A stretch of 64,000 nucleotides of DNA, from NCBI RefSeq assembly GCF_988243305.1, contig NZ_OZ547136.1; one strand, 5' to 3'. The translations under genes were made by a program, and so were the position numbers. The notes under the pieces were generated by a model. The model was given only the letters and a program-made list of their open reading frames with translations, ran no database searches and was not told the DNA's origin. This document shows, one piece after another, positions 1 to 64,000 of the stretch. Position 1 is the stretch's first letter. Each line of letters opens with the position of its first letter.

Positions 1-33168: not shown

Positions 33169-34227
33169 GTGCGGGTATTACTTCGATCTGTTCTGGTACC
33201 GGAACTCGGTCTGGTTATCGTTAAGCCAGGCCGTGAATCAATGTCAGCATTCCATAACGGCAGAATACTGGTGGAGCCGGAACCAAAAAGCATGCGTAAT
33301 CTGCCGTCCGGGGTCGTTCCTGCCGCTCGCCAGCCGCTGGTGGAAGACAAAACATTGCTGCCGTTTTTCAGTAACGCACGGGTGATTCGTGCTGCTGGTG
33401 GTGCTGGTGCATTGTCTGACTGGCTGTTGCGCCATATTAAATCCTGCCAGTGGCCACACGGCGATTATCATCACAGCGAAACCGTCATTCACCGTTATGG
33501 TACCGGCGCAATGGTGTTGTGCTGGCACTGCGACAACCAGCTGCGTGACCAGACATCCGAATCACTCGGGCAACTTGCTCATCAAAACCTGTCAGCATGG
33601 ATGATTGACGTCATCGGTCACGCAATAAGCGGTACGCAGGAGCGTGAATTATCTCTGGCTGAATTATCCTGGTGGGCGGTCCGCAATCAGGTGGCGGACG
33701 CGCTACCGGAAGCGGTATTACGTCGTTCGCTGGGGTTGCGTGCGGAAAAAATTCGCTCTGTGTACAGTGAAAGCGACATCATACCGGGAGAGCAGACCGC
33801 CACCAGCATACTGAAGCAGCGCACAAAAAATATTGCGTTACTGCCTCACGTCCACCAGCAACAGAACCCACCACAGGAAAAGACGGTGGTCAGCATTGCC
33901 GTTGATCCGGAGTCACCGGCTCAGTATCTCCAGCGCCAGAAATCACAACGGGAAGAGATGCCTGTATACACGCGCTGGGTAAAAACGCAGAAATGCATGA
34001 CGTGTGGCAATCAGGCAGATGATCCGCATCACATCATTGGTCATGGACTGGGAGGGATGGGAACAAAGGCTGATGATTTGTTTGTTATTCCGTTATGCCG
34101 TAAATGCCGTAACGAACTACATGCCGGAGTAAAAGATTTTGAAGAGAAACACGGCAGTCAGCTGTTGTTGCTGATTCGTTTTTTAATGCACGCGAGAAAT
34201 TCGGGTGTTCTGAAGTGGAAAGCATAA
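33169..34227 (+). CDS. DUF968/YdfU-like protein with C-terminal HNH-like Cys/His motif
   Basis: 352-aa ORF; C-terminus CMTCGNQADDPHHIIGH...CRKCRNELH. Confidence 0.6.
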   Translation: MRVLLRSVLVPELGLVIVKPGRESMSAFHNGRILVEPEPKSMRNLPSGVVPAARQPLVEDKTLLPFFSNARVIRAAGGAGALSDWLLRHIKSCQWPHGDYHHSETVIHRYGTGAMVLCWHCDNQLRDQTSESLGQLAHQNLSAWMIDVIGHAISGTQERELSLAELSWWAVRNQVADALPEAVLRRSLGLRAEKIRSVYSESDIIPGEQTATSILKQRTKNIALLPHVHQQQNPPQEKTVVSIAVDPESPAQYLQRQKSQREEMPVYTRWVKTQKCMTCGNQADDPHHIIGHGLGGMGTKADDLFVIPLCRKCRNELHAGVKDFEEKHGSQLLLLIRFLMHARNSGVLKWKA

Positions 34228-34608
34228 ATGAACGAGCGCATAGAATTTGTTTTACCTTACCCGCCGACGGTGAACACTTACTGGCGACGCCGTGGCAGCA
34301 CATATTTTATCTCGGAGGAGGGAAAGCGTTATCGCCGGGCTGTGGCGCTTATTGTTCGCCAGCAGCGGCTGAAATTAAGCCTGTCCGGAAGGCTGGCGAT
34401 AAAGGTGATTGCAGAGCCACCGGATAAGCGTCGTCGCGACCTGGACAATATCCTGAAAGCACCGCTGGATGCGCTGACGCATGCGGGAGTGTTAATGGAC
34501 GATGAGCAGTTTGATGAAATCAATATCGTTCGTGGTCAGCCAGTATCTGGTGGACGTATGGGGGTGAAGATTTACCCCATAATGCATGAAGAGCAGGTCA
34601 AAAAATGA
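34228..34608 (+). CDS. rusA: Holliday-junction resolvase RusA
   Basis: 126-aa ORF; LPYPPTVNTYWRRRG...DKRRRDLDNILKAPLDALTHAGVLMDDEQ matches RusA as recalled. Confidence 0.85.
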   Translation: MNERIEFVLPYPPTVNTYWRRRGSTYFISEEGKRYRRAVALIVRQQRLKLSLSGRLAIKVIAEPPDKRRRDLDNILKAPLDALTHAGVLMDDEQFDEINIVRGQPVSGGRMGVKIYPIMHEEQVKK

Positions 34609-35426
34609 AACTGGAAGATTTACCGAAATACTACTCCCCAAAATCCCCTGGCCTGACCGATGCATCGGCCTCAACGTCAAAAGATGCGCTGAGTATCACT
34701 GATGTGATGGCCGCGCAGGGCATGACACAGAATCGGGCTGAGATGGGGTTTTCTGCGTTCCTGGGGAAAATGGGCATCAGTATGAATGACAGGGCGCGGG
34801 CAACAGAATTACTGGCAGATTATGCACTCAGTCGGTGCGATCGTGTGGCGGCGTTGAGAAAACTTCCGGCAGAAATAAAACCGGTAGTGATGCGCATTAT
34901 GGCTTCGTATGCGTTTGAAGATTATGCCCGTAGCGCGGCGAGCAAAAAACAGTGCCCCTGCTGTCACGGAAAAAAATTTATTGAAAGCGAGGTTTTTACA
35001 AACAAGATCCAGTATCCGGATGGTAAGCCACCAGTGTGGGCAAAGTGCACAAAAGGCGTGTATCCGTCTTACTGGGAAGAATGGAAAAAAGTCAGGGAGG
35101 TGGTAAAAGTTGCCTGTCCGGAGTGTGGCGGAAAGGGTGAGGTTTCCACCGCCTGTAAGGATTGCCGTGGGCGTGGTGTCGCCATTCATCGTGAAGAGTC
35201 GGTAAAACGTGGTATGCCTGTTATCAGAGATTGCCAGCGTTGTGGTGGTCGTGGCTGTGAAAGGCTGCCATCAACGGAGGCATTTAATGCCATATGCAAA
35301 GTGACGAGTGCTATCACGCTTGATACGTGGAAAAAATCAGTGAAACGCTTTTACGATACGTTGGTGGTTCGGTTTGACATTGAAGAGGCATGGGCGGAGC
35401 GGCAGTTAAAGAGGGTAACGCGATAG
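34605..35426 (+). CDS. late-gene antiterminator Q
   Basis: 273-aa ORF with multiple CxxC zinc-finger pairs, followed immediately by a PR'-like promoter and terminator. Confidence 0.75.
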   Translation: MKLEDLPKYYSPKSPGLTDASASTSKDALSITDVMAAQGMTQNRAEMGFSAFLGKMGISMNDRARATELLADYALSRCDRVAALRKLPAEIKPVVMRIMASYAFEDYARSAASKKQCPCCHGKKFIESEVFTNKIQYPDGKPPVWAKCTKGVYPSYWEEWKKVREVVKVACPECGGKGEVSTACKDCRGRGVAIHREESVKRGMPVIRDCQRCGGRGCERLPSTEAFNAICKVTSAITLDTWKKSVKRFYDTLVVRFDIEEAWAERQLKRVTR

Positions 35427-35431
35427 TGTTG

Positions 35432-35459
35432 TTGATTTTTCCCGAATCTGTGGTAAATT
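35432..35459 (+). promoter_or_regulatory. late promoter PR' candidate
   Basis: -35 TTGATT (35432-37), 16-bp spacer, -10 TAAATT (35454-59), directly 3' of Q. Confidence 0.55.
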
Positions 35460-35505
35460 TGCTCTAACGATGGGCGTTTTATGCCTGACGTTAGAAGATT
35501 TTTTA

Positions 35506-35530
35506 CACCCCGCCACCTGGCGGGTTTTTT
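35506..35530 (+). terminator. tR'-like terminator
   Basis: CCCGCCA-CCT-GGCGGG hairpin followed by TTTTTT. Confidence 0.6.
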
Positions 35531-35652
35531 ATGACTGAAATCGCGTCAGTACAGTAAACGCGCTGGTGGCGGTGAATACCTGTCTTTCAGCTTGCTGGCT
35601 TTTTCGACAAGAGTTATTGGTGTGTCACGTTAACCGGAAAAGGGAAAAAGAC

Positions 35653-35850
35653 ATGCTAAAACAGCAGGATATGACAGAAACCGCCAGAGTGGTGTTTAAT
35701 GAATTAAGCGTTACCGAACCGGCGACAGTCGGGGAGATAGCGCAGAATACTTACCTTTCACGCGAACGCTGCCAGTTAATACTGACCCAGCTGGTTATGG
35801 CGGGTCTGGCAGACTATCAGTTCGGTTGTTACAGACGCCTTCCGCAGTGA
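35653..35850 (+). CDS. hypothetical small winged-helix-like protein
   Basis: 65 aa from ATG 35653 with AAAGGGAAAAAG RBS region; hairpin plus T-run follows at ~35836-35860. Confidence 0.45.
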   Translation: MLKQQDMTETARVVFNELSVTEPATVGEIAQNTYLSRERCQLILTQLVMAGLADYQFGCYRRLPQ

Positions 35851-35877
35851 AGGCTTTTTTATTTGTGGTAAATGGGC

Positions 35878-35908
35878 GGCTGGTGGGTGTTAGGGGCACC
35901 CACCAGCC
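35878..35908. other. perfect 12-bp inverted repeat
   Basis: GGCTGGTGGGTG-TTAGGGG-CACCCACCAGCC, preceded by GTGGTAAAT which repeats the PR' -10 context. Confidence 0.4.
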
Positions 35909-36000
35909 ATCTGCTCATGCGTTGGGTTCACAAGCAAACCTCAGGCCCACTGCTTTGCGCAAAAGCAGAATGAGCCTATCAGAGACAGGCTTAATGATCC

Positions 36001-37050
36001 ATGCTTAACACTGTAAAAATATCCAGTTGTGAGTTAATCAACGTCGACTGCCTGGAATTTATCCGGTCGTTACCCGAAAATTCTGTTGACTTGATAGTCA
36101 CGGACCCGCCGTACTTTAAAGTGAAGCCTGAGGGCTGGGATAACCAGTGGAAGGGCGACGATGATTACCTGAAGTGGCTGGACCAGTGTCTGGCGCAGTT
36201 CTGGCGGGTGCTGAAACCTGTCGGAAGTCTTTACCTGTTCTGTGGTCATCGCCTGGCATCTGATATCGAAATCATGATGCGTGAACGCTTCAGTGTGCTG
36301 AACCATATTATCTGGGCGAAGCCGTCCGGACGCTGGAACGGATGCAACAAGGAAAGCCTGCGGGCGTATTTCCCCGCCACAGAGCGCATTCTGTTCGCGG
36401 AACATTATCAGGGGCCGTATCGTCCGAAAGATGCCGGGTATGCGGCGAAGGGCAGTGCACTGAAACAGCATGTGATGGCCCCGCTGATTTCTTACTTTCG
36501 TGATGCGCGCGTGGCCCTGGGGATAACGGCAAAACAGATTGCAGATGCCACAGGAAAGAAAAACATGGTGTCGCACTGGTTCAGTGCCAGTCAGTGGCAG
36601 CTACCGAACGAAAGCGATTATCTGAAATTACAGTCGCTGTTTGCCCGGGTGGCAGAAGAGAAACATCAGCGCGGTGAACTGGAAAAGCCCCACCACCAGC
36701 TGGTGGATACGTATACGTCACTGAACCGGCAGTATGTGGAGCTGCAGAGTGAATATAAGCATCTGCGGCGGTATTTTGGTGTGACGGCGCAGGTGCCGTA
36801 CACGGATGTGTGGACACATAAACCGGTGCAGTTCTATCCCGGGAAACATCCGTGCGAAAAACCGGCAGAAATGCTGCAGCAGATAATCAGCGCAAGCAGT
36901 CGTCCGGGTGACCTGGTTGCAGATTTTTTTATGGGCTCAGGTTCAACGGTAAAAGCTGCACTGGCGCTCGGGCGTCGTGCGATTGGCGTTGAACTGGAGA
37001 CCGGACGTTTTGAGCAGACAGTCAGGGAAGTTCAGGATTTAATCGTTTGA
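36001..37050 (+). CDS. DNA N6-adenine (or N4-cytosine) methyltransferase, beta class
   Basis: 349-aa ORF; DPPY motif (IVTDPPYF) N-terminal, SAM-binding FFMGSGST C-terminal. Confidence 0.85.
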   Translation: MLNTVKISSCELINVDCLEFIRSLPENSVDLIVTDPPYFKVKPEGWDNQWKGDDDYLKWLDQCLAQFWRVLKPVGSLYLFCGHRLASDIEIMMRERFSVLNHIIWAKPSGRWNGCNKESLRAYFPATERILFAEHYQGPYRPKDAGYAAKGSALKQHVMAPLISYFRDARVALGITAKQIADATGKKNMVSHWFSASQWQLPNESDYLKLQSLFARVAEEKHQRGELEKPHHQLVDTYTSLNRQYVELQSEYKHLRRYFGVTAQVPYTDVWTHKPVQFYPGKHPCEKPAEMLQQIISASSRPGDLVADFFMGSGSTVKAALALGRRAIGVELETGRFEQTVREVQDLIV

Positions 37051-37099
37051 AACGGATGAGATTGCAGAATTAATTACGCACCATTATTATTCTGCTTCC

Positions 37100-37175
37100 G
37101 GCCCTTTAGCTCAGTGGTGAGAGCGAGCGACTCATAATCGCCAGGTCGCTGGTTCAAATCCAGCAAGGGCCATCA
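37100..37175 (+). tRNA. tRNA with CAU anticodon (Ile2/Met type, ileZ-like)
   Basis: cloverleaf: acceptor GGCCCTT/AAGGGCC, D-arm GCTCAGTGGTGAGAGC, anticodon loop CTCATAA, T-arm GGTTCAAATCC. Confidence 0.8.
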
Positions 37176-37275
37176 TCACAAACCGCCATTAGCTTATCAG
37201 GAAGAGCAGACGACACGATAACAGGGTTGTTGGTGCGGGGGCGGGTCCCCGATGGCGGTCCATTATCGGTATTCA

Positions 37276-37352
37276 GCGTTGTTAGCTCAGCCGGACAGAG
37301 CAATTGCCTTCTAAGCAATCGGTCACTGGTTCGAATCCAGTACAGCGCGCCA
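37276..37352 (+). tRNA. tRNA-Arg (UCU anticodon)
   Basis: acceptor GCGTTGT/ACAGCGC, anticodon stem ATTGC/GCAAT with loop CTTCTAA, T-arm GGTTCGAATCC, 3' CCA encoded. Confidence 0.85.
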
Positions 37353-37489
37353 TATTCATTCTTCCAGATTCCTTTCGGCAGAGCCTTATACTGAAATATA
37401 CCTGGCTCAGGATATTGTTGAAAATATTATATGTTTGTCAAAAATAAAAGTTCTGTTAAGTGTTGATTGAGTGTTTGTTATACGGTCTA

Positions 37490-37816
37490 ATGGTTTTTTC
37501 AGCATTAAATATTTATCATTCATATGGTGTGGGTAGAGTGAATATTGATGAGGCGTCGGGGTGTTTCATCCTTAGGCAGCGTATTGATATAGTCAATGCA
37601 GAACGAGCAAAGGCCTTCAGCCGTTTGACAGTTTTGTTCTGTACTCCTGATCGTCTTTCGGGAAGAGACGTTATTATTCTGAATAGTGATGCTATACAGA
37701 GGGTTTGCGATGAGTTCATGGTGGCTAATTCAGAATTATTTGCTCTTGTTCAGGAGTACAACAGAATAGCCAGGACCTGTGGTATGGATGAACTTCGGAT
37801 TACTCATCTGGGGTAG
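37490..37816 (+). CDS. hypothetical protein in AT-rich cargo locus
   Basis: 108 aa from ATG 37490; no clear Shine-Dalgarno. Confidence 0.3.
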   Translation: MVFSALNIYHSYGVGRVNIDEASGCFILRQRIDIVNAERAKAFSRLTVLFCTPDRLSGRDVIILNSDAIQRVCDEFMVANSELFALVQEYNRIARTCGMDELRITHLG

Positions 37817-38263
37817 ATACATATCTGGATTATCACCGGTTACGGTAAAAAGTGATTGCTTACTGTTTTTGTGAATGGCATTGCAGCAGCCGGATAATGT
37901 CAGTGCTGGCTGACGGTGTGCTGGTGGCGGGTGTGGTGGTTGCTGCTTTCCCGTTGCTGAAAAAGAAAACGCCAGACTGTTAGCCGGGTATCAGTTAGCG
38001 GGAGAAATTTTTAAATACTTCACAATTCAGGCGGTTGACTGTTGTCTGGTTTGCGGGGAGTTTGTTAAAAGAAACTGGCATGGTGAATCCCCCTGTGCGG
38101 AGGGGCAATCAGCGAGTAGGTATATGGGATAATCGCGGATTCAGGTGCTGGTACTGAATTCACCGGGAGGCACCCGGCACCATGCAATGGCACATAGCGC
38201 CACTCTCCAGCCCCTCTCCGGAGGGGCTGTTTATATTGATTTTGTCAGATGTGAGTAAACTCC

Positions 38264-38599
38264 TTATGGACTTTGTTGTTTTAGCCCATAAGGACATATT
38301 TGCAGAGTGCAACGGTTATTAAAGCATTCATTCAATACGTTATCTGTATTTGTAGGGCATTCCTGGCTGTTTTTGATTAAATTCCAGAATGTTTTATTGA
38401 ATGGTACTACGTTGTAAATGGTTACAGGCAGCACTTTGTTATTGAGCATGATGCCTGTGTGAGTCAGTGTAAATATACTTTCAGGAGGTAAGAAAGCATC
38501 CGATTGATACCAGATTATTAATTTTATTTTACTCCATATGACTGAAAAAGATATTCCGCATGATGGCTGGATAACTGTATCAATCACAATCCACTTCAT
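38264..38599 (-). CDS. hypothetical 111-aa protein, reverse-oriented cargo gene
   Basis: ATG at 38599 with AAGGAAA RBS at good spacing; hydrophobic N-terminal region, Cys-rich C-terminus. Confidence 0.45.
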
Positions 38600-38844
38600 T
38601 TAGTTTCCTTGTTTATGCCTTGCTGGTGATGTTCTGAAAAGTATAAATGATATTTTTGATTGTAAACCATAGAGCAGAATTATTTTTCTGATGTTGTTTA
38701 TTGTTTATTTAAATGCAGGGTGGTTTATATCTCGTCTTGTAGTTTATCCATGCATATCTGCTTGATGATGAGGTTTTTAATTAAGGTATGGTTTTGTGTT
38801 TTTTCTGTATTACATGTCAGGTATTTTAAAGAATCATTTTTCAG

Positions 38845-40713
38845 ATGGTGGAAAGAACCATGGCATTTAAACACTATGATGTTGTCAGGGCGGCGTCGCC
38901 GTCAGATCTTGCGGAAAAGCTGACACATAAACTGAAAGAGGGCTGGCAGCCGTTTGGTAGTCCGGTGGCCATAACCCCTTATACCCTGATGCAGGCGATT
39001 GCAGCAGAAGGTGATGTGGTCGTCAGTGGTGCAACTGAGCCGGAGTGGTACTACGTCATCGTACTGGCCGGGCAATCCAATGCCATGGCTTACGGTGAAG
39101 GGCTTCCGCTTCCGGATTCATACGATGCGCCCCATCCGCGCATTAAGCAACTGGCCCGTCGTAACACAGTGACTCCCGGTGGTGAAGTATGCGTATTTAA
39201 CGACATCATTCCTGCTGACCATTGTCTGCATGATGTTCAGGATATGAGTACGATTAACCATCCCCGGGCTGACCTGAGCAAAGGGCAGTACGGCTGTGTC
39301 GGACAGGGCTTACATATTGCCAAAAAACTGCTTCCGTATATCCCTAATAATGCGGGGATCCTGCTGGTACCATGCTGTCGTGGTGGTTCGGCATTCACCC
39401 AGGGCACGGAGGGGACATTCAGCGAGTCCACGGGGGCCAGTCAGGATTCGGCTCGCTGGGGAGTGGGTAAGCCGTTATATCAGGATCTGCTTTTCCGCAC
39501 GAAGGCAGCATTGCAGAAAAACCCGAAAAACGTTTTGCTGGCGATATGCTGGATGCAGGGGGAATTCGATATGACGAATGCCAGTTACGCCCAGCAGCCA
39601 GCAGCATTTCTTGCAATGGTACAGCAGTTCCGTGCTGATCTTGCCGGGCTGGCGGCGCAGTGTCACGGTGGAAGTCCGGCATCAGTCCCCTGGATTTGTG
39701 GCGACACGACATACGCGTGGAAACAAGAACACGGTACGCAATATGAAGTGGTATATGGTGCATATAAAGGTAAAGAATCCCAGCAGATTTATTTTGTTCC
39801 CTTTATGACCGATGGTAGCGGAGTTAATACACCGACAAACAACCCGTCAGAAGATCCTGATATTGCCGGGTCTGGTTATTACGGTTCGGCATCCCGAACG
39901 AACAAAAACTGGGTATCATCAAATCGCCCGACGCATTTCAGCTCATGGGCGCGTCGTGGCATTATTCCCGATCGTATGGCAACTGCTATTCTGAACGTAG
40001 CCGGTCGCACCTTAGCCTTCATTAGTGGTAAGGCACCGGAAATCAAACCCTCGCCCGGCGGCGACACGCCATCGGGGCCGTCTGAAGATGCATCCGTACG
40101 CACAATCTCCCTGTTGCCGACAGCCGGAGATGCTGCTGCGCAGGGCTGGAGCATTAAGAATGGCGGAATTCAGTTGTCAGATGGTGTATTTAAGATCACC
40201 AAGCAGAGCAATAAAGCCTGGTCCCTGACGCGCCCGGTGGATGACGCAGTCTCCCTGCTGACACGGGGTGGCAGACTGAGCTGTAAGTTTCGACTGTCAG
40301 GCGCACTGACCAACAACCAGTTCGGTCTGGGAATTTATCTGTATACCGATGTAGCGTTACCTGACGTCGTGGCGATGACCGGGACTGGTAACCCGTTCCT
40401 GATGTCGTTCTTCACCCAGACCACAGACGGCAAACTGAATCTGATGCATCACAAGAAAGCCGGAAACACAAAGTTGGGCGAGTTCGGGAATTACAGTAAC
40501 GACTGGCAGACGCTGGAGCTGGTGTTCACCGCCGGCAGTGCCACGGTTACTCCGAAACTGAATGGAGTGGCTGGCCCGGCATTCCAGGTCATAAAAGACA
40601 GTCTGACACTGGGGCTGAATGCGCTGACGCTGACGGATATTACCAAAAATGCAGCGTATGGCGTTGAGATAGAAAGTCTGGTGCTGGAGATAAATGCACC
40701 GGCATCATCATAA
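38845..40713 (+). CDS. NanS-p-like sialate O-acetylesterase (DUF1737 plus SGNH/SASA domain)
   Basis: N-terminal MAFKHYDVVRAASPSDLAEKL... and GQSNAMAYG esterase motif; start may be ATG 38860. Confidence 0.8.
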   Translation: MVERTMAFKHYDVVRAASPSDLAEKLTHKLKEGWQPFGSPVAITPYTLMQAIAAEGDVVVSGATEPEWYYVIVLAGQSNAMAYGEGLPLPDSYDAPHPRIKQLARRNTVTPGGEVCVFNDIIPADHCLHDVQDMSTINHPRADLSKGQYGCVGQGLHIAKKLLPYIPNNAGILLVPCCRGGSAFTQGTEGTFSESTGASQDSARWGVGKPLYQDLLFRTKAALQKNPKNVLLAICWMQGEFDMTNASYAQQPAAFLAMVQQFRADLAGLAAQCHGGSPASVPWICGDTTYAWKQEHGTQYEVVYGAYKGKESQQIYFVPFMTDGSGVNTPTNNPSEDPDIAGSGYYGSASRTNKNWVSSNRPTHFSSWARRGIIPDRMATAILNVAGRTLAFISGKAPEIKPSPGGDTPSGPSEDASVRTISLLPTAGDAAAQGWSIKNGGIQLSDGVFKITKQSNKAWSLTRPVDDAVSLLTRGGRLSCKFRLSGALTNNQFGLGIYLYTDVALPDVVAMTGTGNPFLMSFFTQTTDGKLNLMHHKKAGNTKLGEFGNYSNDWQTLELVFTAGSATVTPKLNGVAGPAFQVIKDSLTLGLNALTLTDITKNAAYGVEIESLVLEINAPASS

Positions 40714-40788
40714 AAAGTGAGCCAGTCAAATGGAAGGTATCGTTAAACTCACCGGTAGTGTCAGTGGGTCGTCTGAGATGCCTGCATG

Positions 40789-40818
40789 AGTTATCAGAGC
40801 CATCAGTACTTAACTGGT
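40789..40818 (+). terminator. rho-independent terminator between nanS-like gene and lysis genes
   Basis: GCCATCAG-TACTTAA-CTGGTGGC hairpin (one G-U pair) followed by T7. Confidence 0.55.
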
Positions 40819-40863
40819 GGCTTTTTTTATTGTTGTCAGCTTCCGGATAACGGGAGACGGGGT

Positions 40864-41079
40864 ATGTACCAGATGGAAAAAATCACAACAGGTGTGTCAT
40901 ACACCACGTCAGCGGTGGGAACGGGCTACTGGTTCCTGCAGTTGCTGGACAGGGTTTCCCCGTCTCAGTGGGCGGCAATAGGCGTGCTGGGGAGTCTGCT
41001 GTTTGGGCTGCTGACATATCTGACTAACCTGTATTTCAAAATCAGAGAGGACCGTCGTAAGGCGGCACGGGGAGAGTAA
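40864..41079 (+). CDS. S21-type pinholin with dual start
   Basis: 71 aa [71 protein letters not shown]; two TM segments; Met1/Met4 dual start. Confidence 0.85.
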
Positions 41080-41083
41080 TTCA

Positions 41084-41434
41084 ATGACTCAAAACTATGA
41101 ACTGATTGTGAAAGGGATCCGCAATTTTGAGAATAAAGTTACGGTAACTTTAGCGTTACGGGACAAAAAACGCTTTGACGGTGAAATTTTTGACCTGGAC
41201 ATCTCGCTGGACCGTGTTGAAGGTGCCACGCTGGAGTTTTATGAGGCAGCAGCCAGAAGGAGCATCAGACAGGTCTTCCTGGATGTTGCTGCCGGGTTAT
41301 GTGAAGGGGATGAGCAGTCGCCGGAAAAGCGCCCCGTAATTTTAGAGGCGCAGAATGTATGGATAACCTACAAAGGAAAGCTACCGGGAATAATTACTGG
41401 TTCTCTGAAGACTCCTCCGGAATCACAACCTTAA
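41084..41434 (+). CDS. hypothetical 116-aa protein inside the lysis cassette
   Basis: ORF with GGAGAG RBS between pinholin and endolysin; no TM segment seen. Confidence 0.5.
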   Translation: MTQNYELIVKGIRNFENKVTVTLALRDKKRFDGEIFDLDISLDRVEGATLEFYEAAARRSIRQVFLDVAAGLCEGDEQSPEKRPVILEAQNVWITYKGKLPGIITGSLKTPPESQP

Positions 41435-41497
41435 GTCACTGACCGGAACAGATAAACCTGTCCGTGGGCAGAAACCGATAAATCCTGATAAATATCC

Positions 41498-42031
41498 ATG
41501 AACACCAAAATCAAATACGGCCTGTCGGCTGCCGTTCTGGCGCTGATTGCCGCTGGTGCGCCTGCGCCTGACATTCTCGACCAGTTTCTGGATGAAAAGG
41601 AAGGTAACCACACCACGGCATACCGTGATGGCGCGGGTATCTGGACCATCTGCCGCGGTGCCATCCTGGTGGATGGCAAACCTGTCGTTCCGGGCATGAA
41701 GTTGTCGAAGGAAAAATGCGACCGGGTTAACGCCATTGAGCGTGATAAGGCGCTGGCATGGGTGGAGAAAAACATCAGAGTGCCATTGAGTGAACCCCAG
41801 AAAGCGGGGATCGCGTCATTCTGTCCGTACAACATTGGCCCCGGTAAGTGTTTTCCGTCGACGTTTTATAAACGAATTAATGCAGGTGATCGCAGGGGAG
41901 CGTGTGAGGCGATTCGCTGGTGGATTAAGGACGGTGGCAGAGACTGCCGTATTCGCTCAAATAACTGTTACGGTCAGGTATCCCGTCGTGACCAGGAGAG
42001 CGCGCTGGCGTGCTGGGGAATCGACAGATAA
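41498..42031 (+). CDS. SAR endolysin (phage lysozyme)
   Basis: 177-aa ORF; N-terminal Gly/Ala-rich signal-anchor segment LSAAVLALIAAGAPAP, then catalytic E...D...T region. Confidence 0.88.
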   Translation: MNTKIKYGLSAAVLALIAAGAPAPDILDQFLDEKEGNHTTAYRDGAGIWTICRGAILVDGKPVVPGMKLSKEKCDRVNAIERDKALAWVEKNIRVPLSEPQKAGIASFCPYNIGPGKCFPSTFYKRINAGDRRGACEAIRWWIKDGGRDCRIRSNNCYGQVSRRDQESALACWGIDR

Positions 42032-42124
42032 GCAGAATATTTTGCTAATAAATGACGTTGGCCAAGGCGGACGGGTAACACGAAATCCTGCGAACTGGCA
42101 AAATGTAAGTGAATAAAAGTAAAA

Positions 42125-42160
42125 ACCCCGTTTGTTGGCAGCAAGCGGGGTTTTGTTTTT
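42125..42160 (+). terminator. hairpin plus T-run terminator after the endolysin gene
   Basis: CCCCG-(loop)-CGGGG followed by TTTTGTTTTT. Confidence 0.5.
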
Positions 42161-42225
42161 ATGGCAGTAAGCTATGGGAGGCTGCCTTGATTGATTTTAG
42201 CAAACTGATTAGGGAGTTGCGACTC

Positions 42226-59129: not shown

Positions 59130-59873
59130 ATGACACAGACTGAATCAGCGATTCTGGCGCATGCCCGGCGGTGTGCGCCTGCGGAGTCGTGCGGCTTCGT
59201 GATAAGCACGCCGGAGGGGGAGTGGTATATCCCTTGTGTGAATATTTCTGCAGAGCCGGAGGCGTATTTTCGTATCGCACCGGAAGACTGGCTGCGGGCA
59301 GAGATGCAGGGGGAGATTGTGGCACTGGTCCACAGTCATCCCGGTGGGCTGCCCTGGCTGAGCGAGGCTGACCGGCGGCTGCAGATAAAAAGCGCACTGC
59401 CCTGGTGGCTGGTCTGCCGGGGTGACATTCACAAATTCCGCTGTGTGCCACATCTGACAGGACGGCGCTTTGAGCACGGGGTGACGGACTGTTACACGCT
59501 GTTCCGGGATGCTTATCATCTGGCGGGGACTGAAATGCCGGATTTTCATCGCGAGGATGACTGGTGGCGCAACGGTCAGAACCTTTACCTGGACAATATG
59601 GCGGTCACCGGCTTTTACCGGGTGCCCCTGTCCTCTGCACAGGCGGGCGATATTCTGCTGTGCTGCTTTGGTGCTTCGGTACCGAACCATGCCGCCATTT
59701 ACTGCGGCAACGGTGAGCTGCTTCACCATCTGCCTGAACAACTGAGTAAACGGGAGAGGTATTCCGAAAAATGGCAACGACGAACGCATTCTGTCTGGCG
59801 TCACCGCCACTGGCACGCATCTGCCTTCACGGGGATTTACAACGATTTGGCCGCCGCCTCAGCCTGTATGTGA
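59130..59873 (+). CDS. tail assembly protein K-like (JAB/MPN plus NlpC/P60 domains)
   Basis: ATG 59130 (MTQTESAILAHARRCAPAESCGFV...); HSHP motif; C-terminal Cys/His region. Confidence 0.8.
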   Translation: MTQTESAILAHARRCAPAESCGFVISTPEGEWYIPCVNISAEPEAYFRIAPEDWLRAEMQGEIVALVHSHPGGLPWLSEADRRLQIKSALPWWLVCRGDIHKFRCVPHLTGRRFEHGVTDCYTLFRDAYHLAGTEMPDFHREDDWWRNGQNLYLDNMAVTGFYRVPLSSAQAGDILLCCFGASVPNHAAIYCGNGELLHHLPEQLSKRERYSEKWQRRTHSVWRHRHWHASAFTGIYNDLAAASACM

Positions 59874-60451
59874 ACACGGCAGCGGAAGCCATCCGGGCGC
59901 TGTCGTTACAGGTGCCGGGCTTTCGCCGTCAGATGAACGAAGGCTGGTACCAGATACGTATTGCCGGTTATGACACGGCACCGGAGGCGGTGTACGCCCG
60001 TCTTCACGAACAGCTGGGTGAGGGAACGGTCATCCATATTGTGCCGCGACTGGCCGGGGCCGGAAAGGGTGGACTGCAGATTGTGCTGGGGGCGGCAGCC
60101 ATCGTGGGCTCTTTCTTCACTGCCGGGGCATCAATGGCGTTATGGGGTTCAGCCCTGGCAGCCGGTGGTTTTTCTGCCACCACGATGCTGTTTTCACTTG
60201 GAGCCAGCATGATTCTGGGCGGTGTGGCCCAGATGCTGGCCCCGAAGGCAAAAACACCGGATTACCGCGCAACGGATAACGGCAGACAGAACACGTACTT
60301 TTCCTCGCTGGATAACATGATTGCCCAGGGGAACCCGATGCCGGTGCCTTACGGGGAAATGCTGGTTGGCTCCCGCCGTATATCCCAGGACATCAGCACC
60401 CGTGATGAAGGCGGGGGCGGAACGGTCGTGGTTATCGGGCGACAGGGATAA
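59771..60451 (+). CDS. tail assembly protein I-like
   Basis: MATTNAFCLASPPLARICLHGDLQRFGRR... closely parallels lambda I; overlaps K 3' end. Confidence 0.85.
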   Translation: MATTNAFCLASPPLARICLHGDLQRFGRRLSLYVNTAAEAIRALSLQVPGFRRQMNEGWYQIRIAGYDTAPEAVYARLHEQLGEGTVIHIVPRLAGAGKGGLQIVLGAAAIVGSFFTAGASMALWGSALAAGGFSATTMLFSLGASMILGGVAQMLAPKAKTPDYRATDNGRQNTYFSSLDNMIAQGNPMPVPYGEMLVGSRRISQDISTRDEGGGGTVVVIGRQG

Positions 60452-60463
60452 AACATAAAAAAA

Positions 60464-60490
60464 TCCCGCAGTGATCGCGGAGCTGCGGGG
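60464..60490 (-). terminator. minus-strand-oriented hairpin terminator in the I-J spacer
   Basis: CCCGCAG-(11 nt)-CTGCGGG preceded on + strand by A7 (T7 on minus strand). Confidence 0.45.
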
Positions 60491-60663
60491 ACAGACAAAT
60501 GAAGATCAATGTTAAGGAGTTGTTTTTGTTACTCGGGCAAAAAAACACTAACGCAGCGAAATTATAAGCGCCACAGTCAGTGTGTGAAAATGTGAAGATA
60601 TTCAGAATTTTTATGCCATTACCGGTTTTAACCAACAGGATTATCGGTGGGCATGAAAGAAAA

Positions 60664-60696
60664 CCCCGGTATCTGCTGATACCGGGGTTTCTCTTT
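60664..60696. terminator. perfect 10-bp hairpin, bidirectional terminator in the I-J spacer
   Basis: CCCCGGTATC-TGCT-GATACCGGGG flanked by GAAAGAAAA and TTTCTCTTT. Confidence 0.55.
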
Positions 60697-60793
60697 AGCA
60701 TGGCAGAAATGTGTTTCATGCTTTTCGGACGAAGGATATCCGACTTCTGTACGGAATGGCAAGTGGCGGTTAATTTATTCAGGGGAAGGCTGT

Positions 60794-63700
60794 ATGGGAA
60801 AAGGTGGCGGTAAGGCACACACGCCTCGTGAGGCGAAGGATAATCTCAAATCCACGCAGATGATGAGCGTGATTGATGCGATTGGTGAGGGACCGATAGA
60901 TGGCCCGGTGAAAGGCCTGCAGAGTATTCTGGTGAACAAAACCCCGCTGACGGACACGGACGGTAATCCCGTGATACACGGTGTGACCGCGGTCTGGCGT
61001 GCCGGGGAGCAGGAGCAGACACCACCGGAAGGCTTTGAGTCCTCCGGCTCTGAAACTGTACTGGGTGTCGAAGTGACCAGGGCAAAACCGGTAACACGCA
61101 CCATTACGTCAGCGAACATTGACCGCCTGCGGGTGACCTTCGGGGTGCAGTCACTGGTGGAGACCACGTCAAAGGGTGACCGTAATCCGTCCTCTGTCCG
61201 TCTGCTGATTCAGTTACAGCGTAACGGTAACTGGGTGACAGAAAAGGATGTCACCATTAACGGCAAGACCACCTCACAGTTCCTGGCCTCGGTGATTCTG
61301 GATAATCTGCCTCCCCGCCCCTTTAACATCCGGATGGTCAGGGAGACGGCGGACAGCACCACGGACCAGCTGCAGAACAGAACGCTGTGGTCGTCATACA
61401 CCGAAATCATCGATGTGAAACAGTGCTACCCGAACACGGCCATTGTGGGGATGCAGGTGGATGCGGAGCAGTTTGGTGGTCAGCAGATGACGGTGAACTA
61501 CCATATCCGCGGTCGCATCATCCAGGTGCCGTCAAACTATGACCCGGAAAAACGCACGTACAGTGGTATCTGGGACGGCAGTCTGAAACCGGCATACAGC
61601 AACAATCCGGCCTGGTGTCTGTGGGACATGCTGACTCACCCGCGCTACGGCATGGGAAAACGTCTGGGGGCGGCGGATGTGGACAAGTGGGCGCTGTATG
61701 CCATCGGGCAGTACTGCGACCAGATGGTGCCGGATGGCTTCGGGGGCACCGAGCCGCGGATGACCTTCAATGCGTACCTGGCACAACAGCGTAAGGCGTG
61801 GGATGTTCTCAGTGATTTCTGCTCGGCGATGCGCTGTATGCCGGTATGGAACGGCCAGATGCTGACGTTTGTTCAGGACCGCCTGTCGGATGTGGTGTGG
61901 CCGTACACCAACAGCGATGTGGTGGTGGATGATAACGGCGTGGGGTTCCGCTACAGCTTCAGTGCCCTGAAGGACCGGCACGCGGCGGTGGAGGTGAATT
62001 ACACCGACCCGCAGAACGGCTGGCAGACCTCCACGGAACTGGTGGAAGACCCGGAAGCCATACTGCGCTACGGACGCAACCTGCTGAAGATGGACGCGTT
62101 CGGCTGTACCAGCCGCGGTCAGGCCCACCGTGCCGGACTGTGGGTGATAAAGACCGAACTGCTGGAAACGCAGACGGTGGATTTCACGCTCGGGTCTCAG
62201 GGGCTGCGGCACACACCCGGTGACATTATTGAAATCTGTGATAATGACTATGCCGGGACCCTGACCGGCGGACGTGTCCTGTCCATTGATGCTGCCACCC
62301 GCACCCTGACGCTGGACCGTGAGGTTACCCTGCCGGAGACAGGTACATCGGCGGTGAACCTGATTAACGGCAGCGGTAAGCCGGTGAGTGTGGACATCAC
62401 CGCACACCCCGCGCCGGACCGGATACAGGTCAGTACCCTGCCTGATGGTGTGGAGACATACGGGGTGTGGGGACTCTCCCTGCCGTCACTGCGCCGTCGC
62501 CTGTTCCGCTGTGTCTCCATCCGGGAAAACACGGACGGCACCTTTGCCATCACGGCGGTGCAGCACGTACCGGAAAAAGAAGCCATCGTGGATAACGGTG
62601 CCCGCTTTGAGCCGCAGTCAGGTTCCCTGAACAGCGTCATCCCACCGGCAGTGCAGCACCTGACGGTGGAGGTGAGCGCAGCTGACGGCCGGTATCTGGC
62701 GCAGGCGAAATGGGACACGCCGCGGGTGGTGAAGGGTGTGCGCTTCAGTCTGCGCCTGACCAGTGGTAAGGGAACGGATGCCAGACTGGTGACCACCGCC
62801 ATCACCGCAGACACGGAGCACCGTTTCAGCGGCCTGCCGCTCGGGGAATACACCCTGACGGTGCGGGCGATAAACAGCTATGGCCAGCAGGGTGAACCTG
62901 CCACCACCACCTTCCGGATTGCCGCACCGGCAGCACCGTCGCGGATTGAGCTGACGCCGGGCTATTTTCAGATAACCGCAACGCCACATCTTGCCGTTTA
63001 TGACCCGACGGTACAGTTTGAGTTCTGGTTCTCGGAAAAGCGGATTGCGGATATCAGGCAGGTTGAAACCGCAGCCCGCTATCTTGGCTCGGCGCTGTAC
63101 TGGATAGCTGCCAGTATCAATATCAAACCGGGCCATGATTATTATTTTTATATCCGCAGTGTGAATACTGTTGGCAAATCGGCATTCGTGGAGGCTGTCG
63201 GTCGGGCGAGCGATGATGCGGAAGGTTACCTGGATTTTTTCAAAGGAGAAATCGGGAAAACACATCTGGCCCAGGAGCTGTGGACGCAGATTGATAACGG
63301 TCAGCTTGCGCCGGACCTGGCTGAAATCAGGACGTCCATTACGAATGTCAGCAATGAAATCACGCAGACCGTCAATAAAAAACTGGAAAATCAGAGTGCG
63401 GCAATCCAGCAGATACAGAAAGTTCAGGTTGATACAAATAATAACCTGAACAGCATGTGGGCCGTGAAACTGCAGCAGATGCAGGACGGACGCCTTTATA
63501 TTGCGGGTATCGGTGCCGGTATTGAGAATACGCCAGCAGGAATGCAGAGTCAGGTGCTGCTGGCGGCAGACAGGATTGCGATGATTAATCCTGCGAATGG
63601 CAACACAAAGCCGATGTTTGTTGGTCAGGGCGATCAGATATTTATGAATGAAGTGTTCCTGAAATATCTGACGGCTCCCACCATTACCAGCGGCGGTAAT

Positions 63701-64000
63701 CCTCCGGCATTTTCCCTGACACCGGACGGGCGGCTGACGGCGAAAAATGCCGATATCAGCGGTAACGTGAATGCGAACTCCGGGACGCTCAACAACGTCA
63801 CGATTAACGAGAACTGTCGGGTTCTGGGAAAATTGTCCGCGAACCAGATTGAAGGCGATCTCGTTAAAACAGTGGGCAAAGCTTTCCCCCGGGACTCCCG
63901 TGCACCGGAGCGGTGGCCATCAGGGACCATTACCGTCAGGGTTTATGACGATCAGCCGTTTGACCGGCAGATTGTTATTCCGGCGGTGGCATTCAGCGGC
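60794..64000 (+). CDS. host specificity / central tail fibre protein J-like (3' partial)
   Basis: [52 protein letters not shown]... parallels lambda J N-terminus; frame open to window end. Confidence 0.9.

Follow-up and report, generated by a model that had tools for sequence, protein, structure and literature searches.

A lambda-type late control unit and a conserved, putatively cis-acting RNA leader upstream of a phage DNA adenine methylase gene

In the lambda cIII and N-leader mRNAs, translation is set by alternative structures and RNase III sites, and in restriction-modification (R-M) systems the controller (C) proteins, which are of the Xre-type HTH kind, bind upstream of their own gene. 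The lambda late unit consists of Q, PR', the qut pause element, tR' and the 6S RNA, and StxS is the corresponding RNA of Stx phages (PMC7547250). M.EcoGII, a methylase of 349 aa, is toxic under constitutive expression and is silent in lysogens (PMC5778455, PMC6602927), and related promiscuous methylases, such as hin1523, hia5 and nma1821 of Mu-like prophages, are under translational control by Com (PMC3299994), as in the com-mom system of phage Mu. The locus compared here with these systems lies in a 64,000-nt stretch of contig NZ_OZ547136.1 (the window). In the reading that we favour, with a probability of about 0.6, a lambda-type late unit is followed by a cis-acting leader of ~130 nt which controls a harmful late methylase, and a 12-bp stem noticed earlier is helix P1 of this leader.

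The Q antiterminator gene (34605-35426, + strand; 273 aa; Pfam PF03589 Antiterm, 2e-49) encodes a member of the lambda-Q family with 31% identity to lambda Q (BLASTP, E = 1e-37), from which it differs by a Cys-rich insertion of ~66 aa. The original prediction had placed a promoter and a terminator directly after Q, and both were found there. The late promoter PR' (35432-35459, + strand) has the -35 hexamer TTGATT at 35432-35437 and the -10 hexamer TAAATT at 35454-35459, with a 16-nt spacer; the -10 is identical to that of lambda PR' and is extended by a TG at 35451-35452 (TGgTAAATT). PR' was left unscored by a generic promoter scan, and its hexamers match at 8/12 positions; it was judged to be real on account of its homology to lambda PR', not of a promoter-scan score. 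Between -10 and +9, 17 of 21 bases are identical to lambda (TAAATTTGCTCTAACGATGGG here versus TAAATTTGACTCAACGATGGG in lambda PR'), including the pause element AACGATGGG, which begins 6 nt after TAAATT. The segment 35466-35474 (+ strand), identical to lambda PR' from +1 to +9, would be the transcription start and the sigma-70-dependent pause-inducing element, a function carried over from established lambda biology, and the pause would be the place where Q loads onto RNA polymerase. The tR' intrinsic terminator (35509-35530, + strand; terminator scan) has a 6-bp all-GC stem (hairpin 35509-35524) followed by T6, and its region folds at -28 kcal/mol (z = -4.7).

The segment 35432-35530 is a lambda-type late control unit of the known, textbook kind. 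The likeness to the lambda unit and to StxS (PMC7547250) consists in the Q homologue, the TAAATT -10, AACGATGGG at +1 and the nearby downstream intrinsic terminator. By analogy with lambda and Stx phages, PR' is presumably constitutive. In units of this kind, Q binds to DNA of the promoter and renders RNA polymerase resistant to terminators. As an intrinsic terminator lies close behind it, a short terminated RNA would be expected in lysogens, where tR' would halt transcription at ~66 nt; this RNA may be the counterpart of lambda 6S RNA and StxS (PMC7547250), although the lambda RNA is much longer (194 nt). The spacer of lambda PR' is 17 nt rather than 16 nt, and the sequence between -35 and -10 is also different, so that the Q-binding element is presumably unlike that of lambda.

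Downstream of tR', a 65-aa protein of PHROG 331 (1.4e-37) is encoded at 35653-35850 (+ strand). This open reading frame had been described as winged-helix-like with its own terminator-like hairpin, and both parts of the description were borne out: structure prediction with AF2 gave a confident winged helix (pLDDT 92) with MarR/IclR-like structural matches, and a second intrinsic terminator-like hairpin (35837-35854, with TTTTTTATTT) spans the stop codon and is followed by a T-run (35837-35864, + strand; terminator scan). N15 gp51 is homologous to the 65-aa protein (same PHROG, 5.7e-28). Lambda orf-64, located behind lambda PR', was considered as a relative and is unrelated. No CxxC...CxxC zinc-finger motif of the Com type is present in the 65-aa protein of the window. 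In every enterobacterial phage examined, lambdoid as well as N15-like, the leader unit described below is directly preceded by the phrog_331 gene.

The gene downstream of the leader (36001-37050, + strand) encodes a DNA N6-adenine methyltransferase of 349 aa (Pfam PF01555, 2e-44), and its start codon is without a Shine-Dalgarno sequence. With the phage 1720a-02 methylase it shares ~95% nucleotide identity across the gene start, and 94.5% identity as protein. The 1720a-02 methylase has been described as closely similar to M.EcoGII (PMC5778455), whose length, 349 aa, is that of the window protein. Length and similarity through phage 1720a-02 suggest that the methylase of the window belongs to the M.EcoGI/GII family, a widely used biotechnology tool; it is probably a non-specific DNA adenine methylase, and toxic.

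Between the two genes, the predicted 12-bp perfect stem without a T-run was confirmed in the sequence. Its arms (35878-35889 and 35897-35908, + strand) form a perfect inverted repeat around a 7-nt loop. Seven 12-bp perfect inverted repeats occur in the window versus none in 50 shuffles, and the hairpin region (35855-35930) folds as RNA at -33.7 kcal/mol (z = -3.7). The stem was rejected as an intrinsic terminator: it has no U-run, is followed by AUCUGCUCAUG and is absent from the terminator scan list. Conservation in related phages had been proposed as a check on the stem, and its absence from them as a reason to abandon the idea; the stem is kept. Compensatory changes across phages affect 10 of the 12 pairs, and alignment-free folding predicted the helix in 8/8 representative sequences. 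Unrelated P1 sequences remain paired, as in N15 (GCGGGACGAG/CUCAUCCCGC) compared with PhiR46_1 (GCAGGACAAG/CUUGUCCUGC) and in Vibrio (CUGUUAAGAG/CUCUUAACAG), with arms of 10 to 13 nt, loops of ~5 to 7 nt and bulges. The most suitable reading of the stem is that of an RNA helix, P1, belonging to a larger folded leader.

This structured leader of the methylase gene (35869-36000, + strand; covariance-model match 35859-36003, 138 bits) is supported by covariation and consists of an A-rich lead-in, strand S, helices P1 and P2, and then helices P3 and P4 before the methylase start codon. Strand S (AUGGGC, 35872-35877) can pair with either X1 (GCUCAU, 35913-35918) or X2 (GCCCA, 35945-35949), the latter being the 3' strand of the closing helix P0, which is paired in 99.5% of alignment cells. 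S covaries, with A..U replaced by G..C in N15-like phages and with CGUGGC/GCCACG in the Aeromonas phage. Little covariation was observed for S:X1; together with P1 it forms one long hairpin when the window, SfV, Providencia and phiKO2 sequences are folded to minimum free energy. P2 (UCUGCU/AGCAAA, 35910-35938) overlaps X1 and has one covarying pair (U-A, C-G, A-U), and P3 (CUGCUUU/AAAGCAG, 35950-35968) has compensatory changes in 7/7 pairs. P4 (AGCCU/AGGCU around an A-rich loop, 35973-35991) is the weakest helix, paired in 70% of cells. A boxB-like hairpin (GCCUGAAAAUGGGC) was seen in the N15-like copies and is absent from the lambdoid ones. The AUG of strand S could open a leader peptide (MGGWWV...), which was rejected as a coding element; the peptide is not conserved, its length being 33 aa in both the window and SfV, 16 in Providencia, 7 in Klebsiella and 5 in phiKO2, and the invariant bases include synonymous positions.

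A covariance model built from lambdoid copies only had one match in the window, on the + strand. Full-length matches ending exactly at the methylase ATG were obtained in Hafnia, P840, PY54, phiKO2, NAR688, N15, MStein and PhiR46_1, and matches just upstream of a methylase or com-methylase operon in Vibrio VHML, Vibrio ST2-1pr and Aeromonas phiARM81ld. Among the lambdoid and N15-like copies with a recognisable start codon, 36 matches end at the methylase ATG. Carriers of the leader include Stx-like prophages of E. coli, N15-type prophages that are linear plasmids, and phages of Vibrio and Aeromonas. Conservation of this intergenic segment equals or exceeds that of the flanking genes: compared with the window, nucleotide identity is 85% for the leader versus 78% for the methylase in SfV, 85 versus 74% in a Klebsiella phage, and 75 versus 70% in a Providencia phage. 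In an alignment of 43 sequences, 87.6% of cells pair versus 32-46% when the partners are slid, the former value being somewhat inflated as the alignment was fitted to the structure of the model. Double (compensatory) changes were found in 29 of 35 pairs, and the observed values were reached by 0/500 shuffles. The invariance of the left P1 arm within the lambdoid set is partly an effect of ascertainment, because many loci were fetched by a left-arm pattern. A pattern scan of genome contigs with TGGGCGGCTGGTGGGTG gave mostly chance matches in GC-rich genomes, and true homologues at ~9 loci.

The leader lies within a 641-nt region that is matched at least in part by 2,487/5,426 complete E. coli genomes (~46%); in 1,211 genomes the match covers 80% or more of the region. 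A search of Rfam 15 with permissive thresholds gave no family at its gathering score, only generic hairpin matches and nothing credible on the + strand; the best match was P26, on the - strand (24 bits versus a gathering score of 36). RefSeq carries no annotation at the position of the leader, and no literature on an sRNA or leader there was found. The ~130-nt leader is apparently common to many temperate phages and new to description. Wobble statistics, used in an attempt to assign the strand, were uninformative (55 G.U cells versus 70 A.C cells); as the two counts are similar, the covariation is compatible with either strand, and the + strand was assigned from operon context only, as the presumed one.

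With the fold, conservation and position of the leader observed as above, we infer its transcript, the ends of that transcript and its regulatory output. The late transcript antiterminated by Q would contain the leader, directly before a methylase gene that would be harmful if expressed at the wrong time. It would act in cis and post-transcriptionally, setting the amount or timing of methylase made from late transcripts, by way of translation efficiency and/or mRNA processing and stability. Pairing of S with X1 would lengthen P1 to a hairpin of ~18 bp, and pairing with X2 would close a three-way junction around P1 and P2; the choice between them may take part in the control, as may the phrog_331 winged-helix protein in enterobacterial phages. 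Equilibrium folding by partition function lent no support to a leader that masks the start site of the methylase: there was no systematic effect, with a mean unpaired probability from -18 to +12 of 0.47 for native and 0.50 for shuffled leaders (native lower in 26/38 sequences). With the accessibility of the start region so nearly equal, a simple occlusion model is unsupported. If the leader controls the methylase, part of the silence of the methylase in lysogens would be explained, and the leader would be a new RNA element in phage anti-restriction biology, possibly one half of a new RNA-protein pair.

The closest parallels to such control are the Mu com-mom system and the Com-controlled methylases of Mu-like prophages (PMC3299994), which likewise concern a harmful, promiscuous, late DNA-modification enzyme; a small regulator gene just upstream, RNA structure near the start of the enzyme gene and additional post-transcriptional control may, by analogy, be shared. 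The systems differ in that com-like ORFs occur in the Vibrio and Aeromonas relatives only, whereas the window encodes a winged helix in place of the Com zinc finger, and in that masking of the start codon is not predicted for the leader. In the Aeromonas and Vibrio ST2-1pr operons, a com-like zinc-finger gene is located between the leader and the methylase; where com is present the leader precedes it, and so is an element of its own. With the lambda cIII and N-leader mRNAs, the leader has in common a phage 5' position, long hairpins and mutually exclusive pairings (S:X1 versus S:X2, with P2 overlapping X1), but there is no sequence relationship, and the controlled gene here is a methylase. A bolder version, that the leader represents a widespread phage RNA family, a 'promiscuous-methylase leader' whose S:X1/S:X2 conformational switch restricts the non-specific methylase to cells committed to lysis, is put forward tentatively, as a possibility that we regard as doubtful. 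What sets such a switch might be the phrog_331 protein, which is inherited together with the leader, or a difference in kinetics between RNA polymerase that Q has modified and polymerase that it has not. If this reading is true, the control module would be functionally parallel to com-mom and made of different parts, and its distribution would take in nearly half of complete E. coli genomes as well as lambdoid, N15-like, Vibrio and Aeromonas phages.

The main idea of the original prediction was a second Q-utilisation site, with a promoter or sigma-70-dependent pause as related possibilities, at TGTGGTAAATGGGCGG. As had been noted, the 9-mer GTGGTAAAT of the PR' region (35450-35458) recurs immediately before the stem (35865-35873, + strand), and the match stretches to 12/13 bases. 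The motif (TGnGAAAAT or TGnGGTAAAT, followed by GGG) resembles an extended -10 and discriminator and is kept among the lambdoid copies, and by inspection GGGCGGCTGGTG agrees with the G-10/Y-1/G+1 pattern of elemental pauses. Against this, the window hexamer is TAAATG, with G at -7 in place of the critical T; no -35 was found for a promoter at 35865-35890 (best candidate 3/6), nor any site in the promoter scan. The chance expectation in 641 nt is 0.76 for an exact 9-mer repeat and 0.12 for a 12/13 repeat; the recurrence is near chance level, lineage-specific and independent of the Q/PR' type. The GTGGTAAAT version occurs behind a non-lambda-type PR' in 15 loci, and GTGGTAAT behind a lambda-type PR' in four. 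Q-binding elements are specific to the type of Q, so a true qut site should co-occur with one Q/PR' type; the stem element was found behind at least six unrelated Q/PR'/tR' types, and also in N15-like phages, which in the stretches fetched have no Q gene beside the late promoter. The '-10-like' repeat is made up of the A-rich lead-in and the first bases of S, and across phages (A/G)UGGGC and the partners downstream of it change together in the manner of an RNA helix; in distant phages this covariation, as helix P0, includes the 'T' and the bases beside it, as in CGUGGC/GCCACG. A constitutive promoter would also be at odds with the silence of the methylase in lysogens and with its toxicity. The second Q site was accordingly abandoned, the wider promoter or pause reading being given little credence, and the conservation of the lambdoid stem can be explained without a sigma-70-type pause or protein-binding role. 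An RfaH ops element (GGCGGTAGnnTG) was also considered for GGCGGCTGGTG and rejected, the likeness, by inspection, being confined to the first five bases. A protein-binding site had been suggested as well, and the inverted repeat could be a palindromic DNA operator for a phrog_331 dimer, blocking or tuning transcription into the methylase gene. The MarR/IclR-like DNA-binding fold of this protein, the constant proximity of its gene in the enterobacterial phages examined and wobble statistics that leave RNA unproven are in keeping with an operator, and the arrangement, in which an inverted repeat separates the gene of a small HTH protein from that of a methyltransferase, is reminiscent of C proteins and their C-boxes. 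An operator leaves the covariation of P0, P2, P3 and P4 unexplained, and the variable arms, loop and bulges of P1 do not suit it; the repeat is instead part of a covarying fold of several helices, and conservation of the protein is not accompanied by conservation of the repeat sequence. N15 and phiKO2 gp51 are 73% identical with similar recognition helices and their P1 sequences are unrelated, so the winged-helix protein is unlikely to recognise P1 by its sequence, and we consider the operator to be improbable.

RNase III processing, for which the lambda N-leader, sib and the T7 R sites are precedents, would be a specific version of the leader hypothesis: S:X1-extended P1 would form an interrupted duplex of ~18 bp that is cut in the late transcript, parting the methylase mRNA from the upstream RNA and setting its stability or translation. 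The long hairpin in the minimum-free-energy folds mentioned above would suit such a substrate, as would the freedom of P1 to vary in sequence while pairing is kept, which is expected of an element recognised by shape. The duplex is just ~15-16 bp in N15-like phages, however, and the competing P0 (S:X2) has slightly better covariation support; cleavage is on balance unlikely. Could the folded RNA be read from the other strand, as an antisense RNA over the 5' end of the methylase gene? The similar G.U and A.C counts and the sub-threshold P26 match would allow it, but no promoter- or terminator-like signals were found in the region (by scan, and by inspection of the consensus reverse complement), and the element is always sense-oriented inside the late operon, which leaves an antisense RNA a very slim chance. 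The stem has in addition a feature unremarked in the original prediction: the Chi octamer GCTGGTGG is present in both P1 arms, at 35879-35886 (+ strand) and 35900-35907 (- strand). Its primary function might then be as a recombination junction, with convergent Chi sites guarding DNA from RecBCD and promoting module exchange. The E. coli average is about one Chi per 4.6 kb, and the 11 sites within 33336-37927 amount to a local density of ~10 times that average. Mosaic homology breaks at 35870 and 35890, a methylase-less variant is joined at the left P1 arm, and the + strand Chi is retained in lambdoid copies. The - strand Chi is nevertheless gone from most E. coli relatives (right arm CACCTGCCAGCC or similar), and the homologous hairpins of Hafnia and of all N15-like, Vibrio and Aeromonas copies persist without Chi. 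As these hairpins lack the octamer, Chi does not define the element, and it leaves the pairing and the other helices unexplained; a primary role in recombination is most improbable.

Within the favoured reading of a cis-acting RNA leader, the Chi sites are best regarded as an addition peculiar to this lineage, overlaid on the RNA element. Together with the mosaic junction at the stem, the Chi content may help to explain the movement of the methylase-tRNA cargo module between Stx-type phages. A further exact Chi octamer, downstream of tR' (35562-35569, + strand), is present in 27 of 34 distinct module variants, with variable flanks.

The region belongs to a lambdoid, Stx-phage-like E. coli prophage, and E. 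coli B19374 carries an identical copy of it. The gene order is DUF968, RusA, Q (34605-35426), a 65-aa ORF (35653-35850), a 349-aa DNA methylase gene (36001-37050), two tRNAs, a DUF3927 gene (37852-37983, with its own Chi at 37920) and IraM. The phage-borne tRNA pair (37100-37172 and 37276-37352) is similar to the ileZ/argN/argO-type cargo of Stx phages; the tRNA with anticodon CAT was called Met by ARAGORN and Ile by RefSeq, and the other is Arg (TCT). A strong Rfam match to the sRNA STnc100 (132 bits, E = 8e-30) was located at 38049-38238 (+), 3' of the DUF3927 gene and near IraM.

As predicted, a promoter (TTGATT, 16 nt, TAAATT; 35432-35459) and a terminator (35509-35530) were present after Q. 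Q matched Pfam Antiterm (2e-49) and aligned with lambda Q over its full length (31% identity, E = 1e-37), except for a Cys-rich insertion of ~66 aa in Q. This insertion brings extra CxxC pairs, with two Antiterm stretches in Pfam, and includes a DnaJ-type CXXCXGXG match that was below threshold. The sequence TAAATTTGCTCTAACGATGGG was identical to the fetched lambda PR' sequence TAAATTTGACTCAACGATGGG at 17 of 21 positions, among them the -10 and AACGAT, a -10-like element that in lambda induces the sigma-70-dependent pause where Q loads. PR' was not called by a generic promoter scan because only 8 of the 12 hexamer positions match; the TG at 35451-35452 gives it an extended -10. tR' comprises a 6-bp GC stem followed by T6, and the predicted PR'-tR' RNA of ~66 nt folds well (z = -4.7). 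This RNA, ending at tR', is the counterpart of lambda 6S RNA and StxS (PMC7547250). PR' and tR' make up a late control unit of the standard lambda type, a kind that is already known.

The 12-bp perfect inverted repeat was confirmed (35878-35889 / 35897-35908); its arms enclose a 7-nt loop, and no T-run follows. It is far above chance: seven perfect 12-bp repeats of this kind were found in the window and none in 50 shuffles. As RNA, the stem region folds with -33.7 kcal/mol (z = -3.7). Alignment of 40 lambdoid leaders followed by RNAalifold lengthened the stem downward, AUGGGC pairing with GCUCAU. The stem is the most visible helix (P1) of a conserved structured leader of phage methylase genes, probably of the M.EcoGII family; it is ~130 nt long (35869-36000, +) and running up to the methylase ATG. 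From the RNAalifold result and manual inspection, the remaining elements were defined as strand S (35872-35877), P2 (35910-15 / 35933-38, overlapping strand X1 at 35913-35918), strand X2 (35945-49, forming the closing helix P0 with S), P3 (35950-56 / 35962-68) and P4 (35973-77 / 35987-91). S:X1 was paired in 93.7% of cells with little covariation, and S:X2 in 99.5% with two covarying pairs. As P2 overlaps X1 and S can pair with either X1 or X2, a switch between the two pairings is possible in this model. A GATC (Dam) site at 35996-35999, directly 5' of the methylase ATG, was invariant in all 40 aligned lambdoid leaders; a possible pseudoknot would pair it with the P2-loop sequence GGUCA (85% of cells paired, weak covariation). 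A further hairpin was predicted near the 5' end of the methylase coding sequence, inside its first ~30 nt (ACUGUAAAAAU...ACAGU; window 36010-36033 and homologues), when lambdoid, phiKO2 and PY54 sequences were folded; N15 and VHML gave none.

Distant relatives were found by BLAST and by tblastn with the methylase. The order small ORF, ~140 nt, methylase was found in SfV, mEp460 and phages of Klebsiella, Citrobacter, Providencia, Morganella and Hafnia, and the order late promoter, terminator, ~140 nt, methylase in the N15-like phages N15, phiKO2, PY54, P840, PhiR46_1, NAR688 and MStein. The stem was kept in related phages, as one helix of the larger fold. Judged by nucleotide identity to the window, the non-coding leader segment is at least as well conserved as the methylase gene (SfV, 85 vs 78%; a Klebsiella phage, 85 vs 74%; a Providencia phage, 75 vs 70%). 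A covariance model trained on lambdoid sequences alone gave a single, plus-strand match in the window (35859-36003, 138 bits). Full-length matches ending exactly at the methylase ATG were obtained in the Hafnia phage (88 bits), in P840, PY54, phiKO2 and NAR688 (50-60 bits) and in N15, MStein and PhiR46_1 (32-39 bits); Vibrio ST2-1pr, VHML and Aeromonas phiARM81ld matched shortly 5' of the modification operon (27-36 bits).

In the N15-like and Vibrio relatives, P1 consists of unrelated sequence with pairing retained. The arms are GCGGGACGAG / CUCAUCCCGC in N15, GCAGGACAAG / CUUGUCCUGC in PhiR46_1 (two compensatory pairs apart from N15), CUGCAGCAUG / CAUGCCACAG in phiKO2, CUGCAACCACG / CGUGGUCACAG in PY54 and CUGUUAAGAG / CUCUUAACAG in Vibrio ST2-1pr. 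S and X2 covary likewise, with A...U in phiKO2 and PY54, G...C in N15 and PhiR46_1, and CGUGGC / GCCACG in the Aeromonas phage. In a 43-sequence alignment, whose pairing is somewhat inflated by its having been fitted to the model, 87.6% of cells were paired, compared with 32-46% when partners were slid by 1-3 columns. Both sides had changed in 29 of 35 pairs, values reached by none of 500 shuffles, and 10 of the 12 P1 pairs had compensatory changes. Alignment-free folding of single sequences recovered P1 in all eight representatives. These data demonstrate the structure of the leader. Many lambdoid loci were fetched by a left-arm pattern, so that left-arm invariance in that set is partly by construction; in the tblastn-derived set, which is unbiased as to the leader, the left arm was intact down to 63% methylase identity (Providencia) and altered in Hafnia (GGCTGGGTTGTG). 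Counts of G.U and A.C were similar (55 vs 70), and the leader strand was therefore assigned from operon context rather than wobble pairs. No matching family was found in Rfam 15 even at E = 10, and RefSeq has no annotation at this position; the leader is apparently undescribed.

The recurrence of the PR' -10 context immediately before the stem had been read as a possible second Q-utilisation element. GTGGTAAAT is indeed present at 35450 and again at 35865, but the repeat is within chance: a 641-nt stretch should contain 0.76 exact 9-mer repeats and 0.12 repeats of the 12/13 version. The window hexamer at the second site, TAAATG, lacks both the T at -7 and a -35. Among 80 viral contigs, collected as all encoding the same 65-aa protein, at least six unrelated Q/PR'/tR' types preceded a sequence that was conserved starting with the tR' stem; in BLAST matches, homology likewise broke off at the terminator. 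At the second site, GTGGTAAAT lay behind a non-lambda-type PR' in 15 loci, a lambda-type PR' was followed by GTGGTAAT in four, and other lambdoid phages had TGTGAAAAT or TGTGGAAAT. By these comparisons the module 3' of tR' is independent of Q type. A qut site should be Q-specific and the 35865 site is not, so a second Q-utilisation site is not supported; the resemblance to PR' is one of chance or lineage at the 5' edge of the RNA fold. The bases directly after the tR' T-run, (A/G)TGCCTGAAAA (window 35525-35545; ~1062-1085 in the fetched phage stretches L328-L331), are found both in many lambdoid modules and in N15-like phages. In the N15-like copies they lie immediately 5' of strand S, and GCCUGAAAAUGGGC can form a boxB-like hairpin. 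A movement of the phrog_331 gene (the 65-aa ORF) into or out of the spot between the T-run and strand S is suggested.

The 349-aa methylase belongs to the beta class of N6-adenine enzymes and shares ~95% identity with its phage 1720a-02 counterpart, at the protein level as well as in the nucleotide sequence spanning the gene start. The 1720a-02 enzyme was named as very similar to M.EcoGII, a non-specific enzyme of 349 aa that is deleterious if constitutive and unexpressed in lysogens (PMC5778455). Homologues of this type are also inactive in O111 STEC (PMC6602927). For analogous promiscuous enzymes encoded by Mu-like prophages, translation is believed to be controlled by Com, as it is for Mu mom (PMC3299994). 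In Aeromonas phiARM81ld, a com-like gene is annotated between the leader and the methylase homologue. A parallel is seen in Vibrio ST2-1pr, where an unannotated 45-aa ORF (801-938) encoding a Com-like zinc finger (CPHC...CSRC) separates the leader match from the methylase gene.

The 65-aa protein was predicted with confidence to be a winged helix (pLDDT 92), in line with the original prediction, its nearest structural matches being winged-helix domains from MarR/IclR regulators and O-methyltransferases; the terminator-like hairpin attributed to its ORF spans the stop codon (35837-35864). This protein and N15 gp51, whose gene lies shortly 5' of the N15 late promoter, both belong to phrog_331, so the phrog_331 gene, the leader and the methylase are conserved together in enterobacterial phages of otherwise different types. 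In methylase-less phages the leader is truncated at or just 3' of P1, which ties it to the methylase and not to the small ORF.

We infer a regulatory function for the leader, which would act in cis as a 5' leader within the Q-antiterminated late transcript. Two terminators, tR' and the 35837-35864 hairpin, precede the methylase gene, and the leader would add a post-transcriptional layer of control to a gene that has to remain silent in lysogens. The leader may affect how efficiently the mRNA is translated, or its RNase III processing and stability, or it may operate as a protein-dependent switch. Read directly from the sequence, the methylase start codon has no Shine-Dalgarno; partition-function folding gave no systematic masking of the start region (0.47 vs 0.50), which argues against simple occlusion. 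Phages with similar phrog_331 recognition helices differ in their P1 sequence, which argues against sequence-specific reading of the stem.

The left P1 arm contains a Chi site (35879-35886, +), and the right arm in the window contains one on the other strand. In most E. coli relatives the right arm (for example CACCTGCCAGCC) stays paired through wobble pairs but has lost the minus-strand Chi, and distant phages keep the hairpin without any Chi. Chi therefore does not define the element; it is an overlay specific to this lineage. Across the window, 17 Chi octamers were counted (2.4 expected from shuffles), all within 18673-41923 and 12 of them on the plus strand; 11 lie within 33336-37927, a 4.6-kb stretch around Q, the methylase and the tRNAs. 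For RecBCD entering from a cos end, plus-strand Chi sites would have the active orientation if cos lies to the right of the region. The Chi at 35562-35569, just 3' of tR', was kept in 27 of 34 distinct module variants while its flanks vary, which suggests selection for Chi itself.

Homology breaks were located at 35870 and 35890. The block of methylase, tRNAs and ORF 37460-37816 is flanked by short Chi-containing direct repeats (35879-35889 and 37920-37940), and in methylase-less phages GGCTGGTGGGTG is joined directly to TGGTGGTTG...CTTTCCCGTTGCTGAAAAA in the body of the DUF3927 gene. From this junction, the methylase-tRNA cargo looks like an insertion or deletion made between these repeats by short-homology recombination. 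A second back-to-back Chi pair, the palindrome CCACCAGCTGGTGG, lies inside the methylase coding sequence (36693-36706).

Follow-up and report, generated by a model that had tools for sequence, protein, structure and literature searches.

The stretch of DNA analyzed here (64,000 nt; hereafter the window) contains, at positions 37353 to 38844, a segment bordered on the left by a tRNA-Arg(UCU) gene (37276 to 37352, + strand, found by ARAGORN and Rfam), and on the right by the ATG at 38845 of a gene for a NanS-p-type SASA carbohydrate esterase with a DUF1737 N-terminus (38845 to 40713, + strand, 622 aa, assigned from the ORF and the RefSeq annotation of its homologue). Four elements can be distinguished within it: a small protein-coding gene (orf92), a remnant of tciB, and a gene for a small RNA of the STnc100 family, all on the + strand, and the gene iraL on the opposite strand. 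A sequence-only reading had described the segment as some 1.5 kb of AT-rich DNA at the position where Stx phages carry stx. This was borne out, as its GC content of 0.397 is the minimum among all 1492-bp windows (mean 0.509, sd 0.051), and it lies between phage tRNAs and a NanS-type esterase. The AT-richness is confined to two patches, one at 37353 to 37537 (GC 0.31) and one at 38264 to 38844, where iraL has a GC content of 0.35 and the region upstream of it 0.29. The center of the segment is GC-normal, with values of 0.55 for STnc100 and 0.52 for the ORF carrying DUF3927. The first patch (+ strand) is the leader of the cargo slot that we call slot A below, and includes a nonconserved ORF extension from the ATG at 37490. 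The second ends in a spacer at 38733 to 38844 (no strand assigned; GC about 0.29), which extends from the iraL regulatory region to the esterase start.

The surrounding genes follow the order of Stx phages (Q, methyltransferase, tRNAs, cargo, NanS-type esterase, lysis genes), as the sequence-only reading had proposed; the order was checked against, and matched by, Shigella phage 75/02 Stx and the Stx2c prophage of O157:H7. The reading was also right that stxA- and stxB-like ORFs are missing, since the ORF list contains none and tblastn and blastn gave no significant match in 37353 to 38048. Its count of only two intact tRNAs agrees with ours. Besides tRNA-Arg(UCU), a phage tRNA with a CAU anticodon is encoded at 37100 to 37172 (+ strand; ARAGORN, Rfam tRNA at 72.5 bits, and RefSeq annotation), the equivalent of which in related prophages is tRNA-Ile according to RefSeq. 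Between these two lies a decayed tRNA gene (approximately 37183 to 37262, + strand), which ARAGORN and Rfam did not detect, and which emerged from alignment with the copies of O104:H4, CFT073, phi296, and SS17. In relatives this middle tRNA is Arg-UCG; here, the halves of the acceptor stem remain, while its D arm and its anticodon arm have become scrambled. The segment itself is widespread: O104:H4 and numerous further genomes have all 1492 bp with 100% identity, CFT073 matches the whole length with 98.6% identity and without gaps, and 862 complete genomes match the 1492-bp query at a coverage of at least 80%. For 24 kb of the window, genome matches were mosaic, with a coverage of 91% at best, and indicate an E. 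coli-type lambdoid prophage.

The main gene of the segment is the 111-aa ORF on the minus strand (38264 to 38599), which the sequence-only reading had singled out without naming its kind. Its product is identical to IraL (c1429) of CFT073 at 111 of 111 residues, and the two genes share 99.4% nucleotide identity over 336/336 positions; RefSeq gives a single protein, WP_000871291.1, for both. The protein matches the NCBIfam model NF007393 (anti-adapter protein IraM) with 162 bits, where the cut-off is 121 (residues 1 to 110 on model positions 1 to 113 of 114), and its residues 1 to 78 align to the solved N-terminal domain of IraM (PDB 8TWD chain A, E 9.1e-32); a Pfam search gave no match. Three gene classes can be told apart in complete E. 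coli genomes: about 1400 records with at least 95% nucleotide identity, a class at 78%, and the K-12-type iraM at about 71%. The published operational definition of iraL asks for at least 95% nucleotide identity to the coding region of CFT073 along its entire length (PMC4045071), with a regulatory region at least 96% identical to that of CFT073 and carrying the mapped transcription start site (TSS); the copy in the window falls within both limits. Judged by its sequence, the ORF is iraL, a gene of CFT073 that was characterized in 2014 by Hryckowian and colleagues (PMC4045071), and with the main gene known since then and the RNA present in Rfam, the segment is largely already described. In CFT073, IraL bound the adaptor RssB in two-hybrid and pulldown experiments and raised the stability of RpoS; it acts in unstressed logarithmic phase, and its two-hybrid binding was limited to RssB's N-terminal domain (PMC4045071). 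In addition, later papers found more iraL mRNA or protein upon mutation of fur and upon a shift to 37 °C (PMC7157518, PMC12890032). By analogy with the identical protein in that other host, the protein encoded here would have the same function. For E. coli O104:H4, where the DNA is identical, RefSeq uses the name "anti-adapter protein IraM", a label that masks the functional difference between IraL and IraM.

The 5' untranslated region and promoter of iraL occupy 38600 to 38732 (− strand), as placed by a match to the published 5'RACE sequence, a reading of the minus strand, and alignment with CFT073. Since the 5'RACE sequence matches exactly at 38603 to 38632 (−), the TSS can be set at 38632. 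On the minus strand, the −35 hexamer TTTACA (38661 to 38666) is followed by 17 nt, the −10 hexamer TACTTT (38638 to 38643), 5 nt, and the +1 position. The leader is 33 nt long and contains the Shine-Dalgarno sequence AAGGA (38606 to 38610) six bases ahead of the ATG, the good ribosome-binding site that had been noted before. The region 38600 to 38732 corresponds to the fragment from −100 to +33 that complemented an iraL deletion (PMC4045071). It is identical to CFT073 at 130 of 133 positions (97.7%), with both hexamers intact and the three substitutions located beside the −35 hexamer, at −1, and at +31. A simple promoter scan did not flag this published promoter because its −10 hexamer fits only 3/6 positions, so that the promoter assignment rests on the 5'RACE sequence. 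Gene, promoter, and TSS sequence are thus all intact in the window, in an orientation antisense to the late operon. This bears on the proposal that the locus is maximally transcribed on induction, which could hold for slot A at best: it cannot cover iraL, because iraL runs antisense to the late operon, from a sigma-70 promoter of its own that is active in growing lysogens.

To the left of iraL, on the + strand, lies the gene for a prophage sRNA of the STnc100 family, related to PasD (38049 to 38238), which is supported by Rfam, a terminator scan, a consensus fold, and published qPCR primers. The match to the Rfam model RF02076 reaches 132.4 bits (gathering threshold 47) and covers model positions 1 to 206 of 206. 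Folding of 11 copies with RNAalifold yielded 37 base pairs, nine of which are kept through changes on both sides. In the consensus fold, a long-range closing helix (GCAUGGUG/CACCAUGC) encloses four hairpins, and is accompanied by an intrinsic (Rho-independent) terminator, found by the scan at 38208 to 38229 and followed by a T-run; the z-score of the single-sequence fold is −2.26. The two GC-rich hairpins of the sequence-only reading are present at 38090 to 38105 and at 38208 to 38229, but as parts of this predicted sRNA gene rather than as isolated terminators. The published STnc_100 qPCR primers, with which the RNA was detected in STEC vesicles (PMC12370729), match the window at 38079 and 38152. 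In a preprint of 2026, STnc100 is described as a relative of the PasD sRNAs, which associate with Hfq, and as located upstream of the sialate esterase, and the RIL-seq remarks in the literature concern STnc100/PasD at the level of the family. An element, TGTTAAAA, is conserved upstream of the core in the 11-copy alignment; as no conserved −35 element was found upstream of the core among these aligned copies, it is only a candidate for a promoter of STnc100 itself. RefSeq places a pseudo-CDS on the opposite strand at 38068 to 38193, entirely within the sRNA gene, which is probably spurious.

The left half of the segment contains the second ORF singled out by the sequence-only reading, a 108-aa forward ORF at 37490 to 37816. 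This ORF exists and is conserved, but its conserved start is the GTG at 37538. Its translation matches the profile phrog_2873 over the full length (E 1.7e-70, positions 1 to 108 of 108), as do distant members of the family (P0027, P0032, and P0033), and homologues with overall identities of 33% to 66% comprise two E. coli clades, which are about 60% identical to each other, and further proteins of 91 to 95 aa at 33% to 45%. Conservation starts only at residues 17 to 18 (V/M-NIDE), and the GTG at 37538 is conserved. In place of the extension upstream of it, the diverged clade has an IS element at one locus and, at another, a stop that closes the frame. A protein of 92 aa, encoded at 37538 to 37816 (+ strand), is therefore the probable product, and we named the gene orf92; its Shine-Dalgarno sequence is weak. 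Between the two clades, its 92 codons show no gaps or stops, with 25, 22, and 43 differences at the first, second, and third codon positions, respectively, and a dN/dS of 0.28. As a control, three of the other five frames gave values of about 0.9 to 1.2; the antisense frame that shares the third codon positions of orf92 gave 0.24, yet contains three stops. This pattern identifies orf92 as a real coding sequence under purifying selection.

AlphaFold2 predicts two long helices for orf92 (residues 3 to 34 and 50 to 81, pLDDT 88.5), which would form a helical hairpin, with a conserved TPDR-x-SG motif in the short turn between them. Searches of Pfam (with every member of the alignment included), NCBIfam, PADLOC, and the sequences in the PDB gave no match. 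Foldseek searches of the PDB and BFVD returned generic helical hairpins (prefoldin, EmrA, BAR domains) with a best E of about 0.1, which is uninformative. Three long repeat proteins that had come up in the representative search (P0026, P0034, and P0036) were judged on reading to be spurious low-complexity matches. One distant prophage shows the gene order ORF95 (a homologue of orf92), TerB-like TciA, DUF3927 TciB, and holin, and a diverged orf92 clade was found without any DUF3927 gene. The gene lacks a RefSeq annotation, and it sits in the exact toxin slot.

Downstream of orf92, a 43-aa ORF (37852 to 37983, + strand) matches the Pfam domain DUF3927 (PF13064; E 1.4e-26, residues 2 to 43 on model positions 7 to 53 of 53). 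When aligned with full-length TciB, it has the second hydrophobic segment only, the first being replaced by 11 unrelated residues, and its homology to the tciB of JLK-2012 starts at 37884. A tblastn search for tciA in the window found none. The ORF is a 5'-truncated remnant of a tciAB cassette, comprising the 3' two-thirds of the membrane-peptide gene tciB, and it may be inert. An internal ATG at 37897 yields a 28-aa peptide (MSVLADG...TPDC; 37897 to 37983) that forms the C-terminal part of the 43-aa ORF. The 28-aa peptide of the sequence-only reading is therefore real, but had been placed nine bases too far downstream, and is the tail of the truncated tciB. Literature searches for TciA, TciB, and DUF3927 found only unrelated papers on Trypanosoma; the PHROG labels "tellurite resistance" for TciA and "inhibition of cell division or resistance to colicin" for TciB are annotations only.

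Pairwise mapping against related phages arranged these elements as a tRNA block (36949 to 37365), slot A (37366 to 38007), an STnc100 block (38008 to 38231), slot B (38232 to 38858), and the esterase. Breakpoints in homology cluster at the edges of STnc100, with mosaic junctions at 37884, 38008 to 38020, 38186 to 38194, and 38228 to 38231. We further surveyed 139 STnc100 cores in the first 120 viral contigs in scan order, a nonrandom sample with many contigs from related isolates. The nearest feature upstream was a tRNA in 41 cases, TciB in 36, ORF92 in 16, stx1B in 11, and stx2B in 3, while downstream it was the esterase in 67, IraL in 31, AgvB in 5, and a third IraM-family variant in 3. Upstream and downstream features were freely mixed, and all 34 Ira genes in these contigs were antisense to STnc100. 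STnc100 thus splits the region into two independently assorting cargo slots. The sequence-only reading had assumed a single cargo locus that replaces stx; instead, there are two slots, and slot B coexists with stx in Stx2c and Stx2a phages.

In the Stx2c prophage of O157:H7, slot B holds a third IraM-family gene directly after stx2cB and STnc100. This variant (WP_001303568.1; phages 2851, 1717, Stx2c_*, and Stx2a_WGPS*) has 75% amino acid identity to IraL and shares both its slot, between STnc100 and the esterase, and its antisense orientation. It differs from iraL in having stx2 immediately upstream, and in the sequence just before its start codon, which is largely unlike that of iraL. We found the variant, mostly unannotated, in 41 sequenced phages, among them 2851, 1717, 17 records named "Stx2c-converting", and several Stx2a phages; the block of stx2B, STnc100, and ira was found with a query coverage of at least 80% in 232 complete genomes. 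Our literature search found no paper that discusses it. An IraM-family gene next to stx2 in Stx2c and Stx2a phages could link the carriage of toxin phages to the control of RpoS.

Several other explanations were weighed against these results. If the segment were the scar of a Stx phage that had lost stxAB and kept fragments of it, the exact Stx-phage synteny on both sides and the presence of the STnc100 block that follows stxB would be accounted for. However, neither tblastn with Stx1A/B and Stx2A/B nor a sensitive blastn comparison of slot A with the stx1 and stx2c regions found anything beyond some 30 bp in the 5' flank of STnc100. Moreover, slot A holds a conserved gene that is under purifying selection, the slot is empty in the stx-negative relatives Nil3 and phi296, and the sole scar seen is that of a tciA-tciB cassette. 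The comparison with stx-negative phages that the sequence-only reading had suggested, carried out by slot mapping together with these searches, hence points to distinct cargo and, at the level of the sequence, refutes a deletion of stx, which seems scarcely credible to us. We give even less credence, close to none, to the view that the AT-rich stretch is nonfunctional recombination debris with chance ORFs. Low GC, mosaic junctions, the truncation of tciB, the decay of one tRNA, and the pseudo-CDS that RefSeq places over the sRNA would all suit such debris, but iraL has been characterized experimentally, the distribution of differences over codon positions and the dN/dS of orf92 are those given above, and STnc100 scores far above the Rfam threshold. 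This reading is refuted for iraL, STnc100, and orf92; the tciB remnant may fit it.

The other two alternatives concern the function of the encoded proteins. Orf92 and the DUF3927 peptide might form a module of the anti-phage, superinfection-exclusion, or colicin/tellurite-resistance type, a view that can draw on the gene order in a distant prophage, the PHROG names for TciA and TciB, and the nature of the locus as a classic moron site. Against this, no PADLOC-DB family matched orf92, the DUF3927 peptide, or IraL at E ≤ 1, the window has no tciA and only a tciB without the first hydrophobic segment, the diverged orf92 clade does without a DUF3927 gene, and the PHROG names are mere annotations; we hold such a module to be improbable. 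The broader suggestion that the locus encodes a candidate moron, virulence, or defense factor fares accordingly: the main ORF appears to be a moron that alters host physiology, while PADLOC lent no support to a role in defense. Alternatively, the 111-aa protein could behave like IraM of K-12, being PhoP-dependent, responding to Mg2+ starvation, and binding both domains of RssB. NCBIfam and RefSeq do call it IraM, it is 62% identical to K-12 IraM, and most of the residues named as RssB contacts of IraM are kept or conservatively exchanged, with C14, F18, W30, I61, and Y62 identical in the two proteins and T13S, L75I, H63N, and I64V as substitutions. Yet it is identical to IraL, which acts in unstressed logarithmic phase and binds RssB's N-terminal domain only (PMC4045071), a side-by-side comparison by eye of its upstream region with that of K-12 iraM revealed no evident similarity, and its genomic context is unlike that of iraM. 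IraM-like behavior is therefore quite improbable in our estimation.

We consider it very likely that four small accessory elements make up the segment as a mosaic, and that it belongs to the late region of a prophage of the lambdoid, Stx-phage-like kind, where a conserved sRNA gene creates two cargo slots. Slot A, from tRNA-Arg to STnc100 and in the exact place of stxAB, carries orf92 and the tciB remnant. Because both lie on the late-operon strand, they would probably be made only upon Q-modified read-through from PR', as expected from standard lambdoid biology. By the same token, STnc100, a structured sRNA of about 190 nt ending in an intrinsic terminator, is possibly part of the Q-dependent transcript. 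Slot B, from STnc100 to the esterase, carries iraL on the opposite strand under its own sigma-70 promoter. IraL would be made in the growing lysogen and bind the N-terminal receiver domain of RssB, which would then no longer deliver RpoS to ClpXP, so that RpoS would be stable during logarithmic growth, as was shown for the identical protein in CFT073. Expression from its own promoter in the growing lysogen would make iraL a gene of lysogenic conversion rather than one expressed on induction, and late transcription after induction would presumably run antisense through it. What had looked like a candidate virulence or defense factor at the stx position thus resolves to the published iraL and a catalogued sRNA, in a 1.5-kb segment that CFT073, O104:H4, and hundreds of further genomes share with hardly any change. 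At the same time, iraL, previously placed only on the "potB island", can be assigned to the lambdoid late region as a moron, with a fixed slot in antisense orientation next to the slot for stx.

A more speculative extension of this two-slot model, which we regard as rather doubtful, is that STnc100 serves as a conserved junction, acting as terminator and homology block, that defines two exchanging slots, with the antisense slot B perhaps reserved for small regulators of global host networks in the lysogen (of RssB/RpoS in the case of IraL and the third Ira variant, of GcvB in that of AgvB). If this were true, many Stx2c and some Stx2a phages would bear an RpoS stabilizer directly beside their toxin genes, and convergent transcription of the late operon and STnc100 against ira would switch the stabilizer off at prophage induction. 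As a separate part of this extension, orf92 would be a new late-expressed effector in the toxin slot.

Among known systems, the stxAB locus of Stx phages shares with the window the insertion slot between the tRNA block and STnc100; the window lacks both stx and tciA. Shigella phage 75/02 carries stx1AB in slot A, with STnc100 beginning 79 bp past stx1B, and in Stx phages generally STnc100 sits downstream of stxB. The stx-negative relatives Nil3 and phi296 have an empty slot A (about 23 bp in Nil3), and that of JLK-2012 holds tciA-tciB, where the window instead shows a fusion of orf92 with the 3' part of tciB. With other STnc100/PasD prophage sRNAs, the copy in the window shares the match to the full-length model and the place upstream of a sialate esterase; copies differ in their 5' flank and in the linker ahead of the terminator. 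Slot B contains iraL in the window, in CFT073, and in phage 640R1. The CFT073 locus has the same protein, TSS sequence, promoter hexamers, and neighbors, but only a DUF1737 remnant in place of the full-length NanS-type esterase.

IraM of K-12 (YcgW/ElbA; solved with RssB in PDB 8TWD) belongs with IraL to the family NF007393, at an amino acid identity of about 59% to 62% (62% as computed here, 58.9% in PMC4045071). The two share the N-terminal beta-barrel domain, aligned over residues 1 to 78, and four invariant C-terminal cysteines. Unlike iraL, however, K-12 iraM lies at another locus, beside e14, with a different upstream region, and IraM is reported to be controlled by Mg2+ starvation and to bind both domains of RssB. 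An adjoining STnc100 was considered for K-12 iraM as well and rejected, as there is none at that locus. A positional parallel is AgvB (Rfam RF02702), an anti-sRNA of EHEC prophages that acts on GcvB as an RNA sponge (Tree et al. 2014, PMC4104026). An Rfam scan of the window gave no match to AgvB, which occupies the antisense slot just past STnc100 in the Stx1 phage 75/02 and in five viral contigs. AgvB and iraL are both small regulators of a global host network, one as an RNA and the other as a protein, with unrelated sequences.

Some phages carry tandem cassettes with 2 to 4 copies of the gene for the prophage sRNA STnc100, in which every copy closes a different cargo (TolA-like, an AraC-type regulator, or ORF92). 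Two copies were found in each of the compared loci L003 (4561-4754 and 5030-5218) and L008 (2344-2556 and 5650-5839), and four STnc100 cores in L061. These multi-copy arrangements agree with the view that STnc100 marks the border between cassettes or serves as a recombination block. The STnc100 of phage mEp460_ev081 (L002 5697-5887) has lost its terminator hairpin, and its match to the window stops at 38186, which marks a recombination breakpoint within the sRNA. In DNA identical to the window, RefSeq has a pseudogene for a partial "hypothetical protein" at 38068-38193 (-). This annotation runs antisense to the STnc100 core, within which it falls entirely, and is probably an erroneous CDS call.

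The small protein gene orf92 (PHROG 2873, 37538-37816), located between tRNA-Arg and STnc100, showed clear coding constraint, while its equivalents in O104:H4 and CFT073 carry no annotation in the RefSeq records. Directly upstream of the L008 homolog, an IS3-family element has inserted (3762-4990), giving the called protein, P0017, a chimeric N-terminus, which helps to place the true start of the orf92 family.

Other RNAs were also detected in the prophage. Sok antitoxin RNA (32396-32571, +), which in relatives has hokD alongside, and the sRNA DicF (24586-24637, -) both scored above the Rfam gathering score. At 37183-37262 lies a decayed middle phage tRNA, the counterpart of which is Arg-UCG in O104:H4, CFT073, phi296, and SS17. 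It keeps both halves of the acceptor stem, has scrambled D and anticodon arms, and was missed by both ARAGORN and Rfam.

When the RssB anti-adaptor IraL (38264-38599) is aligned with K-12 IraM and the variant from Stx2 phages, 4 cysteines of the C-terminal tail (C81, C92, C97, and C102) are invariant. In the structural paper on IraM, the tail is described as flexible and less conserved, and it was cut off before crystallization. A metal-binding or redox role of these residues is conceivable.

A third IraM-family gene, encoding 107 aa, was observed in the Stx2c prophage of O157:H7 SS17 (L015 4501-4824), between STnc100 and the esterase gene and antisense to stx2. Its product shares 75% identity with IraL and falls in the 62% class relative to K-12 IraM. 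The gene is present in 41 sequenced Stx2c/Stx2a phages (2851, 1717, Stx2c_*, Stx2a_WGPS*), most of whose records leave it unannotated, and a literature search found no paper on it. The stx2B-STnc100-ira block occurs in 232 complete E. coli genomes at a query coverage of at least 80%.

In Stx1 phages, the anti-sRNA AgvB directly follows STnc100, in the same antisense slot as iraL (L004 4166-4225, -); 5 of the 120 viral contigs surveyed carry it there. With AgvB in some phages and ira genes in others, the cargo of this slot is thus a regulator, either an RNA or a protein, that acts on a global host network.

Follow-up and report, generated by a model that had tools for sequence, protein, structure and literature searches.

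Which gene stands between the pinholin gene S and the endolysin gene R of this prophage, and does its product take part in lysis? An earlier note on the 64,000-nucleotide stretch of DNA analysed here (the window) had described a well-formed 116-codon open reading frame in this slot, which is empty in model cassettes with adjacent S and R, and had proposed that its product could act on the endolysin or on lysis timing.

Organization of the lysis region

The open reading frame, hereafter ydfR, is present exactly as first described: it starts with ATG, comprises 116 codons, and occupies positions 41084..41434 of the (+) strand. Its location between an S21-type pinholin gene and a SAR endolysin gene was borne out by Pfam matches of both neighbours (Table 1), and so was its ribosome-binding site, the Shine-Dalgarno-like GGGGAGAG, which lies within the 3' end of S. 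The TAA codon of the pinholin gene (41077-41079) is followed after 4 nt by the ydfR ATG, while 63 nt separate ydfR from the SAR-type lysozyme gene. The G+C content of ydfR is 46.7%, compared with 53-55% in S, R, and Rz.

The pinholin sequence begins with MYQMEK, with a dual start at Met1 and Met4 (the MYQM motif), and ends in a basic tail; the dual start supplies both antiholin and holin from one gene. The endolysin has a weakly hydrophobic, Ala/Gly-rich N-terminus (YGLSAAVLALIAAGAPAP) and, as read from the sequence, the E-x8-D-x5-T catalytic spacing. Rz and Rz1 complete the lysis cassette.

The terminator that the earlier note had placed ahead of the pinholin gene, at 40789..40818, is real, its stem being found within a few bases of that position, at 40796-40824. 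It folds with -17.1 kcal/mol (z = -3.3), a value reached by one of 200 shuffled sequences. Upstream of it, at 38845-40713, lies a gene for a NanS-p-type sialate O-acetylesterase (DUF1737, SASA, and DUF6645 domains), as in Stx phages, and the terminator stands between nanS-p and the lysis genes. A promoter scan of the (+) strand upstream of ydfR (40.7-41.1 kb) detected no sigma-70-like promoter. An Rfam scan of the whole window gave no match between 40.7 and 42.7 kb, which leaves no known RNA to account for this segment, and RNA structure in the spacer between ydfR and R is not significant (z = -0.4).

Table 1. Features of the lysis region; positions are those of the window
Feature	Position	Strand	Evidence and remarks
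Intrinsic terminator upstream of the pinholin gene	40796..40834	+	12-bp stem 40796-40824, then U7 run
S21-type (class II) pinholin gene S, 71 codons	40864..41079	+	PF04971, E 9e-33; PHROG holin families
Shine-Dalgarno-like GGGGAGAG	41069..41076	+	serves the gene after S: ydfR here, R in ydfR-less cassettes
ydfR codons 1-72, conserved DUF1327 core	41084..41299	+	family alignment, AlphaFold, dN/dS
ydfR codons 73-116 and stop, variable C-terminal module PEKRPVILEAQNVWITYKGKLPGIITGSLKTPP	41300..41434	+	pLDDT, alternative C-termini
Endolysin gene leader without Shine-Dalgarno sequence, CCTGATAAATATCCATG	41484..41500	+	alignment of R upstream regions; unique in the window
SAR-type phage lysozyme, endolysin gene R, 177 aa	41498..42031	+	PF00959, E 1e-23; PHROG 7 endolysin
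Strong terminator hairpin just 3' of R	42122..42154	+	-21.4 kcal/mol, z = -4.1
Rz (i-spanin)	42674..43141	+	PF03245, E 1e-49; first ATG taken, as annotated in the 97%-identical locus L001
Rz1 (o-spanin), embedded in Rz	42894..43079	+	PF06085, E 4e-22

Family membership and prevalence

The product of ydfR matches the Pfam family DUF1327 (PF07041) over model positions 1-92 of 93 with an E-value of 6e-43 and 145.4 bits, the cut-off (Pfam gathering threshold) being 25 bits, and PHROG 406 with an E-value of 4e-68. Both are labelled as families of unknown function. All core features of the family are present, i.e., Y5 and E6 of the Y-E-L start, R44, E46, and G47 of the D/E-R-x-E-G loop, and Y53 and E54 (Y-E) at the start of the helix. 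In Pfam, all 28 diverse aligned members match DUF1327 alone at E up to 1. No NCBIfam model covers the product, a profile search of PDB sequences gave no match below E 0.35, and PADLOC-DB (E up to 0.1) gave none for the product, its long variants, or the convergent partner genes described below. Fragments matching only the C-terminal module proved to be deletion or assembly derivatives, which rules out this module as an independent gene.

Identical DNA is found in several complete E. coli chromosomes, and a 100% identical gene is named in RefSeq as coding for a "YdfR family protein" (WP_000193290.1). By megablast, matching DNA is present in 4,313 of 5,426 complete E. coli genomes (about 80%), in up to nine copies per genome, and the part coding for the N-terminal domain alone (N-domain) in 3,640 genomes. 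Among phages, the YdfR gene is carried by 101 records, including H-19B, BP-4795, phage 86, mEp460, and most Stx1a and Stx2c phages. The family is small: at 90% identity, a set of 5.8 billion proteins contains 331 clusters of it, and at 50% identity a set of 1.84 billion contains 89 representatives. The ORF is an already catalogued, named, and very common YdfR/DUF1327 gene, and as an entity it is not new. The label "unassigned" given to it in the earlier note has to be dropped, the gene being a DUF1327/YdfR member found in most E. coli genomes, K-12 included. That note had also suggested profile and structure searches; the former led to DUF1327 and PHROG 406, but the structural matches were uninformative. 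Nor does membership in DUF1327, for which no such function is established, relate the product to a lysis accessory protein with a known function, the finding that the note had set against its own proposal.

ydfR as an optional gene of the S-R slot

The holin of the window occurs in 436 phage records, of which about 23% carry ydfR and about 77% do not. Carriage differs between Stx subtypes, with ydfR in 41 of 47 Stx1a, 15 of 17 Stx2c, and only 2 of 124 Stx2a phages. As the majority of phages that have this holin and endolysin do without it, ydfR is dispensable for lysis as such; it is an optional, "moron"-like accessory in the late operon of lambdoid prophages of E. coli.

That ydfR is an additional gene in the S-R slot, as the earlier note held, is evident from the ydfR-less Stx2a phage VT2phi_272, in which R takes exactly the starting position that ydfR has in the window, 4 nt beyond the stop codon of S, and uses the same GGGGAGAG site. 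In an alignment of the two cassettes the indel corresponds to 41080-41524, from just past the S stop codon to about nine codons into R. The same GGGGAGAG and the same 4-nt stop-to-ATG gap are found in the window, K-12 Qin, mEp460, Evi, PhiR12_2_star, Stx1_499, BP-4795, Stx2k, and VT2phi_272, while in ydfR-positive cassettes R is preceded by the conserved leader CCTGATAAATATCCATG, devoid of a Shine-Dalgarno sequence. The first nine or so codons of R (MNTKIKYGL, 41498-41524) lie within the indel; in ydfR-less cassettes R begins with MSRKLRYGL directly after S. As judged from these alignments, the mode of R initiation and the short cytoplasmic N-terminus of R co-vary with the presence of ydfR. 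The C-terminal tail of the S21 holin is essentially unchanged between cassettes with and without the gene.

In every E. coli locus examined ydfR is strictly adjacent to S, and at least 2,259 genomes carry S and the ydfR N-domain as one contiguous stretch. In phiSTEC1575-Stx2k the S21 holin-ydfR pair is kept, while two holins and an M15 peptidase take the place of the endolysin. Within E. coli, ydfR travels with S.

The junction between R and Rz (42032-42673) contains, apart from the terminator hairpin, about 0.5 kb of low-G+C (45%) DNA with small hydrophobic ORFs at 42109-42321, 42324-42455, 42419-42574, and 42586-42672 (PHROGs 6632, 4906, 3246, and 4493, all of unknown function). Since both the S-R and the R-Rz junctions are interrupted by inserted DNA, both behave as insertion hot spots.

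Structure and evolution of the protein

The ydfR product has a mass of 13 kDa and a pI of 5.2. Its highest 19-residue Kyte-Doolittle mean is 0.69, with no transmembrane (TM) segment and no signal sequence; the product is a small acidic cytoplasmic protein. The earlier note had made the same point, that without a TM segment the protein is not an antiholin of the usual type, and here the antiholin already comes from the dual-start S gene. The protein was also rejected as a holin or antiholin for want of a TM domain and of any match to a holin family, and as a Mu-type releasin for want of a TM segment and of a DUF2730 match even with the E threshold raised to 1. It probably does not serve as a holin, antiholin, releasin, or spanin.

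An AlphaFold model based on a diverse alignment of 28 sequences gives pLDDT of 77-92 over residues 1-70, the N-domain being predicted to fold as three antiparallel strands (5-14, 18-27, and 34-43) followed by one long helix (50-73), i.e., beta-beta-beta-alpha. Residues 76-116 have pLDDT below 50 in AlphaFold, and the C-terminal tail is probably disordered. In structure comparisons with the model from 28 sequences (N-domain pLDDT 80-92) all Z-scores were below 5, and the matches were taken to reflect topology only; Foldseek against BFVD gave no match at E up to 0.001. Membership in the double-stranded RNA-binding domain family (dsRBD, alpha-beta-beta-beta-alpha), which requires significant structural similarity, was considered and rejected.

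Y53-E54 at the helix start are invariant across the 28 diverse members, down to 23% identity, and the core motifs are kept in other genera at 23-36% identity. With dN/dS between alleles of 0.2-0.45, the N-domain is under purifying selection. Beyond the core of about 72 residues, alternative C-termini give proteins of 72 aa (phage Evi), 103 aa (K-12), 104 aa (mEp460), and 114-116 aa (the window form); PhiR12_2_star and Stx1_499 also carry alternative C-termini, and longer members of the family have 169-183 aa, with a coiled-coil-like module, or 263-287 aa. Between the window allele and those of BP-4795 and Stx2k, dS is 0.8-1.7 in the N-domain and 0.15-0.21 in the tail, and because of this difference ydfR is regarded as a mosaic gene. 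Two deep N-domain lineages can be distinguished, MTQNYEL...RFDGEIFDLD and MKKKYEL...GGYPSLLLPDV (the window versus L021 and L022), with a recently shared tail. The Stx2k allele has its N-terminal half from one N-domain lineage and the rest from the other.

Distant relatives and their surroundings

Relatives of 72-86 residues from other enterobacteria stand outside lysis cassettes. They are located between tail genes M and L (L004, L007, and L009), after the tape-measure gene in Citrobacter portucalensis (L023), between Q and a different holin gene (L005), upstream of other holin types (L012), or between Rz and terminase (L014-L016). A search of genome contigs with a narrower alignment yielded one locus, from Citrobacter. 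Such positions argue against a lysis-specific role, and across the family the DUF1327 domain is a general accessory of the late operon.

In L003, L004, L005, L009, L012, L014, L018, L019, and L023 a small gene of the opposite strand (70-100 aa) is also found, usually 9-28 nt after the DUF1327 gene and overlapping it in L019. A small convergent gene likewise follows in the E. coli phages Evi and PhiR12_2_star; in the window no such partner follows ydfR. The partners were rejected as a single family, as they belong to several PHROGs (phrog_25324, phrog_2572, phrog_10490, and others), with no BLASTP similarity between the groups.

Other features of the prophage

Phage tRNA genes with the anticodons CAT and TCT are located at 37100-37172 and 37276-37352, downstream of Q and a DNA methyltransferase gene, which is the position of stx in Stx phages; the annotation of the near-identical locus L001 holds no toxin genes at this site. 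Between the tRNA genes and the nanS-p esterase gene lie a full-length match to the sRNA family STnc100 (38049-38238, (+) strand; Rfam, 132 bits) and, adjoining it, a minus-strand ORF at 38264-38599 (-), named anti-adapter protein IraM in a 97%-identical annotated locus. Rfam matches elsewhere in the prophage are the sok antitoxin RNA at 32396-32571 (+) with 117 bits and the DicF sRNA at 24586-24637 (-) with 77 bits.

YdfR of E. coli K-12 and RNase E

The cryptic prophage Qin of E. coli K-12 carries ydfR (b1555), the gene on which the family was founded, in the same order and orientation as the window, essQ-ydfR-rrrQ-rzpQ/rzoQ, with the same 4-nt gap after the holin stop codon. The two proteins are 80.6% identical over residues 1-72, with mostly conservative differences, and 66% overall, the C-terminal 31 residues of K-12 YdfR being unrelated to residues 73-116 of the window protein. 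The ydfR stop codon overlaps the rrrQ start codon (ATGA) in K-12, where the window has the 63-nt spacer instead.

The literature searched contains almost nothing on DUF1327/YdfR apart from the work of Göpel et al. (RNA Biol 2026; PMC13232886), whose two-hybrid screen yielded a fragment coding for residues 1-72 of YdfR three times. This part, the counterpart of the core encoded by codons 1-72 in the window, suffices for the two-hybrid signal with RNase E. With the full-length K-12 protein a signal was seen only for Rne1-597. Strep-tagged K-12 YdfR, when expressed and purified, co-purified chromosomally encoded Rne1-598-FLAG, and its eluate contained unusually large amounts of DNase-resistant nucleic acid, from which the authors suggested that YdfR may bind RNA. 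Overexpression of K-12 YdfR was not toxic, left growth unaffected, and changed few transcripts, and ydfR is silent in normal growth (PMC13232886). In that paper the genes flanking ydfR are given no known function; they are the holin, endolysin, and spanin genes of Qin. A ydfR deletion from the Keio collection also appears in a CPRG screen for envelope integrity, in the supplementary lists only (PMC3879167). The resistance cassette lies there directly upstream of the SAR endolysin gene, and because its polar effect on the endolysin could explain the phenotype, this match was given no weight.

Possible role of YdfR

The reading that agrees best with these data, to which a probability of about 40% is assigned, is that YdfR is a late cytoplasmic accessory protein that adjusts RNA turnover, its N-domain binding to RNase E (in the catalytic half), to RNA, or to both. 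As the layout suggests, ydfR would have no promoter of its own and would be transcribed only by Q-modified RNA polymerase that passes the terminator at 40796-40824, which in turn may insulate the lysis genes from Q-independent nanS-p transcription. Translation, probably coupled to that of S, would use the strong ribosome-binding site that S carries in its 3' end, so that YdfR would be made alongside the pinholin late in induction. By homology to the K-12 protein, the N-domain would then contact host RNase E in its N-terminal catalytic half, or RNA, or both of them, and YdfR may tune RNA turnover in the late phase, e.g., how long the extended late transcript or host RNAs persist. Nevertheless, the RNase E data come from one study and a different allele, that of K-12; co-purification was from lysate without nuclease treatment, and RNA could bridge YdfR and Rne; the signal of the full-length protein was limited to Rne1-597; and overexpression altered few transcripts with no effect on growth. 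The constant position directly after S in E. coli, retained even when the endolysin is replaced by the M15 peptidase module, would fit a role related to the pinholin equally well.

Such a role in lysis timing is considered rather unlikely. The acidic protein, made in a fixed ratio with the pinholin, would bind the basic, cytoplasmic C-terminal tail of S21 or the short N-terminus of the endolysin (MNTKIK), likewise basic and cytoplasmic, and delay or sharpen the triggering of the pinholin or the release of the endolysin. It would account for the strict adjacency to S, with the 4-nt gap and shared Shine-Dalgarno sequence in every E. coli locus examined, for the contiguity of S with the N-domain, and for the survival of the S-ydfR pair in phiSTEC1575-Stx2k. 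Moreover, the indel includes the first codons and the leader of R, so R initiation and the R N-terminus change with ydfR, and phage Mu offers a precedent for SAR endolysin regulators that face the cytoplasm, the need for its releasin gp25 being set by lysines in the cytoplasmic N-terminus of the endolysin (PMC9239132). However, YdfR differs from antiholins and the releasin in having neither a TM segment nor a tether to the membrane, about three quarters of the phage records with this holin do without it, and the S21 tail is essentially the same in both cases. Relatives in other genera, encoded in tail or packaging regions beside unrelated lysis systems, and the lack of a growth effect upon overexpression of K-12 YdfR also speak against it. 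Of the action on the endolysin or on lysis timing proposed in the earlier note no indication was found, and the optional presence of ydfR in phages with this holin, the sites of its relatives, and the RNase E and RNA data lean away from it.

It is comparably doubtful that ydfR is a gene of phage conflict, serving counter-defence, superinfection exclusion, or competition between phages, with the N-domain as an adaptor, the C-terminal modules or convergent genes conferring specificity, and the site after S being just a permissive insertion hot spot. Its polymorphic presence and lower G+C content, the many alternative C-termini (from 72 up to 287 aa), and the mosaic structure with unequal dS in the two halves are in line with this proposal, as are the several classic moron positions occupied in other genera, usually with a small convergent gene close behind, and the small ORFs inserted at the R-Rz junction of the same cassette. 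On the other hand, no PADLOC defence model was matched, and the convergent partners come from several dissimilar families and may be independent insertions. Exclusion by a protein expressed in the lysogen is unlikely, given that the scan detected no promoter for the gene and that ydfR of K-12 is silent in normal growth; counter-defence during lytic growth is possible.

Least probable by far is a mainly cis-acting spacer, an insertion that takes the strong S-coupled site used by R in ydfR-less cassettes away from it and leaves the weak leader CCTGATAAATATCCATG, which would lower the endolysin:pinholin ratio with a protein of little function, as this protein is under purifying selection, its core motifs are kept at low identity in other genera, its N-domain is predicted to fold confidently, and in K-12 the ATGA overlap restores the coupling.

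The RNase E and RNA reading can be extended in a way that links the RNase E lead to the position in the lysis cassette, if it is true, which is on the whole improbable. In this extension YdfR proteins would be phage modulators that bind RNase E or RNA, are co-translated with the pinholin, and, by tuning how fast the late transcript decays, adjust the holin:endolysin balance and the timing of lysis. More broadly, the gene for the DUF1327 N-domain, to which a small convergent gene is often joined, would form a mobile cassette of the late operon directed at one common host target across enterobacterial siphophages.

The gene is one of the most widespread E. coli prophage genes, found in about four fifths of the complete genomes and in Stx1a and Stx2c phages, inside the best-studied type of lysis cassette. 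The presence of lysis genes beside ydfR was not noted in PMC13232886, and joining the two facts makes the RNase E lead directly testable. If YdfR altered the time of lysis in Stx phages, or the stability of their late transcript, this would matter for toxin release.

Comparison with known systems

The S21-71 antiholin of phage 21 times the pinholin in the same type of cassette, yet it is the longer product of S (here from the MYQM start at 40864) and not a separate soluble protein. Closer to the idea of the earlier note is gp25 of phage Mu, the releasin (DUF2730), an additional protein of the lysis region that acts on a SAR endolysin: it is needed for the release of the endolysin and has a cytoplasmic domain and an N-terminal TM tether (PMC9239132), whereas the ydfR product has no TM segment and matches DUF1327 only. 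Among phage proteins directed at the RNA degradosome, the inhibitor Dip (gp37) of phiKZ binds the RNA-binding segments of the C-terminal scaffold of RNase E, not its N-terminal half (PMC4980113), and its structural match to the ydfR product is at noise level. Srd of phage T4, as far as it is described in PMC13232886 after Qi et al. (2015), binds RNase E in its N-terminal half and promotes the decay of host mRNA; RapZ is counted with Srd and K-12 YdfR among the proteins that bind this half. Srd is an early gene of a virulent phage, in contrast to ydfR, a late-operon gene of temperate phages whose overexpression barely changes the transcriptome. Still, Srd offers a functional analogy: both would be small, phage-encoded, cytoplasmic proteins that contact the catalytic half of RNase E.

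Follow-up and report, generated by a model that had tools for sequence, protein, structure and literature searches.

The window, that is, the whole 64,000-nt stretch of DNA analysed here, matches a prophage of the PPompW/Sakai Sp12 type that is inserted at ompW and carries nleA, nleG and espM1. Towards its end, the tail assembly gene I, assigned from the ORF list and Pfam (226 aa; PF06805, Lambda_tail_I, E 2.3e-16) and closed by a TAA stop codon at 60449-60451, is followed by gene J, of which the ORF starts with the ATG at 60794 and contains six J/tail-tip Pfam domains, including Ig_J, FNIII-A_GpJ, Phage-tail_3 and Phage_Tail_Tip. The spacer between the two genes (60452-60793) is 342 bp long, compared with 60 bp in lambda. 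This bears out the ~340-bp insert with two hairpins that the initial annotation had described at this position, while its statement that I and J are adjacent in lambda is not strictly correct given the 60-bp gap. The spacer was present in 1,611 of 5,426 complete E. coli genomes, the count for the full spacer being 1,444, and a related 240-bp spacer type was found in 802 complete E. coli genomes; a single EHEC genome carries up to nine I-J junctions of related types. No RefSeq annotation lies inside the spacer in any spacer-bearing genome. The features at the locus are as follows.

59771-60451, plus strand: tail assembly gene I.
60457-60489, minus strand: intrinsic terminator of the sRNA, with the stem CCCGCAG/CUGCGGG formed by 60489-60483 and 60471-60465.
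~60554 to 60457, minus strand: predicted ~98-nt sRNA, the Sp12-type allele of the EcOnc22/23/24 family (promoter and terminator scan; homology to Sakai Sp15, Sp14 and Sp11).
60499-60521, minus strand: conserved predicted single-stranded stretch AACUCCUUAACAUUGAUCUUCAU, candidate seed (alignment and folds of 27 distinct sRNAs).
60499-60567, plus strand: 22-aa ORF MKINVKELFLLLGQKNTNAAKL, rejected as a conserved gene by allele comparison.
60561-60566, minus strand: -10 hexamer TATAAT (promoter scan and allele alignment).
60583-60588, minus strand: -35 hexamer TTCACA, with a 16-bp spacer to the -10 (promoter scan).
60588-60614, no strand assigned: conserved upstream box AAATGTGAAGATATTCAGAATTTTTAT (near-invariance and recurrence in tandem arrays).
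60615-60793, plus strand: J-proximal half, confined to the Sp12/PPompW type.
60652-60702, no strand assigned: hairpin 2, terminator-like on both strands (folding and palindrome search).
60794-64000, plus strand: host-specificity/tip attachment gene J, 5′ part, continuing beyond the window end (Pfam).

The I-proximal hairpin, for which a T-run on the minus strand had been noted, proved to be real. It has perfect 7-bp arms (60465-60471 and 60483-60489) and an 11-nt loop, and on the minus strand the stem is followed by an A and U7 (60463-60457). The A7 at 60457-60463, which lies 5′ of the hairpin on the plus strand, thus becomes the U7 3′ of the stem on the minus strand, and because no U-run is found 3′ of the stem on the plus strand, the terminator is predicted to act on the minus strand only. 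A terminator scan scored this hairpin on the minus strand only as well (60481-60465 plus the T-run). Its folding statistics are modest, with a z of -2.3, six of 200 shuffles equally stable, and two terminator-like sites scanned in the region versus 2.1 expected; its weight therefore rests on conservation and published data.

About 100 nt upstream of this terminator on the minus strand, a near-consensus sigma-70 promoter, TTCACA-16-TATAAT, was identified at 60588-60561 with 11 of 12 consensus matches. We infer a 5′-end GCGUUAG at ~60554 and a 3′-end within the U-run 60463-60457, which gives a predicted RNA of ~98 nt with the sequence GCGUUAGUGUUUUUUUGCCCGAGUAACAAAAACAACUCCUUAACAUUGAUCUUCAUUUGUCUGUCCCCGCAGCUCCGCGAUCACUGCGGGAUUUUUUU. 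The initial annotation had proposed a minus-strand transcript of ~200 nt delimited by the two hairpins; a small RNA that ends at the I-proximal hairpin is retained from this proposal and proved to be homologous to EcOnc22/23/24, whereas the two-hairpin extent is not retained, because the conserved -10 at 60566-60561 predicts ~98 nt and hairpin 2 lies ~100 bp upstream of the promoter. Trans-acting sRNAs of the Hfq type have a promoter of their own and end at a Rho-independent terminator that leaves a long U tail; both elements are present here, and the window RNA has U-rich stretches besides its U7-tailed terminator. As a whole, the ~98-nt RNA folds no better than its shuffles (z -0.95). Searches of the spacer against Rfam at permissive and gathering thresholds returned no family, the best match being the Streptococcus sRNA SSRC34_2 (27 bits versus a threshold of 48), which covered hairpin 2 only. 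Taken together with the homology and conservation described below, 60452-60614 is best explained, with good though not full confidence, as a self-contained minus-strand sRNA gene read against the tail genes.

The first ~175 nt of the spacer are ~75-78% identical to the 240-bp I-J spacers of Sakai Sp15, Sp14 and Sp11, where Tree et al. (2014; PMC4104026, Table S2) reported the homologous Hfq-bound sRNAs EcOnc22, EcOnc23 and EcOnc24, respectively, in the orientation opposite to that of the tail genes. The coordinates of all three fall within the Sakai I-J spacers. EcOnc22 gave an ~85-nt Northern band and was destabilised in the Δhfq strain (PMC4104026). In the supplementary tables of Waters et al. 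(PMC5286369), RNase E-CLASH reads at the EcOnc22 coordinates have the sequence GCCTGAAAAATAACTCCATAACGTTAATCTTCATCGTTCTCTCCCGCAGC, which is exactly the minus-strand body of the Sp15-type module; since the published reads at its coordinates equal that sequence, EcOnc22 is identified with the Sp15-type module. For EcOnc22-24 together, the CLASH reads and the Hfq peak derive from homologous sequence on the same strand as the window sRNA. The same tables list hybrids of EcOnc22 and EcOnc23 with the yjbJ (ECs5028) mRNA, pairing through CCAUAACGUU, one EcOnc24 hybrid with ECs5349, and single EcOnc22 reads joined to an rRNA and to an antisense fragment (PMC5286369), so that the trans targets of the homologues amount there to one or two hybrid reads each. 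The pairing sequence CCAUAACGUU is homologous to 60499-60521 of the window. The function of EcOnc22/23/24 was listed as unknown in a 2021 review (PMC7873438), and a search for a later paper on this family found none, the 2025 HnrS preprint dealing with EcOnc10-12, a different gene.

The window element shares with EcOnc22/23/24 the I-J site, the strand, the upstream box, the -10 column, the 5′ GCGUUA, the AAYUCC and AAUCUUCAU motifs, and the terminator stem with its U-run. It differs from them in being 7 nt longer, in having a consensus -35, and in a different U/A-rich 5′ part. The seed part also differs, reading CUCCUUAACAUUGAUC in the window allele versus CUCCAUAACGUUAAUC in EcOnc22/23/24, and because the seed is partly different, the published yjbJ pairing is not conserved in the window allele. 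On the J-proximal side the window carries hairpin 2, whereas an unrelated CAGGCACCC...GGGTGCCTG lies beside EcOnc22/23/24. By its site in the I-J spacer, its location on the opposite strand, and its sequence homology with the motifs in register, the window element is a member of this family, and we regard it as a new allele in a prophage sRNA family that is already known but functionally uncharacterised. Sakai Sp12, with its I-J spacer at 2217392-2217732 of NC_002695.2, carries a module identical to 60452-60615 of the window. No sRNA is listed at this Sp12 spacer in Table S2 of Tree et al. (PMC4104026), and the window-allele sequence was not found in the accessible part of the CLASH supplementary tables (PMC5286369); expression of the window allele is predicted from its sequence, though its promoter is better than those of the homologues.

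Two points concerning the published tables may be recorded here. In supplementary file 4 of Waters et al. (2017; PMC5286369), EcOnc22 reads are labelled 'asxR2', which looks like a find-and-replace of EcOnc2 by asxR and could mislead users of the table. The EcOnc coordinates of Tree et al. (2014) refer to an older Sakai version and, with AgvB1 and the tR′ sRNA as reference points, are offset against NC_002695.2 by ~+137 to +142 bp at 1.94 Mb and by ~+124 to +132 bp at 2.93 Mb.

Variants of the element were collected from GenBank phages and IMG/VR, yielding 46 unique spacers, 36 unique promoter-plus-RNA modules, and 27 unique RNAs. The initial annotation had made its proposal depend on conservation of the spacer among related phages; in this set, the sRNA module is conserved. 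All variants keep the box AAATGTGAAGAnnTTCAGAAnTTTTAT (window 60588-60614), a -10 of the form [T/A/G]AT[A/C]AT at a fixed distance, the 5′ GCGUUA, the motifs AAYUCC and AAUCUUC(A/G)U, and the terminator stem CCCGCAG/CUGCGGG with U6-8. Most of the variation among alleles lies in the 5′ portion, which is rich in U and A, and in the stretch that separates the two conserved motifs. The terminator stem is invariant in the 27 distinct sRNAs, 18 of which were aligned for the covariation test, and since the stem never varies, covariation speaks neither for nor against the terminator. The consensus fold keeps the terminator only. A U-run and an A-run are kept in all variants and can pair in some alleles; pairing between the 5′-end and the seed was considered as well, varied by allele, and was unconvincing.

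The box is nearly invariant across 44 unique spacers in which the flanks are ~25% diverged, and it recurs before each module in tandem arrays. Within it, the dyad TGTGA-N6-TCAGA at 60591-60606 has its centre 32.5 bp from the first base of the -10; the box can also be read as two 11-bp direct repeats. Coding was rejected as the cause of its conservation, as the small plus-strand ORFs read the box in different frames or stop before it. The dyad is a 9/10 match to the CRP core, with its centre at ~-44.5 in every allele. CRP has a known consensus and known spacing rules and activates from -41.5, -61.5 and beyond. Activation by CRP as a class I or class II activator was rejected because the dyad centre at ~-44.5 fits neither position, lying 3 bp too far from the -10 for class II, and CRP-like core patterns are not rarer than chance in the window (two found versus 2.3 expected). 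The -35 TTCACA is confined to the window allele, and because a usable -35 is missing from the experimentally detected Sp15 (EcOnc22) type, an activator may plausibly be required. The box is probably a regulator site.

The sRNA half and the J-proximal half of the spacer have different distributions. The former occurs in 147 phage records and the J-proximal half of the window in 13, so that 134 of the 147 carry the sRNA half without it. In PhiR12_4 and in Escherichia albertii NBRC 107761, mosaic spacers pass from one half to the other at the conserved box; the E. albertii spacer combines a different sRNA allele, of the Stx2c type (the ACG variant described below), with a window-type J-proximal half that includes hairpin 2. 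Matches in the plasmid collection were all from E. coli, and among 100,044 species-representative genomes the family was found outside E. coli only in E. albertii, besides three suspect entries. These are contigs filed under a Collinsella MAG (L122), Parendozoicomonas haliclonae (L123) and Asaia platycodi (L124), and because they show the same E. coli prophage sequence under unrelated taxa, contamination or mis-binning is the probable explanation. The family does not extend beyond Escherichia prophages. L124 has unrelated DNA in place of the sRNA body upstream of the box.

Based on this anatomy, host RNA polymerase in a lysogen would start ~7 nt past the conserved -10 (60566-60561) and would stop at the hairpin and U7 that abut the gene I stop codon. 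In the resulting RNA, the 5′ part would be rich in U and A, the middle (AACUCCUUAAC...AUCUUCAU) would be conserved and free of structure, and the terminator with its long U tail would follow; the RNA would most likely bind Hfq and pair in trans with host or prophage mRNAs via the middle segment. The stretch AACUCCUUAACAUUGAUCUUCAU contains the family motifs AAYUCC and AAUCUUCRU, and this open middle of the RNA is the likely pairing region according to the folds. The window allele reads ACUCCUUAAC here, which resembles the anti-Shine-Dalgarno end of 16S rRNA. When the seed was compared with the 120 translation starts in the window, the best energy, -21.9 kcal/mol, equalled the mean of shuffled seeds. 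The best in-window seed match lies at 10170-10220 (plus strand), in the start region of a 337-aa ORF (10204-11217), where GAUCGUUAAGGAGU provides a 10-nt perfect complement of the sRNA ACUCCUUAAC; this match is no better than those of the shuffled controls.

The same RNA could instead act in cis, its main partner being the late tail-operon mRNA across I-J, with cleavage or ribosome block as the outcome; such an antisense regulator would tune J versus I, or would hold down tail genes that are leakily or competitively expressed by the several related prophages sharing a cell. The RNA is the perfect complement of 60457-60554 in the transcript between I and J, and the conserved AUCUUCAU/AACUCC is complementary to the plus-strand AUGAAGAU...GGAGUU. 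However, no coding sequence is covered by the RNA, and the J ribosome-binding site follows only ~240 nt further downstream. With up to nine related junctions in EHEC genomes, cross-targeting between prophages would be possible, but the ~25% differences between alleles would weaken it. Moreover, uninduced lysogens, which contain little late mRNA, already produce the homologues, and these are found crosslinked to host mRNAs, among them yjbJ. We therefore consider a mainly cis-acting antisense role unlikely, and a trans-acting Hfq-type sRNA remains the preferred reading.

A protein-coding role was weighed for both strands. The initial annotation had seen no convincing coding ORF in the spacer, and this holds, as none is conserved among relatives and none has a Pfam match. 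On the minus strand, a 128-aa ORF (60818-60432) has no Pfam match and is absent or broken in close relatives, including Sakai Sp12, and is for these reasons regarded as spurious. On the plus strand, the 22-aa ORF had been put forward as a possible leader, and it could alternatively be a small-protein gene (MKINV..., 60499-60567) with the minus-strand RNA as its antisense repressor, similar to a type I toxin-antitoxin pair. A Shine-Dalgarno-like run (GGGGA/GGGAGAG) does lie upstream, the first 9-10 codons are conserved, a 39-aa version ends just before the sense hairpin in many Sp15-type sequences, and two phage records annotate a hypothetical protein here. In the alleles, however, the ORF does not persist either as a leader or as a gene: the ATG is ACG in two allele types (1720a-02 and Stx2c), and frame shifts give lengths of 10, 12, 15, 17, 22, 29, 31, 32 and 39 aa. 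The peptides are not hydrophobic, unlike type I toxins, which sets the pair apart from type I toxin-antitoxin systems; the box is read in different frames or after the stop; the spacer ORFs have no Pfam match; and no plus-strand promoter was found in the spacer. A small-protein gene is accordingly very improbable.

Equally hard to maintain is the absence of any functional gene, with the spacer as mosaic-junction debris plus terminators that attenuate or insulate transcription into J: the spacer halves do recombine freely, a hairpin and U-run precede J even in lambda, and the window allele was not seen in the Sakai datasets (Table S2 and the accessible CLASH tables), but promoter, RNA motifs and terminator stay together as one conserved unit in alleles of only ~75% identity, tandem arrays repeat this unit with none of its parts lost, and the homologues are abundant, Hfq-dependent RNAs (Hfq dependence being published for EcOnc22 only). 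For the same region, the initial annotation had also suggested a cargo insertion scar, a description that does not suit a conserved module with its own promoter and terminator in >1,600 complete E. coli genomes.

The sRNA module rather resembles the morons known from lambdoid phages (Juhala et al., 2000, cited after PMC4104026), additional DNA that separates two genes which relatives have closer together and that brings its own promoter and factor-independent terminator. The 342-bp spacer compares with a 60-bp gap in lambda, and the module has its own promoter and terminator; expression from the prophage, a further moron trait, is shared by the I-J family homologues. It is unlike typical morons in that its cargo is a non-coding RNA, that it is directed against the late operon, and that it is stackable in 2-3 copies. 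As part of the best explanation, the I-proximal half is thus quite probably a moron inserted between I and J, for which a small RNA of the Hfq type is predicted.

In three IMG/VR prophage contigs (L057, L107 and L115), the I-J spacer holds a row of 2-3 complete modules, and every copy has a box, a -10 and a terminator to itself; a different terminator and the motif ACCUCCUUAAGG mark one of the module types in these arrays. The sRNA modules sit between the gene I stop codon and the hairpin upstream of J. These arrangements suggest a further reading, which we offer tentatively and hold to be possible rather than likely: the I-J junction may be a dedicated site for sRNA cassettes, holding one to three genes with the same box, a similar terminator and different pairing regions, exchanged through recombination at the box, so that one regulator would co-control a strain-specific set. 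If this were true, a single regulator would co-control prophage-delivered sRNA sets that differ by strain.

Hairpin 2 is separate from the sRNA gene and is part of the J-proximal half, which further contains a weak second hairpin with a T-run (~60700-60727) and the J Shine-Dalgarno sequence GGGGAAGG (60783-60790). The perfect 10-bp hairpin with flanking T/A runs described in the initial annotation turned out to be stronger than stated, with a perfect 13-bp stem (60661-60673 and 60678-60690) around a 4-nt loop, extending to ~20 pairs over 60652-60702. Its folding z was -8.0 on the plus strand and -8.5 on the minus strand, and none of 200 shuffles was as stable; because of its A-rich and U-rich flanks, it is terminator-like on both strands. 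It occurs only with this spacer type, its 1,444 genomes equalling the full-spacer count, and a dispersed mobile palindrome was rejected on this ground. In a natural variant (L053), 47 bp containing hairpin 2 (equivalent to window ~60664-60710) are missing, apparently by deletion between AGAAA repeats, and the remnant forms a weak AT-rich hairpin, CATGAAA...TTTCATG, with a T-run.

Other lambda-like tail operons have unrelated hairpins at this position. In the 240-bp type, a different hairpin, CAGGCACCC-TCCG-GGGTGCCTG, is followed by UUGUUUU on the sense strand only; it shows one compensatory change from C:G to U:A with a U:G intermediate, and among its 10 distinct sequences the observed covariation score was reached by 27 of 500 shuffles, a weak statistical signal. 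Downstream of this sense hairpin, directly before the J Shine-Dalgarno sequence, spacers of the 240-bp type (L010, L018, L057, L093 and others) repeat the heptamer TCAGACA ~2-5 times. In lambda (NC_001416, 15445-15504), the 60-bp gap contains the sense-strand hairpin AACCGCC-TGCG-GGCGGTT followed by UUUUGUCAUUU. This lambda hairpin (~15465-15485) is like hairpin 2 in being GC-rich, in having a sense U-run, and in lying a few tens of nt upstream of J at the position of hairpin 2; it is unlike hairpin 2 in its unrelated sequence, its 7-8-bp stem, its restriction to the sense strand, and the lack of an adjacent sRNA module. Since unrelated hairpins occur in lambda, in the 240-bp type and in the window type, a hairpin with a U-run upstream of J is conserved in position, and it looks like an old feature of lambda-like tail operons. 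Hairpin 2 would probably serve as a sense-strand terminator or RNA-stability element that is read through by the Q-modified late polymerase. The attenuator of J expression proposed in the initial annotation may apply, as a candidate, to hairpin 2 alone.

Among the known prophage sRNAs, AgvB and AsxR (EcOnc01/02) are likewise short Hfq-binding sRNAs of lambdoid prophages of EHEC, with a conserved 3′ part, variable pairing regions and a fixed map position. They differ from the I-J element in being located at the PR′ moron site downstream of Q/PR′ rather than in the tail operon, in having no sequence similarity to it, and in their length of 51-60 nt. Membership in this anti-sRNA family, which has a conserved ~42-nt 3′ region, was rejected owing to the different locus and sequence. 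HnrS (EcOnc10/11/12; bioRxiv 10.1101/2025.11.27.690950), a repressor of hha, resembles the I-J family in being multicopy, prophage-borne and Hfq-associated, in having an intrinsic terminator, and in having one copy in the Sp12-type prophage; it differs in being its own gene of 66 nt near the lysis/packaging region, ~16 kb away, and in having a known target.

The junction element thus occurs, without RefSeq annotation, in roughly one third of complete E. coli genomes, and EHEC carries several alleles at once. The family was otherwise known as Hfq and RNase E crosslinking peaks; its anatomy is now defined by a promoter, a conserved putative regulator box, a candidate seed and a terminator, and the sRNA is separated from the hairpin upstream of J. 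Variation among alleles is concentrated in the pairing region, and the modules are stackable; together with the anatomy, these features may offer handles on the effects of prophage RNAs on the host or on rival phages. Elsewhere in the same prophage, Rfam gave gathering-level matches to DicF (24586-24637, minus strand), the sok antitoxin RNA (32396-32571, plus strand), two tRNAs (37100-37172 and 37276-37349, plus strand) and STnc100 (38049-38238, plus strand).
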